Of a stretch of DNA of 64,000 nt, positions 1-64,000 are shown piece by piece. The first letter of the stretch is position 1. Every line of letters begins with the position of its first letter. The notes under the pieces were generated by a model. It was not told the DNA's origin, searched no databases, and worked only from the letters and a program-made list of their open reading frames with translations. This stretch comes from Octopus vulgaris (Eukaryota): the NCBI GenBank assembly GCA_951406725.2, contig OX597832.1:37014001-37078000 (forward strand). The letters are read 5' to 3'. Made by a program: the position numbers and the translations under genes.

Positions 1-322
1 TTCTTTACCTGTAATCAAATCTTTATTGACTGAAAGAGGTGATAGCAAGTGGGGAAATTAATGATATAAACTAGTTATTAGATGTAATTTTGTAACAGAT
101 GTGGTAATAATGTTAAACTAAACATCTGTTCACAAGATGAAAATATAAATGTTAATGTGGATGATAAGTTTTGCAAATACTTTCAAAACAAAACTGCACT
201 GTTTTTTTCTGATTTACAAAACAACCAAACAAAGGAAGTTACCATACATATAACAAATGAACAGTTGTTGTTGTTGTTATTATTATTATCATTATTATTA
301 TTATTAGTAGTAGTAGTAGTAA

Positions 323-740
323 GGTAGCAAGCTGGCAGAATCATTAGCACACCAGGCAAAATGCTTAGTGGCGTTTCATCTAATTTTATGTTCTGAGTTC
401 AAATTCCACCATGGTTGACTTTAGCTTTTATCCACTTGGGGCTGATGAAATAATTACCAGTAAAGCACTGGGATCAATGTAATCAACTTATCCTCTCCCC
501 TAAAATTGCTGGCCTTGTGCCAAAATTTGAAATCATTAACAGAATTGTCAGCACACCAGGCAAAACACTTAGCAGCATTTCATTCGTCTCTACATTCTGC
601 GTTCAAATTCCGCTGAGGTCGACTTTGCCTTTCAGCCTTTCAGAGCCGATGAAATAAGTACCAGTTGCGCACTGGATTGATGTAATCAACTTACTCCCTC
701 CCCACAAAATTTCAGGCCTTGTGCCTTTAGTAGAAAGAAT
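323..740 (+). mobile_element. Two tandem decayed copies of tRNA-derived SINE family A
   Basis: Head AGCTGGCAGAATCATTAGCAC, B-box GAGTTCAAATTCC and core GTCGACTTTGCCTTTCA...TAAGTACCAGT; second copy is headless; flanked by (TTA)n. Confidence 0.85.
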
Positions 741-742
741 TA

Positions 743-774
<32 letters not shown>

Positions 775-939
775 GGTATCTCAAGTCGTCATTATGTAAT
801 TTTTGCTCTGTAAATTTTGTTGATTTTCACTTGTTTGCATAACATTCGTTAAAATTTTTTGTTACAAACTGTAAACAGAGTGCCATATACTGCCCACTGA
901 AAAGGTGACCCCATAACAAAGTGGGTGCACTGGACAGCA

Positions 940-1570
940 CTGCCCCCTCACTATTAAATGGTGCACCCTTAGTTTTAGAAAATACAGTTTACAAAAATCT
1001 TCCTGCAAGACATTTCTTGAAGTCTGACTAACTTTTCTTCTCAAACCAGAGCAAAAAATAATTTCAAAACAATGAACCAAAAAGATTGGTCAAAAATTCT
1101 CCAGGGAAATTATAAAATGGAGGAAGAAGTGATGCTGAATGAAAGAAAAAAATTATTTGGAAATTATAAACAGAAACAAATGGCAGATTCAGACTGTATT
1201 CTAAAATTAAAATTTAAAAAATTTTTTTAAAAAGCCAAAATTTTTAGGATTTAGGGGTGTCGGTGGGAGTGCGCGTGTGAATTAATTAAAAAATATTTTT
1301 TGCATAATTATATGAGATACAGCATGGAGAACACAAATTGGCAAAAATTTTCTGAAAATACTAAAACATGACAAAATTGGTGTGCTTCAATCAGAAGTCT
1401 ACGAATTGATGAAATTGTTACATAATTTTTCAGTGATACTTTTTTCTAAACTTCACTTGAACATTATTACAAATTAGTGCCCATCCAGAATGTTCTGAAA
1501 TACTCCCAAGTACCAAAGTCTGGCGATGTTCCTGTTTGGGCCATAGGCCCAAATACTGCAATTCTATTTT
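940..1570. mobile_element. Unclassified interspersed repeat; longer relative of the element at 45185-45715
   Basis: AACATTATTACAAATTAGTGCCCATCC...CCAAAGTCTGGC and CTCACTATTAAATGGTGCACCCT match the reverse complement of the sequences flanking the Helitron at 45.2-45.7 kb. Confidence 0.65.
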
Positions 1571-1885
1571 CAAAGTTCACCCCGCAAAAAATCCTAAAAA
1601 AAGAAAAGAAGAAAGGAGGCAAACAGCACCCCCACCCCACTCCCCTTTCAGAGAAAGGGAAGAATGAAAGCAAAAATCCACATGAAGAAAATAATGCAAA
1701 TTTCTGTGAATAACAACCAGAAATCAAAAGTGAATAACATCACCACCATCATAACCACTACCAATGTCACCAGGGTTACCACTACCATGACTACAGACAG
1801 CAAAATGATCCTCACCAGCAACAGCTACAACAGCAAATCAGCAAAGGAAACACAAGAGACAAATTTCCTGCTGCTAAAAGTTTCA

Positions 1886-2120
1886 TATTTCTTTATTGCC
1901 CGCACAATAAGGAAACACAGAGGGGACAAACAAGGACAAACAAAGGGATTAAATCAATTACATCGACGACCCCAGTGCATAACTGGTACTTAATTTATCG
2001 ACCCCGAAAGGATGAAAGGTAAAGCCAACCTCGGCGGAATTTGAACTCAAAACGTAACAGCAGATGAAATACCGCTCAGCATTTCGCCCGGCCTGCTAAC
2101 GTTTCTGCCAGCTCGTCACC
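1886..2120 (-). mobile_element. SINE family A, full length
   Basis: Reverse complement of the GGCGGCGAGCTGGCAGAAACGTTAGC...GGTAATAAAGAAATA consensus seen at 29826 and 55148. Confidence 0.9.
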
Positions 2121-2528
2121 GTACTAAAAGTTTCAATGCTGTTGGGGCCTTTACTGAGTGGGAGGAGCTACAAATTGTTTAAAAGAATAATCAGAAAGTA
2201 GATTGTTAGTGTTTCCATTATCTTATTATGATCGTTTCAGTAGCAAAAATCAATAATCAATAATTAGAACATATATTTATAATCAACCACCTCATCAGAT
2301 GGCATTGTAAAATAGCACGACATTTCAATAGGCCAACTGCTAAGGTGGTTCATTATCACAATAATAATGTGTAGTAATTACGGATAACTGAGAATTGATT
2401 AAACGAAACGAACATAAATGAATAATTGAAATATCAAGAATCTGCTTTCAGGTTCTTTTAAACTATATTTATATCTATCTCTCTCTCTCACACACGCACG
2501 CACACACACACATGTGTGTGTCTATGCG

Positions 2529-2647
2529 TGATTGTTTATTTTTTGAATGACATTGTAGAGTAGGTGTGAAAGGCCAGAAATGGCTAATCTGAACATAAAA
2601 CAGAATATTTGAGCCTAATGTGGCTGGTTTAAATGCTAAAAGGTTAC
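2529..2647 (-). mobile_element. Fragment of the TTAA-type MITE family seen at 50052-50261
   Basis: GCTGGTTTAAATGCTAAAAGGTTA end and internal TTTGAATGACATTGTAG match the reverse complement of the 50 kb copy. Confidence 0.65.
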
Positions 2648-2824
2648 TGGGTGACTGAGCTGACCAGACATACCTGGTCAAGTGAGCAAGTATCTGGGTT
2701 TCTGAAGCAGTTCGGATTAAGAATTTTGCTTGGATTAAGTGAGATTATGCTTTTCACACTTGGGTCACTACAGTACCAAACTTTTGTCTCTTGAAGATTT
2801 TCTTAAATACATCACCGTGACCGT

Positions 2825-3030
2825 CATTGTCGTCATCATCATTTATCCATGCATTTTTCATGCTTGCATGGGTTGGACAGGTCTTCTCCAACTCAGCATC
2901 ATGGCACTTCTTTTATCATCTCCTTTGGGAAGTCCAACAGCCATGAGATCAGCTTCCATCACCTTTGCTTATGTCTTCAACTCGGATCTCCTGGCAATCA
3001 CTTTTCTCAACTCTCATCGTCCATATCCTC
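2825..3030 (-). mobile_element. Decayed RTE-LINE 3' end
   Basis: CATGCTTGCATGGGTTGGAC 3' UTR motif shared with other copies; minus translation LKT*AKVMEADLMAVGL resembles the RTE C-terminus. Confidence 0.55.
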
Positions 3031-3121
3031 TACAAGTCCATAACAACACAGTGCTGGTGGTAACGGTGCTAGTGGTGATGTTGTTGTTAATGGTGGTGGT
3101 ATTGGTGGTGGTAATTGTAGG

Positions 3122-3337
3122 GTGGCGAGCTGGCAGAATTGTTAGCACGCCGGGTGTTTCGTCTGCCGTTACGTTCTGAGTTCAAATTCCGCCGAGGTCG
3201 AGTTTACCTATCATCCTTTCAGGGTTGATAAATTAAGTACCAGTTATGCACTGGGGTCGATATAATCGACTTAATCCGTTTGTCTGTCCTTGTTTGTCCC
3301 CTCTGTGTTTAGCCCCTTGTGGGTAGTAAAGAAATAG
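3122..3337 (+). mobile_element. SINE family A
   Basis: GGTGGCGAGCTGGCAGAA head, GAGTTCAAATTCC B-box, GGGTAGTAAAGAAATA tail. Confidence 0.9.
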
Positions 3338-4036
3338 GTGGTGGTCGTGATAATGATGATGATGCATCTTAATGAAATCAGTGACAAAAACTAAATTGCT
3401 CATGGTCATCTACTTAAGTCGTTAATGTCCACAGAACCACTGACCAGTCAAATGTTCTGCTGGTCATTATTGATACATAAAAACTGATTCAATCAACAAA
3501 TTATCAAATCTTTGTAAATAAGCTTCTCTAATTAGCCACCCACTCCCGCATGCCATTCATTAACTGCTCCTGGCTGTTTAGTGGTCAAGCTCACTGATTA
3601 AGTATTCACTGTGACAATTCATTAGCCATATTGCGTTGATTACTTACTTAAGTTCACTTCTGTGGTCAATAATAACAAAGTAATCACCTTAAATGTCAGT
3701 AATTAACATATACTAATTAACAGTTTATGAAGGTCAATGACCAACAGATTCTCCTTTTTAAAGCCATTGGTCTATAATCACTGCTAATTAACAAATACAA
3801 TGTAGATATTAACTCCTTCTCATTAACAATTGTGGAGTTAGAGGTTTAATTAGCAATTTTTATCTTTTACTTGTTTCCCTCATTAGGCTGCAGCTATACA
3901 GGGGCGCCCTCTTGAAGGATCTAGTAAAAAAAAAAATCAACCCCAGGACTTATTTTAAAGTCTGGTATTTATTCTATTAATCTCTTTTTTCTGAACTGCT
4001 AAGTTATGGGGGACATAAGCAAATCAATGTGACGGT

Positions 4037-4355
4037 ATGTGGCCTAGTGGTTAGGGTATTCTGCTCACGATTGCAGTGTCATGGGTTCAATTCTCAGTGA
4101 TGCATTGTGTCCTTGAGCAAGACATTTTATTTCACATTACTCCAGTCCACTCAGCTGGCAAAAATGAGTTGTACCTGTATTTGAAAGGGCCAACCTTGTC
4201 ACATTCTGTGTCATGCTGAATCTCCCCAAGAACTACATTAAGGGTATGCATGTCTGTGGAGCGCTCAGCCACTTGCATGTTAATTTTACAAGCTTCCTGT
4301 TCTGTTGATCGGATCAACTGGAACCCTCGTTATCAACGGAGCGAAACAAACCAAC
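4037..4355 (+). mobile_element. tRNA-derived SINE with CORE-like central domain (family C)
   Basis: A-box GTGGCCTAGTGGTTAG, B-box GGTTCAATTC, then TGTGTCCTTGAGCAAGACA...CTCCAGTCCACTCAGCTG. Confidence 0.8.
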
Positions 4356-5824
4356 GTTGGTTGCCAAAAAGTAGGGAAACAAACACAAACATGGACACAT
4401 CCCTACATTGCTGTCACCCCACTTGTCATCACCATGGTCAGCAGCTCACTGCCATCCACATGCTGTCATCATAAAGCTCTCTCCATTGTCATCATTACAC
4501 TGTCATCACTTTGCTGTCATCACCCTACTGTTATCACTGCCATCACTGCTACCAACTACTTGATCACTCAACCTGCTAGAAATAACAGCCACACCTCTCT
4601 CAAAATACACACCCTACTGTCTTAAAAAGAGAAGAAACACATTCTGTGCAGTGGTTTGAAAAGATGGGATGCCTTTCATTTTGGGGTCTGTTGGATTAGT
4701 GCTGACAGGACCAATGACAGGATGGTCATCGCTGGAATACCTTGAAAATGAGGGTGGTGGTGATGAGGATGATGATAACACTGATTATGATGATGACAAT
4801 GAAGAAGAGGATAATGATGATGATGATAATAATGATGATGATTAGGAGTAGCATGATGGCAATGGTGGATACGATGAAGGGGTAGAGGAGAAACGATGAT
4901 GATGATGATAAAGAGGAGGAGGATAGCGGCAGTGGTGGTGGGTGATGTTTAGCGGAAATGTACAGCAATAAAACACCATTTATCACTGCATCAAAAATCT
5001 CAAAGAAAGACCCATTAATTCCTCAGTTTCAATTTAATAAGACTTTCAAACAGACGCCATTCATTTAGTTGTCGACTGAAGAAGAAATTCGGATAAAATG
5101 TGAGGTCGGGGGTGAGATACATTTACGAAATTACAGTGCAACACTGAATAGATATCGCAAAACTTTTCATTAATGAGAAACATGTGACAAATATGAGAAT
5201 TAATCTTTCCCCCAGTTAATTTACTTCATTAATTGTTAATGTCTGACCTACAGCCACACTAAATCGCCTGTTTGGATAATTCCAGACTAAAATTAGCTCC
5301 ACATCAGACTCATTATATTACTTTGACATTTAAATTACACCTCTTCTTACTTTGTTTTTTTTACCTCATTCCTTCCACCTCAAGCACATTCTCCTTCTAC
5401 TACTGCTCCTTCTACTACTGCTCCTGCTGCTACTACTACTAATACTACTACTACTACTAATACTGCTGCTACTACTACTACTACAAGCAGCATAGGTTTT
5501 GATACTGGATGAGGAAAATAATTGTTTCTTATCATGATGTTTGCAGATTTCAGACAGACAAGAACTTCTCTTGATGCAAATGAAAGAGTTGGATGAAGGA
5601 GATGCAATGTAGACAGTTGATCTGCTAGAAATAACAGGCTTACTGCCTTCAAATTACACTCTACTGGATAGCTGATGTTGTATATAGCATTAAATCTAAA
5701 TAATGTATATAGCAGTTCTTTACCAATAAAAGTTCCCCAATAGAGAGAGGGAGCAAGACTCCCTAAGGCAATATGAAGGGAAACCTCATAAAAATGCTAG
5801 GATTACTCAGTCAGAATATATATT

Positions 5825-6190
5825 CATCATCATCATTTAATGTCCATTTTCCATGCTAGCATGGGTTGGATGCTTTGACAGGAGCTGGCCAACCGGAAAG
5901 CTGTCCAAGCTCCAATTGTCTGTTATAGCATGGTTTCTATGGCTGGATGCCCTTCTTAATTCCAACCACTTAACAGAGTGTACTGGGGGCATTTTATGTG
6001 CCACCAGCACAAATGCATTTATGCAATGCCACTGACATGAGTGCATCTGACATGGCACCAGCACAAGTGAAGGACACACCTGTATGTATGGACGACTGCA
6101 ATTTTACTTAGCTTGGCACATTTTTTTCAAGTACAACAAATCCCCACAACTCTCTGTCCCTTGTCCCCTTTCCTCGGTGAGGCCCAAATG
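5825..6190 (-). mobile_element. RTE-LINE 3' UTR fragment with (ATG)n tail
   Basis: CATCATCATTTAATGTCC...CATGCTAGCATGGGTTGGA...GCTGGATGCCCTTC shared with the 14797 copy. Confidence 0.8.
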
Positions 6191-6224
6191 TAAGATGGAA
6201 TGGTCAAGGATAAAACAAATCACT

Positions 6225-6320
6225 AAGTTATGGGGACTCAAACACACCAACACCAGTAGTCAAGTGGTGGTGGTAGTGGTGGTTTTGGGGGTGGGGTGAC
6301 AAACACAAAGACACACACAC

Positions 6321-6362
<42 letters not shown>

Positions 6363-6530
6363 CTATAAATACAACAGGCTTCTGTCTGTTTTCATCTACC
6401 AACTCCATTCAAAAGGCTTTGGTTGGCCTGAGGCTATAACAGAAGACGTTTGCCCAAGATGCCAAACTGTGGAACTGAACCCAGAACCATGTGGTCAAGA
6501 AGCAAGCTTCTTACCACACAGCCATGCCTG
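6225..6530 (-). mobile_element. SINE family B (internal microsatellite), partial
   Basis: CTTCTTACCACACAGCCATGCC head in reverse; internal (TA)n. Confidence 0.8.
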
Positions 6531-7548
6531 CATCAGAGTGAAAGGTAGACTGTATGATGCTTGTGTGTGAACGGCTTATACTCCATGATGGTGAGACATG
6601 GGATCTGAATGCAGAAGACACTGGAGAGAAATGAAAGTAGCAAGTTCCGTTGGATGTGCAACATGAGTGCACATGTATCACAAAGTGCAAATGTATAGAG
6701 AGAAAAGGTTGGGCAGAGGAGGAATCAAATGCTGTATGCAAGAGGTAAAAGTTGGGTTGGACATGTGATATGTATGAATGAGGACAGTTGTATAAAGAAG
6801 TGCTGATTACTGAGAGTGGATGGTACCCATGGAAGACGGGGAACCAGGAAGACATGGGATGAAGTGGTGAGGACTGATCTCAGAATGTTGGGCCTCAAGG
6901 AGATGACAATGGAACGAGATGTCTGGCAATATGAGGTTCTTGAGAAGACCCACCCATGCCAGTGAAACTGAGTTCCACAAGCACCGCGTATCCCACCCAC
7001 CTGTAACAAGAAAACTTTTCACACACCCTACCACAACAAACTAACCTATATCCCTTCTCTTCCTTCATGCACTATGCTTACCTCTCACTCCTCAATCCTG
7101 TCCTCATGGCCTTGTTCACTGTATCATCGTTATCCGGTAGCTCTCCCCCCACTCCCACCATCTCTCTCTCTCCAGCCAGGTAACCATGTACCTCCCCTAC
7201 AGCAAGGCACCTGTTTCTGTCTCACTATAACCTTTCATCAGCTGACACAAGATCACCTCCTCCAATGCCCCCTCTCCTCTAAATGGATTTTTGTCTTGCA
7301 AGAGACCCTGTCAGTGCTGATGCCACACTTTAAAGTGGTTGGCATTTGGAAAGGCATCTAGCTGTAAGCACCTTGCCCAAACTGACCTCACCTATGCTTG
7401 TGAAACGTAAAAAGCATTCAGTCCATTCTGGTGGGTGGTTGGTGTTAGGAAGAGCATCCAGCCATAAAAAAACCCTGCCAAAACACTCAGAAGTCTGCTG
7501 CAGGCTCCTACCTGGCCAACCCCTGTCAAACCTTCCAACCCATGCCAC
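6530..7548 (+). mobile_element. Decayed RTE-LINE C-terminal ORF remnant and 3' UTR
   Basis: Translation RVKGRLYDACV*TAYTP...RRGTRKTWDEVVRTDLRMLGL parallels the 15655-16221 ORF; 3' UTR motif TTAGGAAGAGCATCCAGC. Confidence 0.8.
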
Positions 7549-7646
7549 ACTGTCACATCTAAGGCATCAAAATGGCCTTTCCCCTGTTCTTTCCTCCTAC
7601 AGAGAAACTCAAACTTGGGGTTGGTCCATTCAAGCTATTCTTACCT

Positions 7647-7795
7647 AAGGTAACTCGTTTCTACAGCTGAGTGAATAGGAGCAATGCAAAATAAAGTGTC
7701 TTGCTCAAGAACAACACACGGCCCAGTCCACGAACTGATCTTACAACCTCATGATTGTGAGCCGAATGCTCTAACCACTGAGCCATGCACCTTCA
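7647..7795 (-). mobile_element. SINE family C head and core
   Basis: CTACAGCTGAGTG...GTGTCTTGCTCAAGAACA...CTCTAACCACTGAGCCATGCACC. Confidence 0.8.
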
Positions 7796-9339
7796 CAGAT
7801 ACCTTTTAATCAGCTCTATAAACACCCTGTACCTTCCACAAGAACTGGTTTGAGCTGTATCCAAAATAGTCAGACCAGTAATCCTTTCTGCTATAAGCAC
7901 AAGGCTTGACATCTTCAGGGGAGGAGGCTGGCCAATTACATCAACCCCAGTATGCAACTGGTACTTACCTCATTGACACCAAAATGATGATGGGCAGAAT
8001 TTGAACTCAGAATGCAAAACCGGAAGAAATGCTACGAAGTATCTTGTCCGGCATAATCTGTTATTCTGTGAGCTTTCTACTTTATATTCAGATCAATAAT
8101 GATCAATACTCAGTAAAAATTGACAACCAATTGGCTTTATTATTGATTTAACAGTAGGAATATACCAAGTTCTGGTCAATAAATGACACTGAATTCTTCT
8201 TCAATAACCAATATTTCTTCATATTGGAATTAGTTGAGATTATGGGACAGATTATAAGAGGATGCCAGCTAGTGTGTGTGAGAGAGAGAAACAAAACAGA
8301 GAGAAAGACAGACAGACAGACGTGAGGAGTGGTGGTGGGAGATTATCTTTCACGGAATGGATTAATAATAATGTATTTCTTTCATTCATTCATTTTCTTC
8401 ATAGCATTCCTCCCTTTTTCTTTTCTTTCCTTCATTGCTTCTTTCTGAAATTCACTTTTCCCTTCCACATTTCTTTCTTACCACTTTTCATCACCTCCAT
8501 CAATCTATAATGTTATACGTATATAAATCATCATCACCATCCTCCTCCTCATCATCATCCATATATTATTTTATCTGTTTCAGTCAGTTTACTGTGGCCA
8601 TGTTGGAGCACTGCCTTGAAGGGTTTTAGTTGAACAAATTGACCCCAAGATTTATTTTTTAAAGCCTAGTACTTATTCTATTGGTCTCTTTTGCAAAACT
8701 GCTACATTAAAGGGACATAAACAAACCAACATTGATTGTCAAGCTGTAAGGGGGAACAAACACAAGCACAATGACACACACACACACACAAACACAAACA
8801 CATATACGATGAGCTTTTTGGGGGTTTCTATCTATCAAATCCAAATGTGGTTGGGAAGCAAGTTGCCTGCACCTATATCTAAATACATCTTTCTTCCTTT
8901 TTCCCTTCTGCCTCTATAAGTTTTTTTGGTTTTTTTTTAATACAAATATTAAGATTTCTGGTGTTGTTCAAAGACAAACCAGCCATTTATATTGTTAGCA
9001 GTATTCACTGATTTGGTGGTGCCGGCGGTTTTAGAAACAACCCTTCTGTGACAGCAGCTAACCCCAGCTGACCTCAGCTGGCCCACAGGTAACCTTTAAC
9101 AATACATGTTGTGTGTAAAATATACTTTGTCTGAAAAATAAAAATGGCCTGGTTTTGATTGAACAAAACTAATGCCTGAGAGCATAAACAACATCATAGA
9201 AGTTGGTAAAAGACGATTAATCGTTCAAAAGATGGTTTATAAAAATAGTCCGTTTATTCCTGTCGGCTTTTCAACATGTTTATTGCTTTCAGTTGTTGGG
9301 TTTTGAGACCAAACCCACTCCACACGGTTTTGTTTATAG

Positions 9340-9668
9340 CAATGGGTCTATATGACCCTAGGGGTTCATTGTGGGTCTATGCGAGCAAAATAGTAAACTG
9401 GGGAGTCACAGTTGTATATTAAGGGTCCTTGAAAAAATTTTTGATTTAGATGTATGGATTGGTATGTATTACACGAAACAGTTAGGTTTTTCCCCCCAAC
9501 ATTTTACACAGTTCAGCCTACACAAGGGAATGTGTGAAAAACAAAATAGGAATTTTGAAAGAAGTTTCTATAAAACTAGTTTTTAAGCATCGAATGGCCG
9601 TGGGGGTCACCAGAATAAAATAGTAAACGAGTGGGTCCACAGGTGAAAAAAAAGGTTGAGAGTCATTG
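9340..9668. mobile_element. hAT-type MITE with perfect 8-bp TSD
   Basis: GTTTATAG duplicated at 9332-9339 and 9669-9676; ends CAATGG...GGTTGAGAGTCATTG; related to 54612-54934. Confidence 0.85.
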
Positions 9669-9794
9669 GTTTATAGCGTACAGAAGATTCACTCGGTTGA
9701 ACATTTCAGAGTTGTGTCCCTTGGTTGTCATTCTTGCGTTTTAAAAATCGTTGCCAGGGATTTCAGTGTCTGACAGTAATTAGATAATTTTTTA

Positions 9795-10200
9795 TCAATT
9801 ATTTGCTTCCATCATTGGATTGTGGCTACTGTGGGGCATCGCCTGAAAGGGTTTAGTCAAATAAATCGATCCCAGGACTTATTTTTTAATCTGGTACTTC
9901 TCCCATTGGTCCCTTTGGCCAAACTGCTAAGTTACGCGAATGTAGAATATATCAACACTGGTTGTCAAGTGGTGGTGGTGGTGGTGGGGGGGGAGAAACA
10001 AACACAAATACACACACACACACAGATATATATATACACATATACACGATGGGCTGCAACACAGTTTGCATCTACCAGATTTATGCACAAAGCATTGGTC
10101 AAGCAGGGGCCATAGCAGAAAACAAATACTGTACAGTGGGATTGAACCTGAAAAGGTGTGGTTGCAAAGCAAACTCCTTAACCACACAACCATGCCTGTG
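9795..10200 (-). mobile_element. SINE family B, decayed
   Basis: Reverse of the family B body, with internal CA/TA microsatellite. Confidence 0.75.
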
Positions 10201-10261
10201 TATCATCTCAAATAAATTCCTTCAATTTGCAAGGTTCGACTGTATTTGTAATTTGTAAGTA

Positions 10262-10640
10262 CAGACATAGTGTAGGCATGGTAAGAAGCTTGCTTTCCAA
10301 CCACAATGGTTCCAGGTTCAGTCCCACTGCATGGCACCAGGGGCAAGTGCCTTCTACTACAGCCTTGGGCCAACCAAAGCCTTGTGAATGGATTTGGTAG
10401 ACAGAAACTGGAAGAAGCCCATCGTGTGTGTGTGTGTGTGTGTGCGCCCCACCACCACTTGACAGCTGGTGTTAGTGTGTTTATGTCCCCGCAGCTTAGT
10501 GGTTTGGCAAAAGAGAGTGATGGAATAAATACCAGGTTATTTAAAAAAAGTACTGGGGTCGATTCATTCAACTAAACAAATTCTCCAAGGCAGTGCTCCA
10601 GCATGGCCACAGTCTAGTGACCGAAACAAGTGAAAGATGA
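10262..10640 (+). mobile_element. SINE family B
   Basis: GGTAAGAAGCTTGCTTTCCAACCAC...GGTTCAGTCCCACTGC; internal (TG)n; GTGCTCCAGCATGGCCACAGTC...GAAACAAGT end. Confidence 0.85.
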
Positions 10641-10979
10641 CAGATAAAACAATGTAGTTCTAGATACATTATGTCTGAATAAAAGATAGGATGGTTATAG
10701 CAGGAATGTCTTTGGTTATTGATCTGTTGAATCAATACTGAAATGAACCCATGAAGAAATTTCTGCATGGTCTCTAGATCTGCTAGACATAACAGCCACA
10801 TACATTTTCAAATGACATTCCAGCATCAAAAGAAAAAAATGCTTATATACTGTAGCCTTTGATAATTTGAAAGACAGGACAGTCATGGCTGAATCACCTT
10901 TTCATAGGTCTACTACATCAAGGTTGACCTGTGGCTCCAACAACGATTTTCCAGAACATCTGCTTCCAAAGCTTTTATG

Positions 10980-11383
10980 GAATGGAGAGAACTTGTGGAA
11001 GAAGTGGACCCAGGAAGACGTGAGACAAGATGGTGAAATGGGATCTTCGGATGTTGAGTCTCACAGAGGAGATGACAAGTGACCGAGACTCCTGGAGAAT
11101 TGCTGTGCTTGAGAAGACATCAAGCTAAATAAACCGTGATTGTAGCCAGGACTGGTGACACATGAAAGGCACCTATGCCAGTGACTCATAGAAGGCACCT
11201 GTGCCAGTGATATGTAAAAGACACCCAGTATACTCTGTGGAGTGGTGGTGTTAGGAAGGGCACACAGTCATAGAAACCAAGCCAAAACAGACTGGAGTCT
11301 GGTGCTATTCTCTGGCTTATCAGCTTGATTCAAACCGTCTATCCCATGCCAGTATGGAAAACAGAGGTTAAATGATGATGATG
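10980..11383 (+). mobile_element. RTE-LINE 3' end with (ATG)n tail
   Basis: GRSGPRKT* like C-terminus, TTAGGAAGGGCA motif, ends GTTAAATGATGATGATG. Confidence 0.75.
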
Positions 11384-11796
11384 ACTTCCTTATACCTTGA
11401 GGATACGCCCTGGTACATCACTACCATCTTCTCTCTCTCTGACTGGGGCAATCATATATATTTTCTTCAGCAAGACACTTGTTTCTGTTCCTCCATCATA
11501 GTTTAAACTCTTATCACTTGAAACAAGGCCACCTTCCAATATTACTTCCCATCTCAATTGAGGAGTCTTTGCTTTGCAAATTACTTGGTGACCTCACAAG
11601 TGTTGGTGCCATGTACAAAGCCCTCAGTACACTCTGTTGAATGGTTGGCGTTAGGAAGGGCATCCAGCCATACAAACACCAACTCATATCAAATTGCCCA
11701 GACTACGCCAGTATGGGAAACGAAAGTTAAACGTTAGTGATGATGATGATATATATAATATAATACAATATCATTAACATACAATACAATAAGTGA

Positions 11797-12128
11797 AGGT
11801 GCATGGCTTAGTGGTTAGAGTGTCTGGCTCACAATCATGTGGTTGCGGGTTCGCTTCCTGGACTGGGCTGTGTGTTGCGTTCTTGAGCAGAGCAATTTAT
11901 TTCACATTGTTCCAGTTCACTCAGCTGTAGAAATGAGTTGCAACGTTACTGGTGCCAAGCTGTATCGGCCTTTCTCTTGGATAACATCAATGGTGTGGAG
12001 AGGAGATGTTGTCATGCACGAGGACTGCTGGTCTGCCATAAAAAAACAACCCTGTCCGGACTTGTGTCTCGGAGGGTAACTTTCTGGGTGCAATTTCATG
12101 GTCATTCATGATCGAAGGGGCTCTTTTA
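11797..12128 (+). mobile_element. SINE family C variant
   Basis: GCATGGCTTAGTGGTTAGAG head, CORE-like block; body matches the reverse complement of 49735-50015. Confidence 0.8.
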
Positions 12129-12702
12129 CAATATAATATAAAAAACAGAAAGACATTGCATTGTGTCTGTCCGTATCTAATGCCTCTTTACTGTGACCCT
12201 TCTTTTTTGCTGTGTGTATATGTCTGTCTCCCTCTCAATTATACTTAAAAAACCTGTAATCAGAGGCCATTTTTGTCGCGAGCATTATACCACTTTGTGT
12301 ATCAGGACAACATTGTTAAATATGTCCTATACTTAACACGTTAGGATATCATTTGAGGGATATCTGGCTGCTACTTCAAGCACATCGAATAACCAACCAC
12401 AGAGCGATTCTCATCGAGGCAAACTATTATTTCACACGGAGTTATGTCCCTTGAATTTTCCTTGGTGGGGGAAATATCTGATCGAAGGGAAATAACTCTT
12501 GTCACACTTATTCGCATAGCCATTCAACTCAATCAAATAAAATTTGCTCACTTCATTAGCAACGATAATCACTTGGTTCCGTGAGGAGTTTTTTTTTATT
12601 TACTCTTCCCTCTGCTTTACTTTGTTTTTCCTAAAATCTTTATCTGAAGAAAAATTGTCCTCAGATTTTATTTGTTATTCAGAATCTGTAAGAAGGAAAA
12701 AG

Positions 12703-13578
12703 TAGGGAAGAATTGGTAACTGGGGTAAAATGAGTAATTTCTGTTTTCTTTTCTTCCTATTTGAAACCATTACTTTGCAAATATTGCGCCTTCATTTCGT
12801 ACTGTTGCATCATCTTAAAAGTAAAAATGGGTCACAATAGTTGTTGTTGTTGATGAAGTTGGGAAAGTCCAAAACGTATTCAGGTGTCAAGTTTTTTTGG
12901 GGTTTTTTTTCTTCGACTTTGACCTGCTTGTAATTAAGGCTGCTAATAAAATATCTGGATAATTTTTCGTGTTTAACAATCAATATTCTTTTCTCATATT
13001 CAATTTTCCCCCACACTAATGTCCAATTTAGTAATTTTCAATACCTTAAACAATTTCCAAAACTGGGGCAAAATGAGTAACGATTAATTTTAATGATTCT
13101 TTCTCTTTAACTGCATGGTGTGTGGCAGATTGTGAAGAAGCTGTAAAGACTATTTTATGGTGGGTTTGTATATTTAGTTGAGTTCCGTTTATTTCGTATT
13201 ATGTGCCATTTTGCCATGATCTTTTTCCGTATTTGTTGCATTTCTGATCCTTCTGATGTCTAAGGATGGATATTGATGGGCATGAGTTTTCTCTCAAATG
13301 TAATCCTGGAGAATCAGAGAGGCAAATATGCCTTATCTTGTCTTATTCATTTTTCCCCAGCTAAATTTGTCTTTTATATGCTCAAAGAGAATAGCAATCA
13401 TTTTGTGAAATAGTGGTCAGATTATGTTATAGTGTTTTTAATGCATTAAAGAGAAGGCCATTTGCTTAGTTTTTATGTGACATAGTTTTTATAAGATAAT
13501 GAACATTTGTAAAACAATGTTTTTTTTTCCAAAGTCAAAAATGCAGTAAATCTTACTCATTCTGTCCCACCCGACTAT
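12703..13578. mobile_element. Probable non-autonomous pogo/Tc-type DNA transposon
   Basis: Inverted motifs CTGGGGTAAAATGAGTAA (about 12720, repeated about 13063) and TTACTCATTCTGTCCCACCCGAC followed by TA (13553-13578). Confidence 0.45.
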
Positions 13579-13799
13579 ATTAAGCAATATAAAATGTACA
13601 TTATTCCAAAAAATAGAAAGAGGATAATAAGGCATCTCAATTCAATACTTTGTAAGTTTGTTTATAAATCTATTAATTATACCGATAAAGGGTGGTAAAC
13701 CGGAAGAATGGTTGGCATGTCAGACAAAATACTTAGCGCATTTTTTCTGGCTCTATGTTCAAATGTCACCATGGTTGACTTTGCTTTTCATGCTTTCAT

Positions 13800-14220
13800 C
13801 TTCATCATTATCATCATTTAACGTCCGTTTTCCATGCTAGCATGGGTTGGACGGTTCTGGGAAGCCAGGAGGCTGCACCAGGCTCCAGTCTGATCTGGCA
13901 TGGTTTCTACAGCTGGATGCCCTTCCTAACGCCAACCACTCTGTGAGTGTAGTGGGTGCATTTTACGTGCCACCGGCACAGAAGCCAGTCAAGGTGGCAC
14001 TGGCATCAGCCACGTACGGATGGTGCATTTTATGTGCCACTGGCACACAACTACAATTTCCATTTGATCTTTTAATGTTGATGTACTTGACTCAACAGGT
14101 CTCCTCAAACAAAGCAGTTTGCCCTATGATCCAAGGTAAGTACAGCAGGCCGTCCTGTGATCCAAGGCACTTTGGAAGGGCTGGGGCTGTGAAGCTGGTG
14201 CATGGCTCACACGTCCTGAT
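13800..14220 (-). mobile_element. RTE-LINE 3' UTR fragment
   Basis: CATCATTTAACGTCCGTTTTCCATGCTAGCATGGGTTGGACG terminus. Confidence 0.8.
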
Positions 14221-14796
14221 CTAGTGCTGCCTTAAGGCTACCTCTGCTGCCTCCATTGCCAACCTGACGACCAAATATGAAACTAAAATCTTTCAAACTA
14301 CCTCAGCCCATTAGCTGTTCTGATATTACACAACAAAATAACCCAAGCACAAAATAGATATTGCAGAGAGAAATACCTACCAAGTACAAGAAACAGTACC
14401 ATTGGACACTAAACATGTTACGTAGACTGCTTTGAAAAATAAAAGAGAATAAAACCGTATCAAAGTAATGCACAGAGCTGCAGCGCATAGACGTGCACTG
14501 AGGTGTGCAGTCAAAGCATGCAATAAACATAAGACTGGTGGAAAACAACAATAGATGTTCTCTCTAATTGTAGTAGCAAGGCCAAACTTTAAAGGGTCCG
14601 GGTATAAATCAATATATTGAGTCTAGCATTCATGTGGTACTGATTTTATTGACTGTTTTTGAGAGAAGTTTGAAAAACAATGCTGACCTTGGAGCCATTT
14701 GAATTGTGAAAATAATAACATTGGAAAAGAAATTGATAATAATTTCTTTTATTGATATGAAATATAAAATGTACATATAATAATAATAATGATATT

Positions 14797-16197
14797 CATC
14801 ATCATCATCACCGTGTAACGTCCGCCTTCCATGCTGGCATGGGTTGGACGATTTGACTGAGATCTGGCGAACCAGATGGCTGCACCAGGCTCCAATCTTG
14901 ATGTGGCAGAGTTTCTACAGCTGGATGCCCTTCCTAACACTAACCACTCCAAGAGTGTAGTGGGTGCTTTTCATGTGCCACCGGCACGTGGGTCAGTCAG
15001 GCAGTACTGGCAACAGCCACACTCAAATGGTGCTTTTTATGTGCCACCTGCACAGGAGCCAGTCCAGCGGCACTGGCAACGACCTCGCTTGGATGTTTTT
15101 TCACGTGCTACTGGCACAAGTGCCAGTTAGGCGATGCTGGTAACGATCATGCTCGAATGGTGCTTTCTATGTGCCACTGGCATGGAGGCCAGTTTGTTGC
15201 TCTGGCAACGATCACGCTCGTATGGTACTCTTAGCGCTCCACTAGCACAGATGCCAGTAATCGAATTTGATTTCGATTTCAATTTCACTTGCCTCAACAG
15301 GTCTTTGTAAGCAGAGTTTACTGTCCAATGAAGGAAAGGTACGCATAAGTGGGCTGGTTACACCCCTGGCATAGGCCACGAGGTTATGGTCTCACTTGCG
15401 CTTGCCAAGTCTTCTCAAACACAGTATATTTCCAAAGGTCCTGGTCACTAGTCATTGCTTCAGTGAGGCCCAATGTTCGAAGGTCATGCTTCACCACCTC
15501 ATCCCAGGTCTACCTCTTCCACAGGTTCCCTCAACCGCTAGGGTGTGGCACTTTTTTATACAGTTATCTACATCCATTCCCACCATATGGCCATACAAGC
15601 GTAGTTGTCTCTCTTGCACACCACATATGATGCTTCTTAGGTCCAACTTTTCTCTCAAGGTACTAACACTGTCAAGTATGCACACATCCATCGGAGCATA
15701 CTGGCTTCCTTCCTTGTGAGCTTACGCATGTCCTCAGCAGTCACGGCCCATGTTTCACTGTCATGTAATATGGCTATTCGTACACATGCATCATACAGTC
15801 TACCTTTTACTCTGAGTGAGAGGCCTTTTGTCACCGGCAGAGGTAAGAGCTCTCTGAACTCTGCCCAGGCTATTCTTATTCTAGTGGCTACGCTTTCAGC
15901 ACACCCGCCCCTGCTACTGACTTGGTCACCTAGGTAACTGAAGCTATCAACTACTTCTAGTTTTTCTCCCTGGAATGTGGCGGAAGTTGTTCTCTGCACA
16001 TTTTCAGTGTTTATTGCTCCCGAGCATCTGCCACATACAAAAGCTATCTTCCACATTAGCCTTCCTTTGATATTGCTGCACCTCTTATGTGTCCATAGCT
16101 TACACTGGGTACATCTTATAGAGTTTCTACCTATGCCTTTTCTACAGTTTGAGCAGGACCATCTACCTGAAGGGATTTGTGGTTTGCTTGCCTTCCT
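14797..16197 (-). mobile_element. 5'-truncated RTE-clade LINE: ORF2 C-terminus with embedded C4HC3 finger, plus 3' UTR
   Basis: ORF 15655-16221 contains LEVVDSFSYLG, RIRIAWAEFREL and LHDSETW (RTE thumb); RLRLYGHM...GRGRP continues in another frame; (ATG)n tail at 14797. Confidence 0.92.
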
Positions 16198-16220
16198 ACT
16201 TATTATTATTATTATTATCA

Positions 16221-16420
16221 AGGTAGTGAGCTGACAGAATCGTTAGCACACTAAGCAAAATGCTTAGCAGCATTTCATCAGTCTTCAAATTCCATTGGAG
16301 TCAACTTTGCCTTTCATCCTGTCAGGGTCAATGAAATAAGCACCAGCAAGTACCAAAATTGAGGTAATTGGCTTACCTTCTGTAATTTGGGGGCAAAATT
16401 ACTGTGCCAAAAATTGAAAC
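16221..16420 (+). mobile_element. SINE family A, decayed
   Basis: GGTAGTGAGCTGACAGAATCGTTAGCAC head with CpG decay. Confidence 0.8.
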
Positions 16421-16435
16421 CATTATTATTATTGT

Positions 16436-16990
16436 TTGAGAGAGCAATGCATGCCATTGCTTTCTCACTGGGGTACAAACATACAAAGCCCAATAAACTC
16501 ATCATGACTACCCATCTGATAAGGGTACACCAGACACATGCATCAAACCCATATGTGTGCAAGACATGATGATCTCATATGAAGACAAACAGTGTATGAC
16601 CTAGCAGGTGGGGCCCAGTTAGAATTACCATCAGGTCGAGTAGCCCATCCCACTCAAAAGGTCCCTGAATAAGGTTTGTTTAAGGATGACGAACAAAACA
16701 CCCGTTTCCAGATGTAAATTATTCAAACCCCACAGAATTCCTTTCAACGCATGGCTATGATGCTCTCCCACTACTTCTGCTCGTGATCAGAGATGCACAT
16801 ATTGTCTGCCACTAAGGGACATGCTCAACTGGTTAAAGTCAAACAACTGACAAGCAAATCTTTGGTATTGAGCAGAATATTTGCTGTAGCCCATCTTTTA
16901 TACCAAGACAAAACAATGTACATGATGACACTTCCAATCAGTTAAGATGAGAAGCCATGAGAACCACTGCCTGGTACGGCATCAGGGCAT
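16436..16990. repeat. Unclassified probable interspersed repeat flanked by (TTA)n
   Basis: Complex block of about 550 bp bounded on both sides by TTATTATT tracts; no ORF; single copy in this window. Confidence 0.3.
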
Positions 16991-17009
16991 TATTATTATT
17001 AATAATCAT

Positions 17010-17223
17010 AATCCTTTCTACTATAAGCAGAAGACCAGAAATTTTATGGTGGGAATAGGAAAGTTGATTACATTGACCCCAGTGCTTGACTGGTGCTTAT
17101 TTCATCAACCCTGAAAGGATGAAAGGCAAAGTCAACCTCGGCAGAATTTGAACTCGGAACATAATGACGGATGCTGCTAAGTATTTTGTACAGCTTGCTA
17201 ACAATTCATCCAGTTCACTGCCT
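17010..17223 (-). mobile_element. SINE family A, decayed
   Basis: GAAAGGATGAAAGGCAAAGTCAACCTCGGCAGAATTTGAACTC. Confidence 0.8.
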
Positions 17224-17324
17224 TAATAATAACAATGATGGACTCTCTTGTCGAAGATGGCTTATGAGCGTTCATCTTTTGCCTAACGACCCGCACAAAT
17301 GACTTATTTATGGCCCTCATGCCG

Positions 17325-17510
17325 TTGGCACGTTAAAGCACCCACTACACTCTCAGAGTGGTTGGCATTAGGAAGGGCATCGAGCTGTAAAAACTCTGCC
17401 AGATCAAGATTGGAGCCTGGTGCAGCCATCTGGTTCGCCAGTGCTCAGTCAAACTGTCCAACCCATGCCGACATGGAAAGCGGACGTTAAACAATGATGA
17501 TGATGATGAT
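17325..17510 (+). mobile_element. RTE-LINE 3' terminus
   Basis: GGCACGTTAAAGCACCCACTACACTCTC...GGAAAGCGGACGTTAAACAATGATGATG. Confidence 0.85.
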
Positions 17511-18084
17511 CAAATGTATGTGCCGTACATTAGCTCACTCTCTCTATCAATCCACACACACACACACACACAAGCAAGCACATTGTCTCTCTTTAACTCC
17601 TCTCAACAATAATCTGTCTTTCTCTTTGTCTATTTGCCAATCTATCTGTCTGCCTGTTTCTCTCTCTCTCATCTATCTATCTACCTGCCTACCTACCTAC
17701 CTATTTATCTCTCTCTCTCCCTCTCCCTCGCATCTATCTATCCTCCTACCTACCTGCCTACCTACCTACCTATCTCCCTCTCTCTCTTGCATCTATCTGT
17801 TTATCCATCTACTTATCTCCCATTGACAAACTACTGTCTCTCTCTCTCTGCTTCTATTGATCATTGATTTAGCAGCGATCAGTTCAATAATCGTACGAAA
17901 CCATTCAAGACATGTTAACCATGACATCAGATGAGCAAAAGCTCTTTGATCAGGCCCATTGTATATGACTTATCGGTTTGTGGCACATCAATATATTTAT
18001 ATACCACTGAAACCTCCTTGTCATGATTATACTGATGGGGGAGGCACGGTTGAATCTCCAGGTGTGTATGTCTGTGTCAGTGTG

Positions 18085-18247
18085 TCTATACATACATACA
18101 TATATATATATACATACATATACATACATATATACATATATATATATACATACATATACATATATATATATATATATACATACACATACATATATATATA
18201 CATACATATATATATATATACATACATACATATACATACATACATAC

Positions 18248-18280
<33 letters not shown>

Positions 18281-18299
18281 AATACATATATATAAATAC

Positions 18300-18336
<37 letters not shown>

Positions 18337-18630
18337 AACATATATATACATACATATATATAAACATATATATACATACATATATATAAACATATATATA
18401 TATACATATATATATAAACATATATATACATACATATATATAAACATATATATACATACATATATATAAACATATATATACATACATATATATAAACATA
18501 TATATACATACATATATATAAACATATATATACATACATATATATAAACATATATATACATACATATATATAAACATATATATACATACATATATATAAA
18601 CATATATATACATACATATACATACATACA

Positions 18631-18668
<38 letters not shown>

Positions 18669-18777
18669 AACATATATATACATACATATACATACATATA
18701 TATATATATACATACATATATACATACATATATATACATATATATATATACATACATATACATACATACATACATAC

Positions 18778-18820
<43 letters not shown>

Positions 18821-18832
18821 TACACATACATA
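18085..18832. repeat. Compound (TA)/(TACA) microsatellite with about 26-bp higher-order unit
   Basis: CATATATATAAACATATATATACATA repeated through about 18330-18610. Confidence 0.95.
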
Positions 18833-19074
18833 TTAACATCTTCCCTCCTCCAATTTTAACAAATTTGTTGAGTTCTATAGGATTCCTTTCCATAAATTCT
18901 CATAACACACCATATATACAAGTATTATTTTCATATTCGCAAAACGTACGTCAGTAAGCTACCAGCAAAATATGAAGAATCTTTATTAGAAATCAGTTTT
19001 TTGGAACCATCCAAATTAAAGGATGAAAAATAATTCAACCTTTTCACACACACACACACAGGTAGATATATATA

Positions 19075-19295
19075 GGCGCAGGCACCTGGTGGCAGATGTC
19101 TTCTACTATATAGCCTTGGGCCGACCAAAGGCTTGTAAATAAGTTTGGTAGATAGAAATTGAAAGAAGCCCATCATGGGTGTGGGTGGGTGGGGGTTTGT
19201 TCCCCACCACCGCTTCACAACTGGCGTCAGTATGTTTACGTTCCTGTAATTTAGCAGTTTTGCAAAAGAGACCAATAAAATAAGTACCAGGCTTT
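19075..19295 (+). mobile_element. SINE family B, internally deleted
   Basis: GGCGCAGG start, CTACTATATAGCCTTGGGCCGACCAAAG, GAAAGAAGCCC, AAAAGAGACC...TAAGTACCAGGC. Confidence 0.8.
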
Positions 19296-19325
19296 AAAAA
19301 GATAAGCCTGTCTGTGTGTAGGTAG

Positions 19326-19358
<33 letters not shown>

Positions 19359-19359
19359 T

Positions 19360-20361
19360 GTTTATTTGCCACGCAGGGCTGAACACAGAAGGGACAAAAT
19401 ACAAAGTAGAGCTTTTCTTTTTTGGGAAGAAGAGAGAGAAGGAAAAAGAAGAAAGAAAAAGTGGGTCAAATTCCAATCAAAAGGGATCATGAAAAAATGT
19501 GTGTGGTGGGGGCGATCAATAGGGTTCATGTATCACAGAAATGTCAATGTAAAATGGGAAAACTGATTAGGTTTATCCGTGGAAAGAAAAGCCTACAGAA
19601 AAGACCACAAGAACCTTGGGCAATAGTGTCACGCAAAAATAAAAAAAGACACATTACAGTAAGTGGGTCTCTTTTTCCTTTTCCTTTCTGGTTCATAGGA
19701 TTATGCTTGAGCTGGCTCCGTCATTCACACGTGCCATCCTTGCTACATTCACCCATCTTTGTTTGAAACATTCACTGGACAAAACTTCCCTCTCTACTCT
19801 CACTTTCCTCTTCAACTGGTACTTGAAGAAGTTGATGAGATATTGACCAGAGAAGAAAGTGTTTTGTCTCTAGACCTTTCAGACGCATCCACCATACACA
19901 TTCTTTCACCATAGCCACAAGTACGATGAAAATGGCTCTTACTTCCCGTTTCAAGGAAGGAGGCACGACAATATTCACAATAGACTCGGTTGATAAACCA
20001 ACTTGTCTCACATGCGATAGCAGTCATTCGATATAGGCCCACAGATCGGAAATGATTGGACACTGTATGAGTGCATACAGGATGATTTCATCACTCTGAC
20101 CGAATCTTGGACAGGTCAGCCCCGTGTTTCTTGAGCTATGCCTGCAGAGCTTATCCCGGGTGGGTAGGACTTCTCAATAGCACTGCCAGGCCAGGGATCT
20201 CTGGAAGTTGTCCATAGGTCCCAGCCCGAAAGTCATCTTGAACAGGTGGGTCAGGTATTCTTCATCGACACCCAGGTTCTTCCCGAGCTCGTTGTCGTAC
20301 CTCCCCTCCACTAATCCTATACAGAATACTTTGGTTGTATTGAAGTCGCTCAAGGTCGACC
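19360..20361 (-). mobile_element. 5'-truncated Tx1/L1-group LINE (zf-RVT region, C-terminus, 3' UTR)
   Basis: Minus translation WQCY*EVLPTRDKL...TCPRFGQSDEIILYALIQCP...LW...KECVWWMRLK; AATAAAC followed by a (TATC)n tail. Confidence 0.8.
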
Positions 20362-20854
20362 AGAAAGAAAGAAAGAAAGAAAGATAGACAGGCAGACAAA
20401 CAGACAGAAAGACAGATAGATAGATCTGTGTTTGACCCCACCACTGCTTAACAACCGTTGTTGGTGTGTTTACATTCCTGTAACTTAGCAGTTTGGAAAA
20501 AGAAAACTGATAGAATAAATTCCAGGCTTTTACAAAAAAACAATAAGTGCTGGGGTCAATTTGTTCAACTAAAATTCTTCAAGGTGGTGCCCCAGCATGG
20601 TCGCAGTCATTAAAAATATGTTTCATGTATGGATGTGTCTTTATGTTTGTATTTGTCCCCTCACCCACCCACCCACCAATTAGCATTTAGTGTTGGTTTG
20701 TTTACATCCCTGTAACTTAATGGTACAGTGAAAGAGATGGATAGAATAAGTACAAGTCTTACAAGAAAAAAAAAAGTCCTGGGGTCTGTTTGTTTGACTA
20801 AACCCTTCTAAGTGGGGCCCCAACAAAGCTGCAGACAAGGACTGTAACAAATAA

Positions 20855-21650
20855 AACAATGAATGCCATACACACATCACTTTTTCCCTCCCGTGTTTTT
20901 TCAGCAACTTGTTGGAGAGAAAAGACCATGTCAGTAGTTCCACACCCTGAGCAAAAGTCACTCTGGGACTCAGGGTATATCTCATCAATAACACGCATGA
21001 TCGGTCTGTTCAAGAAGATCCTTGCCAAGATCTTCCCAGCAATACAGAAAAGGGATATACCATGGGAATCGTCACACACGGTTCTCTTTCCTTTCCTCAT
21101 GTAGAGATGCTGAATGGTGGCATCCTTGAAGTCCTAGGGGACTTGTCCGTGCTTCCAGATGACAAGAAATAAACCATGGAGTTTAGAGACAAGCTTTTGG
21201 CCACCATGCTTATATATATTTCCAAAGGAATTCCATCTTTGCCTGGCATCATATTTGAGGATGTTTTCTTAATGACTGATTTCACTTCTGATATGATAGG
21301 TACAAGAGAGAGTTCTAGTATTTTGGGATGTGGTGGAATTGAATTGATGGTATTGTGATCAAAGTCAGCATTGGAGTTCAAAACAGACATGAAATGTTCT
21401 TTCCACTGAGGGGGGATATCATTTTTATCAGTGAACAGTGTCTGGCCATCAGATGACAGAACCAGTGAGGACCCACATTCCACAGGACCAAAACCTTGTT
21501 TTAAACCCGCATAGAATGTCTTGGAATCCTTGGGTCTGCTGCTTTTTCTGACCACCATACATCTTCCATCTCCCTGAGATCCCTTTGCACTTCCCTTTTT
21601 GCATTTCTTATTGGCACACAATTTTGAGGATGAATTTTTGTCATCTGGCT
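20855..21650 (-). mobile_element. Decayed RTE(BovB-like) LINE RT N-terminal fragment
   Basis: QWKEHF, MPGKDGIP, GISLFCIAGKILARI, PESQSDF...TTDMVFSLQQVAEKTRE...MAFI; frameshifted. Confidence 0.9.
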
Positions 21651-22024
21651 AAAGTGTCTTGCTCAAGAACACAACACACGGCCCGATCTAGGAATCGAAC
21701 TTACAACCTCATGATTGTAATTCCGACATTCTAACCACTGAGCCATTTACCTTATATATATATAAAAAACCAAAATATATAAAAACAATATATGCATATG
21801 CGCACACACACATATGTTGGTCACTCTTGAGCGCTATTGGTAATGTGTAACCCCAAACAAGTTGTTGCCTGGTCAAGTCACAGGTGATTAAACTGGCAAT
21901 CCCACCAAGCTTGCTTGATGAGGAGGGTGACTGTTGGACAACCTGTGGGACACAAAAAATAAAACCCATCAAAGGGTACAGGAATTCATGAGTGTGTGTG
22001 TGTGTGTGTGTATGTGTGTGTGTG

Positions 22025-22067
<43 letters not shown>

Positions 22068-22096
22068 ATGTATGTATATATATGTGTGTGTGTAGA

Positions 22097-22377
22097 GGCA
22101 CAATGGCCCAGTGGATAGGGCAGCGGACTCACGGTTGTAGGATCGCAGTGTCGATTCCCAGACCGGGTGTTGTGTTTATTGAGCAAAAGCACCCAAAGCT
22201 CCACGAGGCTCCAGCAGGGGGTGGTGGCAATCCCTGCTGTACTCTTTCGCTACAACTTTCTCCTGTTGGCCTGCTCGCTTAGCCTGCGGGGTGGCATCAT
22301 TTAAAGGCTAAAACAATGCGAAGCGCATTGTGACCAGCGATGTGTAGCAACATCTGATAGCCAGGTTGGTCACGGTG
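22097..22377 (+). mobile_element. tRNA-derived SINE family D
   Basis: GGCACAATGGCCCAGTGGATAGGGCAGCGGACTC head, GTCGATTCCC B-box; shares CTCTTTCGCTACAACTTTCTC with the 24500 copy. Confidence 0.8.
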
Positions 22378-22484
22378 GGATATATATATATATATATATA
22401 TATCATCGTCACCATTGTTTAATGTCCCCTTTCAATGCTGGAATGGGTTGGACGGTTTGACTGAGAACTGGCAAGCCAGGAGTT

Positions 22485-22810
22485 AGGCACAGGCATGGTT
22501 GTGTGGTAAGAAGCTTGCTTCCCAACCACATGATTCTGGGTTCAGTCCCACTGCATGGCACCTTGGGCAAATGTCTTCCACTATAGCCTTGGACTGACCA
22601 AAGCCTTGTCAGTAGATTTGGTGTATATGTATGTATATCCATGTGCATGTGTCTTCATGTTGGTGTGTTTATGTCCCCATAACTTAGCAGTTTGACAAAA
22701 AGACACTAATAAAGTAAGTACCAGTTTTAACAAAACTCAAGTACGGGGATTGATTCATTCAAGTGAAAACTCTGCAAGGTGGTGCCCCAGCATGGCTACA
22801 GTCTAATGAC
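22485..22810 (+). mobile_element. SINE family B
   Basis: GGCACAGGCATGGTTGTGTGGTAAGAAGCTTGC...GGTGCCCCAGCATGGCTACAGTC. Confidence 0.85.
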
Positions 22811-23108
22811 TACAGGATTAACCAAAAGTTTAATTTAATGTTTTACTTTTGCTTGACTACAACTCGCATTCTTAGAGTTTTTAAGGAGGGTTTAGCATCA
22901 TTTGGCATCTATTTTCAGCACAGAGGGAGACGTTTTGCCACTTCCTTGTTTTAATTAATACACACACAAACATATACACATATGCATGCACCTGTTCACA
23001 CACATCTATGTATACATAGACATCTCTGTACACATACATACACACATACATACCTACACACATACCTACATACATACACACATACATACCTACATACACA
23101 CACACACA

Positions 23109-23874
23109 CTCTGCAATAACTTCTTGTAGTTATACCAACCACTCAGTGGTAAATTTGTTTGACCATTTGTCCAGTAAGACCAATCCTAATCCTTGTTGTT
23201 TACTCAGACACCTCGGTAAAGAAATCAATATGGAAACAAACGGATAAAGGGATGAAGGTGGACACAAATATGGAATAAGGTCAGAGTGATGTAATCAATA
23301 TCATATAATCAATAGGTTATTGATTAAGAGATAAAAAAAATTTATAACAAAGACAAAAAAAAATATTTCTCTTTTATGTCAACTACAATATATACACATG
23401 TATACACACATAGGCACAGAAATATTTATTCTTTGTCTCGGATATGTAGGCCGTTGCGGACACATATATATACGTGTATAATACATACATACACTCACAT
23501 AGCAACATACACACACACTCTCACATAGCAACATATACACACACAGTCACATAGCGACATATGCACACACACACACACACATAGCAACACACACACAAAA
23601 TATATGTTCACATATGCATAAACTGCGGTATAGACACGCATTCATACATATATGGTCATACACACACACACACACACTTTCACTCAAACAAGCACACATA
23701 CACACACTTATACACACACGCTAATACACTAACACACACTAAGAGATACACATTCAAACAAATACACATACACACATGCTAAAACACTAAAACATACTAC
23801 AGACAGACTCCGATAAATGGTCAAACAAAATAACCACCGAGTGGTTGATATAACTACAACAAGTTACTTCAGAG
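23109..23874. mobile_element. MITE with about 65-bp terminal inverted repeats inside a CA/TG microsatellite
   Basis: CTCTGCAATAACTTCTTGTAGTTATACCAACCACTCAGTGG...GTTTGACCATTT versus AAATGGTCAAAC...CCACCGAGTGGTTGATATAACTACAACAAGTTACTTCAGAG. Confidence 0.85.
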
Positions 23875-24167
23875 TATGTGTGTGTGTGTATGTGTGTGTG
23901 TGTGTGTGTGTGTATGTATTATGGTAAAGGTTTTAGCTGCCGATTCTGTACAAGACATTGCAGATCTTTAGCTGGGCTAAAAAGTCACATTCGATCACAG
24001 CACCGATAACAGTTAAGCTTCGTGCAATGGCCATACTCGATAACGAGGGGGCGGCCATCATGTATGTATGTATGTATACACACTAATACACCCCCCTCCA
24101 TTCCCCATATATATCAATAATATTTAATATTGCACCTTTACTCTTTTGAATAAATTGTGCTTTTTAC

Positions 24168-24423
24168 CTTTTTGTTTGATGAGGGGGGTTACTGGTGGCC
24201 AAGTGGATACGGTAGCAACTGATCTCTATATTTTTATGGCTTAAAGGAGGAAGGGGAAGTACTTTTGACCGTTGTTCAGAACTTCCATCATTGTTGTCCT
24301 GTTGGAGGCAAGTTATGAAACAAGACATCCCACCCAAACACTTTTGACTCAGTTTGGATAGTGAAGTGGATGGTTTCATTGTCGAAGTTGTTGTTGTTGC
24401 TGTATTAGTTAAGAGAACGCTGG
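24168..24423 (-). CDS. Candidate internal exon of an unknown host gene
   Basis: Minus-strand acceptor TTTGTTTTCGTTGTATGCAG| and donor AAAG|GTAAAA bracket an open, non-repetitive 256-nt frame (SVLLTNTATTTT...PPHQTK); no domain recognised. Confidence 0.35.
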
Positions 24424-24499
24424 CTGCATACAACGAAAACAAACCCACAAACGTTTAGCTGCAGATTTCAATAAGGGAAGGCTAAGCTTGTATACGTGG

Positions 24500-24810
24500 A
24501 GGCACATGGCCTAGTGGTTAGAGCAGTGGACTCGCGGTCAAAAGATCGTGGGTTCAAATCTCAGACTGGGCGATGTGTGCGTTTATGAACAAAACAACTA
24601 CGCTCCATGTGGCTCTGGCAGGAGGTAATGGCAAACCTCTGCTGACTCTTTCGCCACAACTTTCTCTCACTCTTTCCTCCTGCATCTTGCAGCTCACCTG
24701 CAATGGACCGGCGTCCCATCCAGGTAGGGAACCTATACGCCAAGGAAACTGGGAAACCGGCCCTTATGAGCCAGGCGTGGCTGGAGAAGGAACAAACAAC
24801 AAAACAACAA
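24500..24810 (+). mobile_element. tRNA-derived SINE family D variant
   Basis: GGCACATGGCCTAGTGGTTAGAGCAGTGGACTCGCGG head, GGTTCAAATCTC B-box, AACAAACAAC tail. Confidence 0.85.
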
Positions 24811-25551
24811 GCTTGTATCCATACATAAATTGTTAAATCCTCACTGGTAACAAAACTAGGAAGTAGGGATTGACTTTAAAATGTTTGCTTGGTCATTTGT
24901 TATCTGGAATTTGAGAGACAGAGATACGAGTCCCTGTTTTGCTTGAAATGCCAACAGTGCTCTGCCGTGACTTAGGCCCCAGGACTGCTTAACGAGTGCA
25001 AAAAGGGGGCTATTCTTATGAGCATTTAAGATGATTGGTTAATTTTTAGGTTGTTTCCATGAAAAGAATGTGATTCATTCATGACAGTGGACTTGTAATT
25101 TTGCATTTGGGGTTCAAATCTCTCTGCTTCCAATAGAACAGATTCCACTAAAAGGTTGAGGACTTGGTGGTGGGCTTAAAACTGGGGACAGATTAAATCT
25201 ACCATCCAAGAATAGGAACAGTCCCATTGACAAGCTTCCATGCAGTTTCCATTTACCAAATTTCTCTTACAAGGCTTTAGTTGACCCAACATTTGTCTGA
25301 GATGCCCAACAATGGGATTGAACCTAAAACCACATAGCAGTGAAGAAAAATTCTCAGCCACATGGCCATGCTTGCACCTCTGGTCAACTCAAGGTAATGG
25401 CAAAAGACACCTGTCCAATATATTTCATAGCGGGATTGAAATTGAAACAACATGATTCTAAAATAAATGTTCTCAACCATAAAGTTGTTCTTGTACCTCT
25501 TTGGTTGACCTAAAATTATGGTAGAAAACATTTGGTAAAAGAAGTGTACCA

Positions 25552-25948
25552 TGAGTGGCTGTGTGGTAAGTAGCTTGTTTACCAACCACATGGTTCCGGG
25601 TTCAGTCCCACTGCGTGGCACCTTGGGCAAGTGTCTTCTACTATAGCCTCGGGCCGACCAAAGCCTTGTGAGTGGATTTGGTAGACGGAAACTGAAAGAA
25701 GCCCGTCATATATATGTATATATATATATATATGTGTGTGTGTCTGTGTTTGTCTCTCTAGCATCGCTTGACATAAACCGATGCTGGTGTGTTTATGTCC
25801 CCGTTACTTAGCGGTTCGGCAAAAGAGACCGATAGAATAAGTACTGGGCTTACATAAGAATAAGTCCCGGGGTCGAGTTGCTCGATTAAAGGCGGTGCTC
25901 CAGCATGGCCGCAGTCAAATGACTGAAACAAGTAAAGGAGTAAAGAGT
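25552..25948 (+). mobile_element. SINE family B, young copy
   Basis: GAGTGGCTGTGTGGTAAGTAGCTTG...GGTTCAGTCCC; internal TA/TG microsatellite; ends GACTGAAACAAGTAAAGGAGTAAAGAG; closely similar to 27180 and 58935. Confidence 0.92.
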
Positions 25949-26039
25949 ATGGTATTGAACCTGAAACCATGCAATTTTGGAGAGAGCTCTACATGTGTGT
26001 GTGACAAGACCCAACTAAGGCCAAAATCATGTGAACTGG

Positions 26040-26320
26040 TTGTCTTGGTGCTGGAGATGGTAGGCTTTTATCTCCCTGCTAGCAATATAAACAAGAGTGC
26101 ATTTTGCACCAAAAGCCAATATGAGAGTTTCTCTTGTGGTTTCTACTGCAGTATAGTTTGTTCTAACAGAACATCCACATTTAAGTGTTGGATGAACATT
26201 ACTTCTCAGTATCAATACTGCCTCTGTCGCTAGTATATATTTATTCCCAATTGTGTCTTTTGTCTATTAAGACCAATATGTTGTGATTTCAGAGCAGGTT
26301 GCACGACCACGTAGAAGCTC
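26040..26320 (-). mobile_element. Possible decayed Helitron Pif1-helicase fragment
   Basis: VLILRSNVHPTLKCGCSVRTNY...GAKCTLVYIASR loosely resembles the Helitron motif MLLRNL.P...LCNGTR...G..VFIPRI. Confidence 0.3.
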
Positions 26321-26695
26321 CACTGTACATTCACAAGAAGCATTCTGTACAAGATATGTAACCCAACTTACACAGCACATATTCAATGCCATCACCATAC
26401 TTTATACATTCACTACATCTTGTATTATAACACAGCCTACACAACACGTATTCTAAACAATCACCTCCATTAACACTACAATGCAACCCACGCGACGCAC
26501 ACACAATCTATAGAACCTATTTATCAGCAATATTCTCCAGCACGTTTTTATCTACTCTGATAACCAAGTAGATAGGAAAGATACATCAATCTATTCATAT
26601 CTGCTTTTTGATAATATCTCGTAAAAACTTGCATGTACAGGATAAAATCTTAGATTATCTGAATTTGGTCAGCTAACAGACACACACACACATGC

Positions 26696-26887
<192 letters not shown>

Positions 26888-27179
26888 GTATCATATATAT
26901 TCTTTCTGCTGTAAGCATAAAACATGAAATCTTGGAGGAGGGAGTCTAGTTGATTACATCAACCCCAGTACAAAACTGGTACTTTTATTATGTACATATA
27001 TTTATATATACATATGGAGATAGTGATGGAAATAAACACACTTAGGCTTGATATATAAAATATACATACATGCAAATACACATGTAAATATCAATAGGGA
27101 TATATATACAGAGAGAGAGAAAAAAACTGAAAATGTTCAGATGTATAAGCATATAGATGTAGATATTTATATATTTACG

Positions 27180-27563
27180 GGCGTAGGAGTGGCTGTGTGG
27201 TAAGTAGCTTGCTTACAAACCACATGGTTCTGGGTTCAGTCCCACTGCGTGGCAACTTGGACAAGTGCCTTCTACTATAGCCTCGGTCCGACCAAAGCCT
27301 TGTGAGTGGATTTGGTAGATGGAAACTGAAAGAAGCCTGTCATATATATGTATATATATATGTGTGTGTGTCTGTTTGTCTCCCCAACATCGCTTGACAA
27401 CCAATGCTGATGCATTTACGCCCCAGTAACTTAGCGGTTCAGCAAAAGAGACCGATAGAATAAGTTCTAGGCTTACAAAGAATAAGTCCTGGGGTTGATT
27501 GGCTCGACTAAATGCGGTGCTCCAGCATGGCCACAGTCACATGACTGAAACAAGTAAAAGAGT
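27180..27563 (+). mobile_element. SINE family B, full length
   Basis: GGCGTAGGAGTGGCTGTGTGGTAAG start to GAAACAAGTAAAAGAG. Confidence 0.92.
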
Positions 27564-28079
27564 TACAGTACAGATTTACGTAGAATTAAAAAAATACAGA
27601 AAACTAAGGGGAGCAGGCATGGTATTTTAAGCCCGACAGCCGTTTCTGTGGGCTCAGAATTATGTAATGTTGGCAGAGTGTGCAGCCAGTAGTGGATGCA
27701 TATAAACATTACTGTGAAGCCAACTTTTACAAATAATTATTTACCCTGGGTATTTTGACTTTGTCCTTCTTTATAAGTTATTTTTGATTTAAGGTTTTCT
27801 TCGATTTTATACCGAATTTTGTTCATTGTATGCAACCGGTCATTGCAATGACCGTTAGCTGAAAGGACCAATGAAACAAAACCATTTTCAATTGGGTTTC
27901 CATTAAACTAATTGTATTACTATTCTACAGATTGCTACAAGACAGGATGGCTCACACAACATCAAAATCGATAGCTTAGTCTCTGAAATCTGAGACACTA
28001 GTAGAAATAAAATAATAATAATAATAATAATCCTTTCTTTTAACGATTCTGCCAACTTGCCACGTTAACAATATTAACA

Positions 28080-28294
28080 ATCCTTTTTTGCTATAAGCAC
28101 AAAGCCAGAAATCTTGGAAGACGGGGAAAGTTGATCACAGTGACCCCAGTACTTGACTGGTACTCAATTTATTGACCCAGAAAATATGAATGGCCAAGCC
28201 AACCTTGGTGGAATTTGAACTGAGAACACAAGGATGGACGAAATGCTGCCAAGCATTTTGTCCAGCCTGCTAACGAGTCTGCCAGCTCGTTGCC
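28080..28294 (-). mobile_element. SINE family A, decayed
   Basis: GGAATTTGAACTGAGAAC...TCTGCCAGCTCGTTGCC. Confidence 0.8.
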
Positions 28295-29825
28295 TTAACA
28301 ATAATAATAATCATAATAAACACAAGAGACCAAACATCATGCTATTTAATAAATAATTCAGAGGCGCCATCTGCATGAAATATAAGTTAACTCTTAATTG
28401 CATTAAAAATGCATGAGATGTTCACAAATGGAACCAAGTTGACGACGGTTAATCAACAACAACCAGCACCATTGCCACCATCGCTGCTGCTGCCACCACC
28501 ACCACCACGAAGGCCATCAATGAAGGCTTTATGTAGTCCCTTAATATGCAAGAAATAACAACTAAGTTCCCATTTAAACATAATTTACTGTTTAAAGAAA
28601 AGAAAGTCCACATTGGATAATGCTGTCCGAGCTATGCAGTTACAGGAAAAAATGTGATGGTCACGGCTGGAATGTCTATCTTTTCTGTTTCCTTCTACAA
28701 AATCTACTTGCAAGTCTTTGGTCGGCTCGAGGCTATAGTAAAAGACATTTACCCAGTGTATCCCACAGTGGAACTGAACCCGGAAACATGAGGCTGGGAC
28801 GCAAGCTTCTTACCACACAACCACAACAGCGCCTAGCCCCCCCACCCCACCACACGTGTTGTGCTGTAAGGACGCATGAGAAGGGCGTTCCCTTACTTTT
28901 TCAAATATATCAAAACTTAATACTCTCCCATGAAACTTTTGATTTCAAGACGTAAATAAAAAATGAGAAAAGTCACAAAGACTGTTTCAAGTCTTTTTTT
29001 AGCTTGGTTGGTCCATTGAGAATCTGCTTTCTTATAAAGTAGAAAGCATAATGTCTTGGCTGCATTATATAGCTTTACTTTTAAGGTTTCCTCTTTTCAA
29101 TTTCAATTCAGAAAGTAATCTTTCGGTATTGGTCTCTTTCACTTTCTCAATGTTTTTTTGTTCCCAGATATAACCAGATTCATAAATGTAAGTGTATCGT
29201 TATGTATGTGAAACAATCACCTCTTTCTCTCTCTCTCTCTCTCATGAACACACACACACGGACACAGACACACTTGGACACTCTCTTACACAAAACCACC
29301 CAAGCATAAACGTTTTCAGTTTCAAAGTGCCGCTGCATGTTTAATGATATCAAAAGCGACATGTTTCAACAAGTGACAGGTGGGATGCACTGACTGAATA
29401 CGTATATTTATGTTTGTGTGTGTGCGTGTTTGTATATGTATACGTATGTACCTGCTGTCCATGTCAATCCAGAATCTGCCTCATCACTCGGGTTCGATCT
29501 TGACAACTTGCTTGGCTTCTATGATTTCCCTATAAACTGCGATCAGAACAAATGCGTAGCTAGTAATAAGGACAGCACGCTGAATCTGGCTCTGTTGTAC
29601 ATATGTCTTGTTTTCTTAAGGTTTCAATTAAAATCTTCCACCAAACCTTAGTCACAATTTATGTTCCTAACACTAGCTGAATGATAACTAAGTTATTTTA
29701 CTAAATTCTTTGTTATATTTAAAGTAATTGAAAGAAACACAGAACATCTCAAAATAAATACAGTAATGAAAGGGTTAACAACACTTTTATGAGGATGGGG
29801 CTGGCATATTAGGTTTGCTATATAA

Positions 29826-30055
29826 GCGGCGAGCTGGCAGAAACGTTAGCCCGCCGGACGAAATGCTTAGCAGTATTTCGTCTGCCGTTACGTTCTGAGT
29901 TCAAATTCCGCTGAGGTCGACTTTGCCTTTCATCCTTTCGGGGTCGATAAATTAAGTACCAGTTACGCACTGGAGGTCAATATAATCGACTTAATCCATT
30001 TGTCTGTCCTTGTTCGTCCCCTCTGTGTTTAGCCGCTTGTGGGTAATAAAGAAAT
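29826..30055 (+). mobile_element. SINE family A, young copy (tail repeated at 30135-30195)
   Basis: GCGGCGAGCTGGCAGAAACGTTAGC...GGGTAATAAAGAAATA. Confidence 0.92.
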
Positions 30056-30700
30056 ATATATAAGCCAGTATAGGTTTGGAGGGAGGGGTCCAGTGGAGGG
30101 GTGGAGGAGTATAACGGCAAACATAAGGGCTGCTCCTTATGTTTGCCTGTCCTTGTTTGTCCCCTCTGTGTGTAACCCCTTGTGGACAGTAAAGCAATAA
30201 GGGCTGGCCCAGGTGACACCAACATCCTGTTTATCGAGAGCAGAAGGCAGAAACAGCAATTCGGTTTATTGATATTGATTTTAAGGAGACAACAATTATT
30301 TTAAACCGAAATGATGAAAGAGTCTTTTCTTGGAATTTATGCAATTAAAATGAAAGGATGCTGGAAACACGATGAAAGTAATTTTGGATCAACTTGTAAA
30401 GGCTAAATGCTATTATAAAACTGCCGATTACAATGCAATGGACACGCCTGATTAGGAAAATGGTGTTCAACACAGGATTAATGAAAGAATTGCCAAGTTT
30501 ATTTTTGTAAACTGCTGAAATCATTCTCTTAGTTTAGAAGCAATGAGTGCTGCTAACCATAAATGCATTGATAACAGACTTTTTTTCCCTTTTTTTTTTT
30601 TCGGTGATATTTGTTCATTTTATTCGTTTTTCTACTGAATGCTCTCTGCTGGCAAAAGTTAAATGATGCTGTGCAAAGAACTGGTAAATCTGACCGTTAA

Positions 30701-30862
30701 CCCCTTACCCGGCAGAAACGAATATATGTGTTTTGACCTAAATCGTTTTTTTCTATCTCTGGCGAGTTAACTCGTCAAAAGATAGACTCGCCAAAATCGA
30801 CAATTAAAAAATAAAACAATTAAAAAATACATTTATTTTCAAAATAATTGTTGGGTAAGGGG
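30701..30862. mobile_element. piggyBac-like MITE
   Basis: TTAA|CCCCTTACCC...GGGTAAGGGG|TTAA: 10-bp perfect TIR with a TTAA duplication. Confidence 0.85.
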
Positions 30863-30876
30863 TTAAACCAGTTCAG

Positions 30877-31732
30877 GAATATTTGGCTAATGTTTACATC
30901 TTGACCCGGAAATGAACATTTAAAAGATGTACTGGAATGGGTGTAAAAACAACATGTAGGAAACGAATATGAAAAAAAAAAAATGCGCACAAAGTAGCTG
31001 GAGGGTGGGGAGAGGTCTTCGGAAAATTCACAAGATCCGAACTTTTCCCTCGTAACTTTTAGGAAAATGGGGTTTTTTTTCAATGAAATTTAATAATAAT
31101 AACTTTCAACCAGCATACATTTCAATTATAAAGAAATTTGTGGGGAAAATCTTTTCCAAGAGGGTGGGGAGAGGACATCGGAAAATTCACAAAATCTGAG
31201 TTTTTCCCTCATAACATTTAGGAAAATGGGGGGTTTTTTTCAATGAAATTTTATATACTTTTTGAAACGGCATACATTATGACTATAAAGTAATTTGTGG
31301 GGAAAATCTTGAGATTTTTGAGATTGTGGGGAAAATTCCAAAGATTCGAATTTTTCCTCGTTATATTCCGAAATCACATTTATCTTTCTACAGATACCCT
31401 AGCCTAGTACTACTACAACTACTACAACACTACGTAGTGTTTATTTCTACCCACTTTCAATAATTTTTAGTGTTTTGCCTTCAATTTTGTTTCATTTTCA
31501 ATTATTTTACGCTTTTTTAACCTTTCATCGTTATTCTCATTCACTCGTTATTACTTTCTCTCTCTCTCTCTTAAATATACCTCTCCTATATTATGATCAT
31601 TAGAGAGAGAGAGATACACATATATATATACATATATATAATATATATACACACATACATATATACACACATATATATATACACAAACACACATACATAT
31701 ATACACACATATATATATACACAAACACACAT

Positions 31733-31772
<40 letters not shown>

Positions 31773-31833
31773 TTATATATATATATACACACACACACAC
31801 ACATTATATATATATATACACACACACACACAC

Positions 31834-31916
<83 letters not shown>

Positions 31917-32543
31917 TTATATATATATACAGTTATGAGGGAAAAACTTGGATCTTGTGAATTTTCAGAAGTCCTCTCCCCACCCCATTGGAAAAAAGAT
32001 TTCCCCCCACAAATTTCGTTATAACCGAAATTTATGCCGATTATCGACCCCCCCCCCGTTTTCCAAAAGTTATGAGAGAAAAATTCAGATTTTGTGAATT
32101 TTCCGATGTCCTCTCCCCCACAAGTTTCTTTATAACCGTAATGTATGCCGATTCAAAGGTATTTATATAAAATTTCATCGAAAAAAAAAACCCATTTTCC
32201 AAAAGTTATGAGGGAAAAACTCAGATTTTGTGAATTTTCCGATGTCCTCTCCCCCACCCTCTTGGAAAAGATTTTCCCCATAAATTTCTTTATAATCGTA
32301 ATTTATGCCGTTTGAAAGGTATTTCTATAAAATTTCATTGAAATTTTCCTAAAAGTCACGAGGGAAAAGCTTGGATCTTGTGAATTTTCCGAAGTCCTCT
32401 CCTCACCCTCCACCCGTTGCTTTCCTTTCTTTTCTTTTTTTCTTTCAAATTCGCTTCCCACACATTATTTTACACCCATTCCAGTATTTTTTTTTTTTGA
32501 TTTTCATTTCCTGGTGAAGATGTAAACATTAACCGAAAATTTC
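30877..32543. mobile_element. Foldback-type element: long inverted arms built of 135-160 bp subrepeats around a microsatellite core
   Basis: Left arm TAATGTTTACATCTT...TACTGGAATGGGTGTAAAA...(GAGGGTGGGGAGAGG..TCGGAAAATTCACAA)x2 mirrored by right arm (TTGTGAATTTTCCGA..TCCTCTCCCCACCCTC)x4...TTTTACACCCATTCCAGTA...AAGATGTAAACATTA. Confidence 0.88.
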
Positions 32544-32912
32544 GATACGATACTGAAGCTTTTGCAAAGCATCTTAATTTCAGGAGTTAAAAGTCAGGCA
32601 GGTTCTGAATGGAATTTTAACTTCTAATTTCTTGGATTCGTTTTGGATGTTGGAATAAAACTCTTGTCGCCATAGATCGCGAAGGAAAGCGACTCAAATG
32701 TTTCGTAATGCTCCTCGTAACCTAAAGATCCTTTCAATTTACTTTGTTTTGTTTTTTGTTTTTCCTTTGGCTGTTCAGGATCACTGTCTCCTGTGTACTT
32801 CAAGCTGGGCTGAAACTACGATGAATGGAATACCCACCGTCCCCTGTGGGAACCACTGCTATACACAAATGGCTTAGGCTTCATTGCTCAGAAGTTGACA
32901 CACAAACAAGAA

Positions 32913-33158
32913 TATATTTCTTTACTACCCACAAGGGGCTAAACACCGAGGGGACAAACAAGGACAGACAAACGGATTAAGTCGATTACATCGACCCAGT
33001 GCGAAACTGGTACTTTATTTATCGACCCCGAGAGGATGAGTTCAAATTCCGCCGAGGCAAAGTCGACCTCGGCAGAATTTGAACTCAGAACGTAACGACT
33101 GACGAAATATCTCTAAGCATTTCGCCCGGTGCACTAACGTTTCTGCCAGCTCGCCGCC
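32913..33158 (-). mobile_element. SINE family A with small internal inverted duplication
   Basis: Full reverse copy; GAGTTCAAATTCCGCCGAGG inserted in the opposite orientation at about 33038-33057. Confidence 0.9.
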
Positions 33159-34398
33159 ATAGCAGAGACCAAAGATCTCGTAGGAACACCACTCTTCCTG
33201 TTTGTCTATTATTTTGGTGTTCATCCACTAAAACCTCTTTGTAGACGAAGCTTCATATTTTCTAAAACGTAAGTTCAAATAAAATATTTTCAAATTGTAT
33301 CTAATAAAAAAATGTATTGCTTATAGAGTATGAAATCACGATTTCACACTATGGAATGGGGTCTCGGATGAAAACTAAGGATCACGAATAAAATGATGGC
33401 CCGTGTAAACAGTATAATATATATATTAAGGAGGTTCAGCTCATCTATCAGGAAGCCCCGACACTACGGGACCAATTCTAATCAAACAGGAACAGAATTA
33501 TAAGACCCAACGAATGTTGGTAAGATATTGCCAGACTACCAACTCGTTCCATCTCTCCACTAAAATCAATTGGAAAACAAAGAAAAAAAAGTTTCTGGGA
33601 ATATTGCAGCATCCTGCAACAATATGGTGCTGTAATATATTGGTCAGAATTGTAAACCCCCCCCCCAGAAGACAGAGACAGGTGAGAGGAGAACAACAAA
33701 CAAGGTGTGTTAGTTTGACGCTTAGGAAAACTGAAACCTGTCCGCCCACATACAGATACACAAATAATCGTACATTCGCCAAAATGTCCACAAGTGTTGA
33801 AAGCTAAGTCAGTTTTTTAATGCATAAACTGTCTGTCTTAAAGCTAACCGTGAGTATTGCAATAAAACACAACCCAGGATAGGAAGTGAAAAGGAAAAAA
33901 AAATGCTTGAAGAGGAATGACACCTAATATGCGAAACAGACGTCCGAATCGCCATTACCACGAAGAATGATTTCTCAAGAAGAATCTCAGCAAAATGCCA
34001 AAATGTAAAAATGGTCAAGACAAATGAAAATATAGGAAATAAAAAAAAACCTTATCTACGTACCAGATACCCGCAAGGTCGTCCGCGAAGTCTGTCGCTT
34101 ACAAAACTCAATTTCCAAAACTAGACACAGAAAGCTCAACCGAAATCGAAGAAATTCTCTTTGGGTGTATTCTTCAAATGTCTTCATTTTGGCGCGCTGA
34201 GACCGGAAATTGCTCTGCAGTTAATAAATTTCAGCAACCAATTTACTGGTTAGAGATAATTTTTATTTATTTAAAATTAAATAATAAGGATAGAGATTGA
34301 TATTAATCAATTAAAACCAGTGGCTTAGCATATTTTAAAAAAATCCGAAGATTAAAAATTGTGTTACATACAAAATTTTATATATATATATGTGTGTG

Positions 34399-35008
34399 TT
34401 CTCTATCGCACTTCTTATATGGCAGGATGGTATTTGACTCTTTCCACTGCGAGGGAATTCTTCCCTCGTCTAGATTGTGCGTAAATCGCTCAGCGAGGAT
34501 TTTCCAGAGATGCTCTCTGCCTGACTTTAGTACCTCCGATGTTATACCGTCGTTCCCTGGCGCCTTTCCGTTTTTCATCAAGCCGATGGCTCTTTCAGCC
34601 TCACTGACAAGGATAGGTGGCACATTTTCTTCCTGTTGGAGTGATGGTAATGGCTGGACATTTCTGGTACCTAAAGAACTTGGTGTAGAAGTCTTCGCAA
34701 ACTTTTTCCATTTCGCTCTTATCGTTGACCTCATCAACAGTACAGTTCTACCTGCAATGTTATATGGTAGTGAAACATGGGCTACAACAAAGAGAGAAGA
34801 GCAGAGACTGGTAGCGGCTCAAAGAGCCATGGAAAGGTCAATGCTTGGTATCTCGTAGAGAGAGCACATCAGTAGCGAAATCATCAGAAAGAAGTCCGGC
34901 GCGAGGGATGTCATCGCAGAGTATACACGCAGCAAGTATAGATGGGCTGGACACGTCGCCCGGCTCACCGATAATCTGTGAACCCGCGCAGTTGTCGAGT
35001 GGCCCCTT

Positions 35009-35010
<2 letters not shown>
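34399..35010. mobile_element. Rearranged RTE LINE: inverted 5' segment (minus, 34399-34732) joined to a C-terminal segment (plus, 34728-35010)
   Basis: Minus: MEKVCEDFYTK..VPPILVSE..KNGKAPGNDGITSEVLK..IPSQWKES; plus: NSTVLPAMLYGSETW..QRAMERSMLGIS..KYRWAGHVAR. Confidence 0.92.
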
Positions 35011-35060
<50 letters not shown>

Positions 35061-35151
35061 GCTGTTCGGCAAAGAGACCCCGTTAGAATAAGTAAATACC
35101 AGGCTTACAAAATGTAAAACAAATATAGGGGTGAATTTGTTTTCGTAAACC

Positions 35152-35327
35152 AGTTGTTCTGAACTGTGGTCCACATGGCCCAAGAGGGTTCATATAAGAT
35201 TTTGCTGTTAAAATTTATTAGTTATAAAAATATAATAGAACTTTTAACATTGAATGGGTCTGGGAGTCCAAGAGAGTAAAATTGGAACCAAAGGGATTCA
35301 CAGATTTAAAATGATTGAGAAGCATTG
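35152..35327. mobile_element. Decayed hAT-type MITE nested in a SINE B remnant
   Basis: Ends CAGTTGTTCTGAAC / ATTGAGAAGCATTG; SINE B sequence resumes afterwards with GACTAAATCTTCAAGGTGATGCTCC. Confidence 0.6.
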
Positions 35328-35484
35328 GACTAAATCTTCAAGGTGATGCTCCATTATGGCCGTAGTCTCTGATACAAATCTTGCCCACTAACCAACAATG
35401 GAACCCTCAAAGTGGTCATTCAGCCACTTAGAAATAGCAGCCAAATCTCCTTCATAGAACACTCAACGGTATTATGCAAAGGCA

Positions 35485-35720
35485 AGGCGGCGAGCTGGCA
35501 GAATCGTTAGCACGCCGGATGAAATGCTTAGCGGTATTTCGCCCGTTGCTACATTCTGAGTTCAAATTCCACCGAGGTCGACTTTGCCTTTCATATTTTC
35601 GGGGTCGATTAAATAAGTACCAGTTACACACTGGGGTCGATGTAATCGACTTAATCGGTTTGTCTGTCCTTGTTTGTCCCCTTTCTGTGTTTGTCCCCTT
35701 TGTGGATAGTAAAGAAATAG
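35485..35720 (+). mobile_element. SINE family A
   Basis: GGCGGCGAGCTGGCAGAATCGTTAGCACGCCGG; complete body. Confidence 0.92.
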
Positions 35721-35912
35721 AAATAGGTATTATGAAAAGGCAGGCTACATTAGATAATGTAGTGTTGGACATACATTCTATGTATAAATAGAAGACGTGG
35801 TGGTCATGGCAAGAATTCTTTTCATTTCGGATTAGGACTGACAACAAGAACATCATGTATCTAACAATTTATTCATTGCCACATGCAATATTCATATACA
35901 TACATACATATC

Positions 35913-35955
<43 letters not shown>

Positions 35956-36090
35956 CCACTCACACACACTCACGCAAACCCGCGCGCACCCACCTCGGCT
36001 CACAGTGTCCAGTAAAGACGACATATGGCATCTCGTGCTGGTTACATGTCCTCCGTAGCAACCAACAATAGCGTCACGAAGCGACTGACC

Positions 36091-36104
36091 GTTGTCATGG
36101 TAAC
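36091..36104. promoter_or_regulatory. Candidate RFX X-box in a CpG-rich unique patch
   Basis: GTTGTC-AT-GGTAAC fits GTHNYY-AT-RRNAAC; an imperfect second site GTCCTCCGTAGCAAC lies at 36048-36062. Confidence 0.45.
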
Positions 36105-36178
36105 GCACAGTCGTCGCTCTTTTCACGTAACACCTTCTGTATGGACATGCATAGGAATTACACACACACACACGCACA

Positions 36179-36210
<32 letters not shown>

Positions 36211-36483
36211 GAGACACACACATATAATCCAACATATCGACATGCAAACATTTATAGTCAGTTATACACAAACACACACATATATACACCCAAGGCTTGT
36301 ATATTTATTAGCAATGACACGTCGCCGATGCCTTTTTTGGAGTCGTTCCGTGCCGACATTTCCTGATAAAAGCGGTTGTTAGTTCCAGCCTTACGGAGTC
36401 CATTAACTGCAGTTACAACATTTGTAGAGGTGGAAGCAGAGTGCAAAGACATCAAACATATCTGTCCGTTTGTCTGGAAAATG

Positions 36484-36484
36484 C

Positions 36485-36550
<66 letters not shown>

Positions 36551-36571
36551 ATATATATATATATATATATA

Positions 36572-36602
<31 letters not shown>

Positions 36603-36627
36603 GCCTGCCTGTCTGTCTGTCTATTTA

Positions 36628-36676
<49 letters not shown>

Positions 36677-36685
36677 GTCTATCTG

Positions 36686-36720
<35 letters not shown>

Positions 36721-36786
36721 GTCTGTCTATCTGTCTGTCTGTATGTCTGTCTGTCTATTTGTCTGCCTGTCTGTCTGCCTGTCTGC

Positions 36787-36829
<43 letters not shown>

Positions 36830-36913
36830 TCTACCTATCTTTTCCTGTCTGGCTTGCTCGTGCTCGTAATCATAACATACATACATACATACATACATAC
36901 ATACATACATACA
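36484..36913. repeat. Compound (TATC)/(TA)/(TGTC)/(TC)/(TACA) microsatellite
   Basis: Direct reading. Confidence 0.95.
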
Positions 36914-37043
36914 CACTAGCGTAGCTAAGGGGCGGTCCGCCTCGTGCGGCACTTTTAAAGGGGCACCTCTTTTGGGCCTGCTGTTGGCACTATGTGTCTT
37001 TTGTGGAGTCCGGAGGTGGCTCACACTCTAGCTACGTCTAGTG
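36914..37043. mobile_element. Short hAT-like MITE
   Basis: TIR CACTAGCGTAGCTA / TAGCTACGTCTAGTG; TACATACA on both sides, within a (TACA)n tract. Confidence 0.7.
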
Positions 37044-37394
37044 TACATACATACACACACACGCTCAATGGTTGCCATGGGTTTGCAGCCAGTGCATAGA
37101 TTTTGTTTACTATAATTTTATAGCTTATAAATGGAGGAATTAAACCTGTAATATTCATTTTTACGTAAAACACTCCACAAACAGATAAAAAGAAAAATGA
37201 CAATAAGTTGTATGCTAAAATATCTTTCTTGTATTCTTGTGTACTTTAATATTCCTTCCATTTATACGTAGAATCGAAGGCACCATACATTTGGAACCAG
37301 AATTAAAAACATTGTCTTTTCACAGAAACAAAGCTTCTTCCGTTGAACAAAATACATTTGCAGCTTAATATTCCGTGATAAACTATTTTCCTCA

Positions 37395-37560
37395 ATTAGT
37401 TTGTTGCACAGTTTTCATAAGGCGCTGGTAATTAGAAATGGGAATTTGTCTCCAAGATGCTTCAATAACACACAATAAACTGTGGAGATTTAAAGGTTTC
37501 CGAGATTTCATGTTAATATTAATATAGTTCCAGATGTTTTGGATTAGAAATGAGATCACG
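37395..37560 (-). mobile_element. Tc1 transposase C-terminal remnant
   Basis: LIQNIWNYININMKSRKPLNLHSLLCVIEASWRQIPISNYQRLMKTV parallels Tc1 NPIENLW...P.NL..L....EEW..IP......L..SM. Confidence 0.7.
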
Positions 37561-37834
37561 GTGTCTATTAGTGAATGGGCCACAGTATTTATTATTGAAT
37601 GAACTGCTTGACTGAATGTGTTTGGGGTCGTTATCGTGAATCGAGAGTTATTTCGTCGGTAAATTATTATCGAGGTGCAGTGTTGTATACAGGAACACAC
37701 ACACACACAAAATAGGTACAAGGACTCCCCAATGAAATCCCTTAATTTCTACCACGGTGACCGTCAAGCTTGGCATCTCACTGTCCACCGAACAACAGCT
37801 TCCATTGAAGACACCCGCAGGACCATCCTTGCAA

Positions 37835-37870
<36 letters not shown>

Positions 37871-38111
37871 GAGAGAGGAGGAAACGCAGGGTCACTCCAA
37901 CCAGGCCTGATCAATCCATCTTCCTATGTGGCCTCTGTGTTTATGCTTGTTTCTCTCGAATCGGACTCATCCGGCATCAGTAAGTCTTCAGCAGACGTGC
38001 ATGCCACACTCGGTAAATCTTCGGTCGCGAAGCCAAGCCATGACGAGTATAGTATTGCATAGTATAGTATAGTATAGTGTAGTATAGTATAGTACAAGTA
38101 TAGTATAGTAT

Positions 38112-41100
38112 TGTTTACAATACAATTTTACTGGAAGCGGAAGTTATAATAAAGAGTGTGAAAAGAGAAAAATCCCGGACAGTGTGTTGTTTTTTTTTTC
38201 TTTCTTTATTAAACATAATGGAAGAATCTGTATATATTTGTTTCGAGCTGAGGTATTCTACATTTATTTGGCAACGAGGATTGCAAAGAACAATAAGATT
38301 GAGAAAACTTCCCACCATATTTATTTTGTCGACGACGATCTAGCATAGACATGGAGAAAATGTAGCCCTCGAGACATTCTGAATGGCATGCCAACGAAAA
38401 CTTACCCTTGATTTTTATTTTAATAGTGCGGCCTGCCTGATGATGCTCCCTGTCTCATGTGACCCACCTCTTGAAAAAAATTGTCCGTGCATGATCTAGT
38501 GACATGACAGTCCCCTCGCTTTCCTTTCTACCGCCCTACGCACAGTGATAAATAATTTAGTGACTGCAGTCGCGAAAATGGTTAAAACGTTTTGAAAATC
38601 TGTGATGTGACTAGCGAAAGCAAGAGAAAAGCTTAATCATGTTATTAAAGAGATATTTTACATCATTGATAGTTTCACAGACGAAGACATTGTACACAAT
38701 ATGAATATTGTTGATGCTCTTGATGAGTACGTCAGTACGCCACAGAAAAAATGCCACTTAGGAAGAAACATGCGAAATTCAAGATGTTAATAGAGAAATT
38801 TGGGCACAAATTTTGTAAGCTATTCTTTCACTAGTGTTAGACGTAGAGCTCTGAAAAATAAGCATTGTCCGAATGCTTACTGTCCGAATTTCTTGATGAA
38901 ACAAAAAGTACTTGAATTGGCGGATGCAAGAACTGCGGTCATGGAGTCTGCTGTTATCAATTTTCTATACAATGGAGTTGACTCCAGTTGTGACAACGGT
39001 ATCAAGAGAGGAAGGAGCGACAACTCTTCATAAGTTTCTTGTTTTATGGGGAGTAGCACGCCAGCTCTAGAGGTGATTGCAGTGGTGTTACTAGTTGCAA
39101 GTCTTCACCACAACATCGCCACAGTTGATCTTTTGGAGGGTAGTGACTCAGTTATTTGTCGTTATCGCGGTGGCCCATGGCCCCATGTCTTTTGTCCACC
39201 CAAGAAGAAAGAATCTAAAAACTGCTACAAGATTAATCATTTTACTCGTATCTATCAGTCCATCATATCCAACGTAAGGCAAATTTTTTTTTCTCACATC
39301 TCTGAGAATGAGATCCAATAAGGGATCAGCTTCGTAATAGACAATATACATACAAACACTTCAAGGACTTCTATGACTACCGCTTACATCAGCGACTCTC
39401 CAGCAACAGTCTCAGTTGATACTGGTGCCAATGTGAACATTTTAACAGAGGATTACTATGACAATACACATAACAAGCTCAAGTAGTGGGCAAATTCCGC
39501 TCAGACTAATGCTTATGGTTCTCTATAAACCTGTTGCTATTCATGGATCTTTTAAAACAAACATTGAGTACAAGCATAAACATACGCAATGGGCTTCTAT
39601 GTAAACGTCGAAAACCTGAGAGATGACTTTTCAAGCATCGAACGTTGTTGATTTTTGCCTTTTCATCCTCTGTGTGCTCTATATGTTAAAAGTGAAGCTG
39701 CTTATTGATTTATCTGTTTCTCCTGTAACACAGGGATATCGGTGTATACTGTTCCATGTACGCAGAAATTGTCATTGAAAAAAAAGTTGTGCGATGATGG
39801 TTCCCAAGAAAACAAGCGAAATTAGAATTTGTCTCAACATGCGAAAAGCGAATGAGTCCATCCATCGGAAGAAATATCTCATGCCGACCGTCGATGGCTT
39901 CGTTGCCAGCCTCAACTCCTGTACAATTTTCAACAAGTTAGATCTATAAAATGCGTGCCATCAGCTCGAGCTGGGAGAAGCAGGTCGATACTTAAGCACG
40001 TTTACACACACAAAGGGATGTATCGGTACCGAAGATTGCTCTTTTGCGACAACTTAGCATCCGAGATCTTTGAGAAAGCATTCAAAGCAATCACAGATTT
40101 CACCGATAAGAATGTTTCCGATGACATCATAATCCACGATAGGAGTCAAGCTACATATGATGCAAACTTAAAACAACACCGAAACGTCTCCAAGATTCTG
40201 GAACCAAGTCGAAGAAAAAATTTTTTAAATGTCCGTTACATGTCAAAGAGCTTATCTTGTTTTGTCATGTTTTCAGGAGATTGGGATCTCACCGATCCTC
40301 AAAAGATTCAAACCATCTTTAGCAGCATCCTACCAAAATCTGTTTGAGAATTGCGTTTGTTTGGGAGTTGTAGCTCAGTGTTTTTCCTGATTGAAACCCC
40401 ACTATGCAAGTACCAGCGAGCACCTTCGACTTTTTACAAGGCATCTCTCCCTGGAAATGGATCGAGATCGAGTAGCTGGCTGTCGATAAATTTCAAGAAA
40501 TACTGACAGGAACTTTCCACGAAAGTTAGTACAGTGTTTGCTCAAGAATGCAGGGTTTCTAGTTACACAAGCCGTGCACTCATGTTGATGGAACAGCACT
40601 AATCCAAAACCGAAAGAGAAATACTAGCTTTATCCGTTTAGGTCAAAGTTTCACCACCCAACAGAAAAATTTCTCTTAGGTCTCGTCAAAATCCCAAACC
40701 CAATCACGACTCACATAGGTGAAACTGGGGACTTCATGCCGTATGAGTACACCAATAGAAAAGATGATAAAATCCGACAGACTTTCTCAGTCGACACAGT
40801 CACCTTCAGACTGAAGCATACATTCACTATGTACTGAAGAATGCAGTTCTCGAATCATTGACTGCAAACAGTTAGAGCGGCTACACAATGGAACTTTCAT
40901 TTACAAAAGCTCATATTTGCGATTGATTCTTGCAAGTGGCAAGAACCAAATCTCTCCAATTTTGCTACATTCAAGCATCAGCTATCCATTTCAGGTGGCA
41001 TCGTTCTTCGTGACCATTGTTTTGGTGATTCCAGTGTCGCAGTAAAAGTGAATCATCGACATCGTGCACCATGCATATCAAGGAATTGTACAGCCAAAAT

Positions 41101-41340
41101 AGCTGGTAGGGAAAAGATTTGTATTCTGGCTATTGATAAGATGGTGGAAGAGGCTGTCAAGCTCTCAGGAGCAGATGATCCAACAAACACATTGACTAAT
41201 GAACCGCTGACAACAACGTCACTTGAACAAATCCATTGAACTGCACCCATTCCTAGAACCACAACACTGCAGTCAAGATCACCTCAGCCAGGTATTTATG
41301 GCGAAATACAAGAATGCTACAAAAACTCAATGACTAAGTG
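38112..41340 (+). mobile_element. Highly decayed Ty3/Gypsy LTR retrotransposon
   Basis: PBS-like TGGCAACGAGGA (38269-38280) after ...CTACA; protease VDTGANVNIL (about 39415); RT VPKK..EIRIC..MRKANE..KLDL, THKGMYRYRRL, NVSDDIII; integrase-proximal remnants at about 41.0-41.2 kb; many stops and frameshifts. Confidence 0.85.
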
Positions 41341-41414
41341 TTTAAAAAAAAGAAAAGAAAACAAAAAAAATCCTGTATAACTTTTCAGTTTAATATTAAT
41401 ATTCAAGCAGTACT

Positions 41415-41560
41415 TACGTTCTGAGTTCAAATTCCACCGAGGTCGACTTTGCTTTTCATCCTTTCGGGATCGATAATATAAGTACCAGTTGAGTACTGGG
41501 GTCGATGTAATCGACTTACCCCTCCCCGAATATGTTGGCTTTGTGCCAAATTTTTGAAAC
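41415..41560 (+). mobile_element. SINE family A, headless
   Basis: TACGTTCTGAGTTCAAATTCCACCGAGGTCGACTTTGC. Confidence 0.85.
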
Positions 41561-43365
41561 TAATTTTCAAGCAGTACTCATAAAATCCTCCTTTTCAGTT
41601 AATCTGATTTAAAAAACCTAAAAGCAAAGATCGATAAAATCACATATTCCTCTGAAGAAAATAAAAATTGTAATTTTAATTTAGGCAGTAGGAAGTAAAA
41701 TTTAAAAAAAAGGATTTTTCATGTTAGAAGGGCAGTAGTGTATTGGTTACAAGTATACCGGAAACGGAAGTGGTAAAAAAAAGGGTCGGAAAAAAAGCAA
41801 AAAAACAATGACAGCTAGGCAGAAATAAAAAATGTCTTTTATGGTGACATGGTAGGTCGTGATCCTGAGCTGGGAAAATGCGAGAGAAATGGTTCAAAAC
41901 TTATCAGGGTCCTTTCGCAGAGAGTTTCATACAACACAAACAAACCGAGAGCATATTTACATGTAGTGAAAGAGAAATTAGCTGTTAAAACAACAAAAGC
42001 AAATAAATTACATTACAGAAGCCATAAGAGCAAAAAGTTCACAATATATACAAAGTTCTTTTGAACTTTGAATATTGTATATAGCCCAATATATACATAA
42101 ATTTCTATAGTACAGAATTATAGTGTTTTATATGTGTTCATACTTGGCAGGTCAATGCACCCTTCTGCCAATTATAGTTGTAATGTCTTTTTTCGGAACA
42201 ATGTGTATGAAAGTGAGTGTGTATGTATAAGTGAATTTAATGTGTGTGATGATGTGTTTGCGTTGGCTGAATTTGCATCAATGTAAGCTTGTTTAACTCC
42301 ATTGATGCTAACTTTCTCTTTTTTTTTTATCATGGGCATCGATAACAAAATACTCCGGATATGTCTGTACAAAACGATAAGGTCCGGTATATTACAAGAC
42401 ACAAACAAAAACAGGAGACCACGTAGCAATTTCAATGGGAACATAAGTCTTTACTGTCAGCTACCTGGGCAGTAATTCTTTTAACTTGGCTTCAAATTTT
42501 GGCACAAGACCAGCAATTTCGATTACATCAACCCTAGAGCTCAACTGGTACTTATTTTATCAACTCCGAAAGGATGAAAGGCAAGCTTGACGGGGGAGGC
42601 GCGTTTGAGGCATACATATGATATGTCCCGACCAGCAGTGGCCTGCGGTACTGAACATCAGACATACAGTCACACAGGCCCTTCCCTGGTCGATGGAATT
42701 CTATCAATCAAAGACAGGTATATATGACTATAATTTCCATATATTAACCAAGGATTCTTTCAATTGCTCCTTTGGGGACATACTGAAAACCCCTTCACCT
42801 TTTGATATCACTTTTCTCGCTGCCCTTTCTTCGATAGGATCGTCATATACAGAAGCAGGTTTCTTGAGATGCGTGCCCTACATTCTTTTCTGATGGTGAT
42901 CCGTCTTCCATATTATTAATTCGCAGACAACATTCAAACAAAGATTGGCTGCTGTTCTTGTTGTTGTCGTCATCATTGTCCGTTGCCGCTTGTGAAATTT
43001 CCATTTGTTTTCTCTGTGTAACGCAAATATGTCTTCGCTTGTTTAAATGTCACCATTTGTTTCTTTCTCTTTGTTAAATTTTTGCTTTTCAAAATTCATT
43101 ACAAATTGCTCAAAGATCTGTTGAAAATTCTTAGGGGTATATCCACCAGACGAAGAAGAATGAAACAGCTGGCTGTAAAAATCGACAAATATTTAGAAAA
43201 TAAAGCAAAATGTCCAGCCTCAAACTTTATATTTTTACTCCAAGGTAAAAAGAGAGGACACTCAAACGTTCTAAAACTTAATAATCCGAGGGCTGATTCT
43301 TTTTATTAAGTGCAGACACGGTTATGTTACTCTTCTACAGAGCTATGTCTAAAAAGGTCTACTCA

Positions 43366-43415
<50 letters not shown>

Positions 43416-43469
43416 CCACAACAAAAGGTTTCCGTTGTTTCCTTGTCACCTATTCCACGGACTCAGGCT

Positions 43470-43797
43470 ACAACAAGAAAAAGAAGAGGTGAAACTTCAG
43501 AGTGCCTCACCAGTTCACCCTTTAAAGACCCTCTCTCAGCTAAAGCCACGAAAACAAAAATCAGCAACTAAACCAACAGCAAGGAGAAACGCTCGCAAAC
43601 CCCAAACCCCTGGAAGTGTGCTGAAGACACCAAAAACAACAGAGTCCCATTGCATTTTCTGTGACGGACTTTATGAAGAACCCCCGACAGAAAATTGGAT
43701 TGAATGCCAGCTGTGCAGGGGATGGTGAGAACATGAAAAGTGTGCTGGGGTTGAAACTGATGACGTTACGTTCATTTGTGGACTTTGTGTTCTCTAA
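43470..43797 (+). pseudogene. PHD-finger coding remnant, probably the C-terminus of a pogo/Tigger-like DDE transposase
   Basis: Basic linker then CIFCDGLYEEPPTENWIECQLCRGW*EHEKCAGVETDDVTFICGLC (C4HC3) with an in-frame stop. Confidence 0.7.
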
Positions 43798-43832
43798 TCA
43801 GCTACCATGCTGACCAGTCACATTGAGTACTA

Positions 43833-44335
43833 TTTCTGTGTTTTTAGAATATTCTCAACTCTCTCATGGGATATGCTAATAGCATGGGCGATTGGATTTA
43901 TAGTCATTCGCTTGCCATCCATGACCATGTAGTGGACACGGTCAATATTTTCCTCAGTGGTGGCAGTTGAAGAACAAACAGACCTTGGGTCATCCTCAAA
44001 ACTCTTCCTTCCTCTCCTAAATTCTGCTCCAAACTTTTGCACTGTTGATAAAGCTGGAGCGTCATCCCCTAATGTAGCAACCGTGTCAGCATGAATGTCT
44101 TTGGGGGCCAAACCGTTTTTCTGCAGGTACTTGACAACACTATGGTGCTAAAATTTCCACAGAAGTTGTTACTAATTACTTCTGGAGTCTTCTTTTGAAC
44201 AGTCGGATGTGAGTTTATCTGGAAAGAAACAATGCAGTTATTAAATAAGACGAGTTGAAATTAACGCATACAAGGTTTTACAGCTCTGGCATCAATCCGT
44301 CTTAGTCAACCTATGAACTTTCCAGTCCACCCTCG
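43833..44335 (-). mobile_element. mariner element 5' fragment (TIR plus transposase HTH region)
   Basis: TA-CGAGGGTGGACTGGAAAGTTC TIR on minus strand; PKDIHAD...LGDDAPALSTVQK..AEFRRGRKSFEDDPRS...TEENIDRV. Confidence 0.9.
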
Positions 44336-44754
44336 TAACTATTGCTTCTATCATTAGCCGTCCATATTTGTAGGGAATTCTGAGAAGGATAGATGTACTA
44401 TTTATTAATCCATTCCTATCTAGTTTTGTTTTGTGCTGTTTGTGTAGGACATTGCAATTAATTATTCCTGGTTGCAAATGCATGGTGAGTTGACGGTAGG
44501 ATGTCGAACTTTTATGGTTAATATAGCAGTTGGAATCGTGAAGTTTACTATTTCACGTCTGCAATCGAGTTTATAAATCACATCGGTCGTCAACAACTTG
44601 TTCGCAGATGTGCTTGTAGGTAGTTATCGATTAGAAGATTTTTAATGTTAGTGTTATTTTTTTTTTTTGCGGTTTATCATTAATGTTAGTTTATGGTCTG
44701 TTGCAGTTTAAGACTTAATGTATTTTTACCTTCTTTTCCCCTTTTTTTTTGAGG

Positions 44755-45040
44755 TTTTGATGATACATTTATCAACTCCATAGTTAACATGTATTGCATT
44801 CATGTAATACACTTTATGTGCGGTTTGTGTATTGTTCGTAGAGTGTTTCATATACCTATTGCATTGTATTCGTGTCTCTATTGTTCTATCACTTTCTCTA
44901 TAAGATTTATTACAATACACGTTATTGATTAATGTTTGATTTACTCTGTAGATTTGATTATCTGCTGCTTCATCTGTGGAGGAGAATCTAAACGCTTTTC
45001 CAAGCAGAGATATCACCACAGACATTTTGTATCAGTGTAA
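44755..45040 (-). mobile_element. Penelope-like GIY-YIG endonuclease remnant (copy 1)
   Basis: QIYRVN...CNKSYRESDRTIETRIQCNRY resembles VY.I.C..C.K.YIGET.R.L..R..EH. Confidence 0.55.
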
Positions 45041-45238
45041 ATTTTCACTGTTTCCCATTTATTTGTATTCTTGGTGTAAACGGACGAAGTGTATTTGTTA
45101 CTTTATACTTATATATCTTATATGTCTAGAAACGTTGTCATTGTATTGCCAGGAATGTTATTTCTACTGTCCTGGAAATGGAATCAAGCCAGACTTTGGC
45201 ACCTGGGAGTGCCTCAGAATATTTTGGATGGGCACTAA

Positions 45239-45637
45239 TCTTTATATATAAAGCTGAAGTTGTCTGTGTGTGTGTGACATGGTTGGTAGCCTTCAACTAA
45301 CACTGTCTCCTCTGCGACCCTGCGGCGCAAGTTGACCAAAATTGAGAGTATGATAGAGGAAGGCTTGTTCTTCATTCCGTAGAAGAAAAAATTCAAATCG
45401 GATCATGTTAAGACCAAAAATTATTTACGTCAAAAAGGTGCTTTTTTTCTCTGAAAATCCCTATTTTTTACGATTTTTTGACTGCTGTGTCGCCATTTTT
45501 CGGTGTATTTCAACCAGAAAAATGTTCACTTAAAGAGAATAACAAGCTACATTATGCAAAATCTTTACTTTCCAAAAATTCCATTCTAAATGGTCGAAAA
45601 GAAAACAAAGCTGAGCAACGCCGGGCTATGCTGCTAG
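45239..45637 (+). mobile_element. Non-autonomous Helitron
   Basis: 5' TC(TTTATATATAAAG) and 3' GAGCAACGCCGGGC...CTAG; inserted between A and T with no TSD; empty site at 1460-1486 (minus). Confidence 0.93.
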
Positions 45638-45723
45638 TTTGTAATAATGTTAAAGGGGTGTTTCGAAATAAGTGTATCACGGTAAATCTGAGGGTGCAGT
45701 ATTGAATAGTGAGCGGCGGATAT

Positions 45724-45953
45724 GGCGGCGAGCCGGTAGAAACGTTAGCACACAGGGCGAAATGCTTAGTGGTATTTCGTCTGCGGTTACGTTCTGTGTT
45801 CAAATTTCGCCGAGGTCGACTTTGCCTTTCATCCTTTCGGGGTCGATAAATTAAGTACTAGTTACGCACTGGGGTCGATATAATCGACTTAATCTGTTTG
45901 TCTGTCATTGTTTGTCCTCTCTTTGTTTAGCCCCTTGTGGGTAGTAAAGAAAT
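45724..45953 (+). mobile_element. SINE family A
   Basis: GGCGGCGAGCCGGTAGAAACGTTAGC...GGGTAGTAAAGAAATA. Confidence 0.9.
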
Positions 45954-46147
45954 AGGATATGAATTGGATCTTAATATGAAGTTGTTTTCTGAGCCTTAAA
46001 TTTTCCAGTATCTTTTGGCGTATCCATTATGAAAAGTATATAATCCTGGTGCTAAGTCTGGCGAATAGGACGGGTGCTGAAGCGATACCATGTTGTTTTT
46101 GGCATGTATGAACGCCATACATGCTCCTTCCTGCAAAGACAACAATC

Positions 46148-47140
46148 ATCTGTGGTCTGCTTGTGAAGACTGTGATTGCAGTGGAAACTCTGTGATTGGT
46201 AAGGAAGCTTGTGGCCATTGTGGAAGTCTTCAGCCGGTTTAAAAGCCTATGGCCGCTGTGGGAATCTGTGTCCATTGTGAAATATTATGTTTGCTATTGA
46301 AGTCTTGGGTCTGTAATCTGTAATTGCTGTGAGAGTCTGGTCGTTATGGATTCTGTAGTCATTGTGGATGGTCAGTGTGGAAGATTGCGGTCATTGTGGG
46401 AGCCTTTAGTCACAGTAGAAACCTGTAGAAAGCTGTGGCAGCCATGGAACTCTGTGGTCAATATGGAAGATAATGGTCATTGTAGAAATCTGTGATGGCT
46501 GTGGAAGCCTGTGGTAATTGCAATAGTTCACGGTCACTGTGGAAGACGGTGATTCTCGCTATGAATGTCTAGGGTCAATCTGGGTGGCTTTGGTCATTTT
46601 GGAAGGTTGTGGTCATTGTGAAAGTCCATGGTGGCTGTAGAAGTCTGTGGTCGTTGTTGACGTCTTTGATCACTGTGGAAATCTGTGATCAAAGCAGAAA
46701 TCTGTAGTTGCTGTAGAAAACTGTGGCCCATGTGGAAACCTGTCGCTGTGGAAAACAATGGTTACTGTGGAAAACAATGGTTACTGTGGAAATCTGGGAT
46801 AGCTGTGCAATGCTGTGGTCGATGTGGAAGTCCGTGGTAGCTGTAAAAGTTCGTGGTTACTTTGTAACATGGTGGTCACTGTAAAAGTCTGCGGTCACTG
46901 TGAATATCTGTTGTCGCTGTGGAAGATTCTACTCATTATGAAAGACTGTGGTTGTTGGTTATGGAAGATGTTGGTCACTATGGAAAACTGTGGAAGTCTG
47001 TGGTCAATACGAAAATCTAAGGTCGCTGTGCAATTATGTGGTCACTGTGGTTGACACCGACCACTGTAGAGTTCTAGGGCCGCTGCGGAAGTCTCTGGTC
47101 ACTAAGAAAGCCAATGGCCTCTGTGAGATTCTGCTGATTG
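46148..47140. repeat. Degenerate minisatellite, unit about 19 bp (approx. GTGGTCACTGTGGAAGTCT)
   Basis: GGTCA(C/T)TGTGGAA recurs at about 19-bp spacing for about 1 kb. Confidence 0.85.
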
Positions 47141-47275
47141 TTTAACCCACATAAATAACATTTATTCCGGTAGAGTATGGTACATGTTGTTGATGATGAT
47201 GATGATGTGTAGGTCCCCTTGTGGGTAGTAAAGAAATAGGTATGATACAAATACCTTCATACATAGTCACAAACA

Positions 47276-47289
47276 TGTATGTATGTACG

Positions 47290-47323
<34 letters not shown>

Positions 47324-48107
47324 TGTATGTATGTATGTATGTATGTATGTATGTATGTATGTATGTATGTATGTATGTATGTATGTATGTATGTATGTAT
47401 GTATGTATGTATGTATGTATGTATGTATGTATGTATGTGTGTGTGTATGTATGTATGTATATATATATGTATGTATATGTATGTATGTGTGTGTGTATGT
47501 ATGTATGTATGTATGTATGTATGTATGTATGTATGTATGTATGTATGTACGTACGTACGTACGTACGTATGTATGTATGTATGTATGTATTGTATGTAAG
47601 TATGTATTGTATGTATGTATGTATGTATGTATGTGTGTATGTATGCATGTATGTATGTATGTATGTATGTATGTATGTATGTATGTATGTATGTATGTAT
47701 GTATGTATGTATGTATGTATGTATGTATGTATGTATGTATGTATGTATGTATGTATGTGTGTATGTATGTATGTATGTATGTATGTACGTACGTACGTAC
47801 GTACGTACGTACGTATGTATGTATGTATGTATGTATTGTATGTAAGTATGTATTGTATGTATGTATGTATGTATGTATGTATGTATGTGTGTATGTATGT
47901 ATGTATGTATGTATGTGTGTATGTATGTATGTGTGTTTGTATGTATGTGTGTATGTATGTATGTATGTATGTATGTATGTATGTATGTATGTATGTATGT
48001 ATGTATGTATATATGTATGTATGTATATATGTATGTATGTAAGTATGTATGTATGTAAGTATGTATATATGTATGCATGTATGTATGTACGTACGTGTGT
48101 GTGTGTA
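47276..48107. repeat. (TATG)n microsatellite, about 830 bp
   Basis: Direct reading; variant block (TACG)n...TTGTATGTAAGTATGTATTG occurs twice. Confidence 0.98.
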
Positions 48108-48351
48108 TGAGAAACGTTAGATACTTTCCCTTCCCACATAATTTCTCAATCAATTAACCTCATCTCCACAGATGAAACAACTTTTAAAACCTGGCATATT
48201 AAAAAATATTTCATCTGTAAAAGTGGAGATGTCTGAAAAAATGAAAAAAATCTATTAACAATAGATAATGTAAGTGATTTCATATAATATACACTTGCAC
48301 CTATATGTATATTAACAGAGTTATGTGATATTCCTACCTATCTACAGCCTT

Positions 48352-48810
<459 letters not shown>

Positions 48811-49089
48811 CCATATTTCAGCAATATATATATATTCATCTATAGAAATACTCGTTATTAACTGCCTACCCAAGTCCTTACACAATCCGATCGATATTAA
48901 CCTCTAATTTATTGTGGAACCAATTTCATTTTGTAATCAAAGAGGACACTGACATGACTCGAGCTAATCGCTCACCGGTTGCTGGGTTACACAACCTTAT
49001 TCAAGAGAGTCTCTGTTTCTGGGTCTCCGAAATTATGAATAAATATTTGTCGGATCCGTTTGTCCGTCTGCCCGTCTGTCCGTCCGTCC

Positions 49090-49124
<35 letters not shown>

Positions 49125-49729
49125 CACCTCCCCCATCTCTCCCTACCTCCCTACCTACCTACCTACCTCTCTCTTTCACTCTCTCTTTCTCTCTATCTGA
49201 TTGTCTGTCGCTCTCTCTCTCTCTCTTTCTTTCTCTGTCTGTCTCTCTCTGTCTTTCACTTTCCCTCTCGGTGCAATCTGTCCACCTACAATAAGAGCAA
49301 CGATGGCGGCCATTGCAGCGGTGGAAAGTGCATCAAGGAAAGAAAAATTCTTGAAACACTCGAACGAAAACACAAGGGGAATAAAGTAAAGAGACGAATA
49401 AATGTTGTGAGAAAAGAACTGAATTAAAAATGAACAGAAGCAGTTAAAGAAAACGATGTGGGGATAGGAGAGCAGTTTGGACAAAACAGGTTATTTCAAA
49501 ATAACCAGAAGAGATAGTTTGAGAACATTCTTGAGAGTAGGAAGACGTAAATATGAAGGATCTGATGCAGAGGAAGGCAGAAGGTTTTGAGGTGATTTGT
49601 AGTATGAGAAAGATAATCCCAACAAGGAGATGGAGACGGATAAAAGATGATAAGCTAAGAAGAATAAAAGATCAGAAGACGAGCTTCTGAAGTACCTAAA
49701 TGGAAGTTACTCGTGCTAGACAAGGGTAA

Positions 49730-50015
49730 AGACCCACTTCGGTCATGAATGACCACGGGATTGTACCTCGAAAGTTACCTCCCGAGACACAAGTCCGGGC
49801 AAGGTTGCTTATAGAAGACCAGCTGTCGCCCATGCATACCAGCCTCCTCTTCTCTCCATGCCACCGATATTATTCAAGGGAAAGGCAAATGCCAATAGAG
49901 TTTGGCACCAGTGATGTCGCAATTCATTTCTACAGCTGAGTGGACTGGAGCAACATGAAGTAAAGTGTCTTGCTCAAGAACACAACATACAACTCGGTCT
50001 GGAAATCGAACTCAA
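49730..50015 (-). mobile_element. SINE family C variant, head truncated
   Basis: Reverse complement of the 11797-12128 body (GTCATGAATGACCA...GAGACACAAGTCCGG...CTACAGCTGAGTGGACTGGAGCAAC). Confidence 0.85.
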
Positions 50016-50051
50016 CCAAACAAGTGTTGATTAAGTTATTAGATATCGTAA

Positions 50052-50261
50052 CCCTTTAGCATTTAAACCTGCCATATCCAGCCAAAATATTTTCCCTATT
50101 TTATGTTCAAAATGGTCAGATTCAACCTTTCACACCTTTCCTACAATGTCATTCAAAAAATAAACAACCACATCATCAAAATCTCAAAGCTATGAGATGA
50201 TAAATAATTGGTTGAAAATAATTCGGATAAACATTACGTTTGACAGGGTAATGCTAAAGAG
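50052..50261. mobile_element. piggyBac-like (TTAA) MITE
   Basis: GTAA|CCCTTTAGCATT...AATGCTAAAGAG|TTAA. Confidence 0.75.
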
Positions 50262-50314
50262 TTAAACTTAGTTGACCGAGGATAATACCTCTGTTATGAT
50301 GAAAGAAAAGCAGA

Positions 50315-50490
50315 TGACCGTCGTGTCTTGCTCCGTTTCAAGTCTGAATGGGCTGCGACGTCTGGTCGTTTGGTTTTTGTGCAAGGGACACGTTTCACCG
50401 CTCAGACGGTCCATTTGCTGTCAACGCCCGCTGTTGGAAGGACTGGGTATACCGTGGCAAATGATACTCCGACATATGCAGAGATAGCGG
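50315..50490 (+). mobile_element. Tx1/L1-group LINE RT-thumb remnant
   Basis: RLVVWFLCKG...RRSICCQRPLLEGLGIPW matches the F.FLW.G...VC.Q...GGLG.P motif. Confidence 0.55.
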
Positions 50491-51478
50491 CATCTACTCC
50501 AAAATATCATCGTATTTCCCTCCACTGCTTACTATCAAGGTGAGCAGTGGCGGGAAAGTATAATAGCATCCTTGGAGAAACTCTGGGCATCGATAACAAT
50601 CAATTGACTGGTCTGATCCGGACGACTTTGAGATAATTATCCGAAATTTCTTGTCAGGCAGTGTTACTGGAGGAGGGCGCATTGCCGGTTTGAGATAAAC
50701 ACAGTTTGCACAATAATGCTGTGAGCTAGGCTTGTTCACGTTGATGAAACAGCAGAGTGACGAAACTGTTCTGCAGACACTCGCCCAGTGTCCAAGCATA
50801 GCCATTTTATGGGTTTATGTCGGACAACAGCTGCCAGATGTGAGGCAAATCATGCTGTTTGGGTTCATATCAATGCATGTGAATCATTGCTATTCTAGAC
50901 AAAAGATATGATAAAATATTGTGTCTCTTCATGTAGCTAAAGGAAATAAGCTAGGTGGTTGTTCTGGAGAGGTTAATACCTTTAGACTAGTAATTTTTTA
51001 CCTGTAGTTGTTGACAGAATCAACATATATCTACATATTCACGTTCCCTCTTGTAATATGAAACTGAGAATTTCGTTACTATGCCTTTTGTTAATTTGCA
51101 TTCTTTCTTTTAACTTCAAGCAAAACTAGCTGTAATGCACAGAAAATGGTTTGAAGCACGAAACGCAGGCTACTACATATTAAATTTAAGAATACAAAGG
51201 AATTAAAACCTTGATGTGTCAACACCGCATCTTTACAAGTTCGTTGTAGTAAGCAGAAATGTTGTTTATCTGATTATCACGATATCAAGTTGTCTCTAAG
51301 ATACGCAAAGAGTTTATAGACCAAAAGCGGAATAAAAAACAACAACAAAAAATTCAGTACGGCCTAATTCAAATAATTGTCATCATCATCATCAACTACT
51401 TCTGATTTATCTATGCCACATCTCAGCTGCATCCCGCAGCTTAGAGTCCTTTTCATTATAATTCAAATTTAATTTGCA

Positions 51479-51479
<1 letters not shown>

Positions 51480-51541
<62 letters not shown>

Positions 51542-52740
51542 TCACTTTTACTTCTTCTGATTTATCCATGCCACGTCTCGGCTGCATCCCGCAGCTTAGA
51601 GACGCAACACTTTTCGCAACACATGAGCTGCTGTTTACAAGCTACTTACCACACAGCCACTCCTGCTGCCGATTAAATATTTCCTAAGAAATTTGGAATT
51701 TGCAGTCTTTCATGCCAGCATATTGCTCTTTCTGAGAAATGGTCCCAACTGCACCTATGACAATGGGTTCTACGTTCACTTTTGAGGCTGTATGGATTCT
51801 TTTTACTTTCAATCCTTGGTTTTGCTACTTCCAAACTTTCTCGTCCTCTGTCTTCACAATATTCTGGTCTGCAGGTATAGCTACATCGATGAAGGTTCGA
51901 TCCTTGGACTCCTTCAGCAGGAGAGTAATATCTGGTCGGTTATGTTCCAGCTTTTTTCCTGTGTATATCGGCCTATCCCATGTGAGTTCACCTGAACATT
52001 CTCAGCTACTGGCAAAGGTTGGTGCTCATACTACTCGTTGGAGCATTCCAGCCCATACTTCTTGCACGGCTATTTTGTCATTGCGTTTTTGCTCTCTTTC
52101 TGGGCTAATTTTGAGCACCCACTAATTATATATCTAATTGTTTCAGATGGTTTTCCACATAGTCTACAAACAGGTAACAATGTTGTCTTACCAATGCTTC
52201 ACTTGAAAAATAATATGAGAAACTGGAAGACAGTTTTGACTGCAGGTGGAAGAGGAATCGGACAAGTCGACCAGAAGAGGAAAAATAGGAGCTGGTTAGA
52301 AGCTGCAGAAAAACATGAGACAGTTCTTCTGTCTCCTTTTAAAAAACCCATGTCTGAACCATCTCCAGGATTCTTCATCAACTTCATTCACTGTTTGCTG
52401 GGAAAACTCTCCATGTAGGACTTTCTCTTTCCCGTTGACCTTTTCCTTCTTAGTCCTCATGTTGTACTCCTGGACGATCTCACCATTGTCACTGATAACC
52501 TTCTCCCTCGGTGCAGCCAGTAACATTATTTCATCAGATAGGCATACAAGAACTTGATTTCCTTCACAACACTATCCTCTATGCCAACCAGTTCTCTTTC
52601 ACCTTTCTTCCTACGTAAGTAAAGCCTTACTGTGTTACTTTTAGTATGAAGGTACCCATGCATAGCCATTACTTTTTTTTAGCTTTTCTATCTTCCTCTA
52701 GAGTATGTCTCGGGCAGTTCTATTAGAGCAAAACCATCTG
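51480..52740 (-). mobile_element. Decayed RLE-type (R4/Dong-like) non-LTR retrotransposon 3' portion with (GAT)n tail
   Basis: Minus: LHGEF..SWRW; LCGKPSETI..IISGCSKLAQ; HNRPDITLL..TFIDVAIPADQNIVKTEDEK..EPIVIGAVG. Confidence 0.85.
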
Positions 52741-53689
52741 GACGTTATCCATAGTTTTCGTCCGTCGTTGAGTCCTCAAGTTTCCCCCGAGGATGTCTAC
52801 GTTCTTATCCATCACTAGTCCTCTATAAATTGTTAAGGAGGAACTTCCGCCGACCGCATTACTCCTTTAGCAGAGAACGATGACCGTCTGATGATATTCC
52901 AGATGCTAGACACTCAGTCATGGTTTTTTCTTTTACCAGGACTGCAGCTCCATCAAATAATATTGATGATGATAATCTATAAGATCGAAACGAATGAAGT
53001 CCCTGACAGCAATGACGTCGCTATCCGTTGGGACATGTCTATTCACGTTGGTAGAGCCATAAAAATAAACAAGTTCTGACTTCAGATATTCAAGTATTGA
53101 AGTATGCCATGATCTGGAAAATAAAAGTTCTTGTTACCACAAAGGGTATGATGAAAAGAGAAAAGAAGAAAAAAAAAACCCGTTTATTTAATTCTTGATA
53201 GAATTTAATAGTTTAATGCAAATGTGTTTATAATGCCCATGTGTTTCATTTAAACCCATTAGAGTATTATATTGTTTTTACCATTACTTAATTATTTCGA
53301 GAATCAAATCAATAGAGATCAATCAATCATATATTTTTCTATTGATTATTATATTTCATAAGTGCACTTTTGATTAACGTAGTACCACCATGGGATTAAT
53401 TAACTGAAATAGTAAGAGGTATGATCAGCTAAACACGGGCACGGACAATGACTGTATCACCAGTCTCTGGGACATAACCATCCACGTTGGCATAAAGATA
53501 AAAATTAAGAATTAAGTATGGATACTAGGTTTATCCTCACCCGTAGCACCCGAATGCCTTTAGTAGAGTCCAATCTATGGCAGGCATTCAAAACAGTTCT
53601 CCACTTTGAGGATATCTTCTGCCCTCCTTCCCGGTTCTTCAAAGTGCCATTGGGCCCCGCTCTTCCTTCTTGACTAAAAGATTATAATA

Positions 53690-53870
53690 AAAAAAGAAGC
53701 CTGATATCGTTATCAACGACAAGAAGGGAAAGTGATGCACACTTATCGACATTGCAAAACTTTCCGAAAGAAATACCTCCTCAAGAGTCTCTGAGAAGTT
53801 GACCATGTGCAAAGACCCAGAGATCGAAACCAACAGAACGTTAAATATGGAGATCGAAATAATTCCGGTG
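53690..53870 (+). mobile_element. RLE-type LINE endonuclease remnant
   Basis: KKPDIVINDKKGK*CTLIDIA...SEKL..KDPEIE...IIPV; a related piece IRWDMSIH lies at about 53020. Confidence 0.7.
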
Positions 53871-54072
53871 TTTACACTGATACAAAATGTCTGTGGTGAT
53901 ATCTCTACTTGGAAAAGCGTTTAGATTCTCCTCCACAGATGAAGCAGCAGATAATCAAATCTCCAGAGTAAATCAAACATTAATCAATAACGAATATTGT
54001 AATAAATCTTATAGAGCAAGTGATAGAACAATAGAGACACGAATACAATGCAATAGGTATATGAAACACTCG
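53871..54072 (+). mobile_element. Penelope-like GIY-YIG remnant (copy 2, inverted relative to copy 1)
   Basis: Near-identical reverse complement of about 44841-45041. Confidence 0.55.
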
Positions 54073-54611
54073 TGAAAAAGAGAATGGATAACTTCACAAA
54101 CAGTGCCATAGCTAACATTAGTATCTATACTGTTCGGAATGTTACCCTACTCGGAAAGACCCACATAACACGGAAGCTACTGTTGATCCAATGACATTTT
54201 CCCATTGTGCCTCAGGTTAGTAGTTTGAATCCGAGCCTTCAGGATATTAAAATGAAGCCCAAAAGAAACAGGCTAAAAATAGGTGAAATACATCAACAAG
54301 GATATGGGCACAGGTATGGCTGTGTGGTTAAGTTTACTCAGCGACCACTTGGTTCGGGGTTCGATCCCACGCTGTAGCACTTTGACCATAGTGTTCCTCA
54401 CGGAGAGATATTAGGTTTCCTGGTCGTAGTGAGAGTGAGAATTGAAAAGGGAGAAGCAAACAAATTGTTATATCTACAACTGATCTTTTATCACCATTTT
54501 TCTTGATGGGGATGTCAACTTTGGAGCATCCTGGATTCTTGAGATAGTCTCCCCTTCACAAGTGGAGCTGGTCTTAATTGCCATTTGGTAAATATAACAC
54601 ACCTTCAAGAG

Positions 54612-54934
54612 CAGGGGTTCTCAACCATTTTTTTTTTATCTACGGATCGTTTTGATTACTATTTTATTCTGGTGGACCCCCATAGCCATTCGGTGTTTAA
54701 AAACTAGTTTTCACACATTGACTTGTGTAGGTTGAACTATGTAAACGTTAGAGAAAGAAACCCAGCTGTTTCTTACAATACATAGCAATACATACATCTC
54801 AAGTTTTTCAGGGGTCCCCTTAAAATAATATTGCGAATCCCCAATTTACTAATTTGTTGCGTGCCCCCCACAGCCCGCCCCCACATATTATATGGACCCT
54901 CATGGGCCATATGGATCCAAGTTGAGAGCCACTG
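54612..54934. mobile_element. hAT (Charlie-like) MITE
   Basis: TIR CAGGGGTTCTCAAC / GTTGAGAGCCACTG; body related to 9340-9668 in opposite orientation; TSD degenerate. Confidence 0.8.
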
Positions 54935-55147
54935 CACTAGAGGTGGAGATAATTTTCATAAATCAAGTATCTATGCTGTATGGTGTTTGGTACACCTGTG
55001 CTTGTCTATGTTGTTCAAATACATACCACTGGCCACTCCGAGTTACTTTTCCTGGCTCATTTTTGTTTAAATTTTGTTAATTAAATAAAATTTGTTTAAC
55101 ATCTATCCAACACAATGGTAAAGAAAGAACTATACGGATACAAGCAA

Positions 55148-55378
55148 GGCGGCGAGCTGGCAGAATCGTTAGCACGCCAGGCGAAATGCTTAGCGGTATT
55201 TTGTCTGCCGCTACGTTCTGAGTTCAAATTCTGCCGAGGTCGACTTTGCCTTTCATCCTTTCGGAATCGATAAATTAAGTACCAGTTTCGCACTAGGGTC
55301 GATGTAATCGACTTAATCCCTTTGTCTGTCCTTGTTTGTCCCCTCTATGTTTAGTCCCTTGTGGGTAATAAAGAAATA
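55148..55378 (+). mobile_element. SINE family A
   Basis: Complete copy. Confidence 0.92.
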
Positions 55379-56689
55379 TATATTGATACAAGCAGTGTTT
55401 TGACTTCTCGTTCATAGAATGGCGGAACAGGCAATGTATCAAATATTGGAGTGGGCCTGGTATTTATTTCAAAATCATTGTTCTACTCCAGCCAATACCT
55501 CGTGGGGGAAATGCGATTAACAAAAATTGTGCAGAAGCCCATCACACTCACATGCTCGAGCTTGCGTATGGCCGGATTTGCTGTAAACGCATCCGACCTC
55601 AATTTTTTTTTTTTTTTTTCAAAAATTTCTTCCGATTCCTGTTTTCAGCGTCTCTGTAATCAATTTTATCCCAAACCCTAGTTTTTCCAAATTTCGAGTT
55701 ACCTTAACGCCTCCCATTTTTTTTTGTTTTTAACTTCTTCCGATTTTTCTAAAAAACATTCCGCAAAAAAATACAGAATTTTTTGCTTTTTAATTTCATT
55801 TAAAAAACAAATTCCCCGTCCGTTCATTTGCGCATGCATGGATATCTGCTGAACCATCACTTGCCATTTAGAAAGTCTCAAGGCAGTCACTTGAGATGCT
55901 AGAAATAACAAAAAAATTCCATCACATTTTCTTTTTTTCTTAATAATAATTTCTTCGAATTTCTAAGTTTCAAACAACGGAAATTACGATTTTATTCCAC
56001 ACCACATTAAAAAAAACAAAAAAACGCAGCATTTTAAAATATTAATTTACCACAACCCTACTCCCTGTCCGCCGCTTCGCGTGAAGACGTGTTCTGGAAT
56101 CCCTATTATCAGGAATAAGCATTTTTATGCAATATACTGAGTTCGAAAGACATAAATTATTTACTGGAAAATTTACGGGCTTGAGAAATGTCTAGCGGTA
56201 TATGTGCTGGCATTGAGACGGAATGGGCGAGTAAATTAAGTGATTTTGCGTTTTCTGTTTTTATGCGATTGAAAATTGACATTATTTATAAACTTATTTG
56301 ATGTTTAAATTCACTTCATTTTAATGTTTCATTGTAATAGCTACTCCCTGGAAGGAAAAACTATCGAATAATATATTGAATAAGCGTTTATAAAAAAGAA
56401 AAATTCCATTAAACTGATAATCATGACAGACGGGTGATTTGAGGCCGTAATTAGGTATTGTAACTTTTCATTTGATTTATCAAAAGTATTGATTTGTCTG
56501 GTACCATGTGTAAAATTTAGCTTTTTATGTTTTGTTTCGTTTTCGATAACGCTTTATAGATTAAAAAGCAACCCCAGAAACTTAGCTTAATAGCCTTAAT
56601 AGTTTACGGTCAATATATTCAATAGTATAAAATGTGGTCTATATCGTGATGATGGGGTAATCGTTACACAACATATTAGATAGAGTGAC

Positions 56690-56803
56690 AAAAGATTTTA
56701 TTCGTTGAAGCTTTCAAGGGAAAATGTAAATTAACCTTAGTTCTTACATGAACCAGCATGCAAGATGGTGAGAGACGCAGATTTCTAGGATAACATACAT
56801 ATA

Positions 56804-56834
<31 letters not shown>

Positions 56835-56953
56835 GTTAAAACCGAAGATATCACCAACATCAAATCTGCACACATACATGCATACATACATACATACATA
56901 CATACATACATACATACATACATACATACATACATACATACAGAATTACATCA

Positions 56954-56984
<31 letters not shown>

Positions 56985-57812
56985 GTTAAAACCGAAGATA
57001 TCACCAACATCATAAGCAGTTGTCCAAAAATGCCACGTTGTAGCTAGGACACTCTATAATGAAATCCGTCGGAAGGATAACCCCGAGGACAAAGAAATAA
57101 GAACCCACGGTATGGTAGAAGCCATAGCCACTCACACTGAAAAGGAGTACTGGTAGAATGTCCCAGTGAAGACCTCAATAAAATGTAAGCATAACAGACC
57201 TGATATAATGATTTGGGATACAGAAGAGAATCTATGTACGGTTGTGGAAATTAGCTGCCCATCGGATGTTAACGTAAAGCTGAAGATCAGTGAAAAAGAG
57301 AAGACCTACGCTGAACTATTGAGAAACCTGCAGTTACTCTATCCAGATTACAAGTTCGGGTTTGTACCTGTAATTAAAGGGGCACTGGAATATATAACAC
57401 ACTGCCTAAGTGCTAATCTTGAGAAATTAGGCTTCTCAAAACCTGAAAGGAGAAAGCTAATTCGAAAGACTACAGGTCCAATCCATCGCTGGAACTGTAA
57501 AATTCTGCAAAACTTTCCGGAAGTTAATCATTCAAATATATACGTAAGCATATATATATATAAGCCTAGATATGCAAGTATATGCATGAGAATACATACA
57601 TAAAGCAAAACATACAAATCTGCACACATACATACATACATACATACATACATGCATACATACATACATATATACATACATATATACATACATATATACA
57701 TACATACATGCATACATATATACATACATATGCTGTTGTTGATGTTGAAATTCCAATGAGCCTTGGATTTAGGTTAGAAACAGGCTCTTTCTCTATTGGC
57801 AAGAAATCTTGA
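56690..57812 (+). mobile_element. RLE-type (R4-like) non-LTR retrotransposon 3' portion with (TACA)n in its 3' UTR
   Basis: EDITNIISSCPK; KHNRPDIMIWD...VVEISCPSDVN...EKEKTY...FVPVIKGAL (PD-(D/E)xK type endonuclease). Confidence 0.88.
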
Positions 57813-57992
57813 CATATATACGCGCGTAGTTACGTACGAATGTCTGTATGTGTCTGTACGTGCGTGTGTGTGCCTATAAATTCTTAAGCGTATGTTTAAA
57901 GTGCATGCACACACACATATATATACATATATACATACATAATTTATGTATATATATATGTATGTATGTATCTGTTTATATCTATCTATCTA

Positions 57993-58034
<42 letters not shown>

Positions 58035-58468
58035 GGTATGTTTGTATGTATATGTAGCAGGAGTTGTTACCTTTTTCCTGCTACACACACACGCACACAA
58101 ATGTGTGAGTGTGTGTGTATGTATATGTATACACACACACACGCACACGCACACACACGCACACACACACACACATACACACATATATATATATATAGTA
58201 ATAATTATTTGAGGGAATATTAATCCAAACTTACAGGGAAAATAATTCAATTTAGAAATACTAAATCAAATTTCACACAATATAATATATATATATATAT
58301 ATATATATACAAATTAGAAAAAAAACACATTCTATCAATTCAAAATGAGCAATTAAATTACACCATCTAGAAAATTACATATAATAGAAATATTAAAATT
58401 AAATTAACAATAAAATATCAGTAATTAAGTAAATTGCAAAAAAAAAATAATAATAAATACGTATAGAA

Positions 58469-58571
58469 TAACGACACGTGTTTCGTGGCTATAATTAAGA
58501 AATGATTATAGTAAAAAGTTAATAGTAGTAGTAAAATCACTTCGATATAAATATAGCCACTCATCAGGTTA
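58469..58571 (-). ncRNA. Minimal type I hammerhead ribozyme (Penelope-associated type)
   Basis: Minus strand: UAAC-CUGAUGA-GUGGCUAUA-(58 nt)-UAUAGCCAC-GAAA-CACGUG-UC-GUUA; all core nucleotides present, 4-bp stem I, 9-bp stem II, palindromic stem III. Confidence 0.85.
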
Positions 58572-58934
58572 AAAATAAACTAGAATAATAAAATAATTAA
58601 TTAATAAATATACTTTAATATATATAAAATACTAAATATACATTAAGTGGAAATTAAAACAATACTTAAATTATTAAATACTTTAAAATTAATTAAAATA
58701 CACAATGCTAGTACAAGTCATTAAATTGTAATCAAAATAAGAAATGGTTCAAATACTGACAAACTCATTAAATAAGCTAACTATATAATTAATATACATG
58801 TGTAATATCTATAGATTTAATTTATCAATCTATAATATAGTTGACTAAATATCAATTAGTATAATACCTAATTAACTTAAAATTTAATTCTACATAATAA
58901 ATATACCACCAAATAATTATATATATATATGATA

Positions 58935-59368
58935 GGCGTAGGAGTGGCTGTGTGGTAAGTAGCTTGTTTACCAACCACATGGTTCCGGGTTCAGTCCCAC
59001 TGCGTGGCACTTTGGGCAAGTGTCTTCTGCTATAACCTTGGGCAAGTGTCTTCTGCTATAACCTTGGGCCTACCAAAGCCTTGTGAGTGGATTTGGTAGA
59101 TGGAAACCGAAAACAGCCCGTCATATATATGTATATATATATATGTATGTCTGTGTATACGTTTGTGTGTGTGTGTGTTTGTCCCCCAACATCATTTGAC
59201 AACCGATGCTGGTGTGTTTACGTCCCCGTAACTTAGCGGTTCGGCAATAGAGACCGAAAACATAAGTACTAGGCTTACAAAGAATAAGTCCTGGAGTCGA
59301 CTTGCTCGACTAAAGGCGGAACTCCAGCATGGCCACAGTCAAATGACTGAAACAAGTAAAAGAGTAAA
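58935..59368 (+). mobile_element. SINE family B with 26-bp internal tandem duplication
   Basis: Full copy inserted in (TA)n; TTGGGCAAGTGTCTTCTGCTATAACC occurs twice. Confidence 0.92.
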
Positions 59369-59859
59369 AATATATATATATATATATATATATAAGTTCT
59401 ATTAGAGGTTAAATAAGCCTTATTAAGGGATAATAATATCCAATGAACTTACTAGTTAATTATCTCTATTACTTGTTTTGAATTTTAATTTAATACTCAC
59501 AAATAATAGGTAATTAGATAAAACGAGGTTTGTATTTATTTAAGAAACATAAGAAAATAGAGTTCTGTTGTGTCTGGGGAGAGTGATTTTCTTTTTGTGC
59601 CTTATAATATAACACACTCACCAAGCGAAATAAGAAAATAGAGATTAATCAATTAAAAATTATATAGGTGATGACGTCTAGTTTTGCAATTAATAAATAT
59701 AATTATTAATTGATTAATATCTGTTTGCTTATATATATATATTTTGCTCGACATTTTAAAACGGATGTAATACTTACAGTGTTGAATAAAATGAAGTAGC
59801 ATGAAACGATTGTACCACTCTACCTCGGATATACTTGTTGCTTATTTGGATATATATAT

Positions 59860-59921
<62 letters not shown>

Positions 59922-60515
59922 AGATATATATGTATATATGAGACGGTCCGCCTATGAGATCCGTTCACAAGGTTTTGGTCATCCAGGGTCTGTTGTAGAA
60001 AAGACTTGTCCAAGGTGCCACAGAGCAGGTCTGAATCCAATGCCATGTGATTGGAAACCAAAGTTCTCACTATATAACCATACCTGCTGTACACATGCAT
60101 ACACACACGCACACATATATATAAATGTATATATATATATGTATGTACATGTATGTATATACGTCTATGTCTGTGTCTGTCTATCTATCTATCTATCTAT
60201 TTATCTATCTATTTGTGTGTGTGTGTGTGCGCACAGAGACACACACACAAATGCACACGGATACACTCGCACACGTGCGTGTTTCTCTATATGCATGTAT
60301 GTGTATATATGTGTACATGTAGCGTTTTGCAGAAACAATAAAGTTCCTAACTAAGCGTATTGTGTTACGTTCTGCGTTCGAATCTCATCGCAGTTGGCTT
60401 TGCCTTTCATTCCCTTGGGCATCGTAAATATAAGATACAGTCAAATGCTGGAATCGATCGAATCGATAGCGTCGCCTCATAATTTGCGGTCTTGTGCCAG
60501 CGTGCAAGTAATCGA

Positions 60516-60525
60516 TATATGTATG

Positions 60526-60557
<32 letters not shown>

Positions 60558-60735
60558 TGTATGTATGTATGTATGTATGTATGTATGTATGTATGTATGT
60601 ATGTATGTATGTATGTATGTATGTATGTGTGTGTGTGTGTATGTATGTGTGTGTGTATGTATGTATGTATGTATGTATGTATGTATGTATGTATGTATGT
60701 ATGTATGTATGTATGTGTGTGTGTGTGTGTATGTA

Positions 60736-60766
<31 letters not shown>

Positions 60767-61093
60767 ATGTATGTATGTGTGTGTGTGTGTATGTATGTAT
60801 GTGTGTATGTATGTATGTATGTATGTATGTATGTATGTATGTATGTATGTGTGTATGTATGTATGTATGTATGTATGTATGTATGTATGTATGTATGTAT
60901 GTATGTATGTATGTGTGTGTGTATGTATGTATGTATGTATGTATGTATGTATGTATGTATTTATTTGTGTATGTATGTATGTATGTATGTATGTATGTAT
61001 GTATGTATGTATGTATGTATGTGTGCATATATATAAATACGTGCGTGTGTGTATGTGTGTATGTATACATATACACACGTATATATGAGTGTG

Positions 61094-61159
<66 letters not shown>

Positions 61160-61178
61160 AAGAGAGATAGATAGATAT

Positions 61179-61217
<39 letters not shown>

Positions 61218-61252
61218 TATATATAGATAGATAGAGAGAGAGAGAGAGAGAC

Positions 61253-61283
<31 letters not shown>

Positions 61284-61290
61284 GAGAGAG
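60516..61290. repeat. Compound (TATG)/(TG)/(TA)/(GATA)/(AG) microsatellite
   Basis: Direct reading. Confidence 0.98.
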
Positions 61291-62761
61291 CTTGAGAGAA
61301 GGCACCAAACACTATTTAAACCCTTTTGTTTTGTCCCCTGTCGTCTCCCTCTTTTCCCTCTTTCATAGGCTTTTTACTTGGTTTCATTTGTTATTCCATC
61401 TTTTTGCCTCCCTGTGGCCCCTTTGTCTTCGATTCTTTTATCCATCAATATTGGTCTGTTTCTCGTGTTTGTCTCTCTTTATGACTCTTTCTGTCTATTC
61501 GTCTGCTTCTGTGTATCTCTCTCTCTCTATCTCTCTCTCTCATCTGTTGCATCTCGCTTTCTCTCACACCCACCCCCTCTACATCCGTACTGTCTCAGAT
61601 TCCTCTTACCCTTCATATATTTCCCCCTCCTCTCTTTCATCCTCACTCATTCACTCATTCACTCACTCACTCACTCATCTTATGTCATCTTGCATCCCTC
61701 TCTCTCTCTCTCTCTCTCTCTCTTTTTCTCTCCATCCTTTCCTTTTCACCTGGGTTACAGCTCTCTCTCCCACTCCAACTCCTCTTTCCACGTGCAATCA
61801 CACTCTTCTATATCTCGTCGTTCCGCGCCGTGTGTGTGTGTGTGTGTGTGTGTGTGTACATACATCCGTGTGTGCATACGTATGTTATTTATATCCGTGA
61901 GTATGTGTATGTCGACTACAACCGATGCCTACAACACTCGATCACACTCACCACCACCACCACCACCGACAACCGACTGCACACACAGCAGAGCGAGTCG
62001 TTGCCATTCACAGTCAGACTTGACAGCTAGCTGGTTGCGCCAGGGTCAGTCTTGTGTGCTTTCAACCACATCGTCATCACAGTACTAACGCAACTGTATA
62101 GTCAATAGCCCTTAATATTCACCTCCCTAATACTGCACCACAACCGGCACATTTACAAGGGTGAGGAAACGACGAAAGGCTACCCCAGTGGTTTTCTTTC
62201 AATATCGGTAATTATCTTTAAATCAACACCTAGCAATCGTATTTTGCGACGATCGTTTCCACACCTGATACTTGCATACACATGTGACAAACACAGAAAT
62301 ATTAAAATATATACGATTAATTACAGGTGTAGAGTTGCACCGATCGATATAAATATATATTCGTCCACCCTTACTGAAGGCCTTTGGTGATCTTTAAGTG
62401 TGATGTTTTGGGGATTGACTTAGATGTTGTTACTGCAGATGTTTGTGTCACAGTAGCTTCTGTTATTGCAACAGTTATTAGTAACTGAAGTTGCTGTCGT
62501 CTGTCTTGTTAACCCTGTTGTAAAATTGCAATTTGTCGACGGTGTTGTGACCTGCCATTCTTCAAGGTGTGGCACCGACTCGAAACTATAACCAGCTGAG
62601 TGTTTGTACCCGCCACAGAACCAACCATACCATACCATACAACAGTGATGTCGGTTGTTCTTACTGCTTTCCGCAATTCCAAGACTGCCAAAGCCAAGAA
62701 AGAACAACTGAAAAAGAAAAAGACGAAAGATCGGTATGTAGTTTTCCATTAATGTGGGTGT

Positions 62762-62884
62762 ATATGCATGCATGCATGTTTGTATGTATGTATGTATGTA
62801 TGTATGTATGTATGTATGTATGTATGTATGCCTTTCTCTATATATATATATGAATTCACACACATATGCACACTCACATATGTG

Positions 62885-62955
<71 letters not shown>

Positions 62956-63078
62956 GTCTGTCTGCCTGTCTGTCTGCCTGCCTGTCTGTCTGCCTGCCTG
63001 TCTGTCTGTCTGTCTTATCTATCTGTCTGTCTGCCTGCCTGTCTCTCTGTATCTATCTGTTTGTCTATCTATCCATCC

Positions 63079-63138
<60 letters not shown>

Positions 63139-63253
63139 GTCTGTCTGTCTGTCTGTCTGCCTGTCTGCCTGTTTGTCTGTCTGCCTGCCTGTCTGTCTGT
63201 CTATCTATCTGTCTGTCTGTCTGCCTGCATGTCTCTCTGTATCTATCTGTTTG

Positions 63254-63308
<55 letters not shown>

Positions 63309-63352
63309 CTCTTTCTATCTATCTCTCTTTCTATCTACCTATCTGTCTGCCT
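62762..63352. repeat. Compound (TATG)/(TATC)/(TGTC) microsatellite with an internal duplicated block
   Basis: GTCTCTCTGTATCTATCTGTTTGTCTATC occurs twice about 190 bp apart. Confidence 0.95.
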
Positions 63353-64000
63353 GTATGCGCGCGTCTGAAGATCGAAAGCACCAAACTCGGAGTAACCATT
63401 TGTGAAGTTTCAGCATCATAATATAAATCTCTGCTCATTTATTTTGAGCATATTCTTCTTCTTCTTCTTCTTGTTTGCTTGCGTGTGCGTGCATGCGTGT
63501 GTGTGTGTGTACACGTGCACCCTGACATGACAGAATGGTTTAGAAATTCGTCTCACAATCCTGACGTTCTGGATTCGTTTCCATTGCTTGGCATCTTAGA
63601 CAAGTGTCTTTTATTATTCGAGCTTTTGGTCTTGCTAAGGTTTTATAAATAACTCTGGGTAGGCAGAGGGTGAGGAAGTCCGTCGGGTGCACTCTATTTG
63701 TAACTGAATTGTCTATTCTTGTCATACATTGTCACGCTGGTTTCGCATGAGAATTACATAAAGTGTATATGAGTGCGCGGGATATTCAACCATACTCACT
63801 AAAACTCAGAGAGAAGGCAGTTCACATGATCGAATACTCATGGGCTAAAAAGAGATCCACTTACTGCACGAAGCTCCCAGCCCTTGGGGCACTTTGAAAC
63901 TTTTGCTGATTAATAATTACGAAAATAATTGTTTTAGATTTTAGCACAAGGCCTGCAGTTTTTTAGGTGAGGGGGTCAAGTCGACTGTATTGATCCGAGT

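Follow-up and report, generated by a model that had tools for sequence, protein, structure and literature searches.

The window analysed here, the whole 64,000-nucleotide stretch of Octopus vulgaris DNA, carries on its minus strand, at 58571-58469, a type I hammerhead ribozyme core embedded in the 3' end of a Penelope-like element (PLE). A relaxed type I descriptor had its sole match in the 64-kb window at this position, with the core boxes and the NUH triplet in type I order. The letters and coordinates given in a preliminary description of the motif were all present, and the core is intact. The features of the locus, in window coordinates, are as follows.

About 58190 to 58930, minus strand: 5'-truncated 3' end (3' UTR and pseudo-LTR, or pLTR) of a PLE bearing motifs of the Hydra clade, from matches to family loci L005 and L074.
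58191 to 58284, minus strand: pLTR tail of about 95 bp repeating the element's own 5' UTR, 95% identical to the sequence immediately before the start of the ORF in L070.
58285 to 58309, no strand assigned: internal (TA)n at the end of the unit, where many copies stop.
58469 to 58472, minus strand: hammerhead stem I, 3' strand, by the relaxed type I descriptor.
58472 to 58473, minus strand: predicted cleavage site after C17 (GUC), from the descriptor and from the 5' ends of the family, which cluster there.
58474 to 58481, minus strand: palindromic stem III, a predicted 8-bp intermolecular helix in a dimer, from duplex energies and cofolding.
58481 to 58484, minus strand: catalytic core box 2, GAAA, by the relaxed type I descriptor.
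58485 to 58560, minus strand: extended rod-like helix II, 76 nt, from the per-sequence fold (z -6.3).
58561 to 58567, minus strand: catalytic core box 1, CUGAUGA (C3 to A9), by the relaxed type I descriptor.
58568 to 58571, minus strand: hammerhead stem I, 5' strand, pairing with 58469 to 58472 (4 bp); the third pair from the core (AU or GC) covaries across subfamilies.

It is conceivable that a motif of this kind occurs by chance in AT-rich DNA, and Rfam, which had been suggested as a check, reported no hammerhead at window 54-64 kb or in four loci, only microsatellite-driven miRNA noise. However, the four loci included L111, a sister copy whose short-armed ribozyme was missed as well, and an Rfam match is a convenience for hammerhead membership rather than its definition. 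The hammerhead descriptor had no match in any of 300 windows simulated with an order-2 Markov model. A pattern built on the 3' half of the ribozyme matched the genome 943 times, compared with 3 matches for the backwards control. With the covariation across subfamilies described below, a chance match is refuted and its probability is practically nil.

The GUC triplet was located at 58475-58473, as expected from the earlier prediction of a cut between 58473 and 58472, and the self-complementary stem III was confirmed as an 8-nt palindrome at 58481-58474. The perfect 9-bp stem II of the preliminary description corresponds to nine contiguous helix II pairs that enclose 58 nt. Its view of these 58 nt as an oversized, AU-rich loop II had to be abandoned; they are mostly paired, and the census below found long arms to be the usual form. 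In the predicted fold, helix II of the window copy consists of 9 bp, a mismatch, 3 bp, an internal loop, a second run of 9 bp (58543-58535 with 58507-58499) and a 27-nt terminal loop. The 121-nt fold around the motif had a z of -3.4. A change at 58494 breaks pair 10 of helix II in the window copy; typical family copies have 13 contiguous proximal pairs, giving a helix II of 13+9 bp as compared with 9+3+9 bp here.

The element in the window is 93% identical to L005 over 756 bp and 84% identical to the 3' end of the ORF-bearing copy L074. Since its last approximately 95 bp match the sequence that precedes the ORF in L070, the window piece is a pseudo-LTR with its tail; the tail was present in 18 of 30 loci. 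A splice-donor-like GTAAGT lies in the tail's copy of the 5' UTR (58232-58237, minus strand). The sister family described below has GTAAAT at this site and another donor-like word just past the start codon, and introns in PLE 5' UTRs are known. The 5' side of the element is cut by a repeat at 58932-59394, which we take to be SINE-like, and there is no element sequence beyond it. This repeat adjoins the 5' end of the element and has 7 more partial matches in the window. Elsewhere in the window, a 148-aa frame within (CATA)n repeats (57157-57603, plus strand) presumably resembles the C-terminal restriction-like endonuclease of a LINE, and a degenerate 19-bp tandem repeat occupies 46183-47088, with 23 copies among those listed. 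Neither an ORF match for the element nor a second, partner ribozyme was found anywhere in the 64-kb window. Besides the pair-breaking change, the copy has a deletion just downstream of the motif. It is probably a decaying relic, ordinary debris, and is likely inert unless read through.

A 161-nt probe of the ribozyme region had 1,231 candidates in the 2.8-Gb genome, and the 40 that were scored besides the probe itself matched at 89-92%. The number of candidates fell to 218 for a probe 1.1-1.5 kb farther upstream, a drop-off that, on these sequence counts, is the polarity of 5' truncation. Fuller copies, traced upstream, led into an ORF of the same orientation with a reverse transcriptase (RT) plus a GIY-YIG-type endonuclease (EN) at the C terminus. 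In L074 the ORF ends about 2.85 kb before the ribozyme and the element spans about 5.9 kb. The sister copy L111 has the order ribozyme-ORF-ribozyme, with 775-bp repeats that are 99% alike. In the fuller and sister copies the hammerhead is in the pLTR, sense to the ORF. The hallmarks of EN+ Penelope-like elements were found, namely pLTRs, 5' truncation, an inverted 5' copy and an optional tail; inverted 5' pieces are common in the family (L002, L006, L018, L022, L069, L071 and L072). GIY-YIG/RT fragments beside L018, L026 and L029 were set aside because they have no link to the ribozyme family. The earlier assignment of the motif to a cephalopod Penelope-like type I hammerhead was thus supported, the motif being in the 3' end (pLTR) of an element with RT and GIY-YIG domains.

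The same description had left open a retrozyme, that is, a non-autonomous non-LTR unit, short and in tandem, making circular RNA. Retrozymes derive from PLE pLTRs according to the accessible part of bioRxiv 10.64898/2026.07.22.740005, and tandem arrays of hammerhead units do occur in the genome for other ribozyme families, at G000:C1:10836774-10838643, C1:33099609-33105375 and C1:16526555-16528759, with spacings of 594, 545 and about 534 bp. Two of these retrozyme-like arrays have 49-70-nt inserts, and the arrays are absent from the accessible parts of the literature compared. However, the family aligns continuously into the RT+EN ORF, of whose element it forms the 3' end, the window copy is single, and no short-period array of the family's ribozyme was present in the loci examined. 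A retrozyme is a very improbable explanation of the locus and is largely refuted for the window copy.

The Penelope-like ORF was compared by eye with published clades. It has R-x-K-W-K, DKT, the CxCX5C linker and CxxC/CxH around the E and N. The RWK-type motif reads R-I-K-W-K-A as compared with the published R-M-R-W-K-A, and DKT is exact (published motifs from the accessible part of PMC8557442). No CCHH motif was seen in the EN when it was read by eye. The flanks are (TA)n insertion sites, with a canonical sense hammerhead. By these motifs, compared by eye, the family appears to match the Hydra clade as defined in the accessible part of PMC8557442; the size of about 5.9 kb (L074) falls outside the Hydra size of under 3 kb, which is typical and not diagnostic. 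Membership in Naiad/Chlamys, which have an N-terminal EN and are described there as being without the canonical hammerhead, was ruled out by the C-terminal EN and the presence of a hammerhead. Pfam gave no passing family for the ORF pieces or for the intact sister ORF. Atlas neighbours of the ORF at 0.95-0.98 carry HTH_animal in 31-99% of members and GIY-YIG in 26-50%.

An endonuclease probe had 17,668 candidates genome-wide, a number from which Hydra-type elements may be a major component of the genome. Among the 150 that were scored, 26 at 75% identity or more had open frames of at most 409 aa, and 10 at 61-64% identity had frames of 828-862 aa. From these frame lengths, the subfamily looks extinct and the sister looks young. 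The sister family (L107-L116, for example L111:907-3429) has near-identical, intact, Pfam-invisible ORFs of about 840 aa, pLTRs that are 99% alike and a 16-nt helix II whose first pair is U-U or U-A; it was likely recently active. Within the 3' UTR of about 2.85 kb (L013, L017, L019 and L025), about 620 bp are duplicated at 75-80% identity, and the sister family also has internal repeats. Additionally, ribozymes of other PLE-like families lie within a few kb of the family copies L069, L070, L113, L140 and L128, which fits (TA)n targets being shared.

The insert between the cores ranged from 44 to 99 nt in 94 rows from the family loci, one of which is mis-cut. Nineteen representatives were chosen, mostly one per visible subfamily, and all 19 fold as rods of 14-37 bp with z from -1.2 to -8.3; for the distal helix alone, z was weaker than -1.5 in 6 of them. 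RNAalifold on a MAFFT alignment found no more than 8 pairs, all proximal, since the distal arm fails to align, and per-sequence folds were used instead. The covariation check proposed in the preliminary description was run on 18 of the representatives. The core was invariant save N7 and one change at C3, and 89% of paired cells were paired. Double changes were found in 7 of 17 pairs and touched all three helices. A covariation score of 0.23 was reached by none of 500 shuffles, the rows being kin, and a pair-count measure on the same related rows was equalled by 32 of 500. Pair 4 of helix II was unpaired in 10 of the 18, and stem I, which has 4 bp and fewer in some subfamilies, was 81% paired. 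Covariation across subfamilies was seen in stems I and III, the latter changing in sequence yet staying self-complementary. In 30 unselected pattern loci, stem III is a perfect palindrome in 18 and one change away in the other 12; three kinds of palindrome occur among these 30 of the 943 matches, and two more in sister families.

Private changes were found at 4 of 350 positions in the cores and 65 of 4369 in the flanks, which is of the same order, and by this measure the motif appears to decay about neutrally once inserted. Selection therefore acted in the replicating lineage and not on copies like that in the window. A host-domesticated, self-cleaving RNA under selection at the window locus could account for the intact core and palindrome of this copy and for the core being kept in 26 of 35 copies found without the ribozyme as query. 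However, intact cores are the majority state, so the intactness of the window core is expected, and the similar pace of change in cores and flanks, together with the copy's own pair-breaking change and downstream deletion, leaves domestication with very little probability. The preliminary description had called the ribozyme potentially active. As a prediction this fits the family at the RNA level; it does not suit the window copy, which has neither ORF nor partner ribozyme and belongs to a family in which private changes are about as frequent in the cores as in the flanks.

The energetics of the palindrome were evaluated with an energy model. The stem III self-duplex had a predicted energy of -10.3 kcal/mol, compared with +2.4 for the 2-bp hairpin of the monomer, and the monomer hammerhead fold was 4.4 kcal/mol above the minimum free energy. 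Two copies cofolded unprompted through the 8-bp palindrome, with a gain of 9.5 kcal/mol. Stem I pairing was predicted at only about 3%, even in the cofolded dimer. In these models the palindromic stem III fits cleavage as a dimer.

Cutting by the ribozyme would create a new 5' end, at which cDNA synthesis should run off. A junction test was employed that collects family copies keeping the sequence from +7 on but differing at -10. It gave 186 matches and 1 in the control, and the breaks were classed by eye in 100 of the 186 rows. Fourteen of the 100 listed rows keep the upstream sequence, with a point change or small indel, leaving 86 breaks: 6 at -9 to -2, 31 at -1/+1, 6 at +2, 28 at +3, 7 at +4 and 8 at +5 to +7. 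Thus, 72 of the 86 breaks among these listed rows lie at -1 to +4, which is 14 rows per position as against 0.75 upstream, or 2.2 if the 14 doubtful rows are counted as upstream breaks. A control window at -27 to -11 (17 positions), analysed with the same design, had 71 matches, comprising 37 clear breaks, 13 ambiguous cases and 21 point changes or indels. The control breaks were spread out, with 16 at -12 to -10, the base of helix II. There were about 27 breaks per position at the cut, scaled to 186, and 2-3 in the control window, a difference of about tenfold that is subject to 1-2 nt of microhomology, the differing anchors of the two tests and a range up to +7. A separate breakpoint scan of family loci, from which rows caused by the references L001 and L195 were dropped as artefacts, gave 8 breaks at -2 to +8 and one at -30, with five uninspected rows at -31 to -37. 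Many junctions join (TA)n or fold back onto the element. Judged from the genomic junctions, the pile-up of 5' ends is likely a footprint of cleavage in vivo.

The element and its fold could also be real and the ribozyme rarely or never cut in vivo, the pile-up being due to RT stalling at the stem III duplex or core, or to (TA)n microhomology. An RT moving 3' to 5' meets the palindrome at -2, 28 of the 100 listed rows have TA-type flanks and begin at +3, and the 16 control breaks at the base of helix II indicate that structure does shape junctions. The anole ribozyme, moreover, is dispensable in vitro, and the accessible part of PMC11167929 reports no cut ends in RNA-seq. However, the far more stable helix II has about 5 breaks per position at its base compared with about 27 per position, scaled to 186, at the cut, and the TA-rich stretch of the control window has about 3. 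Furthermore, 31 of the 100 listed rows begin at -1/+1 with G, where there is no TA microhomology. Stalling or microhomology is therefore an unlikely source of the pile-up. Four contig sets presumed to be RNA cover the element piecemeal, without start or end sites, and are unfit to show cleavage or expression; their higher depth 3' of the cut was left out as evidence. The listings for these four sets contain no T>C pattern that would point to editing of the ribozyme strand.

Cleavage thus remains the preferred explanation of the junctions. We consider it probable that the locus is an intact-core type I hammerhead with a long rod-like helix II, residing in the pseudo-LTR of a 5'-truncated, ORF-less Penelope copy with Hydra-type motifs, and that the once-active element likely cut its own RNA after the GUC, as a predicted dimer joined through stem III.

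The abundance of long-armed hammerheads was evaluated by counting a core pattern on both strands of the genome by insert length, with a backwards control. The counts are of matches rather than of folded ribozymes; long inserts that do not start with G fall outside the count, and slight overlap between bands is possible.

Insert of 10-30 nt, G..Y-closed: 794 sites, control 45.
Insert of 10-30 nt, not starting with G: 11,266 sites, control 495.
Insert of 31-49 nt: 1,663 sites, control 40.
Insert of 50-64 nt: 14,373 sites, control 47.
Insert of 65-92 nt: 3,634 sites, control 47.

Inserts of 50-92 nt make up 18,007 of the 31,730 counted sites (control 94). Of the forms counted in the genome, the one with a long helix II is the most common, and the window locus is no oddity in having it. 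In the first 30 loci of the 50-64-nt class, stem III was palindromic in 16, stem I had at least 4 bp in 21 and the fold had a z of -2 or lower in 18; an ORF match was present within 1.5 kb upstream in 1. The published descriptor allows a stem II of at most 7 bp and a loop II of at most 10 nt, so that long-arm motifs fall outside it. Rfam and length-capped descriptors miss over half of the hammerhead-core sites counted here, and inventories of ribozymes in cephalopods, and perhaps in other invertebrates, are consequently likely to be too low.

The history of the arm was followed on a tree of 25 endonuclease rows with a downstream ribozyme; rows without one were left out, the root was placed at the midpoint and each ribozyme was paired with an EN by proximity. 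The far group of the tree consists of three rows at 34-36% with inserts of 53-60 nt. Along the tree the insert lengths run 62, 81-93, 76, 69, 68, 44, 19, 17 and 16 nt, with the intact-ORF family nested at the short end. From this nesting, and with the root assumed, the long arm looks ancestral in the lineage and dispensable. Because the youngest, intact-ORF lineage shrank its arm to 16 nt, a long helix II is probably not required; it is likely an arm that is tolerated and constrained in its structure. A helix II series of 16-99 nt in one lineage, with intact ORFs at the short end, provides a natural panel for helix II function.

A life cycle can be proposed from these results. In tandem transcripts, two ribozymes would pair through stem III and then cleave, possibly helped by the protein of the element, as in the anole element (PMC11167929, accessible part). 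In a tandem, the first nucleotide of the cut RNA would be +1, which lies about 290 nt ahead of the start of the ORF. Reverse transcriptase would copy the 5'-OH product through to its end, and the copy would be inserted at (TA)n, often short or inverted. RNA left uncut at that site would give rise to copies such as that in the window, in which the ribozyme is retained with a further 160-280 nt beyond it. More broadly, the genome may contain 18,000 or more unrecognised hammerheads with a long helix II, spread over many PLE families and some retrozyme-like arrays; the junctions would serve as a fossil assay of cutting in the germ line, the cut RNA as the transposition template that yields short and inverted pLTR pieces, and the arm, varying from 16 to about 100 nt, as a platform for binding or positioning. 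This larger proposal could equally well prove right or wrong.

Earlier work has described hammerheads in PLE pLTRs, a dimer model and Hydra elements of octopuses. A literature search with limited reach into subscription papers found no long-armed cephalopod hammerheads and no PLE insertion ends at the cut site, and the main text of PMC13282606, in its accessible part, has no mention of a ribozyme or of Hydra. Within the accessible literature searched, the abundant form with 50-92-nt inserts and the clustering of 5' ends at the predicted cut are new. What the hammerhead does in Penelope-like elements with an endonuclease is described as unclear (PMC8557442, accessible part), and the sole reconstituted element, that of the anole, gave no cut ends in RNA-seq according to the accessible part of PMC11167929, whose Fig. 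S2 is relevant to insertion ends. Insertion ends that accumulate at the cut would provide evidence of in vivo cleavage from sequence alone, and the mapping of such ends is applicable to any PLE-rich genome. The interest lies in the family-level results, the abundant long arm and the junction footprint; the window copy itself is ordinary.

The family was compared with known systems, as described in the accessible parts of the sources cited. The Hydra-clade PLEs, including Hydra-1_Obim (Craig et al. 2021, PMC8557442), are alike in the C-terminal GIY-YIG-type EN, the DKT, RWK-type, CxCX5C and CxxC/CxH motifs, the (TA)n targets and the sense hammerhead near the 3' end. The genome contains, at C1:114927816, a ribozyme nearly identical to the published one of Hydra-1_oBim. 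In the published Hydra elements, length stays below about 3 kb, loop II has 3-10 nt and loop III mostly has 1-3 nt. In contrast, the window family is about 5.9 kb with a 3' UTR of about 2.85 kb, an ORF of about 840 aa (in the intact sister family) and 44-99 nt between the cores; its stem III is perfectly palindromic and its tail is about 95 bp where 30-40 bp is typical.

The minimal PLE hammerheads (Cervera and de la Pena 2014, PMC4209133) are also of type I, with a helix I of 4-5 bp, a longer helix II, a palindromic stem III and a dimer model, and occur mostly as solitary truncated copies or as inverted pairs 100-700 bp apart. However, their helix II is 7-8 bp, with the descriptor set at a stem II of at most 7 bp and a loop II of at most 10 nt, and the stem III of the window copy retains two pairs and four bases where theirs retains none. 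Published PLE ribozymes are slow in vitro (PMC4209133). The spike-moss elements PLE-X1_sMoe and PLE-X1_sTam (File S2, PMC8557442) resemble the octopus family in a 9-bp or 4-bp stem II with a loop II of about 30-35 nt, flagged there as deviating, and are a small precedent for long inserts. They differ in being single plant families, EN-less and rDNA-targeted, with shorter inserts, and no genome-wide dominance is reported for them in the accessible part of that paper.

The animal non-LTR retrozymes (PMC7229834; bioRxiv 10.64898/2026.07.22.740005) share a type I hammerhead, derivation from PLEs and AT-richness, but are tandem ORF-less units, whereas the octopus family has an ORF and the window copy is solitary. 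The Poseidon hammerhead PAc of the green anole (PMC11167929) is likewise a pLTR ribozyme, with AT-rich targets and an optional tail from two RT starts. It has been tested in vitro, where it is protein-assisted, in that it needs protein, and dispensable for insertion, and no read ends are reported at its cut site in the accessible part of the paper. In the octopus family, on genomic sequence, the 5' junctions cluster at the predicted cut.
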